Source of the DNA: Armatimonadota bacterium
GTDB lineage: Bacteria; Armatimonadota; Fimbriimonadia; Fimbriimonadales; Fimbriimonadaceae
Direction: 5' to 3'
Assembly: GCA_018268395.1 (NCBI GenBank)
Contig: JAFDWQ010000001.1
Location: 221,720-285,719, forward strand
DNA: 64,000 nucleotides
A program made the translations under genes and the position numbers. Below the pieces are notes generated by a model. The model made no database searches and was not told the DNA's origin. It saw only the letters and a list, made by a program, of their open reading frames with translations. Below, in pieces: positions 1 to 64,000 of this stretch (within the stretch, counting starts at the first letter, position 1; each line of letters begins with the position of its first letter).

Positions 1-249
1 CGGGACCTGGCCGACGAACTGGCCGACGGACTGGGCCAAGGCTGCTTGTCGACTCTCCGCGACGACGTCTACATCATGTGCTCCTGCAAGATGGCGGTCA
101 AGGCCGGCGACCCGCTCGGACTGGCCGAGATGGAGCGCTTGATCCAAGACCTGGCGAAGACGGAAAACCCGTACTTGTGCCCCCACGGTCGTCCGATCAC
201 GATCGTGCTTCCTAAGTCAGACCTCTACCGCCGGTTCAAGCGGTGTTGA
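1..249 (+). CDS. mutL: DNA mismatch repair protein MutL, C-terminal fragment (5' end lies outside the window)
   Basis: Frame 1 is open from the window edge. The tail ...KTENPYLCPHGRPITIVLPKSDLYRRFKR carries the CPHGRP motif typical of the MutL C-terminal domain. Confidence 0.8.
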   Translation, partial: RDLADELADGLGQGCLSTLRDDVYIMCSCKMAVKAGDPLGLAEMERLIQDLAKTENPYLCPHGRPITIVLPKSDLYRRFKRC

Positions 250-278
250 CAGCCCGAACCTGAGGACCGTTCCCGACC

Positions 279-1004
279 ATGAGTACAATCCACCCAGGCA
301 TGCGAGAGAGCTACTTCTGGCACAAGGTCCACTCCCTGACCGGGATCGTGCCCGTCGGCTTCTACATGGTCCAGCACCTGACCCTGAACAGCTTCAGCCT
401 CGCCGGGCCGACGAAGTTCAACGGGGTCATCGGGTTTTTCTCGTCCATACCCGCCCACGTCCTGCTCCTCCTCGAAGTCGTCGCGATCTGGGTGCCGTTA
501 GCCTTCCATGCGGTCTACGGCGTTTTCATCGTCTCCCGCAACAGCGACAACTACTCGCAGCCCGCCTACAAGTTCCGGGAGAACCGGTACTACCGCCTCC
601 AGCGCTGGTCCGGGGTCGCGGCGTTCCTGTTCCTCGTCGGCCACGTGGCGACGACGACCGTCCGGGCTAAGGCGCAGGGTGAAGCCGTGATCCAGTACGA
701 CGCCTGGCACCAGCTTTTGACTTCGAACGGATACATCGTTTTCGTCCTCTACGCCCTTGGCGTGACGGCCTGCTCCTATCACCTCGCCTACGGGATCTGG
801 AACTTCTGCATCCGGTGGGGCATCACCGTCGGCGAGAAGTCGCAAGCAGCGATGGGCAAGTTCGCGTCCGTCGCTTTCATCGTCCTCAGCCTGCTCGGGA
901 TCGGAGCCCTGTTCGGGTTCGTCCGTCCGCTCTTCCCTTCCGCCGAGCAACCAGTCGAAGCGAAGTCTGCCCAGTCGCAGGGCCTGCTCCCTGCGAAGCT
1001 CTAG
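279..1004 (+). CDS. sdhC: Succinate dehydrogenase / fumarate reductase cytochrome b subunit, b558 family
   Basis: Aligns by eye to Bacillus-type SdhC: YFWHKVHSLTGIVPVGFYMVQHL, AFHAVYGV, YRLQRWSG...VGHV. Five hydrophobic helices and conserved heme-ligand His positions. Confidence 0.8.
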   Translation: MSTIHPGMRESYFWHKVHSLTGIVPVGFYMVQHLTLNSFSLAGPTKFNGVIGFFSSIPAHVLLLLEVVAIWVPLAFHAVYGVFIVSRNSDNYSQPAYKFRENRYYRLQRWSGVAAFLFLVGHVATTTVRAKAQGEAVIQYDAWHQLLTSNGYIVFVLYALGVTACSYHLAYGIWNFCIRWGITVGEKSQAAMGKFASVAFIVLSLLGIGALFGFVRPLFPSAEQPVEAKSAQSQGLLPAKL

Positions 1005-3253
1005 TTCCCGAATCCGTAGCCGCCGCCGATCGATCCTCCGCGAGTCCCGTAGCCGAACGGAGAGCCTCCTGGGAACGCCTTGAGCCGGATGTAGAAGGCG
1101 AGGGTGCGACCGGACCGGAACCCGACCTGGTTGTCGATCACCTCGAACACGGCTTCCGCACAGTGCAAGTCATAAGCAAATTGGTAGTGCTGGGCGACGA
1201 GCTGCTTCATGTACCCGTCATAGTCGAGCAAGAACCTTGACGTCACCCGTCCGACCCGGAACCCGTCGACGAAGACGTTAAAGCCCGCCCACTGAGACCG
1301 GAGGCCGTCGTAACGGGCACCGAGGAACATCCTCGTATCGCCCAGGGTCGCACCTGCGTCCACTCTGAAATTGCTCCACGCCTGGTTGAACGTGTCATAG
1401 CTCGCCGTTCCGTTGACGTCGAGCCACTTTCCCGGGTTCCAGCGGCTCCGGAACCAAACGAACTGCCACGGCACTTCGCCTTGGTCGCCTTGAAGCACGT
1501 CGTATCCCGTTTGCAACGAGAGCTTGAGGGCCTTGGTGGGGTTGTAGTTCAGGTCGAAACTGAAGGAGTCCGAGCGCCCTGTACTGTCGATCGAGAGCGG
1601 CGTGAAGCCGAAGGCGCGAAGGTTGTTGTACGTGAGAGAGACCGAGGAATTGCCCGAGAAGTGATAGGCCAGGTTGCTGTCGTAGTTCAGGACGTACTGA
1701 GCCGTATCGTCGCTGTACAGCCCTTGCTTGAACCGTCCTCCCCAGTTCAACGACCAATGTTTCGGCGACCCTTCCGACCTTCGGATCCCAGCTTCGAGGT
1801 TGATGCGGGTCACGCGCTCGCTTCCGGTCGTGCTCGGGTTGACAAGCTCGCCGATGCTGGCCTCGAGCGAGAACGGCCAACGCTCACCGAACCCGTCGGA
1901 AAAGAGCTGCCGGCCCGTGCTCCGGAGCGTCAGCATGGGTGTCACGTCGCTCGCGTCGTAGAAGTTCGCCGTACTCCCGATCGGCACGCCTCGCTGGTAG
2001 GTCAGTTCGGCGTCGAAGGAGCGGAACGAGGCCGAAGCACCGTATTTGACGTCGAGCCGTTGGCTCCGGACGTCCGTACCGAACCCCGACGACACCGACT
2101 TGGCGAGGTTCAAGTCGATCCGGGACGACACGCCCCCGAACCGCCGGTCGTCACCGATCGAGATGTTCTGGGACTCTGACTTGAACCCGGACGACTCGCT
2201 GAAGAACCTGTTGAACCCGAGGCGCGTGTTCCCCGAACCCCAAGGGACAAGCAACTGAGACGAGGTCGACCACAGGGTGGACGAAGGCGCCGTCAAGTAG
2301 TCGCTCAACTGATAGTTGCTGCTGAGGGTCCAGTCGGCCCGCCCCAACTTCTGGTTGTGCTGGGCCGAGAAGACCTTGCTTTTCGAACCGCCCGTGATCG
2401 TGTACGCGGAGAGCTTGCCGTTCACCGTCTTGGACAGATAGTTGTAGTCGAGGCCTAGCCCGGCTCCGAGCTTCGTCATGTAGTCGAGCCGGGTGTCGAC
2501 GTAGTCGTTCCCATGGAGCGGCGTCGAGACCCTGGTCTTGATGTAGTAGCCTTCGTCGACGCTTTGGCCGACTTCTGGCCATGTCTTGGGGCCGCGCCGG
2601 TTCAAGGGGATGACGACCATAGGAAGTCCCAGAACGGTCTTTCCTAAGATGCTCAAGCGCACGCTTCGGAGCTCGGCACGTTTCCCCGGAATGATCCGGC
2701 TCGTGTCGTAATCGAGTTCGAAGTGGGCCGGATCCAGGTCGCAGGTGGTGAAGCTTCCGTGTTCGGTCGTAAAGTCGGCCTGTGTTCCGGCGCCGGAGCC
2801 TGCCTTGACGAAGACGTCGCCGACGAGCCGCTTCTCCAAGCGCTCCGGCTTGATCCTGGCTTTGCCGTCCTCGAACGCGAACGTATCGTTGCCAAAGTCG
2901 ACGATGACGACGGCGCCCTCGACCGTCTCGGTCTGACCGACCAGTCTGCCGTTCCCTTCGAGCCTGAACACCTTGGTCTTCCGGTTGCCCGTCAACTTGT
3001 CGGCGAAGATCTCGTACCCTTTGTAGGTCGCGTGGACGGCCCCCGAAGCGGACACGTCGTCGCCGACGACGGACCCTTTGTCGGCGTGGATCAGCTTGAA
3101 AGGCTCGCCGATGCCCTGTTTCTTCTCAGGGAGCCGTCCTTGTCGCTTGACGGCAGACATCGAGCGGCTGAACCCTGGGATCCAGCCTGTTTGAGCCGAG
3201 CACAAGGGGACGCCCACGGCGGCCGCCATCGCCAGTCCGAGCATCCGCCTCAT
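1001..3253 (-). CDS. lptD: LPS-assembly outer membrane protein LptD (OstA-like N-domain plus large beta-barrel)
   Basis: From the ATG at 3253 the product begins with a signal peptide, MRRMLGLAMAAAVGVPLCSAQ. This ATG forms an ATGA overlap with the upstream lptF/G stop. OstA-like segment: HADKGSVVGDD...FADKLTGNRKTKVFRLEGNGRL. It is followed by about 600 aa of alternating beta-strand-like sequence rich in Y/G/S/N. The longer track start (3334) adds a non-signal extension. Confidence 0.65.
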   Translation of the reverse strand: MRRMLGLAMAAAVGVPLCSAQTGWIPGFSRSMSAVKRQGRLPEKKQGIGEPFKLIHADKGSVVGDDVSASGAVHATYKGYEIFADKLTGNRKTKVFRLEGNGRLVGQTETVEGAVVIVDFGNDTFAFEDGKARIKPERLEKRLVGDVFVKAGSGAGTQADFTTEHGSFTTCDLDPAHFELDYDTSRIIPGKRAELRSVRLSILGKTVLGLPMVVIPLNRRGPKTWPEVGQSVDEGYYIKTRVSTPLHGNDYVDTRLDYMTKLGAGLGLDYNYLSKTVNGKLSAYTITGGSKSKVFSAQHNQKLGRADWTLSSNYQLSDYLTAPSSTLWSTSSQLLVPWGSGNTRLGFNRFFSESSGFKSESQNISIGDDRRFGGVSSRIDLNLAKSVSSGFGTDVRSQRLDVKYGASASFRSFDAELTYQRGVPIGSTANFYDASDVTPMLTLRSTGRQLFSDGFGERWPFSLEASIGELVNPSTTGSERVTRINLEAGIRRSEGSPKHWSLNWGGRFKQGLYSDDTAQYVLNYDSNLAYHFSGNSSVSLTYNNLRAFGFTPLSIDSTGRSDSFSFDLNYNPTKALKLSLQTGYDVLQGDQGEVPWQFVWFRSRWNPGKWLDVNGTASYDTFNQAWSNFRVDAGATLGDTRMFLGARYDGLRSQWAGFNVFVDGFRVGRVTSRFLLDYDGYMKQLVAQHYQFAYDLHCAEAVFEVIDNQVGFRSGRTLAFYIRLKAFPGGSPFGYGTRGGSIGGGYGFGN

Positions 3254-4323
3254 TCCAGCCTCCGCACGAAGAGAAGACCGAAACAAAGGAACACGATGTT
3301 CGGGAGCCAGGCCGAGAGGACAGGACTGATCCAACCGTTCTTGCCCAGAATGTCTCCGGCGACCACATAGGCGTTGAAGTACACCCAGACCAGGCCAAGG
3401 CTGACCATGACGCCGATGAACGGCCCGGCTCGGGAGAACCTCATCGCCAAGACGGCCCCCGTGAACGCGAAGACGACGCAGGCGACCGGGTCGGCGAACT
3501 TCCGGTTGTAGCTGATCTCAAGGGCTCGGGACGACATGCCGTGCTCGCGCGCTTCCTTGATCGAACGGCTGAGAGAAGCGATCGTTTGCTCCTCGGCTTT
3601 GGGAGGCATGAACAGGTCCCCGACTTCGATCGGCTCGTTGATCACCATCATGTCCCGGCTCTCTGCGACTTGGAGCACCGTGCCTTTGAGGTCGATGACG
3701 TACGGGCGGTAGATCTTCCAGACCCCGTCACGGTACTCGCCGTCGTCGGACTTGTAAAGCATGACCTCTCCCGGCCTTGGACGCTCGATCAAGAGGATGT
3801 CCCGCAACCGGACGACGCCCTCCCGTTCGCGCGAGATGCTCCCGAAGTTCGCGCTGTACCTGCTGATGCTGAGCATCACGTTCGAGCGGAACTCGGGGAC
3901 GACCGCAAGGAACCCGACCTCGTTCGACAGCCGTCGGTAGGCCTTCATCGCGGGTGGGACGAGTTTCTCGATGACGGCGAAGTTCGTGAGGGCCATCAGG
4001 GCCCCGCAGAAGAAGAGGGGCCGGAAAACGCGGAACACAGGAATGCCTGCTGCCCGCATGGCCGTGATCTCGCTTTCACGCGCCAGTCGGGAGATGGCCA
4101 GCGAGGATCCGAGCGACGTTCCGATCGGGAGCGTGATCGCAAGCCATTGCGGGAACTGGAAGACCAAGAGTTGGACGATCGCCGCGACCGGGATCGCCTC
4201 GACGTTGTAGGTCTTGTAAATGAACATCATGTCGTTCGCCACGAAGAGCAGGGCGAACACGAACGTGCCCGTGAACAAGGGCACCGACAGTTCCTTGACC
4301 ACATAACGGTCAAGCCGCTTCAC
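3250..4323 (-). CDS. LptF/LptG (YjgP/YjgQ) family LPS export ABC permease
   Basis: N-terminus MKRLDRYVVKELSVPLFTGTFVFALLFVANDMM is the typical YjgP/YjgQ start. Architecture is 3 TM, a periplasmic insert, then 3 TM. It lies directly upstream of lptD. Confidence 0.8.
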   Translation of the reverse strand: MKRLDRYVVKELSVPLFTGTFVFALLFVANDMMFIYKTYNVEAIPVAAIVQLLVFQFPQWLAITLPIGTSLGSSLAISRLARESEITAMRAAGIPVFRVFRPLFFCGALMALTNFAVIEKLVPPAMKAYRRLSNEVGFLAVVPEFRSNVMLSISRYSANFGSISREREGVVRLRDILLIERPRPGEVMLYKSDDGEYRDGVWKIYRPYVIDLKGTVLQVAESRDMMVINEPIEVGDLFMPPKAEEQTIASLSRSIKEAREHGMSSRALEISYNRKFADPVACVVFAFTGAVLAMRFSRAGPFIGVMVSLGLVWVYFNAYVVAGDILGKNGWISPVLSAWLPNIVFLCFGLLFVRRLE

Positions 4324-5125
4324 GGTGCCCTCCCTTCCGGAACGCCCAAACGAGCACGCCGAGGCCTAAGACGACCTGCGACACGGCCAGGGCGGCCGCC
4401 ACGGGGACCGACCGAAGGGCGATCTGGGCAGCGACGGGCAGACCGAGAAAAGCGAACATGAGGCAGACCCAGACTGCAAGGATCTGGTGGACCGACCCTT
4501 CCCCCATCCACCGCCCTCTCGCCAGTTCGACGAGGTACGGCCGTCCGCACCGCGTACAGTACAGTTCGCCGACCGGATTGGCGTTTCCGCAGTGCAGGCA
4601 AGAGAGCGGCCGGAAGTGTGCCGGGTCGGCGTGCTCGCCCTTCCACCTTTCGACCATCCGGGCTTCCTCCCGGAAAGCGTCCTTCGGTAGAACGGCCAAG
4701 GCCCGTTCGGCCAAGACGATCGCTTGTCCCGGCATCCCGCGGATGAAGAGGACCTCCGCGATCTTCATGGCGGCGCCTGCGTCGTTCGGGCGCGCTTGCA
4801 GGGCTTCGAAAGCCCGCTCGAGACGGTCGATGTCGATAGCGACGAGAGCCCTCTTCAAGACTGCGGCACGAATGATCGGGAACAGGACGATCGTGGCCAC
4901 CATCGAGGCCAACAGCCACGGGGCCAGCCCTGGCACCGGCGGATTGCTGGCGAGGATCCCTGAACCTACGGCGATCCCAAGGCACGCCAGCCCGAAGAGA
5001 GTTTCGACCTCTCCCGCGATCATCCAACCGACCATCGTGACGACGACGAAGACGATCGGGATCCAAATCGCGCACGCGCTGAACGCGGCCAGGGGGTCGG
5101 TGGCAACCCGGTCCGTGAAGTTCAT
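4310..5125 (-). CDS. Membrane protein with a central TPR-like helical segment and a zinc ribbon (function unknown)
   Basis: Hydrophobic helices at both ends. Soluble core has ERAFEALQARPNDAGAAMKIAEVLFIRG and a CxxC...CxxC ribbon (CLHCGNANPVGELYCTRCG). ATGA overlap with the plsY stop and a 14-nt overlap with the lptF/G start. Confidence 0.5.
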   Translation of the reverse strand: MNFTDRVATDPLAAFSACAIWIPIVFVVVTMVGWMIAGEVETLFGLACLGIAVGSGILASNPPVPGLAPWLLASMVATIVLFPIIRAAVLKRALVAIDIDRLERAFEALQARPNDAGAAMKIAEVLFIRGMPGQAIVLAERALAVLPKDAFREEARMVERWKGEHADPAHFRPLSCLHCGNANPVGELYCTRCGRPYLVELARGRWMGEGSVHQILAVWVCLMFAFLGLPVAAQIALRSVPVAAALAVSQVVLGLGVLVWAFRKGGHREAA

Positions 5126-5826
5126 TCGAAACCCGCCTCGGGCGGGGGGCCGTCCGCTCCGTTGGACAAGGCCTCAGGCTTGGACCGCCACGGCGTCTTC
5201 GGCTCCTCGCCCTTAAACAGCCTCCGGATATTGGGAGCGTGCTTGGCGATGACCAGCAACGGGACGATCGAATAGACGGCCAAAAAGACGGGCGGTTGAC
5301 GAGTCAGGTAAGCGGACGCGATGACCGTCAGGCAGGCCGTAATGCTCGCCAGGCTGACGTAACCCGACGCGAACCAGACCGCCACGAACGCGGCAAACCC
5401 GGCCGTCCCTACGATCCAGGCCGAACCGAGCAAGGCACCGAACCCCGTCGCCACGCCCTTGCCGCCTTTGAACTTCAGGAACGGCGAAAACGTGTGACCG
5501 AGCACTGCGACGACGCCCACGAGGACCACATGGTCGGCCCGTTGAGCGTCCGTGACGACTCCTTGGAGGGCGGTACGGGCCACGACAGGAGGCACGACGC
5601 CCTTCAGGACGTCGAGCGCGAACGCCAAGAGGCCGGCTTTTTTGCCGAGCGTGCGGAAGACGTTCGTCGCCCCAATGTTCCCGCTTCCGACCTGCCTCAG
5701 ATCGATCCCTTTGGTCAGACCGACGAGAAGGCCGAACGGGACCGAGCCGAGCAGGTACGACCCGAGATAGAGGGCGGCAAGGATCAGCGCCGATCTCCTT
5801 GGCGTGCGTGTCCCGGGACACGGCAC
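5122..5826 (-). CDS. plsY: Glycerol-3-phosphate acyltransferase PlsY
   Basis: YLLGSVPFGLLVG ... GSGNIGATNVFRTLGKKAG ... FKGGKGVAT are PlsY signature blocks. The true start may lie a few codons inside the ORF. Confidence 0.85.
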   Translation of the reverse strand: MPCPGTRTPRRSALILAALYLGSYLLGSVPFGLLVGLTKGIDLRQVGSGNIGATNVFRTLGKKAGLLAFALDVLKGVVPPVVARTALQGVVTDAQRADHVVLVGVVAVLGHTFSPFLKFKGGKGVATGFGALLGSAWIVGTAGFAAFVAVWFASGYVSLASITACLTVIASAYLTRQPPVFLAVYSIVPLLVIAKHAPNIRRLFKGEEPKTPWRSKPEALSNGADGPPPEAGFE

Positions 5827-5972
5827 CGGTTGCTCAAGTCCGACACCTCAAGGCCCGTCAGTTTATCAGGTCGGAAGCGGTCCGGACGAAGCCTACGCGG
5901 ACAAGTCCTCCTGTCCCCAAGGTCGGGCCTGGACGGGCGTCACTAGATAGACTGTCCGGAGGACACGGAATC

Positions 5973-7031
5973 ATGGCGTTTCAAAGAGTGGCGGTCATCA
6001 TGGCGGGGGGTTCGGGCGAGCGGTTCTGGCCCGTTTCGACGAAATCGCGCCCCAAGCAGTTCTTGAACCTCACGGATCCGGACCGGACGCTCTTGAAAGA
6101 AGCGGTCGACCGTGCCGCCGCCTTGGTCGGAGGTCCGATGACCTATATCGCGACGGGGCGCCATCTGGCCGACCGCAGTGCCGAAGACTGTCCCCAACTT
6201 CCGAGCGCCAATATCCTCGCTGAGCCGGCAAAGAGGAACACGACCGGCTGCTTGGTCTGGGTCGCCGCGAACCTCATGGCTCAAGACCCCGAAGGTTGGC
6301 CGGAGACGAGCATGGCCGTCTTGACCGCCGACCACCGCATCGCGCCTCAAGAGAAGTTCCACGAGTCGGTCTCGACGGCCTTGGACACGGCCGAGCGGAC
6401 AGGCGGGCTCGTCACGATCGGGATTCGGCCCGACAGGCCCGAGACGGGATATGGCTACATCGAGTTGGGCGAACCGACGGAGGGGGCCGTCAGAGCGCGG
6501 TCTTTCCGTGAAAAACCCGACCTCGTCACGGCCGAGGCGTACCTGACGTCCGGCAACTATCTTTGGAACTCCGGGATGTTTTTCTGGACGTTGCCTGCGT
6601 TCCTCTCGGAACTCGAACGGGCGCGTCCCGACGCTGCCGCCAAAGTCCGGTCGATCGCTGGTCACCTCAAAACGGGGGACACCGAAGCCGCCGTCGCGGA
6701 CTTCGAGAGCTTAGAGAGCGTGTCGATCGACTACGCATTGATGGAGAAGGCTTCGGCGGTCTACGTCGTCGAAGCCGCGTTCGAATGGGACGATCTTGGA
6801 GCCTGGGACTCCCTTAAGCGGTCGTTCGATCCGGACCCCGACGGGAACACGACGCTCGGGACCGTCCGGACGATCGACTCGGCCGACAACGTCGTCTATG
6901 TCGACGGCACGGGACAGGAGGTGTGCCTCCTCGGGGTCGAAGGCCTCGTCGTGGTCGTGACGGAAGGTTCGGTCTTAGTTTGCCCGACCGACCGGGCTCA
7001 AGAGGTCAAGCGTTTCCAGTCCGGTCAGTAA
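5973..7031 (+). CDS. Mannose-1-phosphate guanylyltransferase (nucleotidyltransferase family)
   Basis: From the ATG at 5973: MAFQRVAVIMAGGSGERFWPVS (G-rich NTP-transferase loop), then ILAEPAKRNT and YGYIELG. The 58-codon upstream extension in the track (5799) overlaps plsY and is R/P-rich. Confidence 0.8.
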   Translation: MAFQRVAVIMAGGSGERFWPVSTKSRPKQFLNLTDPDRTLLKEAVDRAAALVGGPMTYIATGRHLADRSAEDCPQLPSANILAEPAKRNTTGCLVWVAANLMAQDPEGWPETSMAVLTADHRIAPQEKFHESVSTALDTAERTGGLVTIGIRPDRPETGYGYIELGEPTEGAVRARSFREKPDLVTAEAYLTSGNYLWNSGMFFWTLPAFLSELERARPDAAAKVRSIAGHLKTGDTEAAVADFESLESVSIDYALMEKASAVYVVEAAFEWDDLGAWDSLKRSFDPDPDGNTTLGTVRTIDSADNVVYVDGTGQEVCLLGVEGLVVVVTEGSVLVCPTDRAQEVKRFQSGQ

Positions 7032-7561
7032 ACCGCGAGAAACGCGTCACGGACGTTTCCGCCCGTGAACAGCAAGGACCGGACGCCGAACGCATCGGCA
7101 GCGGCGATGTCGGACGTTTTGTCCCCGATCAAGAACGACCGTGCGCGGTCGACCCCGAGCAGGCGGTCGACGGCCTCCAGCATACCTGTACCCGGCTTTC
7201 GGGCCGGACACGCGTCTTCAGGCGTGTGAGGGCAATATGTGATGAGGTCGATGTCGGATTCGTCGTGCATCATCCGGCACAGGTCCAGAAACTGAACGGC
7301 TTCGTACAGGCCGCGACCGATTCCGGACTGGTTCGTCACGACCGCCGTTCTCAGGCCCTCGTCTTTCGCCCAGGTCAGAAGGTCTTTCGCACCATCGATC
7401 CACTCGAAGTCCTCGCGTCGGCAGACATAGCCGTGATCGACGTTCAGGACGCCGTCACGGTCGAGGAACAAGGTCGGCCGAGAGTCTCGCTTGACGAGCG
7501 GCTCAGGGAGCGGTCCGCAAGCTTGGACCGTCAGGCCCGGCATATGGCCCCCGTGACGCAA
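7025..7561 (-). CDS. gmhB: D-glycero-D-manno-heptose 1,7-bisphosphate phosphatase (HAD-IIIA)
   Basis: HAD motif I LFLDRDGVLN, motif II VVTNQSGIGRG, and a Zn-binding-type loop YCPHTPEDACPARKPGTGM. Confidence 0.8.
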   Translation of the reverse strand: MRHGGHMPGLTVQACGPLPEPLVKRDSRPTLFLDRDGVLNVDHGYVCRREDFEWIDGAKDLLTWAKDEGLRTAVVTNQSGIGRGLYEAVQFLDLCRMMHDESDIDLITYCPHTPEDACPARKPGTGMLEAVDRLLGVDRARSFLIGDKTSDIAAADAFGVRSLLFTGGNVRDAFLAVY

Positions 7562-7613
7562 AGACCCCCCGCGTCCTCTGAGGAGGCGGGGGGCCGGGCG
7601 AAGTCGACCAGGG

Positions 7614-9692
7614 TCAGTTCGATCCCCGGGTCCGGGTCGAAGCCAGTCGGTCTTTGTTCAAGATGACGCCCAGGATCGAGCCGCCGGCGAAATCGATCAT
7701 GCCGACAGCCTCGCGCATCTGCTGCTTGCTGGGTGACTCGAGTTCGGTGACGTACAGGACGTTTTTGACCGCCTGCACCAGCGATTGCGCGTCGGCGAAT
7801 CCGAATGCGGACGGCGCGTCGATGATGATGAAGTCGGCGTTAGCCTCCAACCGCGTGATGACGTCCTTCATCGCGTCAGAGGCGACGAGTTCGGTCGGGT
7901 TGGGAGCCTCTGCGCCCGCTGTCAGGACGGCCAGGTTCGGCGTCTCCGACGCTTTCAGTGCTTCGTCCAGGGTCATCGATCCGGCCAAGACTTCGGCCAG
8001 TCCTTTCTCCCGGGCGACCTTGAAAAGCTTATGGACGCTGGGCTTGCGAAGGTTGCCGTCCACGATGACCGTGCGTTTGCCTTCGAGGGCCATCGCGACG
8101 GCAAGGTTCGCAGCGATCGTCGATTTGCCCTCTCGTTGGACGGTGCTCGTGACCATAAAGGATTTCGACGAGCCTGATGCAAGGATGACGCTGTTCCGCA
8201 AGATACGGTACGCCTCGAAAGCCCGGGCGCGTGTCGGATCGGCGATCAGCGGGTCGCGGGAAGCGGCGCGGACCGGGATACGGCCCAAGACTTCCTTCTC
8301 GGCGATGCTGCAAGCCTCGTTGGACGTGTTGACGCGGTCCAGGGTCACGTCGCGGACAAGGGCGATGACGGCGCCGACGAAGAGTCCGCACAGGATCGCG
8401 AGGGCGACGTTCAACAGGGTCACGGGCCGGACGAACTTGGCCGGCGTCGGGCCCGTCAACTGGGTCACCGGGCTCTGTAGCGCGTTTTCGCGGAGCTTGA
8501 TCTCACCTTGAAGCGTGAGGAGCCGGGTGATGGTCTGCTGGATCTCACCGAGACGCGTCTCAAGCGCGATCTGCTTGGCGCCGATCTCGCTCATTTCCCG
8601 AAGTTGGGTCTTGCGCTCTTCGAGCACGGCCTTCATCGCGCCGAGCCGGGACTGGGCGGCGAAGTTGCCGGCCTTCGTCATGTTGTACTGCCGCTCGTAC
8701 TCGTCGAGAAGCGGGTTGCGGATGTTCGCACTGGTCGAGAGCTGCTCGCCGTTCTCCAGCCGTTTTAGGGCTTCTTCCTGCGACTTGATCAGGGCGTCGA
8801 TCCTTTTGACGCGCTCGCTGTCCGGCAGGTTCGTGATCAACAGCGCCTCGCGCTGGCCGTAAAGGGCGTCGAGTTGGTCTTTCGCCCGGTCGACGGAAGC
8901 GAACCGGACCGTCGACGTCTTGTTCTCTACGGTCTTCGGCGCCGATTCCCAGGTCTGCTTGGCCTGTTCGAGCGCGGCGACCGAACCTTGCAGGTCGGCT
9001 TCGGCCTCTGCGACCTTGCGCTGGGCCTCCGAGAGCGCCAACGAACGGATCTCAGTCTCGGTCTTGTAGTCCGCGACGTTCTTTTCCTGCTTGAACTGAG
9101 CGATCTCCTGCTGCTGGTTCTGGAAGTTCTGCCGCTCTTCGTCCAACCGCGCCGTGACGAAGTCGAACGAGCGCTTCGTCTGGTCTTTCTTCGTCTCCAG
9201 GATCTGTTCCTGGTAGACGTCCGGGATCGCCGTCGCGAGTTCGCGCGGAACGTTGGGGTCCGTGTGTTCGATCGAGATCAGGACCGTGTTCGTGGTCTGG
9301 ATCTGCTGGACCTGGACCTTCGGGAGCTTTTCGACGTCGTCCGCCGTCAGTTCGGCCTTCAAAGGATAATTGATCCTCCGGAGCGCCGTGTACAGCGTCC
9401 GGAAGCTACTGATGATCTGGATCTGGGTCGGGACGTCGTAGTCGATGGCGGTCGAACTGATCTGTCCGACGATGTCCAGAGGCTGGGACGAGTTCGACTG
9501 GGTCTTGCCTTCCAGGACGACCGCGTTCTGCGACATCCAGGTCTTCGGCATGATGAACGAGATCGCCAGTCCGGCCGCGATGAACAAGACCAGTGTCACC
9601 CAGATCGAAACTTTCCGCCTCTTGAACAGGGCGATCAGTTCCTTGAAGGAAAGATCGGTGACCGAGAGGTTCAACATCTGGTCGCGGTTCAT
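7614..9692 (-). CDS. Polysaccharide co-polymerase (Wzz-like, coiled coil) fused to a BY-kinase-like P-loop ATPase (Wzc/EpsG-like)
   Basis: Two TM helices flank a long coiled-coil periplasmic region. C-terminal P-loop domain has Walker A REGKSTIAANLA, A' VIVDGNLRKPS and B FIIIDAPS. The ATG at 9692 is preceded by AGGAG 7 nt upstream; the track start at 9767 is an extension. Confidence 0.8.
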   Translation of the reverse strand: MNRDQMLNLSVTDLSFKELIALFKRRKVSIWVTLVLFIAAGLAISFIMPKTWMSQNAVVLEGKTQSNSSQPLDIVGQISSTAIDYDVPTQIQIISSFRTLYTALRRINYPLKAELTADDVEKLPKVQVQQIQTTNTVLISIEHTDPNVPRELATAIPDVYQEQILETKKDQTKRSFDFVTARLDEERQNFQNQQQEIAQFKQEKNVADYKTETEIRSLALSEAQRKVAEAEADLQGSVAALEQAKQTWESAPKTVENKTSTVRFASVDRAKDQLDALYGQREALLITNLPDSERVKRIDALIKSQEEALKRLENGEQLSTSANIRNPLLDEYERQYNMTKAGNFAAQSRLGAMKAVLEERKTQLREMSEIGAKQIALETRLGEIQQTITRLLTLQGEIKLRENALQSPVTQLTGPTPAKFVRPVTLLNVALAILCGLFVGAVIALVRDVTLDRVNTSNEACSIAEKEVLGRIPVRAASRDPLIADPTRARAFEAYRILRNSVILASGSSKSFMVTSTVQREGKSTIAANLAVAMALEGKRTVIVDGNLRKPSVHKLFKVAREKGLAEVLAGSMTLDEALKASETPNLAVLTAGAEAPNPTELVASDAMKDVITRLEANADFIIIDAPSAFGFADAQSLVQAVKNVLYVTELESPSKQQMREAVGMIDFAGGSILGVILNKDRLASTRTRGSN

Positions 9693-9758
9693 ACGCCAAC
9701 TCCTGTCATGTGTGTCGCCTTGGCTCCCTGGCTCGCCCGTCCGAAGACAGACCTCGTG

Positions 9759-9764
9759 ATTATA
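9759..9764 (-). promoter_or_regulatory. Possible -10 element (TATAAT within TGTATAAT) upstream of the wzc-like gene
   Basis: Perfect TATAAT on the minus strand, 67 nt upstream of the ATG at 9692, in a GC-rich intergenic region. No convincing -35 was seen. Confidence 0.3.
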
Positions 9765-9874
9765 CACGAGCGTCCTCTCCCCATCATCGGTTGTCCTTGC
9801 AGATTCACTAGCTCGTCCTGGTCACCAGCAAATCCCATGATGCCGCCCGATCCGAGCGATGGAACGACCACGGT

Positions 9875-12046
9875 ATGGAACTTCGTCTGCGAAGACCATC
9901 GACCGGTCTTCATGCGCTTAAGGCGATTGCGGCGGGCACCGCGTTCCTGACGATCCATCAGGCGCAGGGCCAAACCCTACTCTATGTCGCGAAAAACGGC
10001 AACGATACGTGGAGCGGGACCCTAGCGGTCCCCAACGGGAAGGGGGACGGCCCGAAAGCCACCTTGACGGGGGCCAGGGACGAGATCAGGAAGCTCAAGA
10101 TCGGAGGCAAACTCTCTTCGAAGGGCGCGATCGTGACGGTCAAGCCAGGACGCTACAGCCAGCTCGCGCCCTTCGTCCTGTCCGGGCCCGACAGCGGCGC
10201 TTCCGGCGCCCGGATCATCTACCGGTCCGAAAAGGTCCGGGAAGCCGTGATCGACGGGGGGAAGCCGGTCACGACCTGGTTGAAAGCCAACGAACGCCCG
10301 TCGCTCGAAAAGATCGCGGCCAACGTACGGGGGTACGTTTCGGTCGCCAACCTGAAGGCTAACGGGATCGCCGAAACGGGAACGCTGTCCCACGTCGGAC
10401 CGAACATCACCAACCTGCCGACATGGGGCGAACTGTTCTTCGACGGCCAGAGGATGCCGCTCTCGAAGTGGCCGAACTCGGGCTTCGCCAATCTGCTGGC
10501 GGAGGGGATCGGGAACACCTTCGACAATCCGACCGTCATGGTCAATTCGTCGTCGTTGAAGACGCCGACGTACGTCAAGTCGTCGAACAACGACCAGGAC
10601 TACTGGATCCGTGGGACCCTGAACGAAAGGGCTTTCAACCAGTTCCAGGAACGGGTCAAGTGGATCGACAAAGGTTCGGGCAACTTCCGGATCGAGATCA
10701 CGGACGGCAACACGGCCGATCCGGCCCGCCGCGCCGCCTATAACCCGAACTCGATCGGGAGGCTGACCCTGGTCAACTCGCTGTACGAACTCGACATGCC
10801 GGGCGAGTACTACATCGACCGGAAGCTTGGTTACCTCTACTTCTGGTCGCCGTCGAGCCTTACGGGCAAGTCGGTGGTCGTTTCGATGAACCCTGGGCCG
10901 ATGGTCATGCTCAGCGGGGCCAACTACGTGGACTTCCAGGCCTTTACCGTCGAATACGGCCGGCAGGACGCCGTCCAGGTCAAGAACTGTACGAGCGCGG
11001 TAGTCCGTGGCAACCTGCTTCGGAACTGTGGCGCGAACGGTGTCCGGGTCGAGGGTGGGAACGCCGTCCTCGTCCGCTCGAACGAGATCACGACCGTCGG
11101 TGAAGGCGGCGTCTATTGTTCGGGCGGCGACAGGGCCGTCTTCCGTAAAGGCAACCACATCATCGAGAACAACTACATCCACCACTACGGCGCCGTCCAG
11201 CCGTACTACCGTCACGGGGTCTACCTGACGGGCATGGGCCTGACGTGCCGGAACAACGAGATCGCGTACAACAGCCATGGCGCCGTCTGGTTCCACGGCA
11301 ATGACATCCAGATCGAATACAACCGGATCCACCACGTCCTGACCGACGCGTGCGACTCGGGCGCGATCTACGCCGGTGCCGACTGGACGACCCGCGACAA
11401 CTCGATCCGCTACAACTACCTGCACGACATCAGGCAGATCCGACCGAGCGTCTACTGTAACCACGGGATCTACCTGGACGACATGTGGAGTTCGGCCAAC
11501 GTCGACCATAACGTGTTCCGCAGGGTCGAGCAACCGATTCAGATCGGCGGCGGCCACGACAACACCTGCGACTACAACGTGTTCGTCGATTGTATCGGCG
11601 GCGTCCGGATCGACGACCGTGGCCTGACCGCGGACCAGACCTGGATCAACGACTTTTGGCGGGAAGCGAACCGCGTGCCGTGGCAGGGCCAGCTCTGGCG
11701 GAACCGCTATCCGCAGGTCTATGCGCTGCTGACCGGGACCGATTACCGCTATCCGTTCGGCAACACGATCGTCGGGAACGTCAGTCTGCGGGGGACGACG
11801 AACCAGAAGTTCCTGATCTGGGAGCTCTGGGGCATCAACAAGAACGCCCCGGAATGGATCCTCAAGTTCCAGAACAACGTCCTCACGAACACGCAGCAGT
11901 TCGTCAACGAGCCCGGCGGCGATTTCACCCCCGCCAACGGGTCGGCCGCCAAGAACGTCGGATTCAAGGCCGTCTCGACCCTGAGCATGGGCGTCAAAAA
12001 GGACACGTTCCTCGACCCGGCGAAATGGGGCGGCAACGGCCCCTAG
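9875..12046 (+). CDS. Secreted right-handed parallel beta-helix repeat protein (pectate-lyase fold; possible polysaccharide lyase or modifying enzyme)
   Basis: N-terminal signal-like LKAIAAGTAFLTIHQAQG. Repeated PbH1-type turns: RGNLLRNCGANGVRVEGGNAVLVRSNEI, GNHIIENNYIHHYG, RNNEIAYNSHGAVWFHGNDIQIEYNRIHHV. Confidence 0.7.
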   Translation: MELRLRRPSTGLHALKAIAAGTAFLTIHQAQGQTLLYVAKNGNDTWSGTLAVPNGKGDGPKATLTGARDEIRKLKIGGKLSSKGAIVTVKPGRYSQLAPFVLSGPDSGASGARIIYRSEKVREAVIDGGKPVTTWLKANERPSLEKIAANVRGYVSVANLKANGIAETGTLSHVGPNITNLPTWGELFFDGQRMPLSKWPNSGFANLLAEGIGNTFDNPTVMVNSSSLKTPTYVKSSNNDQDYWIRGTLNERAFNQFQERVKWIDKGSGNFRIEITDGNTADPARRAAYNPNSIGRLTLVNSLYELDMPGEYYIDRKLGYLYFWSPSSLTGKSVVVSMNPGPMVMLSGANYVDFQAFTVEYGRQDAVQVKNCTSAVVRGNLLRNCGANGVRVEGGNAVLVRSNEITTVGEGGVYCSGGDRAVFRKGNHIIENNYIHHYGAVQPYYRHGVYLTGMGLTCRNNEIAYNSHGAVWFHGNDIQIEYNRIHHVLTDACDSGAIYAGADWTTRDNSIRYNYLHDIRQIRPSVYCNHGIYLDDMWSSANVDHNVFRRVEQPIQIGGGHDNTCDYNVFVDCIGGVRIDDRGLTADQTWINDFWREANRVPWQGQLWRNRYPQVYALLTGTDYRYPFGNTIVGNVSLRGTTNQKFLIWELWGINKNAPEWILKFQNNVLTNTQQFVNEPGGDFTPANGSAAKNVGFKAVSTLSMGVKKDTFLDPAKWGGNGP

Positions 12047-12070
12047 GTTCCGAAACCGTCCTGCAGGAGC

Positions 12071-12101
12071 CGCGGCGTCCGCCTTACAGGTGGACGCCGC
12101 G
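12071..12101. terminator. GC-rich hairpin between convergent genes (possible bidirectional terminator)
   Basis: CGCGGCGTCC (12071-12080) pairs with GGACGCCGCG (12092-12101). It overlaps the stop codon of the GT2 gene. No clear U-tract. Confidence 0.35.
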
Positions 12102-12932
12102 CTCTTGGAGTTCCATCTCGCGGGTCTTCGCCACGATCATGTACTCGTAGACCGACTGCAAGGCCGCGTAGGTCGTCCCTGCCCGGCCGTCTAAGAAGCC
12201 CCGTCGCCCCAGGTACAGGTAAAGGAACTTGACCAAGGGCCTCGCCGGCATCCGGTAGAACAGCTCCTTCTGGTGGAAGCGGCGTTGGTGAAAGTCCTTC
12301 TCCAAGAAGGCCTTGGCGACCGAGAACGGGACGTTGTTCTTTCGGTTGTCCATGATCTGTCGGGCTTCAAGCGTGCTGTACCTGTTGTGCCGCTCTAGCC
12401 AGAACGAGAGGCCCTTGCTGAACGGATAGTGCTCGAAGTGGCCTTCGCACTCTCCGGTCGGTCCGTCGAAAACGTGGACAGGGTTGATGACCCTCTCATA
12501 GCGGACTTTGTCCGGTCGGAACAATCGGACGTTATAGGGCGACTGGGCCGTGTGCCTCAGCCACTGACCCATCAAGAAGTCCTTGCGCAGCATCCGGAAA
12601 CCCACGTACGGGCCAGGATCGGCAAGGGCCTTGGCCATGCCGGCGACCAGGCTCGGAGTCACGCGCTCGTCGGCGTCGCTGTGATAGACCCAAGGATGTT
12701 TGAAGGGGACGTTCTCCATCGCCCAGTTCCGATGGACGGACTCCGTGTCGAAGGCCCGCAAAGTGACCGAGGCCCCCTTTTCCCGGGCGATCTCGACCGT
12801 CCGGTCGGTCGACACGGAGTCGAGGACATGAACGTCGTCCGAAAACGTCAGAGAGTCGAGGCAGCCGGGAAGGTCTTGCTCCTCGTTCTTCGTGTAGACC
12901 AGGACGGAGACCGGCAAGTGTTCAGGCATCAC
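12084..12932 (-). CDS. Glycosyltransferase family 2
   Basis: VSVLVYTKNEEQDLPGCLDSL...VHVLDSVSTDRT...SDADE is the GT-A fold pattern with DxD-type motifs. Confidence 0.8.
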   Translation of the reverse strand: MMPEHLPVSVLVYTKNEEQDLPGCLDSLTFSDDVHVLDSVSTDRTVEIAREKGASVTLRAFDTESVHRNWAMENVPFKHPWVYHSDADERVTPSLVAGMAKALADPGPYVGFRMLRKDFLMGQWLRHTAQSPYNVRLFRPDKVRYERVINPVHVFDGPTGECEGHFEHYPFSKGLSFWLERHNRYSTLEARQIMDNRKNNVPFSVAKAFLEKDFHQRRFHQKELFYRMPARPLVKFLYLYLGRRGFLDGRAGTTYAALQSVYEYMIVAKTREMELQERGVHL

Positions 12933-13482
12933 GGATCACTCGGGGCTTGAGCGGTCGGCAGGGGTTCCCGCCGCAGACGGTCCACGCTGGGACGTCCTTG
13001 ACGACGACGGCCCTCGCCGCGACGACCGCCCCTTCGCCGATCGTGACTCCGGGCCCGACGAAGCACTCGGCGCACAGCCAGGCGTCGGCGCCGACGGTAA
13101 TGGGCTCGGCGTAAAGCTGGAAGTTCTTGCTTTCGTAATCGTGGGTTCCGGCGCACAAGTGGACGCCTTGAGAGACCGTCGCTTTGCGGCCGATGGTGAT
13201 CCGGGCCATGTTGTAGACGGTCACATTGTCCGCGACGGCGGCGAACTCTTCCATCTCCAAGTTCCACGGCGCCCAGACGACCGCTTTGGGAAGCACGTTG
13301 GCCCCCTTCCCGATCTTCGCTCCGAACGATGTCAACAAAAACCGCCTCCAGCCGTGCAGGGGTCGCGGCGAGGTCCGGAACAGGAGCGACCTGACGATGT
13401 TCCAAGCCAATCGTTTGAGCCTGTTAGAAAGGCTGAAGCTAGGTCCGGTGTAGGGGTCGTTCCCTTGAAGGATGTCAGACAT
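12922..13482 (-). CDS. Hexapeptide-repeat O-acetyltransferase (WcaF-like)
   Basis: Left-handed beta-helix repeats (ITIGRKATVSQGVHLCAG..., VTIGEGAVVAARAVVVKDVPAWTVCGGNPCRPL), typical of colanic-acid-type acetyltransferases. Confidence 0.8.
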   Translation of the reverse strand: MSDILQGNDPYTGPSFSLSNRLKRLAWNIVRSLLFRTSPRPLHGWRRFLLTSFGAKIGKGANVLPKAVVWAPWNLEMEEFAAVADNVTVYNMARITIGRKATVSQGVHLCAGTHDYESKNFQLYAEPITVGADAWLCAECFVGPGVTIGEGAVVAARAVVVKDVPAWTVCGGNPCRPLKPRVIRDA

Positions 13483-13485
13483 GGC

Positions 13486-14667
13486 TCAGTCGATGTCCCT
13501 TCCGTTCTTCAACGCCTCGATGAGGCTGTCCGCCGCTCTTTCGATCTCGAAGTTCGCTTCGAAACACTGCCGTGCTTTGGCGCAGGTTTCGTGCCGTTCG
13601 TCGGCGTTCAGGGCGAACCAACGGTCCAGGGCCCGGTCCGTCCCCGCTTGGTCGTCGGGCTCGACGATGCCCGCGCCGGCGGCTTCGATCTCGCGCCAGA
13701 TGTTGATCTTGTCGGAGATCACGACCGGCGTCCCGCAGGCGAGCGCTTCAGCGACGACGATCCCAAAATTCTCCTGGTGGGACGGAAGGACGAAGGCCTC
13801 GGCCGTCTTGTACGCCCCCCATTTCGCGTCCCCCGTCAACATGCCGGGCCAGACGATCCGGTCCGCGATCCCAAGGGCCGCGGCCTGGGCCTGAAGCTTC
13901 GGGGTCAAGCCCGTCTTGTCCGGCCCCGCCATGACCAGGACGAGTTCCGGGATCTTCCGGGCCCACCGGGCGAACGCGTTGACCAACAGGTCGCACCCTT
14001 TCTTTTCGTGGATCCGGCTGAGATAGAGAAGGACCCGTTTGCCGCTGAGTTCGGGACGGGAGTCGACGAAGGCCTTCCCCATCGCGTCAAGGTCGCCCTT
14101 CGGCCCCGGGGTGCCGTATTGGACGACACGCTCGTTGACCTTGTAAGGACGGAAGGACTTTCGGGCGAGGATCTTCTCCTCCTCGCTCGTGAACAGCACG
14201 GCCGCCGCGTCTCTCAAGACAGGGTACATCCCCCAGGCCCAATACAAGTTCTTACGGAGCTTCTTCAAGGGATAGGCTTCGTTGAACCACGGGTCCAACA
14301 TGCCGTGGGTGAACACGAAGTACGGCGGCCCCCCGCCCCGAAGAGCCCTCCACGTCCCGAGACTGTTGTACTGCCAGAGGCCGTTGACGACGATCGCGTC
14401 GAACCGTCCCTTGTTCTCCTGCAGCCATGGCACGAGTTTCGGCGAAAAACTGTAGCCCCCCTTGCCCGTCCCCAAGACGTGGAGCGGCAGGGGGAACTCA
14501 CCGAGCCAGGGCTCGTCCGGCCCGTCGAGGCAGGCGACTTCGACGTGGTGTCCCTTTCGGACCGCCACCGCCGCGAGCTGCTTGATCCCTTCGATCGGCC
14601 CGCCTTGGGCAGGATTGACCGAGCTGATCACGTGCAGGTACCGCATGGCTCCGTCGGATTCTGACAT
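13486..14667 (-). CDS. Glycosyltransferase family 4 (GT-B)
   Basis: MRYLHVISSVNPAQGGP at the N-terminus. C-terminal EX7E-type region: VLPSHQENFGIVVAEALACGTPVVIS. Confidence 0.8.
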   Translation of the reverse strand: MSESDGAMRYLHVISSVNPAQGGPIEGIKQLAAVAVRKGHHVEVACLDGPDEPWLGEFPLPLHVLGTGKGGYSFSPKLVPWLQENKGRFDAIVVNGLWQYNSLGTWRALRGGGPPYFVFTHGMLDPWFNEAYPLKKLRKNLYWAWGMYPVLRDAAAVLFTSEEEKILARKSFRPYKVNERVVQYGTPGPKGDLDAMGKAFVDSRPELSGKRVLLYLSRIHEKKGCDLLVNAFARWARKIPELVLVMAGPDKTGLTPKLQAQAAALGIADRIVWPGMLTGDAKWGAYKTAEAFVLPSHQENFGIVVAEALACGTPVVISDKINIWREIEAAGAGIVEPDDQAGTDRALDRWFALNADERHETCAKARQCFEANFEIERAADSLIEALKNGRDID

Positions 14668-14677
14668 CCGGAGGTGG

Positions 14678-16480
14678 CTAGAGCTTGGCGATTTCCTTAT
14701 GGACGAGCCGTGCCCATCCTCGGAGCGACCGTTCCGAGCCGCCCGTGTCCCCGCTTCCGAGCATCCACTCCCGGACGGGAATGCTGAACCCGGTCTTCGG
14801 CCGGTCTAATACGGCCGCCGGCAGCGGCACGGCGGGAACACGGGCGAGTCCGGATTTGTCCGGCTCTTGCTCCGTACCGAAGTAGGGCACCGTCGCCCGG
14901 AAGAAACCGACGTCGACGAACGGGACGCGGATCTCCAAGGAATGGGCCATGCCCGCCCAGTCCGAGTCCCTCAAGAGCCTGTTGCGCATGTAGACCTGGA
15001 GTTCGAGGGCGGAGACGCGGGACCGGTCGCACTTGAGGTTTTCGACCAGTCGGTCGAGCCGGATCACTGTTTTCAGCTCTTCCCACCCTTCCCGCACCAT
15101 GTCCGGATCCATGATGGCGGGAAGCTCCCAAGGCATGAACATGCCTCTTCGGAGCAGATATGCGCCGCCGTAGGTCGATCCGTACTCGAGTAGGCCGGCG
15201 TATTTCGGCGACGTCATCCGTCCCATGAGGCTCGCTGAAACGATGCGGAAGGCACGGCCCAACCAAGGCATCGACTTCGCCGTCTTGAGCGTGCTCACGA
15301 GCCGGGGGATCTGCGAAAACGAGCTATACCCACCGAGGACTTCGTCGGCGCCGAGGCCCGAAAGCGCCACCTTCATGCCGAATTCGTGCGTGACCTTACT
15401 CACGTAGTACGTGTTGAGCCCGTCGACCGACGGCTGGTCCATCGCGAGGACGATCTTCTCGAAATCCGAGCGGAAGTCGTTGCCCACGACGTGCCGCTTC
15501 AAATGCTCCGAGCCGTATTGTTGCGCGACGATGGCCGCGAGCGGGAGTTCGTCGTCTTCTGTGCCCTGGTACTCCTGGAAGCCCAACGTGATGCTCTTCG
15601 GCGGTTCGGCGTTGACTTCGGTCCCCACCGCCAACAAGGTCGTCGAGTCGCGGCCGGCACTCAGGAAGACCCCGACGGGGACGTCGCTGACGAAATGGTG
15701 CTTGACGCTGTCGAGGACGGCGCACCTGAGCGCCTCTTGGGATTCGCCTGGCGACTGTGGCTTCGCCCGGCCTTCCAAGCGGGCCAGTTCGTTGGAAACG
15801 TCGAAATACGTCCTCGCGTCCCGGACGCCGTGTTCGTCGACCCACATCGTCGAGCCTGCGGGCAGCTCTTTGATCTCCCGATAGAGGGTGTACGGTTGGG
15901 GCATGTTGCCCCATGTGAAGAACCCGACGTGCCCGGCCGGGTCCGGCGACGTGTCGAGGAGGCCCGTCGAAAGAATGGCCTTGACCTGGGACGAGAACAC
16001 GAGTGAGCCGGCTTGCCGGCCGACGTACAGCGGCTTGATCCCGAAGTGGTCGCGGGCGAGGAACAGACCCTGCCTCTTTCCGTCCCAGATCGCGAAGGCG
16101 AACATGCCACGGAGCCGGTCGCACATGTCCTCTCCGTAAACGGCGTACAGGTGCAGGAGCACCTCGGTGTCGCTGCCCGTCTTCAAGACCCGGCCCTTGG
16201 ACCGCAACAGGTCTTGAAGCTCCCTGTAGTTGTAGACCTCTCCGTTGAACGTGATCCAGAGTTGTTCCTCTGGAAGGCTCATCGGTTGTGCACCTGCCGG
16301 GCTCAGGTCGATGATGGCGAGCCTGCGGTGGCCGAGGATCACGCGGCCGTCGTCGTTCGACCAGACGCCTTCGCCGTCCGGACCTCGGGCCAGCATGGCG
16401 TCGCAACCGGCTTTGATCCGGCTACAGTCCGGCGGGCGCGAGCCCCTACCGTAGCTGAACGCCCCTATGATCCCGCACAT
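14678..16480 (-). CDS. Asparagine synthase (glutamine-hydrolysing) family amidotransferase, in a polysaccharide-locus context
   Basis: N-terminal nucleophile MCGIIGAF. Ntn glutaminase domain followed by a PP-loop-type synthetase domain (VGVFLSAGRDSTTL). Confidence 0.85.
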   Translation of the reverse strand: MCGIIGAFSYGRGSRPPDCSRIKAGCDAMLARGPDGEGVWSNDDGRVILGHRRLAIIDLSPAGAQPMSLPEEQLWITFNGEVYNYRELQDLLRSKGRVLKTGSDTEVLLHLYAVYGEDMCDRLRGMFAFAIWDGKRQGLFLARDHFGIKPLYVGRQAGSLVFSSQVKAILSTGLLDTSPDPAGHVGFFTWGNMPQPYTLYREIKELPAGSTMWVDEHGVRDARTYFDVSNELARLEGRAKPQSPGESQEALRCAVLDSVKHHFVSDVPVGVFLSAGRDSTTLLAVGTEVNAEPPKSITLGFQEYQGTEDDELPLAAIVAQQYGSEHLKRHVVGNDFRSDFEKIVLAMDQPSVDGLNTYYVSKVTHEFGMKVALSGLGADEVLGGYSSFSQIPRLVSTLKTAKSMPWLGRAFRIVSASLMGRMTSPKYAGLLEYGSTYGGAYLLRRGMFMPWELPAIMDPDMVREGWEELKTVIRLDRLVENLKCDRSRVSALELQVYMRNRLLRDSDWAGMAHSLEIRVPFVDVGFFRATVPYFGTEQEPDKSGLARVPAVPLPAAVLDRPKTGFSIPVREWMLGSGDTGGSERSLRGWARLVHKEIAKL

Positions 16481-16629
16481 GGTCGCCCCCTATGGCCCAG
16501 CCTCCTCAGTCCGCACCCGCCCGATGGCCCTCGGTAGCCTGTGCGACGTCGACGTGGCCTGATCGATCCATCATGTACCATCGTCGGTCGAATTCGTCCA
16601 GTTTTGTCCGTTTACCCGCAGAAATGGGG

Positions 16630-18213
16630 TCAATCTTTGGGGCCCTGGCCATCGTCGGCAGGGGTCGTCACTGGCTTCGCATAGATGAACGGGGCCTCCC
16701 GGACGCGCCGCGTCAAGCCCTTCGCGACCAACATGATCGGCAGGACGGAGCCGAAGAACCATAACGGGGACTGGAGGCACAGGAGGACGTGGCCTTGGGT
16801 CGTCGCTTCGGAGAACGTCCAGGTCTGCAGGAAGATCAAAGCCGCGACGTAGGCGTTCCGCTTGAGTTCGGGCCGGAACATGAGCCTGTACACCGTGAAA
16901 TAGGCCAACGAAGCGAGGAACGGCAGCCAGAACGCCCCGGCGTATTTGAAGCAGTAGAACCCGTCCGCTGCGATCCCGAGCGTGATCTGGGTGTAGTAAT
17001 CGGACTCTCCGACGAGGCCGTCGCCGAAGTGGGCGATCGTGTTACTCGTCCCGAACGCTTCCTTTTGCGGGTTCAAGAAACGGGGCAAGAGCATGTAGAA
17101 ACCGCTGATCGCGGTCTCCGGCCCGTTCGCGCCCCGTTGCAGCACCGCGTTCACGATATTGTCCGTCGCGTTGATGACGGAATACCGGTCGAGGGTCGGG
17201 ATCTTGCGGCCGTAATAGTACATCCGCTGCATCTGCCACGGCATCTGCGGCTGGAGTTGGCCTTCCTTCTCCCGGTACTTGCCAGGGTTCAGCGCGACGT
17301 CGCCGAGAAGCGCGCTCGCTTTCGCGACCCGTTCTTCGAGGCTACCGATACGGACTTCGCCCTCGCCGCGGGCGTACAGCGCGTAAGGGAAGATGATGAA
17401 CTGGAGCACGTACGCCGCGAGGCCGATCGTGACGTAGTGCCACAGTCGGAGCTTGAATCGGAAAGCGATGAGCGTCAACAGGAACGCGACGACCGCGCTG
17501 ACCGAGTCCTGACGGCCGGCGCCGAGGATCCCGAAGGCCATGGCCGCCAAGATCGCACTGACGTTCCAGACGCTGGCGCACCGGCGGCCGTTGGACACCT
17601 TGATGACGTGGGCGGTCGAGAACGTGACGGCCAGGGTCGTGAAGAAACCGAACTGCCGCAGAGGGCCCACGAAGCCGCCGATATAGGCGCCGCCCCCCGC
17701 ACCTTCGTACACGCCGAACTTCTGGAGAAGGAACATGCGCGCGATCGAGATGATCAAGAAGATGATCGCCATGAACCCGAGCCGTCGGACGTCTTCTTCA
17801 GGTTCGAAGATCGCCCGGACACGCTCGACGCGGAACAACTTGTAGATCAGGGCCGCCGACAAGATCCCGAGCGCCGCCAGGTTGTAGACGAACATCGTCT
17901 GGACAGGCTGGAGCAACCTGTCCGTCGCGACCTGCAGGAAGAACACCTTCGCGACCTGCGATACGACGACGTGCTGCATCATCATGACCGCGACGCTGAT
18001 CCCAGGAAGCGTCCAGAACCCTCCGACGACTTTGATCGCCAGCGAACTCAGGATGATGTACGTGGACACGAGGGACGCGAACCGCGGGTCTGTCCCCGTG
18101 ACGACTTGCGCCACGAACAAGATGACGATGAACATCGAAAGGGCAACGGTCCAAATGGAGACCCGCAGCCCGGCTGCGGCCGATTTGCCAGTTTCCAGCG
18201 CGGCCGAAGACAT
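16630..18213 (-). CDS. Multi-pass membrane protein, candidate Wzy-like polysaccharide polymerase
   Basis: At least 10 hydrophobic helices with one larger loop. Its position between glycosyltransferases and wzx fits a polymerase. No family motif recognised by eye, so the call is positional. Confidence 0.45.
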   Translation of the reverse strand: MSSAALETGKSAAAGLRVSIWTVALSMFIVILFVAQVVTGTDPRFASLVSTYIILSSLAIKVVGGFWTLPGISVAVMMMQHVVVSQVAKVFFLQVATDRLLQPVQTMFVYNLAALGILSAALIYKLFRVERVRAIFEPEEDVRRLGFMAIIFLIISIARMFLLQKFGVYEGAGGGAYIGGFVGPLRQFGFFTTLAVTFSTAHVIKVSNGRRCASVWNVSAILAAMAFGILGAGRQDSVSAVVAFLLTLIAFRFKLRLWHYVTIGLAAYVLQFIIFPYALYARGEGEVRIGSLEERVAKASALLGDVALNPGKYREKEGQLQPQMPWQMQRMYYYGRKIPTLDRYSVINATDNIVNAVLQRGANGPETAISGFYMLLPRFLNPQKEAFGTSNTIAHFGDGLVGESDYYTQITLGIAADGFYCFKYAGAFWLPFLASLAYFTVYRLMFRPELKRNAYVAALIFLQTWTFSEATTQGHVLLCLQSPLWFFGSVLPIMLVAKGLTRRVREAPFIYAKPVTTPADDGQGPKD

Positions 18214-18268
18214 GTCGTTCCGTACGATTCTACTCTCCAGATCGGTTCAAGACCGGAGGCTCGTCACC

Positions 18269-19447
18269 TTAAACTTCGAGAACAGGGCCGCTCGGCACCC
18301 TTAGGGACGACTTTCCGGTCAGGTCCTCGAACATGGTCGCGACCATGTCCCCGTAGTACGACCAGCCCTTCATGTCCTTGGCGCGCGTCAGCGCGGCCTG
18401 CCCCATACGGTCCCGCAAGTCCGGGTCGTCGGCCAATTGCTGGAGACGGGCCGCCATCGCCTCGTCGTCGGCGACCGGAACGATGAACCCTTCGACGCCT
18501 TCGTCGACGAGCATCTCGCCACCCGTGTTCGTCGTCGCGATGACGGGAGCGCCGCAAGCCATCGCCTGGCTCAGGACAAGGCCGTATCCGTCCTCGACGC
18601 TCGGCAGCACGAAGACGTGGCACCGGCTCATGTAACCCGGCAACTCGCCTTGGGGCAAGTGCCCGAGAACGTCGATCTGCATCTTGCCTTGCGCCTCTTC
18701 AAGGACGGGACGGATGTTCGGCTGGACGTTCCCGATCACCGTCAGCTTCTTCTTGGGGTGTCGCACGGCTTCAAAGGCACGGACCAGGTGCGGCGTTCCC
18801 TTGCGGAGCGAGCACAGGCCGACGTACAGGACCTCGAACGTCTCAGGGTCGGGCCTGTCGACAGGGCGGAACCGCTCGGTGTCGACGCCGTACGGGATCA
18901 AATGAAGCTTGTCTTCGGGAAAGCCCTCTTCTAAGAACGAACGGTACGCGAACTTGGACGGCACCGTCACCGCGTCGGCCAGGTCGTACTCTTCGCGTTC
19001 CCTTGCGATCATCCGGTCGTCGATCGGTCGGAGCGGGATCCCTTCCCTTTTGGACTCCTCCTGCAGGACGCGGTTCTGATAGGCGATATGGGAACACGGT
19101 CGGTCCAGGACGAACGCGGCCCCTCGGCTTTGGGCCGTCCTCCCGGTCAAGAGCGACGAGCCGTCCATGCCCATGAAGACGTCGCACTCGGGAAGGCTGC
19201 CGCGGGTGAACCAGTCGAACAGTGACCGGTCGAAGTACTCCAGTTCCCGTCCGACCGTGATCGAGATCAGTCGGTAAATGAGGTGGAAGTGCGGATAGAA
19301 CCGGAGGTAAGGCGCCAGTTCCTTTTCGCGCCGAAGTTTGAACCGGGGGTATCCGGTCAAGATCGCGGCGAGCATGCCCCGACGATGAAGCTCCGTGGCA
19401 AGCTCGAAGAAGTGGTATTTGGAGGGTGAACTGATGACGGCCCGCAT
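18269..19447 (-). CDS. Glycosyltransferase family 4 (GT-B)
   Basis: C-terminal VFVLPSVEDGYGLVLSQAMACGAPVIATTNTGG is the GT4 EX7E-like block. Confidence 0.75.
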   Translation of the reverse strand: MRAVISSPSKYHFFELATELHRRGMLAAILTGYPRFKLRREKELAPYLRFYPHFHLIYRLISITVGRELEYFDRSLFDWFTRGSLPECDVFMGMDGSSLLTGRTAQSRGAAFVLDRPCSHIAYQNRVLQEESKREGIPLRPIDDRMIAREREEYDLADAVTVPSKFAYRSFLEEGFPEDKLHLIPYGVDTERFRPVDRPDPETFEVLYVGLCSLRKGTPHLVRAFEAVRHPKKKLTVIGNVQPNIRPVLEEAQGKMQIDVLGHLPQGELPGYMSRCHVFVLPSVEDGYGLVLSQAMACGAPVIATTNTGGEMLVDEGVEGFIVPVADDEAMAARLQQLADDPDLRDRMGQAALTRAKDMKGWSYYGDMVATMFEDLTGKSSLRVPSGPVLEV

Positions 19448-19451
19448 GCGG

Positions 19452-20867
19452 TTATCGAGGATCCTCCATAGTGGCAGACTCGTCGTCTTTGGGTCCAGGC
19501 GCGGCCGAGCGGCGGAGGCCGGGGACAGGAGGCGTCAAGACCTGGGCCAAAAACGTCTTCGGGTCTTCGTGAAGCAAAGACCACGATTTCTGCCAGACGA
19601 AGGCGAGCATCACCGCTTCACCGATCACCATCGCGACCGCCACACCGACGAGGCCCGCTTGCTTGACGAGGGCCGCGGCGAGGGCGAAGACGCCCGTCGT
19701 CGTCGCGATGAACACGTACGCCGTGGACTGGTGCTTGTTGATCGACAGCGGGACGGAGGAACTGACGCCCCAAAGGCTGCCAAAGAGCGTGACGACGAGC
19801 AGCAGCCCGAGCAAGAGCGGATCGAGACCTTGGATGGTCGTCCACTTGGCGAACACCCAGGGCCCGATGAAGAAAAGCACGACCGAACTCGGGGCAACGA
19901 TCCAAAACGTGATCTGGATCGACTTCCGGTGCAAACGGCGGGCCAGGCCCAGGTCTCCGGCCCCGACCGCGCGGGAGAGCTCCGGCCAGACCGTGTTCCC
20001 CAGGGCGGTCGCAGCCTGAAGGACCACCCGGGTCAGGGTCCGGAGCGGACCGAAAAGGGCCGTGGCGGCCGGAGATAGGAACGCGCCGACCAGGATCAAA
20101 ATCCCCTGGATGCTCATCGCGTACCCCAGGTTGAACGCACTGAACGTGAGGGCCGGCCCGACCATCGGTTTGAGCGTGTCCTTGCCGGCATACCGCCAAC
20201 CCAGATAGAGCCACGGTGCGATCCTTCGGTACCAGGCCCAGAACGAGAGGTACGTGACGACTTTGAACACGATCAACGTCCAGGCGTAACACCATGGATC
20301 GCCACCGGCGACGACGACGACGATGCCCGCGACGACCTCGCACAGGCGCATCACGTTCATGAAGAACACGTTCCTGTCGAACATGCCGATCGCTTTGGCG
20401 ACCGAGTCGATGAGGCTCCCCTGTTGCGCGACCGCGACGCTCAGGAGGAGGACGGTCAGGATGCTCAGGCACTCGCGGGGCGACAGGGTGAAATTCTTGA
20501 ACCACTGGTCGAGCGGCGCGACGAAGCACACGACCATCGCGACCCCGACGACCCCGACCGTGAGGACGGTCGAGAGGAGCCACGCCGTCTGGAGGACCCG
20601 CAACGCCTCGAGGCGCTTTCCTTGGGCGACCAGCATCGTCATGTCGCTGCCCGCCGTGGTCCCGAATCCGAAACCCGACATCGACAAGTAGGTGGGGATC
20701 GAACTCAGGAACAGCCACTCTCCAAAGAGGTCTTGACCCCAGTAGCGCATGAACAGGGGCACGGTCACGACGCCCGACAAGAGGGTGACGACCTGCCCGA
20801 ACCCGTTCGCGGCCACGCCGCGGACGATGCGTTTGACCAGCGAACTTCGGGCTTCTCCGTCGCTCAT
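19452..20867 (-). CDS. wzx: Polysaccharide flippase, MOP superfamily (Wzx-like)
   Basis: About 12-14 TM helices. N-terminus LVKRIVRGVAANGFGQVVTLLSGVVTVPLFMRYWG is typical of polysaccharide biosynthesis / Wzx proteins. Confidence 0.75.
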   Translation of the reverse strand: MSDGEARSSLVKRIVRGVAANGFGQVVTLLSGVVTVPLFMRYWGQDLFGEWLFLSSIPTYLSMSGFGFGTTAGSDMTMLVAQGKRLEALRVLQTAWLLSTVLTVGVVGVAMVVCFVAPLDQWFKNFTLSPRECLSILTVLLLSVAVAQQGSLIDSVAKAIGMFDRNVFFMNVMRLCEVVAGIVVVVAGGDPWCYAWTLIVFKVVTYLSFWAWYRRIAPWLYLGWRYAGKDTLKPMVGPALTFSAFNLGYAMSIQGILILVGAFLSPAATALFGPLRTLTRVVLQAATALGNTVWPELSRAVGAGDLGLARRLHRKSIQITFWIVAPSSVVLFFIGPWVFAKWTTIQGLDPLLLGLLLVVTLFGSLWGVSSSVPLSINKHQSTAYVFIATTTGVFALAAALVKQAGLVGVAVAMVIGEAVMLAFVWQKSWSLLHEDPKTFLAQVLTPPVPGLRRSAAPGPKDDESATMEDPR

Positions 20868-20947
20868 GCCGCTACGTCCGGCTTGGGGAGGGTTCGGCTG
20901 GCCATGCTCCGCTACAGGGTGGTGAGTCTACCGAATGGCCGTCCCTG

Positions 20948-20953
20948 TATAAT
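20948..20953 (+). promoter_or_regulatory. Possible -10 element (TATAAT within TGTATAAT) upstream of the UbiA-family gene
   Basis: Perfect TATAAT, 23 nt upstream of the ATG at 20977, in the 100-bp divergent region between wzx and ubiA-like. Same octamer as at 9757-9764 (minus). No clear -35. Confidence 0.3.
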
Positions 20954-20976
20954 CGACCCGCCCGACCTTGGCCGCC

Positions 20977-21864
20977 ATGTTGAAGAACATCGTCCTCCTG
21001 CTTCGGCCGAAGCAGTGGAGCAAGAACGTGCTCGTCACGGCGGCATGGCTTTTTTCGGGCCGCTTGACCGATCCGGACGCTGCCTTTAAGGTGTTCCTCG
21101 CGTTCGTCGCGATGACGGCGGCGAGTTCGACCGTTTACATCGTCAACGACGTTCTCGACGTCAAGCGCGACCGGAACCATCCGACAAAGCGGAACCGGCC
21201 GATCGCGAGCGGGGCCGTTCCGGTCGGGCTCGCGCTCGCTTTCGCAGGCGTGACGTGTGCGGTCGCCCTGACGGTGGCGTGGTCGTTGAACAAGTCCAGC
21301 TTCTTGCTCGTCGCCTTCTACGTCGTCCTCCAGACCGCGTACAACTTGAAGCTGAAGTCTGTTCCCATCCTCGACGTCTACGTCATCGCGACGGGGTTCG
21401 TCCTGAGGGCCGTGCTTGGCGCGACCGCCTTGTCCGTGGCGATTTCCGGCTGGTTCCTTTTCTGCACGGGCGCGCTCGCGCTCATGCTCGGGTTCGCCAA
21501 GCGCCGACACGAGTTCCTGCTCCTTGGTGACGCCGTCGGTCAAAGCCGGGAGAGCCTGGCCCACTACACCCGGCCGGCCCTCGACGCCCTCGTCACGGTC
21601 TTCGCCTGCGGCGCCGCGATGTGTTACGGGATCTACACCCTCGAGAGCACGACGGCGTCCGAGCACCCTTCGATCATCTTGACCGCACCGTTCGTGTTCT
21701 ACGGCATCACGAGGTACCTGCTCCTGGTGTTCAAAAAGGACGAGGGCGGCGAGCCCGCCGACCTGCTCTACGGCGACCTTCACATCGCGGGAAGCGTGGT
21801 CTTGTTCATAGGGTCCGCGGTCCTTGCCATGTCGGGCCTCACCTTGCCGTTCTTAGAACAGTGA
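20977..21864 (+). CDS. UbiA-family prenyl-phosphate phosphoribosyltransferase (decaprenyl-phosphate 5-phosphoribosyltransferase-like)
   Basis: LRPKQWSKNVLV ... VYIVNDVLDVKRDRNHPTKRNRPIASG closely resembles the mycobacterial DPPR synthase block NDVRDVEADREHPTKRFRPIAAG. About 8 TM helices. The track start is a TTG at 20968; the ATG at 20977 is three codons inside. Confidence 0.75.
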   Translation: MLKNIVLLLRPKQWSKNVLVTAAWLFSGRLTDPDAAFKVFLAFVAMTAASSTVYIVNDVLDVKRDRNHPTKRNRPIASGAVPVGLALAFAGVTCAVALTVAWSLNKSSFLLVAFYVVLQTAYNLKLKSVPILDVYVIATGFVLRAVLGATALSVAISGWFLFCTGALALMLGFAKRRHEFLLLGDAVGQSRESLAHYTRPALDALVTVFACGAAMCYGIYTLESTTASEHPSIILTAPFVFYGITRYLLLVFKKDEGGEPADLLYGDLHIAGSVVLFIGSAVLAMSGLTLPFLEQ

Positions 21865-21898
21865 GCCGGCTTTCCTGCCGGTAGACTGGTCGGACCGC

Positions 21899-22261
21899 AT
21901 GGAAACCGTGCTCCTTTGGATCATCGTCGTGCTGGGCGCGTCGCTCGTCGTCCTGGCTGCGGTGTTCGTGAACGTGGCCCGCGGTCTCAAAGCGTCGTTG
22001 GTGCGGCTGGAAAGCCGGGTGCAGGGCCTTCAGGCGGATTTATCGGCCCAACAGGCCAACTTGGACGCCGTCCGTGCCGTATTAGAGAGGAAGCCCGACG
22101 ACCCCTTCGCCGAGCTGTTCGAAACGGTCCGGGGAATCCGTTCCCGAGGACTGCTTCCGACGGTCGCCTTCGTGGGTTTCAAGCTGTTTCGGTCATACTT
22201 GACCGGAAGGAAACGCCAAAAGGCGCTTCCGTCGATGAAAGAGAAACGGAGTGACGAATGA
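21899..22261 (+). CDS. Membrane-anchored coiled-coil protein (DUF948-like)
   Basis: N-terminal TM LLWIIVVLGASLVVLAAVFV, then a helical segment LVRLESRVQGLQADLSAQQANLDAV. ATGA overlap with the downstream YtxH-like gene. Confidence 0.5.
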   Translation: METVLLWIIVVLGASLVVLAAVFVNVARGLKASLVRLESRVQGLQADLSAQQANLDAVRAVLERKPDDPFAELFETVRGIRSRGLLPTVAFVGFKLFRSYLTGRKRQKALPSMKEKRSDE

Positions 22262-22488
22262 ACAATAACGACGACAAGAACGCTTTGGTCTACCTGTTGG
22301 CCGGGTTCGGTCTCGGCGCCCTCGTGGGAGCGCTGGCGGGCCTCCTGTTCGCCCCGAAGAGCGGCACCGAAATGCGCGAAGACCTGGGCGGCCGGATCAA
22401 GGACCTGAAGGGCAAGACCGAAGACTGGATCGCCGAGCAGCGCGCCAAGCGCGGCCCGATGAAGAACGCCGAAGAGCTGGGCGCGTAG
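22258..22488 (+). CDS. YtxH domain protein
   Basis: LLAGFGLGALVGALAGLLFAPKSGTEMREDL is the YtxH signature. Confidence 0.7.
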   Translation: MNNNDDKNALVYLLAGFGLGALVGALAGLLFAPKSGTEMREDLGGRIKDLKGKTEDWIAEQRAKRGPMKNAEELGA

Positions 22489-22507
22489 GCCCGGACACGG
22501 TTTTGAC

Positions 22508-22548
22508 GCGGGGTGCACGTCTCGAACCTGCACCCCGCCTTCGTTTTT
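22508..22548 (+). terminator. Rho-independent terminator
   Basis: Perfect 10-bp stem, GCGGGGTGCA (22508-22517) with TGCACCCCGC (22529-22538), followed by CTTCGTTTTTCT. Confidence 0.65.
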
Positions 22549-22577
22549 CTCCCGACGCTCCAAGGTAACGTAGCCGC

Positions 22578-23738
22578 GTGAACGCGTGGAGGATCGCGCT
22601 ATGGCTCGGAATCGTCGTCCTGATCCTAGGCTTCCTCTGGCTGGTCCGCGGTGTCCTTCCGCCTTTCATCCTGGCCCTCGTCATCGCCGTCGTCCTGGAA
22701 CCGGTCGTCAAACGTCTCCGTAAGCTCGGCGTCCCTCGTCCCCTCGCGGTCCTCTGCGTCCTCACCGTGTTCTTCGCTTCGCTCGTCGGCATCGGCACCC
22801 TGCTCGGACCGTACGTGTCGGCTCAATACGGTCAGGCCAAAGAGCAGGTCCAGACGCTGTACAACAAGATTTCAGCGACCGACCCCGATCAGGCCATGGC
22901 CGAGATCGATCTGACGCTCAAACGCTATGAGCCGACCCTTGTCCAGCTCCACCTCCCGACGACGCGACAAGAGATCGTCGCACAGTACGTCGATCCCAAC
23001 CGCGACCAGATCACGAAACAGGCCCAACAGTTCGTCACGGGCGGTGTCTTCAGCGTCCTCGCCTTTGCCGGGCAGGCCTTCATGTTCCTGCTGACCCCGG
23101 TCTTCGTGTTCGGCTTGTTGATTGACTTAGAGAGCCTCAGGATCGGTGTCGCCAGGTTCATACCTCCCTCCATACGGGCCGGGACGATCTCGCTCCTCGG
23201 CGACATCGGCGACGTGTTCCAGAAGTACCTGCGGGGTCTAGTGACCACGATCGTGCTCTATACGTTCGTCATGGGCGTCACCCTCGGCATCGTCGGGGCG
23301 CCGTACTTCATCGTCCTAGCGGCCGTGGCGGGCGTGCTCTACCTGATCCCGGTGATCGGAGGCGTCATCAGTTCGGTCGTGGTGTTCTTGGTCATCGGAC
23401 TGAGCGGACAGTCCAAGGGACTCTTGTTCAGCGCGGACAACTCGTGGACGTTCGCGCTTTACTGCATCGCCGTCCTGTTCGTCGTCGGGTTCGCGTACGA
23501 CTCCATCATCAACCCGCGGATCGTGGGCAAGGCCGTCAAGCTCAATCCAGTCCTCAGTGCGTTCGTCGTCTTCAGCGCAGGGGCCTTGTTCGGACTCCCG
23601 GGAATGCTCTGCGCCTATCCGGTCGCGGGTGCGATCAAAGTCGTGCTCGACAGGCTCGTGAGGTTCACCGGATCGACCGAAGGCGAGATCCGGTTGCCCG
23701 CGGTGCCGTTGCGCCACAGGCAGGCCCTGGAATCCTAG
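22578..23738 (+). CDS. AI-2E family transporter (PerM/YhhT-like)
   Basis: LPPFILALVIAVVLEPVVKRLRKLGVPRPLAVL and an 8-TM layout typical of PF01594-type proteins. GTG start. Confidence 0.8.
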   Translation: MNAWRIALWLGIVVLILGFLWLVRGVLPPFILALVIAVVLEPVVKRLRKLGVPRPLAVLCVLTVFFASLVGIGTLLGPYVSAQYGQAKEQVQTLYNKISATDPDQAMAEIDLTLKRYEPTLVQLHLPTTRQEIVAQYVDPNRDQITKQAQQFVTGGVFSVLAFAGQAFMFLLTPVFVFGLLIDLESLRIGVARFIPPSIRAGTISLLGDIGDVFQKYLRGLVTTIVLYTFVMGVTLGIVGAPYFIVLAAVAGVLYLIPVIGGVISSVVVFLVIGLSGQSKGLLFSADNSWTFALYCIAVLFVVGFAYDSIINPRIVGKAVKLNPVLSAFVVFSAGALFGLPGMLCAYPVAGAIKVVLDRLVRFTGSTEGEIRLPAVPLRHRQALES

Positions 23739-26700
23739 GTCGGTCCGGATCGAGCGAGCGCCGCCCGCTGCTCTTCGACCTTTCGGACGGCCTCTTGTAG
23801 CCCTTCCAACATCTCTCGACAAGCGGTGACCGGGTCGCCCGTGAACGGCCAGACCAACTGGTCCCGGCTCATGTACGCCTCCCGGTGCCCTTGGGTCAAG
23901 ATCGCGAACACGCGAGTCGACAAGTCGTTGTCCTGCCAGAACGAAACGAGCAGCCGGCCGCCTTTTCCGTCGATCCGCTCGACCTGGAGTTCCTGGGCTT
24001 GCAGCCGCAGCCGCATCACGGCGACGGCCGATCTGACCGCGTCCGGAAGCCGACCGTACCTGTCTTCGATCTCGGCTTCGACGGCGGTCAAGGACAACTG
24101 ACCCCGAGCCGACATCATCTCCTTGTAGTAGAAGAGGCGCTGTCCTTCGTCTTCGATGTACTCCGCCGGGATCAAGGCCTTCACGGGAAGGTCGACGGTC
24201 GGCAACGGTGCCAGTCCTTCGAGCGGGTCGCGGAGCGAAGGGTCCTTGCCGCCGTCCGCGAACGTCTTCAAGAACCCGACCTCGCTTTCTATGAGTTGCG
24301 TGTAGAGATCGAACCCGACGGCGCTCATCTGGCCGCTCTGCTTCGCCCCTAAGAGGTCGCCCGCTCCCCGGATCTGGAGATCGCGGAAGGCGAGCGAATA
24401 GCCGCTCCCGAGGTGGCTGAACTCTTGCAGGGCTCCCAATCGGGACGTCGCCTGCTCCGTCATCGTCTTCGTGCCCGCGTAGAGGAAGTAAGAATAGGCC
24501 TGACGGTCGCTACGGCCGACGCGCCCACGAAGTTGATAGAGCTGGGAGAGGCCGAACTTGTCGGCGTTTTCGACGATCAAGGTGTTCGCGTTGGGGATGT
24601 CCAGGCCGTTCTCGACGATCGTCGTGCTCACGAGGATGTCGATCTCACCCTTGATGAACCCGACCATGACCGGCTCCAGCTCTTTCTCGTGCATCTGCCC
24701 GTGCCCGACCGCGACCGTCGCCGTCGGCACCAGTTTGCGGATTTTCTCCGCGACGTGATGGATGCCGTCGACTCGGTTATAAACGTAATAGACTTGACCT
24801 CCCCGCGCCATTTCCCGGAGCACCGCTTCCCTCACGACCTCGGTGCTGAAGGGGCGGACGAACGTCCGGATCGGTAGCCGGCCGGGCGGCGGGTCGTTGA
24901 TGAGCGACATCGGTCGGATGTGCATCATCGCCATGCTGAGCGTGCGCGGGATCGGCGTCGCTGACAGCGTCAAGACGTCGATGTTCACCCGGATCTCCTT
25001 GAGCGCCTCTTTGTGCTTGACCCCGAACTTCTGCTCTTCGTCAATGATCAGGAGGCCCAGATCCTTGAACCGGAGCTCCTTGTTGAGCAAGGCGTGAGTG
25101 CCGATGACGATGTCCAACGTGCCGTCCGCCAGCCGCGTCTTCACGTCTTGCCGCTCGGCCGTCGTACAGAACCGGTTCAGGAGCCCGACCTGGGTCGGGA
25201 ACCCCGCCAGGCGTTCGGCGAAGTTCCGATAGTGCTGCTCGCTGAGGATCGTCGTCGGGCAGAGGACGGCGACCTGTTTGCCCGCCTGGGCCACTTTGAA
25301 CGCGGCCCGTACGGCGACCTCCGTCTTGCCGAAACCCACGTCGCCGCAGACGAGACGGTCCATCGGATAGTCGGTCTGGAGGTCGTCTTTGACGTCATGG
25401 ATGGCGGCCAACTGGCTGGGCGTTTCCATCCAAGGGAACGTGTGCTCCATTTCCGCCTGCCACGGCGAGTCGCTCCCGAACGTCGGGCGGACGACGCGCT
25501 TGCGCTCGGCGTAGAGGCGGATGAGTTCCCTAGCGAACTCGCGCGCCTCTTCCCTGGCTTTTCCCACGGTCCGCTGCCAGTCACCTCCTGTCAGCCGGTT
25601 CACTTTCGGCGGGGCGTCCTCTGGGGCCAAGTACTTCTGGATGCGGTCGAGCTGGTCGGCGGGTACGAACAGACGGTCGGGCGGTTTGTAGTCGATCTGA
25701 AGGAACTCCTTCTCGACTCCGTCCTGGATCCGCTTGACGAGTCCCTGGAACACACCGATCCCGAAATTGATGTGGACGACGAAGTCGCCCGGCTGAAGGT
25801 CCAGCACCGTCGTGACAGGGAGTCCCTCGCTGAACTTGCGCTGGGGGAGCTTGAGCCGGGCGACACCGAACAGTTCTTGGTCGGTCACGAGGCCGAACTT
25901 CCACGCCGGAACGACGAACCCGCCCGCCAGGTTTCCTTCGATCAGGACGAGCCTGCCCTTACCTGCGTCTTCGGGGGCTTGCTCGCCGTCGCTTTCGGAG
26001 ACGAACAGGTCGACTTGGGCCAGCACCGACTTGGCCCGCATGGGTTGGTCTGTAGAAACTCCGACCTGGACGCCCGCATCGAGCCAGTTCTGAACGGACT
26101 TCGTCAAGCCCACGGCCTGACCTCGGAAGGGAGCGAGCGATGCGGCGCCGATCTCCGTTTCCGGGCCGGCCGGAAACCAGGACGGAGCACCGTCCATCGT
26201 CAGCGCCAGGCTGCGCTCCGCCACCGAGAAGTGCTCGGGAGGCAGGACGTAGTCGTTGGCCGTGCTCTTCAGGATCTCCCCCCGGGCGGCACGGTGTTCG
26301 AGGGCTTGGCCCAGTTCGTCTTCGGCCCGTTGTGCGACGGCGTCGACTTCGAACGGTTCGTCCAACACGAGCAACCCGCTTTCCGGCAACAGGTCGACAG
26401 CGCATCCCGAGTCCGGATGGATCAGGGGCCGATAGAGGTCGAGGCGGTCGAAGAACACGCGTTTCCGCAACGCGTCCACGTCCCCTTGAACCGTCTCGCG
26501 AAGCCGTTGCGCCGCCTCGTCGGGCAATTGCGACTCTTCGATCGCCAGCGTCCGTTCGATCATGTCGACGACGTGGGCGTCTCCACCGGTCGGAACCATC
26601 GTCTCCCGGCTCGGGGCCACGGTCAGTTCGTCGACGCCGTCCAAGGAACGTTGGGACATCGGGTCGAACAACCGGACGCTTTCGACCTCGTCCCCGAAAA

Positions 26701-27307
26701 ACTCGAGCCTGCGGGGCCGTTCGTGACCCATCGGAAAAACGTCCAGGATGCCCCCACGCTTGGAGAACTGTCCGGGAACCCTTACCGGCTCACCGGGTTC
26801 GTATCCCAAGCGACGAAGGCTGTCGCAAACCTGATCGATGTCGAACGTGTCGCCGACTTTCACGCTGATCGTGGACTCGCGCAGGTCGTCCGGGAACAGA
26901 GTCCGCTCCAGAGCGGCTTGGGCCGTTGCGACGACGATGCCCGGCTCATCGTCCACCAAGAACCTTAAGGCGCCGATCCGGTCGGACAGGGCCACGGTCT
27001 CGGGCGAGGCGTCCTCGAACAGGGCGCTCTGACCGCTCGGGAGGAGACGGACGCGATCGGCAGGGACGCCGCAAAGGGTCAGTCGGGCGACCCATTGGAG
27101 CGCCCTGTCGTAGTTCGGCGTGACGACGAGGAACTTGTCGGCCGGCCCGCGTCCGCCGTCGGAAGCCAGGTGCCACAAAGCAGCGGTCAGGACCGGTCGT
27201 GATTCGGGGGCGGCTTGCGTCCACCGCGTGCCCTTATCGATTCCGGAACTGGCTTCAAGGAACGGGTCTGCTCCCGCGACCCTGCGCGCGAAATCTGAAA
27301 GGCGCAT
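23735..27307 (-). CDS. mfd: Transcription-repair coupling factor Mfd
   Basis: 1190 aa. CarD-like RNAP-interacting segment (GDFVVHINFGIGVFQGL), SF2 helicase motifs (VCGDVGFGKTEVAVRAA, LLIIDEEQKFG, LTLSATPIPRT, QLYQLRGRVGRS), and a TRCF C-terminal domain. Confidence 0.95.
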   Translation of the reverse strand: MRLSDFARRVAGADPFLEASSGIDKGTRWTQAAPESRPVLTAALWHLASDGGRGPADKFLVVTPNYDRALQWVARLTLCGVPADRVRLLPSGQSALFEDASPETVALSDRIGALRFLVDDEPGIVVATAQAALERTLFPDDLRESTISVKVGDTFDIDQVCDSLRRLGYEPGEPVRVPGQFSKRGGILDVFPMGHERPRRLEFFGDEVESVRLFDPMSQRSLDGVDELTVAPSRETMVPTGGDAHVVDMIERTLAIEESQLPDEAAQRLRETVQGDVDALRKRVFFDRLDLYRPLIHPDSGCAVDLLPESGLLVLDEPFEVDAVAQRAEDELGQALEHRAARGEILKSTANDYVLPPEHFSVAERSLALTMDGAPSWFPAGPETEIGAASLAPFRGQAVGLTKSVQNWLDAGVQVGVSTDQPMRAKSVLAQVDLFVSESDGEQAPEDAGKGRLVLIEGNLAGGFVVPAWKFGLVTDQELFGVARLKLPQRKFSEGLPVTTVLDLQPGDFVVHINFGIGVFQGLVKRIQDGVEKEFLQIDYKPPDRLFVPADQLDRIQKYLAPEDAPPKVNRLTGGDWQRTVGKAREEAREFARELIRLYAERKRVVRPTFGSDSPWQAEMEHTFPWMETPSQLAAIHDVKDDLQTDYPMDRLVCGDVGFGKTEVAVRAAFKVAQAGKQVAVLCPTTILSEQHYRNFAERLAGFPTQVGLLNRFCTTAERQDVKTRLADGTLDIVIGTHALLNKELRFKDLGLLIIDEEQKFGVKHKEALKEIRVNIDVLTLSATPIPRTLSMAMMHIRPMSLINDPPPGRLPIRTFVRPFSTEVVREAVLREMARGGQVYYVYNRVDGIHHVAEKIRKLVPTATVAVGHGQMHEKELEPVMVGFIKGEIDILVSTTIVENGLDIPNANTLIVENADKFGLSQLYQLRGRVGRSDRQAYSYFLYAGTKTMTEQATSRLGALQEFSHLGSGYSLAFRDLQIRGAGDLLGAKQSGQMSAVGFDLYTQLIESEVGFLKTFADGGKDPSLRDPLEGLAPLPTVDLPVKALIPAEYIEDEGQRLFYYKEMMSARGQLSLTAVEAEIEDRYGRLPDAVRSAVAVMRLRLQAQELQVERIDGKGGRLLVSFWQDNDLSTRVFAILTQGHREAYMSRDQLVWPFTGDPVTACREMLEGLQEAVRKVEEQRAALARSGPT

Positions 27308-27349
27308 GCCTTGGGCAGATTGTACCGACCTAAGGCCGGACAGGCACGG

Positions 27350-28357
27350 TCACTTTCGGGCTGTGCCGGGCTTCAACACCGCGACGACCGCGGAATGGTC
27401 CGAAGCCGACCCGTTCAAGACCGTGCAATCGAGCGGTTCGACACCAGGAAACGCCCAGACGTAGTCGATCCGTCTGACCGGGAGGAATGCGGGCGACGTC
27501 CACCCGGTCCCCCTGCCTGCGGCCAGAAAGACGTCTTGGGCCAGCGACGCGATCCGGCCGTACCGCCGCGATCCGGGCGTCATGTTGAAGTCTCCGCACA
27601 AGACGGTGGACACCTCCGACGACGCTACCGTCATCAGCTCCTGGGTCACGAGACCGCTTTGCTCCCTACCGACCTCGCCCCAACGGCGGCCCCAATCAAG
27701 AGGCGGCCGGTCCAGAGTCTGCTCCGGCAGGTAGCTCGGGGCATGGACGTTCAACACGCGGACCGGACGGCCGTGAAAGTCCACCGTCTGCTCGATCATC
27801 GTCCAGGAATAGTCGAACGGCGTCAGTTTGTGGACGCTCTGGTACAAAACGGGCAGGCGGGAACCGCTCGTCCTGCTCCCATCGGAGAGGAACGAGTAAT
27901 CGGGCAAGAGCCGCTTGAGTTCCAAGGTGGTCGCGATGTCCGTGAGGTCGCTGCACTCTTGAAAGGCGAAGACGTCGATGTCCTGTTCACGGACGATGGC
28001 CGCGATGCGGGCCGGGCCGTTCCTTCCGTGTTCGATGTTGAACTGGAGGACGCGCAACGTCTCGTCGCGGGGAGCCGACCGAGGAACGTTCCAGACCGCC
28101 TGTCCCGTGAGCACGAAGTACACGGGGAGACAGGCCGCGCCGACCGCGACGTCGGCCCATCGCTTTCGGACGGCGAGCCAGGTCAAGACCACCGTCAAGG
28201 GGAAAAGGACGAGACCACCTATGCTCCCGGTCGCCATCGCCACGAACGACGTGTCGTCGTCCCCGAACTTCGCGATGGCCCAGGACACCAAGAAGACGGC
28301 ATAGACCGCGATCAAGACGGCCCGCGACCGTGGCCATTTTGTCCGCGACTGTGCCAT
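27350..28357 (-). CDS. Membrane-anchored endonuclease/exonuclease/phosphatase (EEP) family protein
   Basis: N-terminal TM helices, then EEP blocks LRVLQFNIEHG, VFAFQE, GDFNMTPGS and SDHSAVVAVL. The start at 28357 (MAQSRTKW...) is preferred, because the 28432 start would overlap the divergent MOSC gene. Confidence 0.7.
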   Translation of the reverse strand: MAQSRTKWPRSRAVLIAVYAVFLVSWAIAKFGDDDTSFVAMATGSIGGLVLFPLTVVLTWLAVRKRWADVAVGAACLPVYFVLTGQAVWNVPRSAPRDETLRVLQFNIEHGRNGPARIAAIVREQDIDVFAFQECSDLTDIATTLELKRLLPDYSFLSDGSRTSGSRLPVLYQSVHKLTPFDYSWTMIEQTVDFHGRPVRVLNVHAPSYLPEQTLDRPPLDWGRRWGEVGREQSGLVTQELMTVASSEVSTVLCGDFNMTPGSRRYGRIASLAQDVFLAAGRGTGWTSPAFLPVRRIDYVWAFPGVEPLDCTVLNGSASDHSAVVAVLKPGTARK

Positions 28358-28418
28358 GTGACTTGAATGAACCGCCGGACCGCACGGCCGATTCCCGGTC
28401 CCACGGTAGCATTCCCAG

Positions 28419-29210
28419 GTGGGATCCGTCACGGGACTGGCCGTTTACCCTGTCAAATCGCTCCGGCGCTGGCCCGTGACCGAGGCCGACGTCACTCTCC
28501 GGGGACTGGCCTCCGACCGTCGATGGCTCTTCACCGATCCTGACGGCAGGTTTATCACCCAGCGCGAGCACGGCGTATTGGCGACCTTGACGGCGGAACC
28601 CACGAACATCGGAGTCCGGTTGACAGGGCAGGGGCGGAACCCGCTCGTTGTCCCGGTACCCCAAGGTCCGGGCAGGCCGGTCACGGTCTGGCGCGACACG
28701 GTCGACGCCGTCGACGCCGGTGACGAGGCCGCCCTTTGGGCGAGTTCGGCGGTCGACATGCCCGTCCGGCTCGTCTACATGCCGGACTCGACGGTCCGAC
28801 CCGTCCATCCAGACTTTGCAGCGTCCGGCGACCATGTCAGCTTTGCCGACGGGTTTCCCCTTCTTCTGGCCAACGAAGCCAGCCTGAACGACCTGAACGA
28901 TCGGCTCGAGGCCCCGGTCCCGATGGACAGGTTTCGGCCGAACGTCGTGGTGTCCGGCTTCGACGCGCTCGCTGAGGACGGCTGGAAGCGTCTGCGGATC
29001 GGCACGGTGACGTTCCGCTCGCCGAAGCTCTGCGGCCGGTGCATCGTGACGACGACGGACCAGGACACGGGAGAGCGGCTCGGAGACGAACCGTTGAAGA
29101 CCCTCACGTCTTACCGCCTGATCGGACAAGCGGCGATCTTCGGCGTCAACCTGATCCCGGACACGGTCGGAACGATCCGGGTCGGGGACGCCGTCGACGT
29201 CTTAGAATGA
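28419..29210 (+). CDS. MOSC domain protein (with N-terminal MOSC beta-barrel)
   Basis: GLAVYPVKSLRRWPV at the N-terminus. FRPNVVV...FRSPKLCGRCIVTTTDQDTG contains the conserved MOSC cysteine. GTG start. Confidence 0.8.
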   Translation: MGSVTGLAVYPVKSLRRWPVTEADVTLRGLASDRRWLFTDPDGRFITQREHGVLATLTAEPTNIGVRLTGQGRNPLVVPVPQGPGRPVTVWRDTVDAVDAGDEAALWASSAVDMPVRLVYMPDSTVRPVHPDFAASGDHVSFADGFPLLLANEASLNDLNDRLEAPVPMDRFRPNVVVSGFDALAEDGWKRLRIGTVTFRSPKLCGRCIVTTTDQDTGERLGDEPLKTLTSYRLIGQAAIFGVNLIPDTVGTIRVGDAVDVLE

Positions 29211-29238
29211 TACGGCCGAAGAGGAGTAGAATCCCTTT

Positions 29239-29802
29239 ATGCCGAAGAGGATCGAGACCGTCGTGCTCCACGACTCGAGCACGCCCGTGATCGGCGATAT
29301 CGAGAAAGCGGGCCCGGTGGTCTTGACGACCTTGGACACGCTCATCAACCAGGCCCGGGCCAACGCTTTGTGGCCGTTGACGTTCGGTCTCGCCTGTTGC
29401 GCGATCGAGATGATGGCTACCGTCGCGAGCCGGTTCGACCTCGCCCGATTCGGATCCGAAGCCTTCCGTGCCACTCCCAGGCAGGCCGACGTCATGATCA
29501 TTGCCGGCCGCTTGAGCAAGAAGATGGCCCCGGTCCTAAGGCAGATCTACGACCAGATGCCCGAACCGAAGTGGGTCATCTCCATGGGTGCGTGCGCCAG
29601 TTCTGGCGGCGTGTACAACAACTACGCGATCGTCCAGGGCGCCGACCAGGTCGTCCCCGTCGACGTGTACGTCCCGGGGTGCCCGCCCTCTCCCGACGCT
29701 TTGATCTACGCCGTCATGAAGCTCCAGCAGAAGATCAAACACAACAAGTTCGGTCGGCTGATCGAGCTGAAGCCGCGGACGCTTGAGGAGGAGACGGCGT
29801 GA
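29239..29802 (+). CDS. nuoB: NADH-quinone oxidoreductase subunit B (NuoB / PSST / NdhK family)
   Basis: [24 protein letters not shown] and VYVPGCPP supply all four Cys expected for cluster N2. Confidence 0.9.
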
Positions 29803-30263
29803 GCTTCGAGGTCTTCCGCGACGTCGCCAAGCCGATCCTGGCCGGATTCGGGATCACGGCCAAGAGAGCGATGACCTGGGGCGAACACCATGCGACCGTC
29901 CAATATCCGGAGGAACGGCGGGAGCAGTTCACACGGACCCGTTGGCGCCACGTGTTGACCCGATACGATTCGGGATTGGAGCGGTGCATCGGATGCTCGC
30001 TTTGCGCAGGGGCGTGCCCGGCACGATGCATCTTCGTCGAAGCGGCCGAGAACACCGACGAGGACCGCCGCTCGCCAGGGGAGCGCTACGCCGCCCGATA
30101 CGAGATCAACATGATCCGGTGCATTTTCTGCGGCTACTGCCAGGAAGCCTGCCCGACGGGCGCCATCGTGTTGCGAAAGGACTTCGAGCTCTCCAACTAT
30201 GAGCGCGAGGACTTCGTGTACACCAAAGAAATGCTCCTCGAACCCGTCCGACCGACGCCTTGA
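29799..30263 (+). CDS. nuoI: NADH-quinone oxidoreductase subunit I (NuoI / TYKY family, 2x[4Fe-4S])
   Basis: [12 protein letters not shown] and [12 protein letters not shown] motifs. GTGA start/stop overlap with nuoB. Confidence 0.9.
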
Positions 30264-30371
30264 CGCCACAGAGCCCCAGCATTTTTTAACGTTTTCCAAG
30301 AACATTGACGAAACTTCGCCCGGGCCGGCATATCATCGGGTGTAGGCAGTTGCCTTCGTTGGAGTCTTGTC

Positions 30372-33300
30372 ATGCTCAATGCACTTTTGGCCTTTGCGGC
30401 CGACGGTAAAGTTTCGTCGTCTTTCGAATTCTTCCTGGAGTTCTCGGGAAGCCGCTATGCGGTGGTCGAGCGCCAGGTGAACGTCTCGTCCCACGGACTT
30501 CAGTCCGCTCCGACCCTCGCTATCGGCAGGGACGGGCGCTGCACCGTCGCCTGGCAAGGGCAGCGGTCGAACCAAGGTCAAGGAGGCGTTCTGGTCCGTT
30601 CCTTCGACGCGTTCGGCCGACCTCTGGACACGGAGCGACCCGCCACCTCCGATACGGCGCACAGTCATCTGGCCCCGAGCGCCGTCGAAGTCGACGGTCG
30701 GACCCTTGTCGCCCATGAGTCCCGTTATCGGGGCGGCAATAACCTGGACCTCTATCTCGGCGCGACGCGAATGAACGGACAGACCGTCGGAGACCGCCGC
30801 GACGTCGTGACCGCGGCTGGGCCCCGTGGAACGTGGGCCGCGGCTTGGCTCGCCGAAGTCGCCCCTGGTGCGACCCGTGTCTTCGTCCGGACGTTCGACT
30901 CGAGCGGCCGCCCGCTCGGCCCCGAGCGGCAGGTTTCGGAGACACCCTCAGGACAGGACCTTGTCCCGTCTCTCGTCGCCACCGACGACGGGTTCGCCGT
31001 AGCCTGGCAGCGGATTTCAGCCCGTGGCCGCCTTCTGGGCGTCTACGGTCGACTTCTCGGCCCGGACGGTCGAAGGGTCGGACGCGACGTTACGCTGACG
31101 GGGCCGTCCGCCATCGAACCGTCTTTGACGACGGCCGGTACGGGCTTCGTCTTGGGCTGGGTCGAACAGTCCGGCCCGAAGACCGTCGTCCGAGGCGCGC
31201 GACTCGACAAAGACCTCCGACGAACGGGCGAGACCCTGCGCGTGACCGGTCAGGATGCGGACCAGAACGCCGCGACCGTAGCCGGACGCTCGGACGGCAG
31301 GTTCGTCGTCGCGTGGAACAAGCGGTCACCCGCCGACAGGGACGTGTACGTCCAGCCGTTCCTGAGCGACGGACGCCCTTCCGGCCCGGCCGTCAGGGTC
31401 AACTCCCAAAGCAAGGGAGACCAGTCGCTCATCGAAGCGTCCGGCAAACGCCAGTTGGCGTACGACGAGACGGGCGTAACGATCGTGTGGTCGCAAGGCA
31501 AGTCCGGTCAGGCTCCGAGCTCTGTCCAGATGACGAAGCTGATCGACATCGCGGGACTGGACCGTTCGGTCTCGGCCGCGCTCGCGCCCCGGCCCGAGGA
31601 CACCGTTGCTCGGTTTGGGGACTCGGATCGGGACAGTCGGACGATCATGCGGTTCGACCGTAAGGCGACGTCCTTCGCCGGGCCGCACGAGCCACCGGTG
31701 CAGAACGTCACCCGTCCACAAGACAGGTGGGGCTTCCAAGTCCCGATGGCGAACGGCGGGTTCAACGCCTACACGCAGACGAGCTTCACGCCCCCGGACA
31801 TGAACCTCGCCGTCGGCCCCGAGCATGTCGTGGTCACCGTCAACGACGGTATCGCCTTTTACACCAAGAACGGGACGTCGACGTACTCGAACAACATGCG
31901 GCTGACGAACGGCTTCTGGGGGAGCCTGGCCGCATCGGACAACTTCATTTACGATCCCGAGTGCTTCTTCGACCGAGGCACGGGGCGCTTCTGGGTCATG
32001 GCGACGCAGGGGGCCGGGACAAGCGCGGATTCTGCCGCCCTGGTCGCCGTTTCCGACGACAGCGACCCGAACGGTGTCTGGTACACGTACCGCTTCCTGA
32101 CGACCAGCTTGGCCGGCAACTTCTTCGATTCGCCGAACTTCGGCGTAGACGATCAAGTGCTCTACGTCACCGGTGACGGTTTCGGGATCTCCTCGAACTA
32201 CCCGGTCTTCTGCATCGACAAGACACCGATGCTGACGGGCGGCAACCCGTCCGTGATCAAGTCGACCACGCTGTCGACGTCGACCCAGTCCGCGGGTATG
32301 CCCCAAGTGCAGCCAGGGACCGGTCCGTGGTACCTCGTCGAGCACAAGGAGGCGACCAACAATACGGCGATCGACCTCGTCGCCCTTCGGAACCCGTTGA
32401 CCACGCCGAACCTCGTCCGGTTCACGCTGACCGTCCCGTCGTACAGCGCTCCCGAAGACCCGCCGCAGAGCGGATCGTCGTCGCGGGTGAACACCTTTGA
32501 CGCACGGATGTGGAGCGTCAAAGCCGCCAACGGGTTCATATGGGCGAGCCACCACGTGAACGGCTCGCAGGTCCGTGGCCGCTGGTACCAGATCGATCCG
32601 AGGGGATGGCCCGTTTCCGGGAACAACCCGGTCGTCGTCCAGTCCGGCGAACTCGATCCTGGAACGGGCGTCCGGTCGTTCTTCCCCGCCATCGCAGCGG
32701 ACGACGCTGACAACGTCGGGTTCGGATACTCACGGGGCGCGACGAACGAGTTCTATTCGGCCGCCCATGCCTACCGGAACAAAGCGGACGGCGCGGGCAC
32801 CTCGAAGGGGCACGCGATCGACATGGTCTCGACCGGACCGTACACGGCAGGCCGTTGGGGCGACTATTCCGGCTGTGACGCCGACCCGGCGTATCCCGGT
32901 CTCTTCTGGTCGTACGCCGAGTGGTCCCAGGGTTCCACTTGGAACTCTTGGGTCCAACCGTTCTACGTGACCAATGCGATCTGGGCCACTCAACTGACGC
33001 TGATCCGAGGACAGGCCGTCAGCGGGTCGGTCAAAGACATGGTCTACGACGACGGCGTCGAAGCGGTCCATAAGAGCTTCGTGCGGGCGACGGCGACGGA
33101 TCCCTACATCCGATACGAACTGAAGACGCGCACCTTCCGGAAGAACCAGACGAGCGCCAACGTGGAGTTCGCCTATCGCGTCTCTGCACCGGGCTTCAAG
33201 CTCCGTACGGAGTTGATGGACACGGCCAGCGGCGTCTGGAACACGGTCGACTACCGTGACGCGGCGACCACCGACTCGGCCTTCAGTGTCAGCGTCGCCA

Positions 33301-33431
33301 ACCCGACGAACTACATCGACCCGGCGACGGGCACCGTCCGGGCCAGGGTCAGCGTCGAGAAAGGCGTGGGGCCTGTGGCGACGAACGCGGTCAATCTGTT
33401 CTCGGACAAGTGGAACTGGGTCGAGAACTGA
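30372..33431 (+). CDS. Large repeat protein of unknown function (seven ~50-aa tandem repeats, a propeller-like middle domain, and a C-terminal beta-sandwich-like domain)
   Basis: A single 1019-codon ORF, with GGAG 7 nt upstream of the ATG. Repeats follow the pattern hydrophobic-(A/G)W...(V)(R/Q)(x)F/L...G(R)P.G...V. No family recognised by eye. Confidence 0.7.
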   Translation: MLNALLAFAADGKVSSSFEFFLEFSGSRYAVVERQVNVSSHGLQSAPTLAIGRDGRCTVAWQGQRSNQGQGGVLVRSFDAFGRPLDTERPATSDTAHSHLAPSAVEVDGRTLVAHESRYRGGNNLDLYLGATRMNGQTVGDRRDVVTAAGPRGTWAAAWLAEVAPGATRVFVRTFDSSGRPLGPERQVSETPSGQDLVPSLVATDDGFAVAWQRISARGRLLGVYGRLLGPDGRRVGRDVTLTGPSAIEPSLTTAGTGFVLGWVEQSGPKTVVRGARLDKDLRRTGETLRVTGQDADQNAATVAGRSDGRFVVAWNKRSPADRDVYVQPFLSDGRPSGPAVRVNSQSKGDQSLIEASGKRQLAYDETGVTIVWSQGKSGQAPSSVQMTKLIDIAGLDRSVSAALAPRPEDTVARFGDSDRDSRTIMRFDRKATSFAGPHEPPVQNVTRPQDRWGFQVPMANGGFNAYTQTSFTPPDMNLAVGPEHVVVTVNDGIAFYTKNGTSTYSNNMRLTNGFWGSLAASDNFIYDPECFFDRGTGRFWVMATQGAGTSADSAALVAVSDDSDPNGVWYTYRFLTTSLAGNFFDSPNFGVDDQVLYVTGDGFGISSNYPVFCIDKTPMLTGGNPSVIKSTTLSTSTQSAGMPQVQPGTGPWYLVEHKEATNNTAIDLVALRNPLTTPNLVRFTLTVPSYSAPEDPPQSGSSSRVNTFDARMWSVKAANGFIWASHHVNGSQVRGRWYQIDPRGWPVSGNNPVVVQSGELDPGTGVRSFFPAIAADDADNVGFGYSRGATNEFYSAAHAYRNKADGAGTSKGHAIDMVSTGPYTAGRWGDYSGCDADPAYPGLFWSYAEWSQGSTWNSWVQPFYVTNAIWATQLTLIRGQAVSGSVKDMVYDDGVEAVHKSFVRATATDPYIRYELKTRTFRKNQTSANVEFAYRVSAPGFKLRTELMDTASGVWNTVDYRDAATTDSAFSVSVANPTNYIDPATGTVRARVSVEKGVGPVATNAVNLFSDKWNWVEN

Positions 33432-33449
33432 TCCGGGAGTGACCGTAGA

Positions 33450-33470
33450 GGCGGACCGTTCCGGTCCGCC
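33450..33470. terminator. Hairpin between convergent genes (probable bidirectional terminator)
   Basis: GGCGGACCG (33450-33458), TTC loop, CGGTCCGCC (33462-33470). Followed by the pyrimidine-rich TCCCTTCCTT. Confidence 0.5.
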
Positions 33471-33483
33471 TCCCTTCCTTCGC

Positions 33484-34029
33484 CTAACCGTTCGTGCGGT
33501 TCATGGCGGTGTCGAGGCCGTCGCTCAGCCAGGCCTCGCAAGCTTCCACGGATTTCGCGACGGCCCGGTCGATGTCGGCGCGTTCGTCCGGCTTAAACTT
33601 GTTCAGGACATGGTCGACGGTATCGCCCGTTTTTCCGATCCCAATCTTGAGTCGCGGATACTCGTCGGATCCGAGCGCCTGGATGATGGACTTGTGGCCG
33701 TTGTGCCCGCCCGAACTGCCCTTCGGCTTCATCCGCACCCGACCGACGTCCATGTCAAGGTCGTCGGCGACGACGAGGATCGACTCTGGGCCTAACCGGA
33801 AGTGCTTGGCCAATGTGCCGACCGCCCGACCGCTCAGGTTCATGAACGTCAGCGGCTTGACCAGCACGACAGAGCGCCCATCGATCTGTCCGGCCCCGAA
33901 CTGAGCTTGAAACCGGTGCGTACGGAGCGCGATCTTGTGCTTCTTTCCGAGCGTTTCGACGACGTCAAAGCCCACGTTATGGCGAGTCCCCGCATATTGG
34001 GGGCCCGGATTCCCTAGGCCCACGATCAT
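33484..34029 (-). CDS. pth: Peptidyl-tRNA hydrolase
   Basis: MIVGLGNPGPQYAGTRHNVGF is the canonical Pth N-terminus. Later GGHNGHKSI. The track start at 34077 adds 16 codons and would overlap uppP. Confidence 0.9.
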   Translation of the reverse strand: MIVGLGNPGPQYAGTRHNVGFDVVETLGKKHKIALRTHRFQAQFGAGQIDGRSVVLVKPLTFMNLSGRAVGTLAKHFRLGPESILVVADDLDMDVGRVRMKPKGSSGGHNGHKSIIQALGSDEYPRLKIGIGKTGDTVDHVLNKFKPDERADIDRAVAKSVEACEAWLSDGLDTAMNRTNG

Positions 34030-34045
34030 CGCCTCGGGAGGCGGT

Positions 34046-34972
34046 TCAGGTCCGGACCGACGTTTGATGAACCCCAAGCCGGGCCCCCGTTGGTTCCGTC
34101 GGCCGGGCGGTCGTGCGCCCGGAAAATGCGAGGACGAGGACGATGACGCCCAAAAGTAACCGGTAGACGACGAAGACGCCCGTCGACCGGGTCTGCAGGT
34201 ACCTCATCAAGAACGCGATCGCCGCATAGCCCACCACGAACGACACGAGAGTCGCGACGATCGTCGGCACCGCTCCCTGATCGAGCAGAGCGTGCCGCTC
34301 TTTGATCAACTTGTAAACCCCTGACAAAAGAATGGCGGGGACGGAAAGCAGGAACGAAAAGCGGGCCGCAGACGACCGGTCGAAACCCGAGAACAGCCCG
34401 CCCGTGATCGTGCAACCGCTCCTGCTCGAACCGGGGATCAGGGCGAGGCACTGCCACAGTCCGATCACGATCCCGTCTTTGACCGTCACGTCATCGGACG
34501 CGCGGGCGTTCTTGCCCGCCTTCTCCGCCCACCACAACACGAGGGCGAGCACGATCAGAGCGGAGCCGACGACGATGGCCGACCGGAACTCGCGGTCGAT
34601 CCACTTTTCGAGCACAAGCCCGAGGACGACGATGGGGACCGTCCCCGCAGCGATCGCCCATCCGGTTTTGGCCTCGGGGGTGCCCCTCCTTTGCGGATCG
34701 CTCAGGGACCCCGCCCATCCGGCAAGCGCCTTGCCGAGATCGGAGCGGAAATAGATCAGCACCGCGAGGATCGTCCCGAGTTGGATGACGGCCGTAAAGC
34801 CTGAACCCGCGTCCTTCCAGCCCAGGAACTCGGTCACGAGGTACAAGTGGCCGCTACTACTGATCGGCAAGAACTCGGTGAGCCCTTGGATCAAGCCGTA
34901 GACGACGGCTTGGATCAGGCCCAAGGCGACTCCGGCGAAGTCTCGATCCCCAGCGACTTCAACGTGAACCAC
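34046..34972 (-). CDS. uppP: Undecaprenyl-diphosphate phosphatase (BacA/UppP)
   Basis: GLTEFLPISSSGHL and PGSSRSGCTITGGL signature blocks. The start may lie a few codons inside the ORF. Confidence 0.85.
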   Translation of the reverse strand: MVHVEVAGDRDFAGVALGLIQAVVYGLIQGLTEFLPISSSGHLYLVTEFLGWKDAGSGFTAVIQLGTILAVLIYFRSDLGKALAGWAGSLSDPQRRGTPEAKTGWAIAAGTVPIVVLGLVLEKWIDREFRSAIVVGSALIVLALVLWWAEKAGKNARASDDVTVKDGIVIGLWQCLALIPGSSRSGCTITGGLFSGFDRSSAARFSFLLSVPAILLSGVYKLIKERHALLDQGAVPTIVATLVSFVVGYAAIAFLMRYLQTRSTGVFVVYRLLLGVIVLVLAFSGRTTARPTEPTGARLGVHQTSVRT

Positions 34973-36048
34973 CGTATCCGGCGAGACGCCGCGCCGTCCC
35001 CATAAGGACTGACGGCGTGGGCCATGGCGTCTCGGTCGGCTTTCGAACCGAGGATTCGGGAGGCTTCGCGCATGATGTCGTCTTTGTCCGTGCCGACCAG
35101 ACGGGCCGTCCCGGCGCGCACCCCTTCAGGACGTTCGGTCGTCTCGCGAAGCACCAGCACCGGGACCCCGAACGTCGGAGCTTCCTCTTGGACGCCGCCA
35201 GAGTCGGTAAGGGCCAAGTACGAACGCTCCAAGAGTTTGACGAAAGGAGCATAGTCCGGAGGCTCGATCAGGTCGATCCTGGGATGGCCCGAAAGGACGC
35301 TTTGGAGGACCTCTCGGACCTGTGGGTTCCGGTGCATCGGGACGACGAGGAGGACGTCTTCGAACCGTCGCACGGTCTCAAGCGCCGCTTCGGCGATGGC
35401 ACGCTGCTTGTCGCCCCAGTTCTCCCTGCGGTGCGTCGTCAGGAGCACGATACGACCGTGGTGGTCCGGATACCAAGACTGTTCGGTCTGGCCCGACACT
35501 TGCCGGACGGCGTCGATGCCCGTATTGCCCGTGACGAAGACCGTACCCTTCGGTACGCCTTCGCGGTCAAGGTTATCGGCCGCCCACGCGGTCGGCGCGA
35601 AGTGCAACGCCGCGGTGAGGGCCGAAGCCCGACGGTTGAATTCTTCTGGAAAGGGGTCCCAGACCGTCTCGGTCCGCAACCCCGCTTCGATGTGGGCGAA
35701 CGGGATTTTTCGATAGAAGGCGGCCAAGCCCGCGACGAAGGTCGTCGTGGTGTCGCCTTGGGCGAAGACGACGTCGGGCCGGTACCGGTCATAGGCCCCG
35801 TCGAGACCCTCAAGGACGCGGGAGGTCACAGAAGCGAGGGACTGTCCGTGCTGCATGACCTGAAGGTCGCGGTCGGCCGTCAGTCCGAACGCACCCAAGG
35901 CTTGATCCAGCATTTCCCGGTGCTGGCCGGTCGAGACGACCACGGTGTCGACGACGTCTCGCCACCGTTGGAACTCGAGGACGACGGGCGCGCTCTTGAT
36001 CGCGTCCGGCCGTGTCCCGACGACGAACAAAGCGACGGGCTTAGCCAC
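34915..36048 (-). CDS. wecB: UDP-N-acetylglucosamine 2-epimerase (non-hydrolysing)
   Basis: FVVGTRPDAIKSAPV, VQGDTTTTF, HIEAGLRT and LTDSGGVQEEAPTFGVPVLVLRETTERPEG. Confidence 0.85.
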   Translation of the reverse strand: MAKPVALFVVGTRPDAIKSAPVVLEFQRWRDVVDTVVVSTGQHREMLDQALGAFGLTADRDLQVMQHGQSLASVTSRVLEGLDGAYDRYRPDVVFAQGDTTTTFVAGLAAFYRKIPFAHIEAGLRTETVWDPFPEEFNRRASALTAALHFAPTAWAADNLDREGVPKGTVFVTGNTGIDAVRQVSGQTEQSWYPDHHGRIVLLTTHRRENWGDKQRAIAEAALETVRRFEDVLLVVPMHRNPQVREVLQSVLSGHPRIDLIEPPDYAPFVKLLERSYLALTDSGGVQEEAPTFGVPVLVLRETTERPEGVRAGTARLVGTDKDDIMREASRILGSKADRDAMAHAVSPYGDGAASRRIRWFTLKSLGIETSPESPWA

Positions 36049-37081
36049 GGACCCTCACGATCGCGATCAAGAGCCCACAGAGTGTCAGGGCGATGGCGTA
36101 GAGCACCCATACGGCCTGCCGTTGGGTCAAGCCGCGGGCCAATAACGTATGGTGAAGGTGACGCTTGTCGGCCTGTGTGATCGGCTGTCCGCTCGCCGCC
36201 CGTCGGATCACGACGATCATCGCGTCGAACAGAGGCACGCCGAACACGAGGACGGGAATGAAGACGGCGAGGGCGGCCGCGGTCTTAAGGGCGCCGACGA
36301 TGGACAGCGATGCGAGCCAAAACCCGAGGAACTGGGCGCCCCCCGTACCCATAAAGATCCTGGCCGGGTTGTAGTTGTACCGCAGGAACCCAATCGAGGC
36401 CCCGGCGGCGGCCGCGGCGATCAGGGCGACGCGAGGTTGGCCCTCATAGGTCGCGATGATCGATAGCGTGCCTGCAGCGATGCTCGAAATCCCGGCGGCA
36501 AGCCCGTCGATCCCATCGATCGTGTCCATCGTCTTCGTCACCACGAAGATGTAAAGCGCCGTCACGACGACTCCTGCGATCCCGAAACTGGCCCAAACGG
36601 CGTCTTCGGAAAAGGGCGGCCACAGCATGCCCTGGACCTTGACCCGGCCGACTTTGTCGTAAGGCAACTGGACGAGCACGCCCGCAAGGACCAAGTACGC
36701 CATCTGAAGCTTGGCGGTAAGGTTCTTCAGGTCGTCGACGGCACCGAGGACCACGAGCACGCCACCGATGGCGAGCATGCCCGACAAGTACGGAGGGAAG
36801 GGAGAACGCGGGTAGGTCAGGGGCAGCATGACCGCGAGCGATACGACGACGCCGCCGAAAATGGCGAGTCCGCCCCAGCGCGGGATCGGCTCGGTGTGGA
36901 CGCGACGGTCGTCCCTCTTGGGGTCGTCCACCGCACCCCGGCTGATCGCGAACTTGCGGACGAGAGGCGTCAGACCGACGGTGACCATCAAGGAGAACAC
37001 CATCGTCAGCAAGGGGTACTTGAACCCCGACATAGGATCTGACGGGGCCACCTTTGCCAATAGCCCGAACCACAAGCCCAT
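36041..37081 (-). CDS. Polyprenyl-phosphate N-acetylhexosamine-1-phosphate transferase (MraY/WecA family, GT4-type)
   Basis: DDPKRDDRRVHTEPIPRWGG, MDTIDGIDGLAAG, NPARIFMGTGGAQFLGF, and 10-11 TM helices. Confidence 0.8.
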   Translation of the reverse strand: MGLWFGLLAKVAPSDPMSGFKYPLLTMVFSLMVTVGLTPLVRKFAISRGAVDDPKRDDRRVHTEPIPRWGGLAIFGGVVVSLAVMLPLTYPRSPFPPYLSGMLAIGGVLVVLGAVDDLKNLTAKLQMAYLVLAGVLVQLPYDKVGRVKVQGMLWPPFSEDAVWASFGIAGVVVTALYIFVVTKTMDTIDGIDGLAAGISSIAAGTLSIIATYEGQPRVALIAAAAAGASIGFLRYNYNPARIFMGTGGAQFLGFWLASLSIVGALKTAAALAVFIPVLVFGVPLFDAMIVVIRRAASGQPITQADKRHLHHTLLARGLTQRQAVWVLYAIALTLCGLLIAIVRVRG

Positions 37082-37555
37082 TTAGCCGAGCTCCACGACC
37101 TCTAGACGGTCGCCAACGTACCGGTAGACCTCCATTTTCGAGTCTCGGAACAACTCGAGCGAAAACGGGTCCGGGTAGTCGCCCTCGTAGACGACGCGCT
37201 TGATGCCGGCGTTGATGATCATCTTCGCGCAGGTGTTGCACGGCTGGCACGTGACGTACATGTCCGAACCGTCGCACGGGACGCCGATCATCGCGGCCTG
37301 GAGCAGCGCGTTCTGTTCGGCGTGCAACGAACGGATGCAGTGACCCGCACGCATGCAGCCGGTCGGCCAGTCTTCGTCCGGCCCTTGCGGAGGGCAATGG
37401 GCGATCCCCCGAGGGGCGCCGTTGTACCCTGTCGCCAAGATCCTTTTGTCACGGACGATCACCGCTCCGACGGAGCGGCGCGGGCAGGTCGCGCGCGTCG
37501 CCACGAGGTGCGCGATCTGGACAAAGTAGGTGTCCCAACTGGGACGCTCGGCCAT
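37082..37555 (-). CDS. dCMP deaminase (ComEB-like cytidine/deoxycytidylate deaminase)
   Basis: SWDTYFVQIAHLVATRATC, HAEQNAL and PCNTCAKMIINAGIKRV (Zn ligands H/C...PCxxC). The start at 37555 avoids overlap with the upstream gene. Confidence 0.85.
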   Translation of the reverse strand: MAERPSWDTYFVQIAHLVATRATCPRRSVGAVIVRDKRILATGYNGAPRGIAHCPPQGPDEDWPTGCMRAGHCIRSLHAEQNALLQAAMIGVPCDGSDMYVTCQPCNTCAKMIINAGIKRVVYEGDYPDPFSLELFRDSKMEVYRYVGDRLEVVELG

Positions 37556-37610
37556 CGGGAGGATTATGAAGTCCGGAAGGCCGTCCGCGTCGTTCCGGCC
37601 TAACGGCCGG

Positions 37611-39194
37611 TCAGTGTTTTCCGCCCTTGTGCTCACGGGCGAGCATCCAGATGATGTTCGCGTCGCTCTGAGTCAGCTTGCCGTCTTCGTTCATGTCGCA
37701 GATCGTCGCCCATCCTTCGGGGAAGTTCGTCCCCGATGCCAGCCTCGCCTGGAACGTCGCCGCTTCGCGCTCGGTGACCTGTCCGTCGAAGTCCGTGTCG
37801 CCTTTCCGGTACACGACGATCCGGGCCGGGGCGAACGAATCGGTCGTGGCGCCGCCGTCGGTCGCCCGGACGAAGACGTGCCAATCGCCAAGGCCGAACT
37901 GGACGGTGATGACGTTGGCCGAGCGGCCTCGGGCAGGCATGTCCTCGTAACCGTCGACGACTTCGCCCTGGTCGACGTCGACCGTCCGCGACTTGTAGAT
38001 CGAGACCGATTTGGCCGCAGGAGCCCCGGTGGCCGGGTAGTCCCATTTGACCGGAATCGTCTCGTACGCTTGACGGACGTAGAAAACGTCGCCCTTAGGT
38101 TCGTTCGTGGCCAAGGAGACCGGGATCGATCCCGTCAAGTCCACGGTAAGCCAGTATTCAGGGTTATCGGCCGATCCCAACCGGGTGACCCTGACGTAGT
38201 ACGTCCCTGCCGGTTTGCCCGACAATGAAATCTGCTCGAAGTTGTAGTTGTTGGCCGACGTGTTGAGCTTGACGCCGTTCGCGTTGTAGAGCTCCATCGT
38301 CAAGTTGCCTTGTCGCAACCAGGGCGATTGGGCACGGACATAGTCAGCGGCCGAACCGTCGTTCGGCATTTTGAACTTGAACCAGTCGTCGTTGTCCGTC
38401 ATCGAAAGCTTACGGACGTCGACCCGGCCCTTGACCAGTCCGAAGTTCGCACTGTCGTGCCCCCGCTCGGGTTTGGCATCGACTTCGGCGCGGGTGTTGT
38501 TGGGCTCGTACGCGTCCGGCTGGGCGATCGGCGTCGAACCGATCGACACCACGATCAAGGAAGCGTTGTTCGATTCTTTGCTTTCTTGGACGAGGTTACC
38601 GGGATCGACGATCCCTTCCAGATAGTACTGGCCGTCCGGTACGTCGGTCAGATTGATGAACTGGCCTTCCAAGGTCGAACCGTAGACGTCGGCCCAGCCC
38701 GGCCTCAATCCTTGGATCTGACCGCACGACGCGTACGACGTGCCTGTGTAGTGTCCGCCGACCGTCTGGTCCCAGTCGATGATCTCAAGGACGCAGAAGC
38801 TCGTCTTCGCCCCGCTCGCCACGACCGCCCCGACCCCGCCTCCGGGCAAGATCTTACGCAGCCGGAACATCGTCCAGTCCTCGAAATGGATGTGCCCGTG
38901 ACCGAGGTGATAGACGAACCAGCCGCACTCGCGATCCACCCATGTCCCGTCTGACTTGTAGACCCGTTGGAGGACCCGCTGCTTGTCCCCGACGATCTCT
39001 CCTCCCCGCAGTTCCAGATTGCCCGGCCCCATGTTGAGGGTCGCGGTGGGAAAGCGCAGGGCCCTCGTTCCTGGAGGCAGTTCGGAATTGTTCGTCGTGA
39101 CGTAGGCCTGGGCCAGATATTGGGGCAAGACCGAAACGTCAGGAAGACGGTCCTCTGCCAAGGGCATGCACAAAGCAAGAAGGGCGGACAACAT
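37611..39194 (-). CDS. Secreted lysyl-oxidase-like catalytic domain, PPC (pre-peptidase C-terminal) domain, Ig-like region and dockerin-type tail
   Basis: LOX blocks: YHLGHGHIHFEDW (HxxHxHxH Cu site), GAKTSFCVLE (LTQ Lys position), QGLRPGWADVYGSTLEGQFINLTDVPDGQYYLEGIVDP...ESKESNN (LTQ Tyr position). PPC: DAYEPNNTRAEV...DNDDWFKF...GTYYVRV. Dockerin-like Ca loops: DTDFDGQVTERE and DMNEDGKLTQSD. Confidence 0.8.
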   Translation of the reverse strand: MLSALLALCMPLAEDRLPDVSVLPQYLAQAYVTTNNSELPPGTRALRFPTATLNMGPGNLELRGGEIVGDKQRVLQRVYKSDGTWVDRECGWFVYHLGHGHIHFEDWTMFRLRKILPGGGVGAVVASGAKTSFCVLEIIDWDQTVGGHYTGTSYASCGQIQGLRPGWADVYGSTLEGQFINLTDVPDGQYYLEGIVDPGNLVQESKESNNASLIVVSIGSTPIAQPDAYEPNNTRAEVDAKPERGHDSANFGLVKGRVDVRKLSMTDNDDWFKFKMPNDGSAADYVRAQSPWLRQGNLTMELYNANGVKLNTSANNYNFEQISLSGKPAGTYYVRVTRLGSADNPEYWLTVDLTGSIPVSLATNEPKGDVFYVRQAYETIPVKWDYPATGAPAAKSVSIYKSRTVDVDQGEVVDGYEDMPARGRSANVITVQFGLGDWHVFVRATDGGATTDSFAPARIVVYRKGDTDFDGQVTEREAATFQARLASGTNFPEGWATICDMNEDGKLTQSDANIIWMLAREHKGGKH

Positions 39195-39239
39195 GGTACG
39201 CCACCATTGTAGTCCGCCCTTCGCTTGAGCCGTTCGGTT

Positions 39240-39875
39240 TCAGCGCTCGATCGGCCAGGTCTTGATTTCAGCTTTCACGATCTTTACGGCGTCTTCGGGC
39301 TCGACTTTGCCGTTGTTGCCCGCGTCGCCCGTCTTGACGATCTCATCGACGGCGGGCATCCCTTCGACGACGATGCCGAAGGCCGTGTACTTATGGTCGA
39401 GGCTCGGGGCCTCCTTGACCATGATGAAGAACTGGCTGCCCGCCGAATCCGGGTCGCTCGACCGGGCCATGCTCAGCACGCCTCGGGTGTGCTTCACGTC
39501 GTTGAACTCGGCCTTGAGATGGAATCCGGGGCCACCAGTCCCCCAGACCGAGCTCTTCGCCATGTCCTTGGAGTTCGGATCGCCTCCTTGGACCATGAAG
39601 CCCGCGATGCAGCGGTGGAACCGCGTGCCGTCATAGAACTTCTCGCTGACCAGCTTCTTGAAGCTCTTCACGTGTTCCGGGGCGACGTTCGGATAGAACT
39701 TGAGGACGACGGTGCCTTTGTCGGTCGTCAGGACGGCGACTTCCTCGCCCTTGACGGGCATCGGGGCGCCAGGGGCGCCTGTCGCGGCATGGGGAGTGGT
39801 GTCTTGTTCGCTCATGATAGGGGCGTCCAGGGTCGACGGGCCCGCCAGGGCCAAGGCAAGGAGGGCGGCAGTCAT
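39240..39875 (-). CDS. Secreted peptidyl-prolyl cis-trans isomerase, cyclophilin type
   Basis: N-terminal signal-like MTAALLALALAG. FHRCIAGFMVQGGDP, GVLSMARSSDPDSAGSQFFI. Confidence 0.9.
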   Translation of the reverse strand: MTAALLALALAGPSTLDAPIMSEQDTTPHAATGAPGAPMPVKGEEVAVLTTDKGTVVLKFYPNVAPEHVKSFKKLVSEKFYDGTRFHRCIAGFMVQGGDPNSKDMAKSSVWGTGGPGFHLKAEFNDVKHTRGVLSMARSSDPDSAGSQFFIMVKEAPSLDHKYTAFGIVVEGMPAVDEIVKTGDAGNNGKVEPEDAVKIVKAEIKTWPIER

Positions 39876-39941
39876 GGTCGTTCAGTATGCTTGACGCCTC
39901 GTCCGGGCGTTGGGCACGCGCAGTGCCATAATCGGGGCCTC

Positions 39942-40688
39942 ATGCGACGTTGGCTCCTTTATTGTTCGGCCCTTGCGGTCGTCGCCCCGCTCTCGGCCGG
40001 TTGCGAGCAACCGGGTTCGCCGCCTCCTGACGGCGCGTCCGGGGCGTCGGGCTCGGGTTCGGGCGAACTCGCGAAGAACGAGAACAAGGCTCCCGAATCG
40101 CCGACGGGTGAAGAGAAGACCCCGGAGGCCCCGAAAGACGAGCCGCTCGCCGACTCCCCGAAGGCCGGTGAGGACGTCGCCGTCTTGGAAACGGGCAAGG
40201 GCAAGATCGTCGTGATGTTCTATCCCAGTAAGGCCCCGAAGAGCGTGGAAAACTTCAAACAGCTCGTGGCGTCCGGGTTTTATAACGGCACGCGGTTCCA
40301 CCGCTGCATCCCAGGCTTCATGGTCCAGGGCGGCGACCCGAAGTCTAAGGACTTGGCCAAGAGCGGCGAGTGGGGGACCGGGGGCAACACGAAGGACGGA
40401 AAGGAAGTCAACGTACCTGCAGAGTTCACCGACCTCAAACACACCCGAGGCGTGCTGAGCATGGCCCGGTCGTCCGATCCGAATTCGGGCAGCAGCCAGT
40501 TCTTCATCATGGTCAAGGACACGCCTGCGCTCGACGGCCAATACTCGGCGTTCGGAAAGGTCGTCAAAGGCATCGAAGTCGCGGACGAGATCGTGAAGAC
40601 CGGGGATCCGGCCGATAACGGCGCCGTCGTCCCGAAAGAAGCGATCCTCTTGAAGTCGGCGAAAATGGCCAAGTGGCCCGTCGACTGA
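39942..40688 (+). CDS. Lipoprotein-type peptidyl-prolyl cis-trans isomerase, cyclophilin type
   Basis: From the ATG at 39942: MRRWLLYCSALAVVAPLSAGC (lipobox-like LSAGC), a low-complexity linker, then FHRCIPGFMVQGGDP and GVLSMARSSDPNSGSSQFFI. The upstream 239 codons of the track ORF are antisense to the neighbouring cyclophilin. Confidence 0.9.
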   Translation: MRRWLLYCSALAVVAPLSAGCEQPGSPPPDGASGASGSGSGELAKNENKAPESPTGEEKTPEAPKDEPLADSPKAGEDVAVLETGKGKIVVMFYPSKAPKSVENFKQLVASGFYNGTRFHRCIPGFMVQGGDPKSKDLAKSGEWGTGGNTKDGKEVNVPAEFTDLKHTRGVLSMARSSDPNSGSSQFFIMVKDTPALDGQYSAFGKVVKGIEVADEIVKTGDPADNGAVVPKEAILLKSAKMAKWPVD

Positions 40689-40710
40689 AGCTCGCTCGCA
40701 TTCAAAGCGT

Positions 40711-40747
40711 GGGACGACCGGGAAACCGGTCGTCCCTTTCTTGTTTC
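40711..40747 (+). terminator. Rho-independent terminator
   Basis: GGGACGACCGG (40711-40721), GAAA loop, CCGGTCGTCCC (40726-40736), followed by TTTCTTGTTTC. Confidence 0.65.
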
Positions 40748-40771
40748 TCGACCTCTGGGTAGTCTCGTCCG

Positions 40772-41122
40772 ATGGGCTATAGGATCCTTATCGCGCTTTA
40801 CGGACTGATCAACATCGCGGGCGGGATCATCGGCTTCGTAGCGGCCCAAAGCACGGGATCCTTGACCGTCGGGATCGCGACCGGGTTCATGCTGCTCTAC
40901 TGCGCTTTCGTCGCCGGGACGAAACCGGGCCTGGCTTACCGCTTGGCCGCTGCCGTCGCAGGAGGGCTGGTCGCATTCTGGTGCTATCGGATCTATGAGG
41001 TGACCCAACAAGGCAAGTCGCCCATGATGGCGGTCATGAACCTGGCCCTAGGGGCCGTCGTCTTCCTGGTCCTTGGGGCCGGACACATGATCGCCGTCCG
41101 CAAGCGCGGGCATACCGAGTAG
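40772..41122 (+). CDS. Small 4-TM membrane protein, TMEM14-like
   Basis: LINIAGGIIGFVAAQSTGSLTVGIATGFML resembles the TMEM14 family pattern. Four hydrophobic helices. Confidence 0.55.
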   Translation: MGYRILIALYGLINIAGGIIGFVAAQSTGSLTVGIATGFMLLYCAFVAGTKPGLAYRLAAAVAGGLVAFWCYRIYEVTQQGKSPMMAVMNLALGAVVFLVLGAGHMIAVRKRGHTE

Positions 41123-41129
41123 CCCTCCC

Positions 41130-42398
41130 TTAGTCGAGGATCCGCAACGTCACCGGTTCGGCCGGAAGCGAACACGCTTCTGCGATCTCGCGCACGGCTT
41201 TGCTGACTTCGCTTTCCGACGATTCGTGGGTTATGACGGTCACGTCGCCCCGGCCCGAGCGGTCCTGCAAGCGGGCGTTGGCGTGCGTGATCGAGATCCC
41301 GTGTTCGCCAAGGACGGTCGCGATCTTTCCGATCAGCCCGGGCCGGTCTTCGATCGGGAACCGCATGTAGTAGCGAGAGCGGCCTTCCAAATGGTTCAGC
41401 TTCCGGCTCTCGACCGGGTTCCACATAACGCCGCTTCCTGGGTTCCGGGCGATCTCGATGATGTCGGACATGACCGCGCTCGCGGTCGGAAGCGACCCTG
41501 CCCCCTTGCCGTGGAAGATCATCTCGCCGATCGCGTCGCCCCGGACCATGACGGCGTTAAACTCGTCGCTGACGGGTCCGAGAGGGTGCTCGAACGCGAC
41601 CAACGCGGGATGGACGCGCAGGTCGAGCGAATCTCCGTGCCGTCGTGCCACCGCGACGGGCTTGATGACGAACCCGGACTCGTCGGCCACTTTGATGTCG
41701 ATCGGCGTGATCTGGCGGATGCCTTCCCTTTCGATCTGGTCGAGCGAGGCCTTCGTCTGGAAGGTCAGCTCGGTGAGGACGATCAATTTGTGCGCCGCGT
41801 CGATGCCTTCGACGTCGAACGTCGGATCGGCTTCGGCAAGGCCGTTCTCTTGGGCCTTGGCCAAAGCCTCCTCGAACGACAGCCGCTCCTTGTACATCCG
41901 GGTCAGGATGTAGTTCGACGTCCCGTTCAAGATGCCGACGATCTCGTCGACGTCGTTCGCGATCAGGCCGCTGCTCAGCGCGCGCACGATCGGGATCCCC
42001 CCGCAGACGCTGGCCTCGAAACCGAGCTGGCGGCCCGACTCCGTGCACTTCTGAAAAATCTCGGCCCCGTGGGCCGCGAGGACGGCCTTGTTCGCGGTGA
42101 CGACGCTTTTGCCCTTAGACAGCGCCTTGAGGATGTAGCTCTTCGCGGGCTCCATTCCGCCCATGACCTCGACGACGATGTCGATCGTCGGGTCGTCGAA
42201 GACCTCGTCCGCGTCCAAGGTCACTTGCTCGCGGGGGAGCGGCCGAGGCTTGTCCGGATTCCGGACGACCGCTTTGGCGATCTCCAACCGGACGCCGGAA
42301 CGTTTCTCGATGTTCGCACCGCTCTTCCTGACGATCTCGACGAGCCCCGAACCGACGGTGCCGAGACCGAGAAGCCCTAGCCGGACGGTCGTGCTCAC
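41130..42398 (-). CDS. hom: Homoserine dehydrogenase (with C-terminal ACT domain)
   Basis: VRLGLLGLGTVGSG Rossmann loop, NGTSNYILT, LAEADPTFDVEGIDAAHKL, and an ACT-like tail. Confidence 0.9.
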   Translation of the reverse strand: MSTTVRLGLLGLGTVGSGLVEIVRKSGANIEKRSGVRLEIAKAVVRNPDKPRPLPREQVTLDADEVFDDPTIDIVVEVMGGMEPAKSYILKALSKGKSVVTANKAVLAAHGAEIFQKCTESGRQLGFEASVCGGIPIVRALSSGLIANDVDEIVGILNGTSNYILTRMYKERLSFEEALAKAQENGLAEADPTFDVEGIDAAHKLIVLTELTFQTKASLDQIEREGIRQITPIDIKVADESGFVIKPVAVARRHGDSLDLRVHPALVAFEHPLGPVSDEFNAVMVRGDAIGEMIFHGKGAGSLPTASAVMSDIIEIARNPGSGVMWNPVESRKLNHLEGRSRYYMRFPIEDRPGLIGKIATVLGEHGISITHANARLQDRSGRGDVTVITHESSESEVSKAVREIAEACSLPAEPVTLRILD

Positions 42399-43558
42399 GC
42401 TTTTGCGATCGCCTGCTCCAGATCGGCGACCAGGTCTTCGACGTCTTCGATGCCGACCGAAACCCGGATAAGTCCGTCACCGATCCCGACGGCGTGACGG
42501 ACGTCCTTCGGGACGCTGGCATGGGTCATCGAGGCAGGATGGTTCACCAGGCTCATGACGCAGCCGAGCGACTCGGCCAGGGTGAAGAGTTCGAAGGCCT
42601 GCAGGACGCGCCGAGCGCCTTCCTCGCCGTTGACGACCTCGAAGGAAAGCATGGCTCCAAAGTCCTTCATCTGGCGACGGGCGACGTCGTGACCGGGATG
42701 GGTCGCGAGGCCGGGATAGTAGACCTTGGTCACCTTCGGCTGCTCCGCGAGCCAAGACGCGATCACGCCCGCGTTCTTGCAGTGCCTCTCCATTCTAAGG
42801 CCGAGCGTCTTCAGGCCACGGAGGATCAGATAGCAGTCTTGGGGCCCGGGCACCAGTCCGCACGCGTTCTGGACGTACTTCAGCTTGTCCCACAGTTCCT
42901 TCTGGTCGGTCAAGAGCGCTCCGTTGACCACGTCGCCGTGCCCATTGAGATACTTCGTCGTGGAGTGGAGGACGATGTCCGCCCCCAGTTTCAACGGCTG
43001 CTGTAGGACCGGAGTCGCAAAAGTGTTGTCGACAAGCGCCAACGCTCCGGCCCGGTGGGCCAGATCGCAAGCCCCTTGAATGTCGGTCACGTTCAACAGG
43101 GGGTTGGACGGCGACTCCAGCCAGACCAAGGTCGTCGGCTTTTCCAGCGCGGCCGCTAGGCAGTCGAGCTTGGTCGTATCGACGAACTCGAACTCGATCC
43201 CCAACTTGGCATAGACCTGCGTGAACAGGCGGTACGCGCCTCCGTAAAGGTCGGCGCACGCGACGACCCGGTCTCCCGCTCCGAGAGTGTTCACGACGGC
43301 GGTCACGGCGGCCAGCCCTGTCGCGAACGTCAACCCGTACTTCGCGTCCTCGATATCGGCCAGGGTTTCTTCGAGGACGGTACGGGTCGGGTTTTCGCTC
43401 CGACCGTAGCTCAGCTTACGGCCGAGGTACTCCGTCGGCTCCCCAGGCACGGACTGTCCGAACGTCGACGTCTGATAGATCGGGAAGGTGACGGCTTTAG
43501 ACGCGGCGTCCTTGTGACCGGCCTGGTGCACGGCCCGGGTCGAAAATCCTTTCCTCAT
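42395..43558 (-). CDS. Cys/Met-metabolism PLP-dependent enzyme (cystathionine gamma-synthase / beta-lyase family)
   Basis: From the ATG at 43558: MRKGFSTRAVHQAG...PIYQTSTF...YGRSENPTR...HSTTKYLNGHGD (PLP Lys). The upstream 141 codons of the track ORF are R-rich and overlap ligA. Confidence 0.85.
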   Translation of the reverse strand: MRKGFSTRAVHQAGHKDAASKAVTFPIYQTSTFGQSVPGEPTEYLGRKLSYGRSENPTRTVLEETLADIEDAKYGLTFATGLAAVTAVVNTLGAGDRVVACADLYGGAYRLFTQVYAKLGIEFEFVDTTKLDCLAAALEKPTTLVWLESPSNPLLNVTDIQGACDLAHRAGALALVDNTFATPVLQQPLKLGADIVLHSTTKYLNGHGDVVNGALLTDQKELWDKLKYVQNACGLVPGPQDCYLILRGLKTLGLRMERHCKNAGVIASWLAEQPKVTKVYYPGLATHPGHDVARRQMKDFGAMLSFEVVNGEEGARRVLQAFELFTLAESLGCVMSLVNHPASMTHASVPKDVRHAVGIGDGLIRVSVGIEDVEDLVADLEQAIAKA

Positions 43559-43644
43559 TCGGCAAGTGTAGCGTCTCGACGCGCCTTGACCGAAGGACAA
43601 GGCCAGGATCAGCCAGAGAACCCGGTACCGTTCGGGGGTAAGGC

Positions 43645-45765
<2,121 letters not shown>

Positions 45766-45861
45766 TCAAAACCCGGCAAGCTCCCCTGGGGAATCCTGTC
45801 CGGCTGTTCCGACAATTAAGGCTGTGCAGCCCCCGCAAGATGCGGGGAGGAGCCCGGCAGG

Positions 45862-47061
45862 ATGCCTTATTACGCCTATTTAGCGGTCGACAAGTCAGGA
45901 CGAAAGATCAAGTCCGTCATGGAAGCGGACAGCGAGGCGCTGGTCCTTCAGCACCTCCGGTCGGAAGGTTTGCAGGCCCTCGAGCTCAGGCAGACCCGGA
46001 AACGGGGAACCATGGCCAAGGGCAAGATGAAGCCGAAGGCCCTGGTCGTGTTCTCACGCCAGTTCGCCACGATGATCGACGCGGGCATCCCGATCTTGAG
46101 GTGCCTCGACATCCTGTGGTCGCAGACCAAGGATCCGATCCTCAAACCGGTCCTTGAGAGCGTCAGGAACGACGTCAAGGGTGGCCTCACGCTCAACGAA
46201 GCGATGGCCAAGCACCCTCAGGTCTTCAACAAGCTTTACGTCAACATGATCCGGGCGGCCGAGCTCGGCGGCATCCTGGACATCATCCTGGACCGCCTGT
46301 CGGGGTTCTTGGAGTACGAAGCCGAAGTCCGGTCGAAGATCAAGAGCTCGATGATGTACCCGGTGCTGGTCCTGGTCTTCTCGCAGCTCATGTTGTTCGT
46401 GCTGTTCAGCTTCGTGCTGCCCAAGTTCAAAGACATTTTCACGGGCATGAACGTCAAGATGCCGGCGATGACGGCGATGCTGTTCGCGATCGGCGACTTC
46501 ATGCAGGCCTATTGGTGGACGATCCTGTTGTTCGTCGGTGCCGTGCTCATCGGTATCAAGATCTACGGCAAGACGCCGAAGGGCCGCTACCAGCTCGATT
46601 TCTTCAAACTGAAGTTCCCGATCGTCGGCGAGCTTTCGCTCAAAATGAGCGTGGCCCGTTTCTGCCGCACGTTCGGCACGCTGATCAACAGCGGCGTCCC
46701 GATGATGCGCAGCCTCGAGATCGTGGGCGAAACGATGGCGAACGGCGTCCTGGCCGAAGCCGTCCAACAGACGCGCTCCAGCATTCGCGAGGGGCAGAAG
46801 CTCAGCGTGCCGCTGGCCGCTTCGGGCCTGTTCCCGAGCATGGTGACGCACATGATCGACGTCGGTGAAGAGTCCGGCCGCCTGAGCGAGATGCTCGTCA
46901 AGGTCGGCGACTTCTACGACACCGAAGTCGAGGCGACGGTGAAGGGTCTGACGTCAATGATCGAGCCGATGCTGATCATCTTCCTGGGTGGCGTGGTCGG
47001 GTTCATCGCCATCTCGGTCATGACGCCGATCTTCAGCATCGTCAACAGCGTCAACAAGTAA
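45862..47061 (+). CDS. pilC: Type II secretion system F / type IV pilus platform protein (PilC/GspF family)
   Basis: Two GspF repeats (FSRQFATMIDAGIPILRCLDIL and FCRTFGTLINSGVPMMRSLEIV) and three TM helices. Confidence 0.85.
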   Translation: MPYYAYLAVDKSGRKIKSVMEADSEALVLQHLRSEGLQALELRQTRKRGTMAKGKMKPKALVVFSRQFATMIDAGIPILRCLDILWSQTKDPILKPVLESVRNDVKGGLTLNEAMAKHPQVFNKLYVNMIRAAELGGILDIILDRLSGFLEYEAEVRSKIKSSMMYPVLVLVFSQLMLFVLFSFVLPKFKDIFTGMNVKMPAMTAMLFAIGDFMQAYWWTILLFVGAVLIGIKIYGKTPKGRYQLDFFKLKFPIVGELSLKMSVARFCRTFGTLINSGVPMMRSLEIVGETMANGVLAEAVQQTRSSIREGQKLSVPLAASGLFPSMVTHMIDVGEESGRLSEMLVKVGDFYDTEVEATVKGLTSMIEPMLIIFLGGVVGFIAISVMTPIFSIVNSVNK

Positions 47062-47071
47062 CCGATTCACA

Positions 47072-47106
47072 CCCTCCTGCCCGCCGTTCGACGGCCGGCA
47101 GGAGGG
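47072..47106 (+). terminator. Strong GC hairpin downstream of pilC (possible terminator or attenuator; no U-tract)
   Basis: CCCTCCTGCC (47072-47081) pairs with GGCAGGAGGG (47097-47106). An inner GCCG/CGGC pairing also forms. Followed by ACGACAG, not a T-run. Confidence 0.35.
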
Positions 47107-47184
47107 ACGACAGACCCTGACGGAGTCCAGGAGGGACGAAGGAAGGGATCCGGCCAGGACGGCCGGAGAACGACGATCAACGGA

Positions 47185-48453
47185 ATGAACATGTCGGAAT
47201 CTTCTGTAGGAGCCAAGAAGGACGTCGAAGCGTTGGTGGTGGATTACGCCGCCGACCCGAGACCGGACCTGAAAGACCTCATCATCGTCCAATGTGCGGC
47301 GATGGTCGAGCGGATCGCCCGCCGCTTCAGCGGCGTGGAACCGGTCGACGACCTGATCCAGGTCGGCTACATCGGGCTCCTCAACGCGCTCAGTAAGTTC
47401 GACCCCCATGCCGGAGTCAAGTTCAACACCTATGCGACGCACCTCGTCGCGGGCGAGATCAAGCACTATCTGCGCGACCGTTCTCAGATCATCCGGCATC
47501 CGGCCTGGATCCAGGAACTGCGCCAACGCATTTCGAAGGCGACACTGACGCTGCAGGCCGAGCTCGGTCGTCAGCCGACCGAACGGGAGATCGCCGAAGC
47601 CTGCAAGATCAGCGAACAGGCCATCGCAGAAGTCACCGCGACGCAGGAACTCCTGCGCGTGTCCTCCCTGGACGCGCCGCTTCAAGAGGACGAAGAGGGC
47701 GACTGCGACCTGGACAAGCTCGACGCGTCGGGCTCGTGCACGGGTCAGGTCAGTGTGGAAGACCGGGTCCTTCTCGAGTCGGCGATGCAACAGCTCCGGG
47801 ACCTGGAGCGCGAAGTCTTGGTCTACTTCCACTTCGATTCGATGAGCCAGACCGAGATCGCGGACAAACTCGGAATTTCCTGCAACTACGTCTCCCACAT
47901 CCTGAGACAATCGCTCAGCAAGCTCCGCCGCATCCTGACGAGCGAAGAGGAAGCCGACCGGTCCCTGCGCCGAAGACTGCCGAACGACGGCGAAGTGATG
48001 GACGAGGAGACCAAAGCCTATACCGAGGACTACTTGAAGGCGAGGCTGACCGAGGAGATCCATCGGGTGGTCTCGACGAACTCGGCCGTCGGGGTCGTCG
48101 TCGTGCAGTTCACGGGCCTGCAGGGCCTTCAGGAGTTCTATGGAGCGGCCAGCGTCCGCGACTTCCTGGCCGACTGCGTGGATTTCCTAAGGTCATCGGT
48201 CCGGTCCTTGGACGTCGTCTGCCGCTACGGCGATAGCGGCTTCGCCGTCATCCTGCCCGGTCAAGGCGCTTCGACGGGCCTGGTCCGGCAAAGGATGAAC
48301 CGCCGTTTCTCGCAATGGCTGATCGGTCGCTTCGCGGGCTCGAACGCCATCGAAGTCAAGATCGGACACGCCAGTGCGCCGGAGCACGGACGCAACGCCT
48401 TGGACCTCCTTTCGGTCGCTTCGGACGACCGGGCCGACCGCAAGGCGGCTTGA
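47185..48453 (+). CDS. Group-3 (SigB/SigF/FliA-like) sigma-70 factor fused to a C-terminal degenerate GGDEF domain
   Basis: Region 2: DLIQVGYIGLLNALSKFD...YATHLVAGEIKHYLRD. Region 4 HTH: SQTEIADKLGISCNYVSHILRQSL. C-terminal ~140 aa follow the GGDEF fold pattern, with RSLDVVCRYGDSGFAVILPG in place of RxxD-x5-GG[DE]EF. Confidence 0.8.
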   Translation: MNMSESSVGAKKDVEALVVDYAADPRPDLKDLIIVQCAAMVERIARRFSGVEPVDDLIQVGYIGLLNALSKFDPHAGVKFNTYATHLVAGEIKHYLRDRSQIIRHPAWIQELRQRISKATLTLQAELGRQPTEREIAEACKISEQAIAEVTATQELLRVSSLDAPLQEDEEGDCDLDKLDASGSCTGQVSVEDRVLLESAMQQLRDLEREVLVYFHFDSMSQTEIADKLGISCNYVSHILRQSLSKLRRILTSEEEADRSLRRRLPNDGEVMDEETKAYTEDYLKARLTEEIHRVVSTNSAVGVVVVQFTGLQGLQEFYGAASVRDFLADCVDFLRSSVRSLDVVCRYGDSGFAVILPGQGASTGLVRQRMNRRFSQWLIGRFAGSNAIEVKIGHASAPEHGRNALDLLSVASDDRADRKAA

Positions 48454-48508
48454 TCCTGGCGATGGGCCGGCCCACAATGGAGGGGCCGGCGCGGCGTCCT
48501 CTAGGGGC

Positions 48509-49210
48509 ATGCGTACGGTGGAAGAGCCGACGATGGCCGACGCGCGTCCCGTTTATCCCGAACTCGATTTCCCTCCTGCCTGGCCGGAGCGGCCCTACAC
48601 GTACCTGAACATGGTCGCCACGATCGACGGCAAGACCGTCTCCGGCGAGCGCGACGAAAACGTCATGGACCTTGGGTCGTCCACCGACCACGCGACGATG
48701 CGGGCCATCGAAGACGTCAGCGACGCGGTCATGATCGGAGCCGGTTCCCTACGGGCGACAAAGGGCCTCCATTACGCTCCGGGCATCAAGAGGTTCGTCG
48801 TCTCGAGCAGCGGCGGGCTGGACTACACCGCACGGTTCTTCACTGACGATCCTCACGGGACATGGGTCGTCACCGGCTCCAGAGGCTTGATTCACGTTCC
48901 AAGCCCGGTCAAAACCCTCGTCACCGGGGAATCGGCGGACTGGCGCCCTGTGCTCCTGGCGATGCGTCAGGACCTCGGCATCGAGCGGCTCCTCGTGGAA
49001 GGTGGAAGCGAGCTGAACGCATCGCTGTTCGAAGCCGATCTGATCGACGAAGTCTTCCTGACCGTGGCACCCAAGGTGAAGCTGGGGCGCGAGACGCCGA
49101 CCGTCGCCGGCGGGGACCCTCTGCCAAGGGGGTCTTTGAAGACCTTCCACCTACTCAGTTGTACGGTCGAGGAGGACGAGGTCTTCCTCCGTTATCGGCG
49201 GCCACGCTAA
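48509..49210 (+). CDS. RibD C-terminal / dihydrofolate-reductase-like family protein
   Basis: YLNMVATIDGKTV...DHATMRAIEDVSDAVMIGAGSLR...LLVEGGSELNASL. The start at ATG 48509 is chosen over the upstream track start, which overlaps the sigma gene. Confidence 0.75.
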   Translation: MRTVEEPTMADARPVYPELDFPPAWPERPYTYLNMVATIDGKTVSGERDENVMDLGSSTDHATMRAIEDVSDAVMIGAGSLRATKGLHYAPGIKRFVVSSSGGLDYTARFFTDDPHGTWVVTGSRGLIHVPSPVKTLVTGESADWRPVLLAMRQDLGIERLLVEGGSELNASLFEADLIDEVFLTVAPKVKLGRETPTVAGGDPLPRGSLKTFHLLSCTVEEDEVFLRYRRPR

Positions 49211-49279
49211 GAGACAGTAGAGCGCCCCTGGGCGGAGTCTCGGGCACCGATGCTCCGTTAGGAGAAACTGTCCAGACGC

Positions 49280-50422
49280 GTGCGCAACCCCCTCGCCCCG
49301 ACGGTGTTCCTCGTCCGGAACGCCGGGAAGACGTTCCCTCTCGTCGGGGTCATCGTCCTTGCGGTCATGCTCATCGCGGGGATCGTGGCGATCATGGACT
49401 CGATCCCGCTCAGCATCAAGACGACTTACGGCTATAGCCGCAACTACCTTGGCGTGACCCCTCGAGGGAACAACGCGATGACTCCGCTTCTCAAGGCTGT
49501 CGTCGAGAAAGAGGCCCCCGTCCCCCTTGCGCCCGTCATGGTCTGCCGTGCCAGCGACTGCGAAGTCAAGAGCATCGTCGGCCCCTGGCGGTTCGTCATC
49601 GTCGCTTTAGGCCAGGACGACATGCGGCGCTACGTCGACAGGCTTGGCGGGGCCCGGATCGAAGGGCGGTACCCGGAAGCCGGCAAACCTGAAGCGATCG
49701 TCTCCGAACCCGTGATGCGCAATTTGGGGAAGAAGCTCGGGGACGTCCTTCTCGGTCCGGACACGTCCGAAGCTTATTCGCCGAAAGAGGTCCGGATCGT
49801 CGGGGTCGCCCACATGGCCCCCTGGATGATCCTGTGCCCGATCGAATACCACCGGGAACACCACTTCCCTCCCATAGACCTCTTGATCGTGATGGCACAA
49901 GACGTCAAGGACCAGGGCAAGCTCGACCGATGGGCGTACGACCGCTTTAAGGGCGAACAGGCACGCGTCTTCGCGTACTTTCAGCTCGAGAAGGAGACCG
50001 ACGAAATGTTCCGGATCCTGTATTCGATCCTCAACGTCGTCGTGGCCATGCTTGTCATCGTGATCACGCTGATGATGGCGATGCTGATGAACATCTATCA
50101 GTCCCAGCGCCTTCAGGAGTTCGGCCTGCTTCAGGCCCTGGGCTACACCCGAAAGGCGCTTTTGCGCCGCGTCCTCGTCGAGACCGCTCTCGTGATGGTC
50201 GGCGGATGGATCCTCGGAGTCGTCGTGGCCTTCCTTCTCCTTTCGGCGGTCAAAGCCGCGTTGATGGATCCGAGGGCGTTCATGCTCGACCCCTGGGACA
50301 AGTCGGCCTACCTCTACACCGTCCCCGTGCCGATCGCGATCTTCGTCGCGGCCACGGTCACGGTCGCCCGTCGGTTCGCGACGTTCGACCCCGTAGGAGT
50401 CGTCGAGCGGAGGCTCGTATGA
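49280..50422 (+). CDS. ABC transporter permease, FtsX/MacB-like
   Basis: One N-terminal TM, a ~200-aa extracytoplasmic domain, then an FtsX-type 3-TM bundle with RLQEFGLLQALGYTRKALLRRVLVE. Confidence 0.75.
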   Translation: MRNPLAPTVFLVRNAGKTFPLVGVIVLAVMLIAGIVAIMDSIPLSIKTTYGYSRNYLGVTPRGNNAMTPLLKAVVEKEAPVPLAPVMVCRASDCEVKSIVGPWRFVIVALGQDDMRRYVDRLGGARIEGRYPEAGKPEAIVSEPVMRNLGKKLGDVLLGPDTSEAYSPKEVRIVGVAHMAPWMILCPIEYHREHHFPPIDLLIVMAQDVKDQGKLDRWAYDRFKGEQARVFAYFQLEKETDEMFRILYSILNVVVAMLVIVITLMMAMLMNIYQSQRLQEFGLLQALGYTRKALLRRVLVETALVMVGGWILGVVVAFLLLSAVKAALMDPRAFMLDPWDKSAYLYTVPVPIAIFVAATVTVARRFATFDPVGVVERRLV

Positions 50423-51078
50423 TCCAGGCTCGCGCAGCCTCCCTGGTGTACTCCGACCATGGCAAGGAAGTGTTCGCGGTCCGAGACGCTGACCTCAAAG
50501 TCAGGGACGGCGAGTTTCTCGGCATTCTCGGCCCGAGCGGTTCTGGAAAGTCGTCGCTGCTCTACCTTCTGTGCGGGCTCAAAACCCCGAGCCGGGGCGA
50601 AATCTTGTACCGCGAACGCGACATGGCCAAGATGCCCGAGTCCGAACGGTCGGAACTGAGGCTGCGGCGGTTCGGATTCGTGTTCCAATACCCCTACCTT
50701 CTCGGGTACCTGTCGGCACTGGAAAACGTCGTCTTGGCCTGTCCGGGGGAAGACCGTCACGACGAAGCCCTCGCGTTGCTCGACGGGCTCGGCCTCGGGA
50801 CGAAGAACCACCGACTGCCCCATGAAATGAGCGGCGGTGAAAAACAGCGGGTGTGCATCGCCCGCGCTTTGCTCGGTGGCCGCGAGACCGTCTTCGCGGA
50901 CGAACCCACGGCGAACCTAGACCATGCGAACGGGGCCGCCGTCGTCGAGAGCCTCGTCGCGAACAGGGGACCGGGCAGCCTCGTCATGGTCACCCATGAC
51001 CCGTCGATGCTCGAGAAGGCCGACCGGATCGTCCGGATCGCGGACGGCCGTATCGAGGAAGAGCACTCGTACTCCTAA
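50419..51078 (+). CDS. ABC transporter ATP-binding protein
   Basis: Walker A GPSGSGKSS, signature MSGGEKQRV, Walker B VFADEPT. ATGA overlap with the permease stop. The longer track ORF (50206) is an out-of-context extension. Confidence 0.9.
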   Translation: MIQARAASLVYSDHGKEVFAVRDADLKVRDGEFLGILGPSGSGKSSLLYLLCGLKTPSRGEILYRERDMAKMPESERSELRLRRFGFVFQYPYLLGYLSALENVVLACPGEDRHDEALALLDGLGLGTKNHRLPHEMSGGEKQRVCIARALLGGRETVFADEPTANLDHANGAAVVESLVANRGPGSLVMVTHDPSMLEKADRIVRIADGRIEEEHSYS

Positions 51079-51079
51079 G

Positions 51080-52477
51080 CTACTTTTTGCCCTGGTCGAG
51101 GTTGACCATGGTGCCCATCAACGTCTTTTCCGCTCCGCCCTTGTCGCCGCGCTGGATGGCCTGCATGGCGACCGTGACCTCTTGGGCTTCGTTCGTCCGG
51201 CCTTGCGAAAGGAGAAGAGCCTGCGTCTTTTGAAGGTCGGCCAGTGCGACGGCCGTCGTGATCTGTTGGGTTTTGAGGCCCATGATCGTCCGCTCAACGG
51301 TCCGGGAGGCGGCGCTGACTTGTGCGGCGGCCGAGACCCTCGGGTCTTGCGGCGCTGAGTAGCGTGCAGGGTCGGCCGTGAACTCCATGACGAAGTCGAC
51401 GTTCGTCGCCCGGGTCGCGCCCGACGCGTCCGAATACTCCAGCTTTCCCCCGCAAACGCGATAGTGACCAAGGGGATGGTTCGGGAAGTCAAAGTCGAGG
51501 ACGATCTGCATCGTGGCCCCGCGCTCCAGATCGGCGAGGTCGAGCGTGAACTCGCGAGAGTCCGGAGGTACGGAATGCCCGGTGACACCCCGGAGGTTCA
51601 CCCACCGTGAAAGCTTCAGCGTCAGCCGCAAGTGCATCGCGCTGACCGTCATCAACTTCTGAAGTTCCGTCCGAAAGATCTCGGGGATCAGTTGGGGCTG
51701 CGGAATGTAATAGTAGTTCCCGCCCGCCTTCTTCGCCATCGCGGCCAAGAGCTCTTCGTTGTAGTCCGGCCCGAAGCCCAAAAACGTGCAGGTCACGCCT
51801 CGTGCTTTGATGTCGCCCGCGTGCTGGACGAGACTGGCGAAGTCCTTGATCCCCGCCGTCGGGTCACCGTCGCTCAAGACGACCATGCGCGTCGCACGGC
51901 CGCTCTCGCCGTGCACCGCCAATTGATGGGCGGCGAGTTGGATGCCGTCGTACAGGTTCGTCGTATAGCCCGGCGTCAATTGGGAGATGCCGTCCTTGAC
52001 CGTTTGACGGTTCGTGACGCGCTGGGGCGGCATGAGGACTTCCACGGTCTCGTCGAACACGACGATGCTCAAAACGTCGTCAGGCCCCATGAGGTCGACG
52101 ACGAAGCCACAAGCCTGCTTGGCGTACTCCAGCGGTGGACCCTCCATTGACCCGGACCGGTCGATGACCAGGCACAGGTTGAGCGGAGTTCGCGCTCCTC
52201 CGACGGCGACACCCGGGAGCCCCGGCTCTTGCGGAGCGGTCACTTCGAGCAGGAACTGCTCGCGGGCGGGGCCGTTCGCCATGGTCGCCGTCCGGCTCGG
52301 AGCCACGGTCACTTGCAGTTCCTGCGACGGCGGCGCCCAGGCCGTGGTCCGGTTCGGGTCGCCGGCCATGGGGGCCGACGACATGGCTTGGGTCCGGTTG
52401 TCCACCGGTCCCGTGCCGATCACGGTCCGGTTCGGGTCGAACCCGCCCACCACGGTCTTGTTGGGGTCTTGCTGCAT
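51080..52477 (-). CDS. von Willebrand factor type A (VWA) domain protein with an N-terminal DPN[KR]T repeat tail
   Basis: MIDAS motif VIDRSGSMEG (DxSxS), later TNLYDG and VVLSDGDPT. No TM or signal peptide seen. About 200-aa C-terminal extension. Confidence 0.85.
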   Translation of the reverse strand: MQQDPNKTVVGGFDPNRTVIGTGPVDNRTQAMSSAPMAGDPNRTTAWAPPSQELQVTVAPSRTATMANGPAREQFLLEVTAPQEPGLPGVAVGGARTPLNLCLVIDRSGSMEGPPLEYAKQACGFVVDLMGPDDVLSIVVFDETVEVLMPPQRVTNRQTVKDGISQLTPGYTTNLYDGIQLAAHQLAVHGESGRATRMVVLSDGDPTAGIKDFASLVQHAGDIKARGVTCTFLGFGPDYNEELLAAMAKKAGGNYYYIPQPQLIPEIFRTELQKLMTVSAMHLRLTLKLSRWVNLRGVTGHSVPPDSREFTLDLADLERGATMQIVLDFDFPNHPLGHYRVCGGKLEYSDASGATRATNVDFVMEFTADPARYSAPQDPRVSAAAQVSAASRTVERTIMGLKTQQITTAVALADLQKTQALLLSQGRTNEAQEVTVAMQAIQRGDKGGAEKTLMGTMVNLDQGKK

Positions 52478-52551
52478 TCCGCTACCTATCTTCTATCCTT
52501 CGGCAATTCTGCCCTTAACTAGACGCCGGCCGGGCCTGTTTTGCTCGGTCG

Positions 52552-53994
52552 TCATTCGAGTCTGAACTGAGTCGACCCTACGGTCAAGGTGTCTCCTGGT
52601 CTTAGGAACGCCGTCTGAACGCGCTGTCCATTGACGAACGTGCCGTTCGTACTGCCCAGGTCCATGACCTGAAGCCCGCCTTGGGCCGGCGACACCGAGG
52701 CGTGGCGGCGCGAAGCTTGGGAGTCGAAACCGAGCGAGACCCCCGTCGCTTCCCGGCCCAGTTCGACGGCACCCGCCACCGGGAACCGCTGCCCGGTCAG
52801 CGGGCCCGTGACCGCGACCAAGGTCATCGCCCCGTAACCCGGCATGACCGTCGGTTGCGACGGCTGAGGCTGCGCCGGGTAGACCATGGTCGGCTGGGGT
52901 GCGGCTTGCGGCATGGCCACCGTCGGTTGGGTCGGTGGCTGCTGGTAGCCGTAGGGCTGGGGAGCCTGAGCCGGCGGAGGTACGCCCTGCGGGAATCCTT
53001 GATAAGGTGCCGTGCCGCCGACGGGGACGCCTTTGGCCCGACCTTCGTGCGCTCCGGCCGATCCGGATTTCATGAGGAACTGGAACTGCATCGTCCCGAT
53101 CTGAAATGTGTCGCCGGACGAGAGGACGGCTTGCGGCACGCGGACACCGTTGTGCCCGACGCCGATCGGCGATCCGGGATCCTGAAGCAGGTATTGGCCG
53201 CCCTGCTTGACGATCACGGCGGCAAGGGCAGGAACCGATGGGTCGCCGAAGAGGGGGATGTGGGCCCGCTCGTCACGACCGATCAGGGTCTGGGCCGCGT
53301 CGACGGGCCATTCCTTGCCCTCGTTCCTTCCCAGCACGAGCCTCACCCATGCGCGGCGTGTCGCCCAGTCCATCAGGGCTGTGAACAGCCCGATCATCAG
53401 GCCCAAGCCGAAGGCCATGACGGCCCGGGCAGGCGCTCCCGTCTCGGCTTGGAAGCCGGCAGGAACGTTCGCAGTGGCGATCGGAGGCATGAGGCCCGCG
53501 ATCGCCCTCGCCGTCACGTCGAAGACCGCTCCCGTCACGAACCCTCCGATGGCTCCACCGATCGCACCGGAGACGAGCGTCCTCAGGGAGCGTTGCGAAG
53601 CACCGACGGCGGCCCCAAGAGTGACGCCGAACGGCAGGAACGCGAACGTCCTTGCGATGACGTTTCCGTTCCCGAACCCGCCGCCGAAGAGCGAATACAC
53701 CGCTCCTGCGATCGTGTGGCCGAACCCGGCTCCGGCAGCCCCGAAAACGATCCCGAGACCGGTGGAGATCATGACGTTCTTCTTGCCGCCGCGCTCCAGG
53801 CCGTTCAAGACGCCCGCGGAACCACCGATCAGAAGGCCGAGAAAGTAGACGAACCACCGCTCGATGTTCGTGAAGGCCGGATCGAGCGTCCAGTTGCCTG
53901 CCGGAATGGTCTTCGGAAAGAACGGTTCGGTCAGGATCCAAGCGACAAAGCCTGCCGCGCCGCAGACCATGGCCTTGATCAGTGCGCGTCCCAT
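52552..53994 (-). CDS. Membrane protein with a glycine-zipper TM domain, a degenerate FHA-like domain, a P/Q-rich linker and a canonical C-terminal FHA domain
   Basis: C-terminal LGREATGVSLGFDSQASRRHASV...MDLGSTNGTFVNGQRV is a canonical FHA. The middle LIGRDERAHIPLFGDPSVPALAAVIV...GHNGVRV is FHA-like but lacks the SR.H and S.NGT residues. N-terminal GxxxG-rich helices. Confidence 0.8.
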   Translation of the reverse strand: MGRALIKAMVCGAAGFVAWILTEPFFPKTIPAGNWTLDPAFTNIERWFVYFLGLLIGGSAGVLNGLERGGKKNVMISTGLGIVFGAAGAGFGHTIAGAVYSLFGGGFGNGNVIARTFAFLPFGVTLGAAVGASQRSLRTLVSGAIGGAIGGFVTGAVFDVTARAIAGLMPPIATANVPAGFQAETGAPARAVMAFGLGLMIGLFTALMDWATRRAWVRLVLGRNEGKEWPVDAAQTLIGRDERAHIPLFGDPSVPALAAVIVKQGGQYLLQDPGSPIGVGHNGVRVPQAVLSSGDTFQIGTMQFQFLMKSGSAGAHEGRAKGVPVGGTAPYQGFPQGVPPPAQAPQPYGYQQPPTQPTVAMPQAAPQPTMVYPAQPQPSQPTVMPGYGAMTLVAVTGPLTGQRFPVAGAVELGREATGVSLGFDSQASRRHASVSPAQGGLQVMDLGSTNGTFVNGQRVQTAFLRPGDTLTVGSTQFRLE

Positions 53995-55259
53995 CAGGCC
54001 TCGAATCGGAACGCCACGGCTCCGAACTGCACGGAATCTCCGACGGAGAGGGCCGTCTCGCCTTGGAGGCGGCTCCCGTTCACGAACGTTCCGTTCGTGC
54101 TTCCGAGGTCCGTCAGCCGGACCGAGTCACCGGCCCGGTCGAACCGTGCGTGCTGGCGGGAGACGGAAGACTCGCCGATCAAGGAAAGGCCCAGGCCGTC
54201 GTCCCGACCGACGGTCGTCGCCCCTTCTTGCAGCAGGACCACGGATCCGTCCGGACGGACGAGTCGTGGATTGGCCGCCACCATCGTCGTCGTGGCCATC
54301 GGCGTGACAGCGGCCGTTGGAACGGCGGCGTCGAGCACGATCGGTTTGAGCGGTTGGGGCTGCTGGGGCACGGGCGGTGCGGGCGTCTGGTCTTGCGGAG
54401 GCTGCTCGCCGATGCCGAACTTCTTCAAGGCGTCGTCGACCTGCTTGGTGTTCTTCTTGTAGTAGGTGAAAACGGCGTAGCCGAGGCCGCCGACGACGGC
54501 CAGCCCGATCACCAGATTGAGCAACGAGACCAAGGGGTTCGGTGCGGACGCGGCTTCCCGTTCGACCGACCTGCGGTCGTCCCGTCTGCTGTCAGGCCCG
54601 CGGTCGTCCTTGACGTCCGAGGGCTGCGTCGCCGTGCTGGAACCGGGAGTCGGTGTTTCCGACATCGTCTCGACTTCGCCTGTCACGGTCAAGGTGTGAG
54701 GTTTGGCCGGGCCGTCTCCTAGTTTCGCCTCGAACGTTTGAGGCGGGGTCGTTTGGGTCGACCCTCCCGAGTTGTACTGGACCCGGACTTCGACGGGCCC
54801 GACCGGCAGGTTGTAAACGTTGACCGTTCCCTTGCTCTCTGGAGTCAGGAGCGCTTCCCGCTCTTCCTTTCCGGCTTTGGCTTTCACGACGGCCGCTGCG
54901 ACGGGCTTTCCGTTGGAAACGACGGAGAACTGAAGCCGGAACACGCGCTTTTCGTCAGCGGCCGCGACCTTCCAGCTTCCCGTCTTCATCGCGTCTGCCA
55001 GTGGCTTCGAGGCCACGTTGCCCGACTTCTTATCGTGGGCGTAGAGGGTATAGGCCGCAGGATCGGAGGGGGCGTCAAGAGTGATCGAGAGCCCGGTCGC
55101 CGCGACCGGGTCTTTGAACAGCCCCGGAGTGGCCGTCGGGCCGATCCAGACTTCACGGTCGCCCTCGGCAGCGAATTCGATTTTTACCGGCTTCGCTGTT
55201 TGCCCCCTAGCGTTCGCGCACAGGACGAGCGCCACGCAAAACCCCCAAACTGTTCTCAC
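53994..55259 (-). CDS. Single-pass membrane protein: signal peptide, extracytoplasmic beta-sandwich-like region, TM, P/Q linker, cytoplasmic FHA domain
   Basis: The GTG at 55259 forms a GTGA overlap with the nnr stop and gives VRTVWGFCVALVLCANARGQ (signal). TM LVSLLNLVIGLAVVGGLGYAVFTYY. FHA VGRDDGLGLSLIGESSVSRQHARF...LTDLGSTNGTFVNGSRL. Its stop overlaps the next ATG (TGATG). Confidence 0.75.
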   Translation of the reverse strand: MRTVWGFCVALVLCANARGQTAKPVKIEFAAEGDREVWIGPTATPGLFKDPVAATGLSITLDAPSDPAAYTLYAHDKKSGNVASKPLADAMKTGSWKVAAADEKRVFRLQFSVVSNGKPVAAAVVKAKAGKEEREALLTPESKGTVNVYNLPVGPVEVRVQYNSGGSTQTTPPQTFEAKLGDGPAKPHTLTVTGEVETMSETPTPGSSTATQPSDVKDDRGPDSRRDDRRSVEREAASAPNPLVSLLNLVIGLAVVGGLGYAVFTYYKKNTKQVDDALKKFGIGEQPPQDQTPAPPVPQQPQPLKPIVLDAAVPTAAVTPMATTTMVAANPRLVRPDGSVVLLQEGATTVGRDDGLGLSLIGESSVSRQHARFDRAGDSVRLTDLGSTNGTFVNGSRLQGETALSVGDSVQFGAVAFRFEA

Positions 55260-56776
55260 GTCGTTAGAATAGACCGCGCCCGAGGCAAGAATTGCGCGAT
55301 GTCGGAAGCAGAAAATCCGATCTTGCCGATTTCTTGAGCGCAGAGGTCTCCGGCCAAACCGTGCCACAGGGCCCCTTTCCAACCTGCCTCCGTCCAGAAT
55401 CCGGGGGGTAATTGGGCCAAGAGCGTCCCGATCACGCCGGCCAAGACGTCTCCCGTCCCGCCAGACGCCATCCCCGCGTTTCCTGTCGAGTTGACGGTCA
55501 GAGGCCCGCCGTGGGTGGCATAGACCGAGTAGGCGCCCTTCAGCAGAACAGGGCGTCGCAGCGTTTCGCAGAGACGGCGGACGGCGCCGAACCGGTCGGA
55601 CTGGACGGTCGCAGCCGTTGCCGGTTCACCGAGTAAGCGACCGGCTTCTCCTGGGTGAGGGGTCAGGATGCAAAAGGCGACAGGTGGTTCGATGGCGCGC
55701 GCCAACCAGTTCAGCGCGTCCGCGTCGAGGACGGAACGGACCTCCCATCGGCTCCAGAGCGCCCTCAAGAAGCGGCCCGCTCCAGGCGATAGACCGAGCC
55801 CTGGCCCGATGACCGCGGATTCCCAAGCTTTCTGAGCCTCGATCAAGATCGGTGCCGCTTTCTCGCTGATCGCTCCTTCGTCTTCTGGAAGCGGCAGGAA
55901 GACCGCCTCCGGGACATGCGAGGCCACCGCCGCGATGACGGGTTCGATGGCCGCCACCGTCACCAGGCCTGCGCCCGCTTTCAAGGCGCCCTGGGCGGCC
56001 AGCGTCGCCGCACCACGGTAACGCGCCGACCCGGCGATGACGACGACGTGCCCGTTCGCACCCTTGTGACTGTCCGTCGTCCGGACCGGCAGGACCGTCG
56101 TGGTCGGGGCGAGCCGCACCCCTGTCGGTCTTTCGAGCAGTCCTTGGGGAAAGCCGATGTCGGCGACGCTCCACTTGCCGGAGAATCCGGGACCAGACCG
56201 CAAGAACAGGTACGGCTTGGGAAGCCCTAGAGTCACGGTCTCATGGGCCATGACGGCCATCCCCAACACCTCGCCTGAGTCCGTTTCGATCCCAGAGGGT
56301 ACGTCGACCGCGATCCGATGACACTGCATTGCGTTGATCGCTTCGATGGCAGCGGCGACCGTCCCCGAGACTTCACGCGTGGCGCCCGTTCCCAGCACCG
56401 CGTCGACGACCACGGGCCAATGCCCCCTTTTCAGAGCCCCGCGCGCCGATGGGTCGCTTAAGTCGGACACCTTGCATCCGGCGGCCCTGCACCTTTGCTC
56501 CTGTTCCAAAGGCAGCCCTTTCAGGTCGAGCGTCGTGGCGAACACCGAGACGTCGAAGCCCGCTTCGTGCGCCAGACGGGCGACGACATAGCCGTCGCCT
56601 CCGTTGTTCCCGGGCCCACAGACGACGGCGACCGGGGACGGCCCGGGCGCCGCCCGGCGGACGGCGTCGAACACCGCACGACCGGCGTTCTCCATGAGCG
56701 TCTCGGCGGCGATCCCGTGCTCGGAGGAGGCTAAAGCCTCGGTTTCACGCATCTCGGCCGCGGTCGCGATCCACAT
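55256..56776 (-). CDS. nnr: Bifunctional NAD(P)H-hydrate repair enzyme (epimerase YjeF_N plus ADP-dependent dehydratase)
   Basis: From the ATG at 56776: MWIATAAEMRETE..., VVCGPGNNGGDGYVVARL, HKGANGHVVVIAGS, GGTGDVLAG. The upstream 145 codons of the track ORF overlap the ASCH gene in another frame. Confidence 0.85.
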   Translation of the reverse strand: MWIATAAEMRETEALASSEHGIAAETLMENAGRAVFDAVRRAAPGPSPVAVVCGPGNNGGDGYVVARLAHEAGFDVSVFATTLDLKGLPLEQEQRCRAAGCKVSDLSDPSARGALKRGHWPVVVDAVLGTGATREVSGTVAAAIEAINAMQCHRIAVDVPSGIETDSGEVLGMAVMAHETVTLGLPKPYLFLRSGPGFSGKWSVADIGFPQGLLERPTGVRLAPTTTVLPVRTTDSHKGANGHVVVIAGSARYRGAATLAAQGALKAGAGLVTVAAIEPVIAAVASHVPEAVFLPLPEDEGAISEKAAPILIEAQKAWESAVIGPGLGLSPGAGRFLRALWSRWEVRSVLDADALNWLARAIEPPVAFCILTPHPGEAGRLLGEPATAATVQSDRFGAVRRLCETLRRPVLLKGAYSVYATHGGPLTVNSTGNAGMASGGTGDVLAGVIGTLLAQLPPGFWTEAGWKGALWHGLAGDLCAQEIGKIGFSASDIAQFLPRARSILTT

Positions 56777-56820
56777 TTCAGCGACACCTGCCGAAAATTC
56801 GGTGCAGAAAACCGTCGCGC

Positions 56821-57168
56821 TTATTCGTCCACACGAGAGAAGTGGATGACGGTGACCAGGTTGGCAGGAGTGACAAAATCGTCGTACAGTCGGGCCAATA
56901 AGGCGATCACATCGTCCTGGGTCCGCATCTCCGGGTTTTCCCGTTCGATGTCCCGGGGCGATAGGTCTACGATCGGCTTGACTTCGACGCGGTCTACAAT
57001 GGCGGCGTACAGCTTCTGCCGGCGCCCGAAACGGGGGCCGACGGTGACCCATACGATCATGCCCGCGCGGTACTTGTCCGACTTGTCGCCTAGCCTTATG
57101 GTCGCCGTTTTCCTGTTCTTGGCCAGCAGGTCTTCGTAGAGTTCGGAGTAAAAATTGAGGGCGTACAT
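56821..57168 (-). CDS. ASCH (PUA-like) domain protein
   Basis: 115 aa. KNRKTATIRLGDKSDKYRAGMIVWV fits the ASCH beta-barrel pattern. The assignment is by eye only. Confidence 0.55.
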   Translation of the reverse strand: MYALNFYSELYEDLLAKNRKTATIRLGDKSDKYRAGMIVWVTVGPRFGRRQKLYAAIVDRVEVKPIVDLSPRDIERENPEMRTQDDVIALLARLYDDFVTPANLVTVIHFSRVDE

Positions 57169-57210
57169 CGGCGGCGGGCAAAAAGTTTATCCGATATCGG
57201 TGGCGGTTCA

Positions 57211-58095
57211 ATGTTGATCTTGGTTCTTCTGTGCGTCGCAGGGGGCATCGTGCTCACCTATTTCCTGCTTTTGGCGGTCGTCGCCTGGGTCAGTGTCCGG
57301 CCCCCGCGCATGCCGCAGTCGTCGACTCCGGCCCAAATGGGGATGCCGCAGGAGACCGTCTCGATCCTGACCAATGACGGACAGACCCTTCGGGCGTGGT
57401 GGGTGACGGGCTCGGGAGACACGACCGTCGTGTTCGTCCACGGCTATTTTACGAACCGCTGTGAGTTCGTCCCGTTCGTGTCCCAGTTCCGGGCCCGCGG
57501 AGCGTCCTGTCTCTTCTTCGACCTTCGTGCCCACGGCACGAGCAGCGGCAAGCGTTGCACGTTCGGCGTCGAGGAGGCCCTGGACGTCGCCGCCGCCGTC
57601 CGATGGGTCAAAGAACAGCGACCTGACGACCGGATCGTGCTGATCGGCAACAGCATGGGCGGGGTCGCCTGTGCCCGGCAGGCTGCGATCGAACCCGGGT
57701 CCGTGGACGCCCTGGTCTTGGACAGCGCCTACGCCAAAGTCAACGAGGCCGCCCGCGGTTGGTGGTCGTTCTTCCTGCGCGGCAAGTTCAAGACGTTGCT
57801 CCGGCCGACCGGACTGTTCGGACGCATCTTCGTACGTGTGAACCTGGAGGACGCCAATCTCGAAGAGTCGCTGGTCAAGATCAGCGGAGCTCCCGTCCTC
57901 TTCATCTACGGGAGGATCGACCCGCTGATCCCGGCCGCTTCGGCGGCGCGTTGCATCGAAGCGGCCGGCCCGCGCGCCGAGGCGGTCTGGTTCGAAGATA
58001 CGAACCATGCCAGGGCGCGGTTTAAAGAGCCGAAGAGGTATGTCGAGGAGATCTTCGGTTTCATGGAACGCCACGACCTGATGCCCAGGGCCTAG
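57211..58095 (+). CDS. Membrane-anchored alpha/beta hydrolase
   Basis: N-terminal TM, VVFVHGYFTNRCE, nucleophile elbow GNSMGG, C-terminal FEDTNHA (His). Confidence 0.75.
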   Translation: MLILVLLCVAGGIVLTYFLLLAVVAWVSVRPPRMPQSSTPAQMGMPQETVSILTNDGQTLRAWWVTGSGDTTVVFVHGYFTNRCEFVPFVSQFRARGASCLFFDLRAHGTSSGKRCTFGVEEALDVAAAVRWVKEQRPDDRIVLIGNSMGGVACARQAAIEPGSVDALVLDSAYAKVNEAARGWWSFFLRGKFKTLLRPTGLFGRIFVRVNLEDANLEESLVKISGAPVLFIYGRIDPLIPAASAARCIEAAGPRAEAVWFEDTNHARARFKEPKRYVEEIFGFMERHDLMPRA

Positions 58096-58138
58096 GCAAG
58101 GGGAACCTGGTGACGACCGTGAGTGTCATCTCCAGCAC

Positions 58139-59035
58139 ATGAGCGCCGTGTGGACCGTCGTCGGCGTCCTCCTGTCCCTCCCCTTCCTCTACCTCCTCTT
58201 GTTGCTCGGGCTGAGCTATTTGAGCGTCCGGCCCCCGAGGGTCCCGTTGTACATGTTCCCTTCGCAGTTCGGGGAACCGCAGGAGTGGGTCGAATTCGAC
58301 TCCCAAGACGGCTTACGGATCCGTGGCTGGTGGTCGGCTTCGGACGGGGACGTGGTCGCGGTCTTCGTCCACGGCTACGCGGCGAACCGCTGCGAGCTCG
58401 TACCTTACGGCCTCCGGCTCCGACAAATGGGGGTTTCGGCGCTCTACGTGGACCTGAGGTGCCACGGAGCGAGCGACCGGGCCAAGTGCACGTTCGGGAT
58501 CGACGAGGCGATGGACGTCCGCGCCGCCGTGGCGTTCGCCCGTTCCAAGAACCCGAAGGCTAAGATCGTCGTGTTCGGGAGCAGCATGGGCGCGGCCGCA
58601 TCGGCCCGGGCATGGGCGGACGATCCCGGACTCGCCGATGCGATGATCTTCGACGGCCCGTATGCCCGCTTGGACGAGGCCGCGCGCGGCTTCTGGCACG
58701 TCACGGGCGTGGCCCAGATCGCCCGGTTCCTGGGTCCGATCGCGGTCGTCGGAAGGGTGTGGGCCGGGATCGACCCGAAAAAGGTGGACATGGAACCCGT
58801 GTTCGCCCGGCTCTGCGGGCGTCCGGTCCTGTTCCTCTACGGCACCCGCGACTGGGTCGTACCGATGGAATCCGCCTCCCGCTGCGTCTCTGCGGCCGAG
58901 GCCCAGACCCAGGTCGTGTACTTCGAGGGCCAGGGTCACGGACAAGCGCGGTATCACGAACCGGCTAAGTACTTCGACTCGATCGTGGCGTTTTTAGAAG
59001 GTCAAGGTCTGGTCGATCCGGTCCAAGAGGCCTAA
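58139..59035 (+). CDS. Membrane-anchored alpha/beta hydrolase (paralogue of the preceding gene)
   Basis: N-terminal TM, VAVFVHGYAANRCE, nucleophile elbow GSSMGA, FEGQGHG. Collinear similarity to 57211-58095. Confidence 0.75.
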   Translation: MSAVWTVVGVLLSLPFLYLLLLLGLSYLSVRPPRVPLYMFPSQFGEPQEWVEFDSQDGLRIRGWWSASDGDVVAVFVHGYAANRCELVPYGLRLRQMGVSALYVDLRCHGASDRAKCTFGIDEAMDVRAAVAFARSKNPKAKIVVFGSSMGAAASARAWADDPGLADAMIFDGPYARLDEAARGFWHVTGVAQIARFLGPIAVVGRVWAGIDPKKVDMEPVFARLCGRPVLFLYGTRDWVVPMESASRCVSAAEAQTQVVYFEGQGHGQARYHEPAKYFDSIVAFLEGQGLVDPVQEA

Positions 59036-59154
59036 ACGACAGGATCAAATCCGGCGCGAGACCCGTCATACAGGGTGGTACCATTCGGTCCGACTCCGGA
59101 ACAGCGCCGTTCCGGGCCGGCGAGGACGCTCTCGCTGACCGGTACCGGAACCTC

Positions 59155-59667
59155 ATGACTGCTTCCTTGGGACACTGGGTGATCCCGCAACTCGAAAGGC
59201 TCGCGAAGAGCGACGCTGGGCGCATCGACGAACTCCTCGACGTGGTCCGTGCCTATCGGCCCGACCTGTTCGACGAGCTCACGTTGCTCGCCGTGGAACA
59301 CGGCCAACTGACTCACGAAGAAGCCGCCGAAGTCTTGGGATCGGACACCGTCGTCGTGGCGATCCGTCTCCAGACCTTGCGCGAAGCGTTCGACGAGGCC
59401 GTTCAAGGTCAGACGATCGTCAAGGACAAGAACGGCGTCGCCAAGATCGACGGTAAGCCCGTCTCCGTCTGGGAGGTCGTGCGCGAATACCGCCGCTCCG
59501 GGTCCGTCGACGCGATGAAAGGCGCGTTCGGCAGCTTGACCGAATGCGAGATCCGTGCCGCCCTTCTCTATGCCGGCCGCAACCCGGACGAGATCGGGGC
59601 GCAGATCGGAGCCTATGACGAGGTCGTCGAGCGCAGTAAGGCCGCTTACCCCTTCGCGAAAGGCTGA
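59155..59667 (+). CDS. DUF433-like domain protein with an N-terminal helical extension
   Basis: DGKPVSVWEVVREYRRSGSVDAMKGAFGSLTECEIRAALLYAGRNPDEI resembles the DUF433 pattern (..G.R..v..i.......s.eei...yp.Lt.e.i.aAL.Ya). Confidence 0.55.
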   Translation: MTASLGHWVIPQLERLAKSDAGRIDELLDVVRAYRPDLFDELTLLAVEHGQLTHEEAAEVLGSDTVVVAIRLQTLREAFDEAVQGQTIVKDKNGVAKIDGKPVSVWEVVREYRRSGSVDAMKGAFGSLTECEIRAALLYAGRNPDEIGAQIGAYDEVVERSKAAYPFAKG

Positions 59668-59679
59668 TAGAATCGGCGT

Positions 59680-60567
59680 GTGCCGGTCCTGCTGACGTCG
59701 TCCGTCGGTTCCCTCCCGCTCGTCCACCGAGGCAAAGTGAGGGACACTTATGACCTCGGCGACAGCTACTTGATCGTGGCGAGCGACCGGATCTCCGCCT
59801 TTGACGTCGTCATGGCGAACGGCGTGCCCGAAAAAGGCCGGATCCTCACGCAGATGTCGGATTACTGGTTCAGATCGTTGTCCGACGTCTGCCCTCACCA
59901 TCTTCTAGAGACCGACGACGAGGCCATCGCCCGTCGCGTGCCGGGCTGGGACGGATCGTTGGCCGGTCGCTCTGTCGTCGTGAGGAAGGCCCGACCGCTC
60001 TCGATCGAATGCGTCGCGCGGGGATATCTCATGGGCTCGCTCTACAAAGAGTACGTCCGTCAAGGCGGGACCGTGCACGGACTCCGGCTACCCGACGGCC
60101 TCCAGGAAGGATCCCGGCTCCCAGAGCCCATTTTTACGCCCGCGACGAAGGCACAGGAAGGGCATGACGAAAACATCTCGTTCGACGAAGCCGTGTCAAG
60201 GGAGGCGCCCGGAGTCGCCGAGCAAGCCCGGTCGTGGACGATGGAGCTCTACCGTAGGGCGGCAGACCGGGCGGCGTCGGTCGGCCTCATCCTCGCCGAC
60301 ACGAAGTTCGAGTTTGGAACGACCGACGAAGGGCTGATCTGGATCGACGAGGCGCTGACGCCCGACTCGTCGCGCTATTGGGAAGCCTCGCTATGGAAAC
60401 CCGGCGGGGCGCAACCCAGCTTCGACAAGCAGTTCGTTCGCGACTACCTCGAATCGATCGGTTGGGACAAGCGGCCGCCAGGCCCGACGTTGCCGGACGA
60501 CGTGGTCTCCAAAACGAGGGACAAGTACTTGGAGGCGTACCGGCGCGTGACCGGGCGCGACCTCTGA
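59680..60567 (+). CDS. purC: Phosphoribosylaminoimidazole-succinocarboxamide synthase
   Basis: GKVRDTYDLGD..LIVASDRISAFD, ILADTKFEFG, DEALTPDSSRYW. GTG start. Confidence 0.9.
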   Translation: MPVLLTSSVGSLPLVHRGKVRDTYDLGDSYLIVASDRISAFDVVMANGVPEKGRILTQMSDYWFRSLSDVCPHHLLETDDEAIARRVPGWDGSLAGRSVVVRKARPLSIECVARGYLMGSLYKEYVRQGGTVHGLRLPDGLQEGSRLPEPIFTPATKAQEGHDENISFDEAVSREAPGVAEQARSWTMELYRRAADRAASVGLILADTKFEFGTTDEGLIWIDEALTPDSSRYWEASLWKPGGAQPSFDKQFVRDYLESIGWDKRPPGPTLPDDVVSKTRDKYLEAYRRVTGRDL

Positions 60568-60571
60568 GCCC

Positions 60572-61846
60572 ATGGTCATTTGGATCTACAACATCTTGCT
60601 CACCCTCGGCTCCCTGGTGTGGGTGCCTTGGATGCTGTGGCGGGCCCGTCGTCGAAAGGAGGGCGTCGACTGGAGACAGCGGAGCGGCGAGTACCCCTTC
60701 AAGCTGGAAAAGGGCCGTCCGCGGGTCTGGATCCATGCTGTCTCCGTGGGTGAGGTCATGGCGGCCTTGCCGGTCTTGCGCGAAGTGCGCCAGGTCGGCC
60801 CCGACGTCGAGATCGTTCTCAGCGTGACGACGAGTAGCGGCCACCGGACCGCGACCGGGTTTCCCGACGCGTATGACCGTCTCGTGTACTTCCCGATCGA
60901 TGTCTACCGGTTCGTCTTGGCAGCCCTCGTCCGTGTCCGCCCGACCGTCGTCGCGGTCATGGAGACCGAGCTCTGGATGAACTTCCTGGACGCTTCCCAG
61001 AACCTTGGCGCGACGACGATTCTGATCAACGGTCGGATCAGCGACCGGAGTTTTCCTCGGGCACGGACGTTCCGTTTCTTCTACCGCGACCTGCTCCGCC
61101 GGGTCGACCGGTGCCTCATGCAGACCACTGTCGACGCCGAAAGGATCACGGCCCTCGGTGCAAGAAGCGTCGAAGTTTTCGGCAACTGTAAGTACGACCA
61201 AGCCCTCGAGGGCCTCGACGCCCAGCCGGGGGTCTGGCGGGGCGAACTGGGGCTCGATCCTGAGAGACCGACTTTGGTGGTCGGATCGACGAGGAGCGAA
61301 CGGGAGGAGGCGTTGGTCGTCGAAGCGCTCGGGACCATGAAGACCGAAGGGCTTCAAGTCGTGTGGGCCCCCAGGCACTTGGAACGAACGGACGCGATCG
61401 TCGCCGCATTGGCCGGGTTACCGGGCGGCGCCGTCCGGCGCTCTCAGTCGAGGAGTCTGGCGGGCTCAGGGTCTCGAGTGATGGTCTTGGACACGTACGG
61501 CGAACTCGCGCAGGTGTACTGTGTGGCCGACGCCGTCGTCATCGGTGGCGGTTTCGACGACCTAGGAGGCCAGAACATCCTTCAGCCGCTCGCCCACGGT
61601 AAGCCCGTCGTCCATGGCCCCCATATGCAGAACTTCCGCGACGTCGCAACAGCGGCGACCGCAAGGGGCTGTAGCCTCACGGTCTCGGACGCCGCGTCAC
61701 TGGCCGCCACGCTGGACGGCTTGTTCGCCGATCCGGAAGGTCGCGCCCGGATGGGCGCGGCCGCCCGCGAGCTCGTCGCCGAAAACCTGGGCGCGTCCCG
61801 TCGTTACGCCGAAGCGGTCGTCGCCGCCGCCAAGAAGACGGACTAG
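60572..61846 (+). CDS. waaA: 3-deoxy-D-manno-octulosonic acid (Kdo) transferase
   Basis: VWIHAVSVGEVMAALPVLREV and GGSF-type C-terminal block VIGGGFDDLGGQNILQPLAHGKPVVHGPHMQNF. Confidence 0.85.
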   Translation: MVIWIYNILLTLGSLVWVPWMLWRARRRKEGVDWRQRSGEYPFKLEKGRPRVWIHAVSVGEVMAALPVLREVRQVGPDVEIVLSVTTSSGHRTATGFPDAYDRLVYFPIDVYRFVLAALVRVRPTVVAVMETELWMNFLDASQNLGATTILINGRISDRSFPRARTFRFFYRDLLRRVDRCLMQTTVDAERITALGARSVEVFGNCKYDQALEGLDAQPGVWRGELGLDPERPTLVVGSTRSEREEALVVEALGTMKTEGLQVVWAPRHLERTDAIVAALAGLPGGAVRRSQSRSLAGSGSRVMVLDTYGELAQVYCVADAVVIGGGFDDLGGQNILQPLAHGKPVVHGPHMQNFRDVATAATARGCSLTVSDAASLAATLDGLFADPEGRARMGAAARELVAENLGASRRYAEAVVAAAKKTD

Positions 61847-63807
61847 ACGATGTCGCTGAAGTCTTGCTGACGCTCGATCGAATCGAGGATCTTCATGACT
61901 TCTTCGTTGCCCTGCATGGCTTCGCGGATCTGACCGATGATGGCTTTGCCCTCGTCGTCGCGGCCGGTCCACATGCACGCCTGAGCGAAGTTCAGGGCCA
62001 GAGTCAGCGAGCCCGTGTTCTGGGCCAGTCCGTTGCGTAAGAAGTTATAGGCGTCTTCGTCACGGTCTTGACCGTGGAGCGACGCCGCCAGCATGGCGTA
62101 AGCCGGTTCACACCCGGGGAACATCCCGAGTAAGTGGCTGAGCGCCTCTTCGGCTTCTTTGTACTCTCCGACCTGGTTGTGGGCGTTCGCCAAGTGCATC
62201 CACAGTTCCCAGAAGTCGGACATCCAGGTCTTCAGCGGCTTCAGTTCGCGCAGGGCGCCCTGGGGATCGCCCTCTTCGAGCTTCTTCGCACCGGCTTCGA
62301 CCGCTTCGACCCGCTTCGGCTGTTCGAGCCGCAGCAGCCACGCTTGGGTCTGAGCCCTCGTGTTCGGGTCGATCTCCTTATTAAGGACGTCGCGAAGGAC
62401 GGGAGGCACTTCGAACGACCTGTTCGCGTTCTGAAGCGTCTGCGCGTATTCGAGCTTGACCTGCACATCTTCCGGCGCCACTTCGATGACGTCTTCGAAA
62501 TAGTCCATCGCCCGGTCGAGCTCGCCTTTTTGCGCAAGGATCCCGGCGTAGACGCGCTTGACCATCGTCGCGTCCTCGACCGATTCGACGGCCGTGTCCA
62601 AAACGCGCATGGCTTCGGCTTCCCGGCCCGCCTGCATCAAGGAACCCGCGTAGTTCACTTGGAACTGGGGGTTCTGGGGAAACTTGTCGACCATGTCCTT
62701 CCAGAGCGCGGGCACTTCGTGGGCGCGGCCCGTTTGGGACAACACTTGGGAGAGGAGGCCGAGGCTCGGCTTGTCGTCCCCTTCAAGGTCGACGGCCCGT
62801 CGCAGGTTGCGCTCGGCGTTCGCGGGCATCTGCATCTGGACCTGGGCGATGCCGAGCCGGGCCAAGATCGGGGCTTCGTCGTTCGCAGCGGCGGTCGCTT
62901 GCTGTTCGAGTTCGGCCGCTTCGTCCGGGTTGCCGGCCGTCCTGGCCGCTTCCGCTTCCTTCCGAAGCTTCGCCGCCCGCATCTGGAGTTTGACGATCGC
63001 CTTCTCCATGTTGTCGATCGTGCCTTGCGCGTTCCCCACCGAACCGTAAAAGTCACCCAGCGCGAACCAAGCACGGGCGTCGTCCGGCTCCTTCTCGGTC
63101 ATCTCTTTCAGCGTCGCTTCGATGAGGTGCGCGTCACCGATCCGGTGCTGGGTGCACAAGCGGCACAGGTTCAGCAGGGCGATAAAGGGAGCTTCCCAGT
63201 CCGTGTCCTTCTCCCAGGCCGACTTCAACGAACCGATGGCTTGAGCAGGGTCGAATTCGTTCGCGACCATCCCCTGCGACTTCTCGATGTACTGAAGACC
63301 GTCAAAGCCGACCATGAACTCTTCGAAGGCGGTCGGATCGTTGGTGCCGAAAAGGTCCTCGTCTTCCCGAAGGGAGTCCGGCATCGAAGCGTCCAATTGC
63401 GACACCAGGAACTCGACGAAACCACGGGCCGGACCGAACACTCCGCCTGGCAGGAACGCGAAGTCCCTTTGCGTGGCCGGATCGGTCGCCCCGTTTTGGA
63501 ACACTCGCACCGTCACCGTGCCGCCCCCTCCTTCGTTTTCGGCGACGAGCCCGTCGACGAGTTTCTCCATCTGGGCCTGCTGGAAGAATTGGGCGACCAT
63601 TTCCGGATCGTTCAGCGTTTCGCTCGGATTGACCATGGCGAAACGGGTCACTCCCTGGTCGTCCGGGAACTGAGCCAGGTAGTTGACCGCGTGGATCTCC
63701 TTTCCGGTCACGTTCCGCGCGATCTCGCAGGCAAAGTTCGAGAGTTGCCTGGCGAGGGCGGGCCGACTGTTCGGGCCGGCGTTCAAGGGAAGGACAGCGA
63801 TCTGCAT
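61843..63807 (-). CDS. TPR-repeat protein with an N-terminal TolB-N-like domain
   Basis: N-terminus MQIAVLPLNAGPNSRPALARQLSNFA resembles the IAVLPF.N... module. At least 8 TPR-like helical pairs follow (e.g. AWFALGDFYGSVGNAQGTIDNMEKAI). Confidence 0.7.
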   Translation of the reverse strand: MQIAVLPLNAGPNSRPALARQLSNFACEIARNVTGKEIHAVNYLAQFPDDQGVTRFAMVNPSETLNDPEMVAQFFQQAQMEKLVDGLVAENEGGGGTVTVRVFQNGATDPATQRDFAFLPGGVFGPARGFVEFLVSQLDASMPDSLREDEDLFGTNDPTAFEEFMVGFDGLQYIEKSQGMVANEFDPAQAIGSLKSAWEKDTDWEAPFIALLNLCRLCTQHRIGDAHLIEATLKEMTEKEPDDARAWFALGDFYGSVGNAQGTIDNMEKAIVKLQMRAAKLRKEAEAARTAGNPDEAAELEQQATAAANDEAPILARLGIAQVQMQMPANAERNLRRAVDLEGDDKPSLGLLSQVLSQTGRAHEVPALWKDMVDKFPQNPQFQVNYAGSLMQAGREAEAMRVLDTAVESVEDATMVKRVYAGILAQKGELDRAMDYFEDVIEVAPEDVQVKLEYAQTLQNANRSFEVPPVLRDVLNKEIDPNTRAQTQAWLLRLEQPKRVEAVEAGAKKLEEGDPQGALRELKPLKTWMSDFWELWMHLANAHNQVGEYKEAEEALSHLLGMFPGCEPAYAMLAASLHGQDRDEDAYNFLRNGLAQNTGSLTLALNFAQACMWTGRDDEGKAIIGQIREAMQGNEEVMKILDSIERQQDFSDIV

Positions 63808-64000
63808 GTGGCGGGGAGTGTACCGGAGGGTGGCACGGCATCCCGGTCGTAGGATCGCCCGGTACGACCCGCCCGACCGTCAAAAACGTTGTGACGCTCT
63901 TGTCACTACGGTCCGAGTTCAATGGCCCCCGAGAGGAAACAAAAGGGGAGCGGTCGGCCGACCAAGCCCTTCCGGGCAGATTTCCCGGTACCAGGAAACA

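Follow-up and report, generated by a model that had tools for sequence, protein, structure and literature searches.

[quoted passage not shown] There (PDB 6pfj, 6pfv), the availability of a group-3 sigma factor is tied to c-di-GMP, which is sandwiched between the sigma and RsiG, a separate anti-sigma protein. Two recent receptor reviews (PMC12564702 is one of them) name no other c-di-GMP effector linked to a sigma factor, in agreement with the initial annotation of the present locus, which knew of c-di-GMP control of a sigma factor only through an anti-sigma. Here, we describe a group-3 sigma factor from Armatimonadota for which a dependence on c-di-GMP is likewise predicted, but with the putative receptor fused to the sigma and no adjacent anti-sigma gene.

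Degenerate GGDEF domains that retain the RxxD motif of the inhibitory site (I-site) are established c-di-GMP receptors, for example PopA of Caulobacter, which feeds substrate to ClpXP (PMC12564702). PopA binds c-di-GMP with a dead A-site and an intact RxxD, and the domain studied here has the same combination and is predicted to bind likewise. PelD and SgmT are other degenerate-GGDEF receptors of the I-site type. In these three proteins, the domains are on receiver, GAF, or kinase modules and act via localization or on polysaccharide machines. None is on a sigma factor, whereas here a putative degron, the receptor, and the regulated activity would share one polypeptide. PleD and WspR have the same four I-site residues (R359, D362, R390, and R313 in PleD) at the same spacing from the signature, and the mechanism proposed below is modeled on the way in which intercalated c-di-GMP cross-links their domains. 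However, PleD and WspR are active cyclases that are shut off by binding, and here there is no catalysis to inhibit.

Fused domains are familiar from ECF (group-4) sigma factors, which may carry C-terminal extensions of SnoaL-like, TPR, or zinc-binding type. As we propose here, the fused domain regulates the sigma in cis with no separate anti-sigma; we know of no ECF extension that is a second-messenger receptor domain. Among group-3 factors, cyanobacterial SigF drives pilA1 and autoregulates (PMC7690835, PMC2532724). Like the gene described here, SigF is linked to type IV pili, but it has no GGDEF domain and its promoter differs (TAGGC / GGTAA versus CTnnRG-N-CCGAnAAT here). To our knowledge, gene regulation in Armatimonadota is almost entirely unexplored. 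Fimbriimonas, a described relative, is non-motile, bears fimbriae, and has many pilus genes; its genome paper and supplements mention neither GGDEF nor a sigma-GGDEF gene (PMC4072686), and we found no description of the sigma-GGDEF architecture in the literature.

A sigma factor and a GGDEF domain in one open reading frame

We analyzed a 64-kb window, that is, the whole stretch of Armatimonadota DNA under study. See Table 1 for the positions of all features discussed. The uninterrupted 422-codon frame of the initial annotation is present, but the true start is probably the ATG at 47191 (MSESS...), which is consistent within the family and lies directly 3' of a CAACGGA(G/A)TGAAn block conserved in relatives; the protein would then have 420 aa. 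Residue numbers follow the 422-aa count (start 47185) throughout. Pfam finds all four domains above gathering scores, bearing out the division into a complete group-3 sigma and a ~140-aa GGDEF-fold domain: Sigma70_r2 (aa 36-100, 51 bits), Sigma70_r3 (aa 111-173, 43 bits), Sigma70_r4 (aa 200-248, 41 bits), and GGDEF (PF00990, 56.4 bits versus a cut-off of 23.8). Structure prediction, which had been proposed together with the Pfam scan, also yields a GGDEF fold. The AlphaFold model, built on an alignment of 120 homologues, has a mean pLDDT of 83.6 and a pTM of 0.43, and replaces a run on the lone sequence (pLDDT 39). No confident packing between the sigma and GGDEF domains is seen at this pTM, and the model therefore does not back the autoinhibition proposed below.

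We searched for relatives and obtained 978 matches in one search and 1142 in another. The same architecture is present in the best 120 of the 978 and in 117 of the best 120 of the 1142, and the matches listed share the four Pfam domains except for one truncated fragment and three frameshifted copies. The apparent relatives without a GGDEF domain, P0306-P0308, turned out to be frameshifted and to end in junk tails. The sigma and GGDEF architecture is shared by more than 300 distinct relatives of full length, and 307 GTDB species encode one, nearly all labeled Armatimonadota. This spread, which the initial annotation had suggested searching for, excludes its other concern, a fusion created by a frameshift or by assembly, and we reject the artefact reading. 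Judged by these sequences, the fusion is ancient and conserved.

The sigma part comprises the first ~250 aa and has regions 2, 3, and 4 but no region 1.1, as in group-3 sigma factors. Its best NCBIfam match is SigBFG (TIGR02980) at 188.5 bits, below the curated cut-off of 234.35, so the protein is SigB/F/G-like rather than a curated member. Second is the cyanobacterial-type SigF model PRK07408 (166 bits, below its cut-off of 261). The higher score on SigBFG (188 bits) than on FliA_WhiG (TIGR02479; 117 bits, or 116.8 against a cut-off of 189.6) separates the protein from FliA (sigma-28), the name that one MAG annotation gives to a family member. The closest solved relative is SigB of the S. aureus open complex (8x6g_H, E 4e-31), and WhiG is found among both sequence and fold matches. 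No HATPase_c or STAS gene occurs among the genes between 40772 and 53994 (~-6.4/+5.5 kb around the sigma-GGDEF gene), and gene calls in five related loci (L081, L082, L083, L084, and L086) likewise include neither an anti-sigma nor a STAS gene, consistent with the earlier remark that no RsbW/SpoIIAB-like kinase or STAS gene is adjacent. There is no second group-3 sigma in the 64-kb window.

Table 1. Features of the sigma-GGDEF locus, in window coordinates
Feature	Position	Strand	Remarks
Promoter-like element: -35-like CTGGGGA (45786-45792), -10-like CCGACAAT (45809-45816)	45786..45816	+	upstream of pilC
pilC, PilC/GspF-family type IV pilus platform protein, 399 aa	45862..47061	+	Pfam T2SSF, 208 bits
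Long GC-rich hairpin CCCTCCTGCC...GGCAGGAGGG, no T-run	47072..47106	+	just 3' of pilC stop; read from sequence
Leader hairpin TCCGGCC-AGGAC-GGCCGGA, GGA in loop	47149..47167	+	17 nt 5' of first ATG
Ribosome-binding block CAACGGAATGAAC (family CAACGGAGTGAAn)	47178..47190	+	directly 5' of ATG 47191
sigma-GGDEF gene	47185..48453	+	422 codons as listed; probable start 47191
Sigma-70 regions 2 (47290-47484), 3 (47515-47703), and 4 (47782-47928)	47290..47928	+	Pfam; SigB/F/G-like group-3
Degenerate GGDEF domain, aa 272-412	47998..48420	+	Pfam PF00990, E 3.9e-15; fold match
R294 = PleD R313, secondary I-site	48064..48066	+	184/184 and 120/122 members
RSLD, I-site RxxD (R340, D343)	48202..48213	+	= PleD R359/D362; 184/184 and 122/122 members
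GDSGF, degenerate GG[DE]EF signature	48229..48243	+	no family member has GG[DE]EF
R370 = PleD R390, third primary I-site residue	48292..48294	+	183/184 and 118/122 members
C-terminal Ala-Ala ending hypervariable tail, degron-like	48445..48450	+	AA in 163/184 and 115/122 members

The GGDEF domain lacks catalytic residues and keeps I-site residues

A Foldseek search with the AlphaFold model places the C-terminal domain among GGDEF domains, with 4urs_A matched at a TM score of 0.75 (rmsd 2.8 Å, 144 columns) and PleD also matched. The signature takes forms such as GEYSF, RSTGF, ADVDTI, DTYQL, and EDDTF in relatives, and it is scrambled even in members only 27-37% identical within the domain. VVVQFTGLQ occupies the place of the D-x-D-x-x-K block, and profile alignment pairs PleD D327, D329, K332, N335, D344, G369, E370, and E371 with Q, T, Q, Q, R, D, S, and G, respectively. 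Across our alignment of 306 members from two clades (184 + 122), the catalytic, metal-binding, and GTP-binding positions are lost or scrambled in every member and vary from one to the next; the count of intact signatures is 0/306. This replacement throughout the family agrees with the earlier judgment, made from GDSGF and VVVQFTGLQ, that cyclase activity is unlikely.

The I-site is a different matter. An RxxD motif lies five residues upstream of GDSGF (RSLDVVCRYGDSGF, nt 48202-48243), and the profile alignment agrees with the PleD-type spacing first noticed in the initial annotation, equating PleD R359/D362/R390/R313 with R340/D343/R370/R294. RxxD is found in 306/306 members (R340 and D343 each in 306/306). 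R370 (301/306) and R294 (304/306) are two further PleD I-site arginines that the annotation had not included, conserved at 97-100%. R294 belongs to an invariant helix face, R287-E290-E291-(H293)-R294, and R347 is likewise invariant. Only ~8 of the 141 GGDEF positions reach this degree of conservation in both clades, and four of these are the I-site positions chosen beforehand, for which our hypergeometric estimate gives a chance of ~4e-6. An RxxD five residues upstream, together with R390- and R313-equivalent arginines, is the arrangement of I-site receptors of the PopA/PelD type, and by this measure the conservation pattern is that of a c-di-GMP receptor domain. RxxD is common in active cyclases too, and its conservation could in part reflect structure inherited from them; the motif occurs in 103 of the 113 nearest generic GGDEF proteins, a sample biased by its selection for similarity to an RxxD-bearing query. 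Neither an active cyclase nor any other GGDEF or EAL protein is encoded in the 64-kb window, and a search of related loci totaling 1.39 Mb, which at +/-10 kb represent a small part of each genome, likewise yielded no active cyclase.

Pairing with pilC and a conserved C-terminal dipeptide

The position directly downstream of pilC, from which a surface-related role had first been suspected, is a conserved feature: of 80 related loci, 79 have pilC immediately 5' of the sigma-GGDEF gene and in the same orientation (median identity 74%). By NCBIfam, the best match of the upstream gene is type IV pilus PilC (406 bits), followed by GspF (396 bits), both below their cut-offs. The pair is almost invariant in Fimbriimonadales-type clades. 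Two Chthonomonadales-type loci have no pilC adjacent to the sigma-GGDEF gene, so the pilus link fails to span the whole family. A T2SSE ATPase gene precedes pilC in the divergent loci L083 and L086, and that of L083 scores as PilT/PilU family (485 bits versus a cut-off of 319). No pilins, CsrA, PilB/PilT, tRNA, or tmRNA were found in the 64-kb window.

The protein ends in Ala-Ala in 278 of 306 members (~90%), and almost all others end in VA, AS, AG, or SA. The frequency of Ala in the tail is 0.15, and the tail has low pLDDT in the AlphaFold model. Across members, each of the four Ala codons and each of the three stop codons is used, and this free choice indicates that the constraint acts at the protein level. 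Degrons of the ssrA/CtrA type show a sequence pattern in which an unstructured tail ends in two non-polar residues, typically Ala-Ala, and CtrA itself carries a C-terminal Ala-Ala. Going by this pattern, the most likely role of the tail is to tag the protein, in the ssrA/CtrA manner, for a ClpXP-type protease.

A candidate built-in c-di-GMP receptor and its alternatives

We favor, at a probability of roughly 0.55, the reading that this is a group-3 sigma factor whose fused dead-cyclase GGDEF domain serves as a built-in c-di-GMP receptor via its I-site. Intercalated c-di-GMP would bind R340, D343, and R370 and, as in PleD under product inhibition, connect these residues to the R294 of another molecule or domain. 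The bound sigma would be locked in a state unable to engage core RNA polymerase, and the GGDEF domain would act as an anti-sigma that is tethered covalently and depends on its ligand. Through the Ala-Ala tail, the half-life of the protein may be governed by ligand state as well. c-di-GMP could turn the sigma on or off, and the choice of direction is a guess. In Fimbriimonadales-type lineages, the gene would be co-transcribed with pilC from the sigma-28-like promoter described below, and its translation would probably be throttled by a CsrA-like leader hairpin with GGA in the loop. Type IV pilus and surface-behavior genes would be the likely output, if cyanobacterial SigF is taken as a guide.

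If this reading is true, the protein would be the shortest known route from c-di-GMP to promoter choice and the first group-3 sigma controlled in cis by a second-messenger domain. The family spans the whole of a poorly studied phylum, with one large clade locked to a type IV pilus gene. The system is also tractable, as it consists of one 420-aa soluble protein with four named residues, a candidate promoter at 45786-45816, and a putative degron of two residues. A long shot is that the protein forms a type IV pilus checkpoint in the fashion of FlgM-FliA, with c-di-GMP at its I-site deciding whether it stays bound to the cytoplasmic side of PilC or is set free, while free protein is cleared by ClpXP via Ala-Ala. 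If so, transcription of surface-behavior genes would reflect the status of the pilus machine together with the second-messenger level, with no separate anti-sigma.

The strongest competitor of the receptor reading, although still unlikely, is that the domain is a ligand-independent protein-protein module for dimerization, for docking (to PilC, an unlinked anti-sigma, or RNA polymerase), or as a proteolysis handle, with the conserved Arg, Asp, and Glu residues forming an interface. The helix face R287-E290-E291-R294 does include residues with no known I-site role, R347 is invariant as well, the strict pairing with pilC and the Ala-Ala tail fit docking or degradation, and ECF sigmas with fused regulatory extensions that act by protein contacts are known. 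However, such a module leaves unexplained why the strongest constraint falls on the four PleD I-site residues while the former nucleotide surface drifts, and the I-site residues are conserved also in the clade that has no adjacent pilC.

Sensing of another nucleotide, such as GTP, (p)ppGpp, or another cyclic dinucleotide, seems improbable to us. Degenerate GGDEF domains can sense GTP, as in Caulobacter PdeA. A PleD structure with c-di-GMP and pppGpp (9g86) is among our fold matches, and D326, beside the PleD D344-equivalent position, is 92% conserved in the window's clade. Yet the A-site residues for GTP (PleD N335, D344, the metal ligands, and GGEEF) are lost and variable, and the residues that are conserved belong to the I-site, whose known ligand is c-di-GMP.

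It is very unlikely that the domain is a functionless relic and that unlinked partner-switch proteins control the sigma. The GGDEF part does evolve faster than the sigma part (27-37% versus 43-55% identity in divergent members), and our search for RsbW and STAS genes covered local neighborhoods only. A relic would nevertheless have to be reconciled with a full-length domain in more than 300 distinct members and in 307 species, with surface residues that never vary, with the constraint on the two C-terminal residues, and with the fact that the only copies without the domain are frameshifted. Finally, we reject a residual, weak diguanylate cyclase activity through which the protein would link transcription to c-di-GMP made locally, as the GGDEF fold is present but the GG[DE]EF signature and the metal- and guanine-binding residues are lost across the family.

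Candidate promoter and leader elements

The promoter-like element upstream of pilC belongs to a family with the consensus C[T/G]nn[G/A]G[A]-N14-T-n-CCGAnAAT. In ~60 of 72 loci, the pilC start is preceded at a distance of ~25-105 nt, and mostly of 45-70 nt, by a CCGAnAA[T/C]-type motif, and the remaining loci have one-base variants (GCCAATAAC, GCCGATCAT). The -10-like CCGAnAAT recalls promoters of FliA, and the whole motif resembles the sigma-28 consensus, TAAA-N15-GCCGATAA, with a spacer 2 nt longer. A scan for sigma-70-type promoters around pilC and the sigma-GGDEF gene found none, and no intrinsic terminator was found there either, the GC-rich hairpin 3' of pilC not being called as one. We scanned all loci with a position weight matrix derived from the pilC promoters. 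The scan recovered the training sites and a few extra ones, 5' of the sigma gene in L026 and L038 and 5' of pilT in L083; no regulon could be defined from the scan of the fetched loci. L081 encodes a separate true FliA/WhiG-family sigma (238 bits versus a cut-off of 189.6), and the sigma-28-like promoter may be read by such a separate FliA in some loci, not by the sigma-GGDEF protein.

An Rfam search of 45600-48600 gave no match, and a motif scan of the window and 86 fetched loci, which are small parts of each genome, gave no CsrA-like ORF. The leader of the sigma gene has GGA in a hairpin loop together with a conserved ribosome-binding block (CAACGGAGTGA), the arrangement of CsrA/RsmA-controlled leaders, and its AGGA-loop hairpin looks like a CsrA site. 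Along with the Ala-Ala tail and the sigma-28-like promoter, this hairpin suggests that control extends to protein stability and translation. Among 70 distinct sigma leaders, 49 have a GGA-in-loop hairpin within the last 70 nt, versus 5.8 +/- 2.6 (maximum 16) after shuffling. The stem sequences differ between leaders, the loops are mostly AGGA or AGGAT, and the hairpins usually end 15-30 nt before the ATG. In the ribosome-binding block, the A and GGA are invariant in 38 aligned leaders.

Architecture and predicted fold

The initial annotation joined a sigma factor and a GGDEF domain in a single 422-codon ORF, and this arrangement stood: the frame has no interruption, and Pfam finds Sigma70_r2, Sigma70_r3, Sigma70_r4 and GGDEF within it. 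The motif coordinates were also correct, with RSLD lying five residues N-terminal of GDSGF, as had been reported. By NCBIfam, the sigma part is nearest the SigB/SigF/SigG model TIGR02980 (188.5 bits, below the cut-off of 234) and more distant from the FliA/WhiG model (116.8 bits). Among solved structures, S. aureus SigB in an open complex (8x6g_H, E 4e-31) is the best relative.

Rather than the listed ATG at 47185, the second ATG, at 47191, is the start codon that fits the family: it follows the conserved ribosome-binding block CAACGGA(G/A)TGAAn and is favoured by family alignments. A start at 47191 gives a 420-aa protein beginning MSESS, as the closest homologue does. Residue numbers here follow the 422-aa version.

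AlphaFold without an alignment gave a pLDDT of 39, and we used a rerun with 120 homologues (mean pLDDT 83.6, GGDEF part mostly >90), which has the expected GGDEF fold. Using Foldseek, the GGDEF part matches the T. maritima GGDEF domain 4urs_A (TM 0.75, rmsd 2.8 Å) and also PleD, and the N-terminal part matches sigma factors including SigB, sigma-S, sigma-28 and WhiG. A modelled long helix continues from region 4.2 toward the GGDEF domain; at a pTM of 0.43, the model does not fix how the two modules are placed relative to each other.

Features of the sigma-GGDEF gene, its product and associated loci (window coordinates unless a locus is named)
Feature	Nucleotides	Residues	Details
Sigma-GGDEF ORF	47185-48453 (+)		422 codons
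Sigma70_r2		36-100	Pfam
Sigma70_r3		111-173	Pfam
Sigma70_r4		200-248	Pfam
Long helix		233-263	AlphaFold model
GGDEF		272-412	Pfam, 56.4 bits vs gathering score 23.8
RSLD	48202-48213	R340-D343
GDSGF		349-353
C-terminal Ala-Ala	48445-48450	421-422
Promoter-like motif, first element	45786-45792		CTGGGGA, 5' of pilC
Promoter-like motif, second element	45809-45816		CCGACAAT, 5' of pilC
GC-rich long hairpin	47072-47106		arms CCCTCCTGCC / GGCAGGAGGG
Leader hairpin	47149-47167
Ribosome-binding block	47178-47190		CAACGGAGTGA, invariant GGA
VWA-FHA cluster	51080-55382 (-)		L081: 14676-18766
FliA/WhiG-family sigma	L081: 6585-7361 (-)
ClpS gene	L084: 8381-8695		Clp protease adaptor

Distribution of the fusion

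Among 5.8 billion proteins searched, 978 matched the window protein. The best 120 of these are 57-94% identical, about 420 aa long, carry the sigma domains plus PF00990, and were found in independent MAGs with Armatimonadetes or Fimbriimonadaceae labels. Since the same architecture is shared across the family, a fusion created by a frameshift in the window, which the initial annotation had flagged for checking, is excluded. Three apparently GGDEF-less relatives (P0306, P0307 and P0308) were rejected as frameshifted gene calls, in which the C-terminal half, from a point inside the GGDEF region, is junk rich in Arg and Ala.

Scanning one genome per species, we found a relative encoded in 307 GTDB species, and the best 80 are all Armatimonadota except one MAG labelled Methyloversatilis. 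A second search, from the divergent member P0142, reached a broader clade of 1142 matches with labels including Fimbriimonadales, Chthonomonadales and "bacterium HR15." The exceptional locus, L035, lies on a 1.4-Mb contig (CALRVI020000001.1) of a MAG labelled Methyloversatilis discipulorum, and its pilC-sigma locus is near-identical to that of Armatimonadota MAG FIMBRI1 (L034); the record is probably mislabelled or mis-binned. The "Chloroherpetonaceae" MAG encoding the relative P0363 may be a similar case.

When the GGDEF domain alone was searched against 1.84 billion cluster representatives, close relatives occurred only in sigma fusions or their fragments, and matches weaker than about E 1e-14 were generic cyclases. 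Group-3 sigmas and I-site receptor GGDEF domains are each known already. No description of the fusion was found in the full text of open-access papers, and recent reviews of c-di-GMP receptors list RsiG-sigmaWhiG as the sole connection to a sigma factor. What would be new is the combination of a group-3 sigma, a putative receptor GGDEF domain and a built-in degron-like tail.

Degenerate catalytic site and conserved I-site

Alignments covered 184 distinct sequences from the window's clade and 122 from a second clade, the latter roughly 40-50% identical to the window protein. We mapped PleD onto the family by profile alignment, and every numbered PleD residue landed on the expected amino acid.

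PleD functional residues mapped onto the sigma-GGDEF family
PleD residue	Role	Window protein	Conservation
R359	primary I-site	R340	306/306
D362	primary I-site	D343	306/306
R390	primary I-site	R370	301/306
R313	secondary I-site	R294	304/306
D327, D329, K332, N335, D344	metal, phosphate, guanine binding	Q, T, Q, Q, R	variable
G369, E370, E371	signature	D, S, G	variable

The dead catalytic site with a retained RxxD, first proposed from the window alone, is a property of all aligned members, with GG[DE]EF in none of the 306. Divergent members have GEYSF, RSTGF, ADVDTI, DTYQL or EDDTF in the signature position, and RxxD-x3-R is retained where the signature is scrambled. Near-invariance in both clades is limited to about 8 of the 141 positions in the domain (R287, E290, E291, R294, R340, D343, R347 and R370), and four of these are I-site positions chosen beforehand, for which our own hypergeometric estimate of chance is ~4e-6. 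Known receptor GGDEF domains such as PopA (PMC12564702) show this combination of a dead catalytic site and an intact I-site. These sequences are best read as a sigma factor to which a putative c-di-GMP receptor is covalently joined.

The main rival is that the GGDEF part is a ligand-independent interaction module. Binding of a different nucleotide ligand is less likely, followed by a functionless relic domain; residual cyclase activity comes last, the metal-, phosphate- and guanine-binding positions being variable.

On whether these organisms make c-di-GMP, no active cyclase was found in the window or in 1.39 Mb of related loci, which span small parts of each genome. For the putative c-di-GMP receptor, we propose a mechanism in which intercalated c-di-GMP, held by R340, D343 and R370, would bridge to R294 of a second copy, modelled on product-inhibited PleD. 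The bridged sigma would be immobilised, leaving region 4 unable to engage core RNA polymerase. Through its Ala-Ala tail the protein would be open to a protease, and ligand state may affect how fast it is turned over. We infer the direction of the c-di-GMP effect, the protease and the regulon.

A conserved C-terminal Ala-Ala

The last ~15 residues are hypervariable and modelled with low confidence. They end in Ala-Ala in 163/184 members of the window's clade and 115/122 of the second (278/306 overall), and nearly all others end VA, AS, AG or SA. With Ala at 15% in the tail, Ala-Ala would be expected by chance in ~2%. Both positions use all four Ala codons, each of the three stop codons is found, and the genes downstream vary between loci, so it is the protein that is under constraint. 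The ssrA tag, the CtrA degron and the cleaved RseA fragment are ClpXP substrates with a core of Ala-Ala on a flexible tail. By analogy, the tail is a candidate degron of the ssrA/CtrA type, for a protease like ClpXP. A ClpS gene lies ~1 kb 3' of the sigma-GGDEF gene in L084, a Chthonomonadales-type locus with no adjacent pilC; its proximity may be coincidence.

Linkage to pilC

Upstream of the window gene are genes for a Tmemb_14 protein, homoserine dehydrogenase, a Cys/Met PLP enzyme, LigA and PilC, and downstream are RibD_C, FtsX, ABC ATPase, VWA and FHA proteins. As initially annotated, there are no partner-switch genes (HATPase_c or STAS) near the window sigma gene, nor near it in the related loci examined. 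pilC lies immediately 5' of the sigma gene on the same strand in 79 of 80 related loci (median identity 74%); other neighbours are unconserved or partly conserved. The pair is kept where the GGDEF part is only 27-35% identical, with a gap down to 28 nt (L082). The description of pilC as an orphan also held, the sigma gene being its sole partner, with no PilB/PilT or pilin genes found in the window. A T2SSE ATPase gene lies 5' of pilC in L083 and L086, the L083 copy scoring as PilT/PilU family.

Two loci of a ~445-450-aa subclade, one labelled Chthonomonadales and one Chloroherpetonaceae, have no adjacent pilC, so the pilus link holds in some clades only, unlike the family-wide I-site and Ala-Ala tail. 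Given the pilC operon and the SigF-pilA1 precedent (PMC7690835), output in Fimbriimonadales is likely pilus-related.

The conserved cluster downstream, which encodes a VWA protein and two FHA-domain proteins, resembles a phospho-threonine signalling module. The first FHA protein has a multi-pass N-terminal membrane region and a linker rich in Pro and Gln.

Promoter-like and leader signals

About 60 of 72 loci have the conserved promoter-like motif C[T/G]nn[G/A]G[A]-N14-T-n-CCGAnAAT 5' of pilC, at about 25-105 nt (mostly 45-70 nt) from its start, and the others have variants that differ by one base. Extra copies precede the sigma gene (L026 and L038) and pilT (L083). The sigma-28 consensus is TAAA-N15-GCCGATAA, which the motif resembles in sequence with a spacer 2 nt longer. 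Related loci encode a separate FliA/WhiG-family sigma (238 bits against a cut-off of 190). The gene in L081 is flanked by ORFs of 65 and 85 aa, one of which might be a FlgM-like anti-sigma, and a MotA gene lies a few kb away. Similar ORFs occur <10 kb 5' of pilC in ~11 loci (L003, L004, L008, L013, L014, L021, L026, L029, L034, L035 and L049). Plausible readers of the motif are this FliA/WhiG-family sigma or, by autoregulation, the sigma-GGDEF protein; Synechocystis SigF autoregulates (PMC2532724).

The pilC-sigma spacer has a median of 118 nt. A GGA-loop hairpin occurs in 49 of 70 distinct sigma leaders drawn from L001-L080, compared with 5.8 ± 2.6 in mononucleotide shuffles. Loops are usually AGGA or AGGAT, the 3' end usually lies 15-30 nt before the ATG, and the stems have wholly different sequences between loci. 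pilC leaders are weakly enriched (15/69 vs 4.0 ± 1.9; control region 4/69). GGA in a hairpin loop with GGA at the ribosome-binding site is the target layout of CsrA/RsmA, and by sequence the sigma leader has a layout of this type. No Rfam family was found for the hairpin, and no csrA gene in the window or the related loci, which are parts of genomes. The GC-rich long hairpin 11 nt 3' of the pilC stop lacks a T-run, and the terminator scan did not call it; it could serve in RNA stability or processing.
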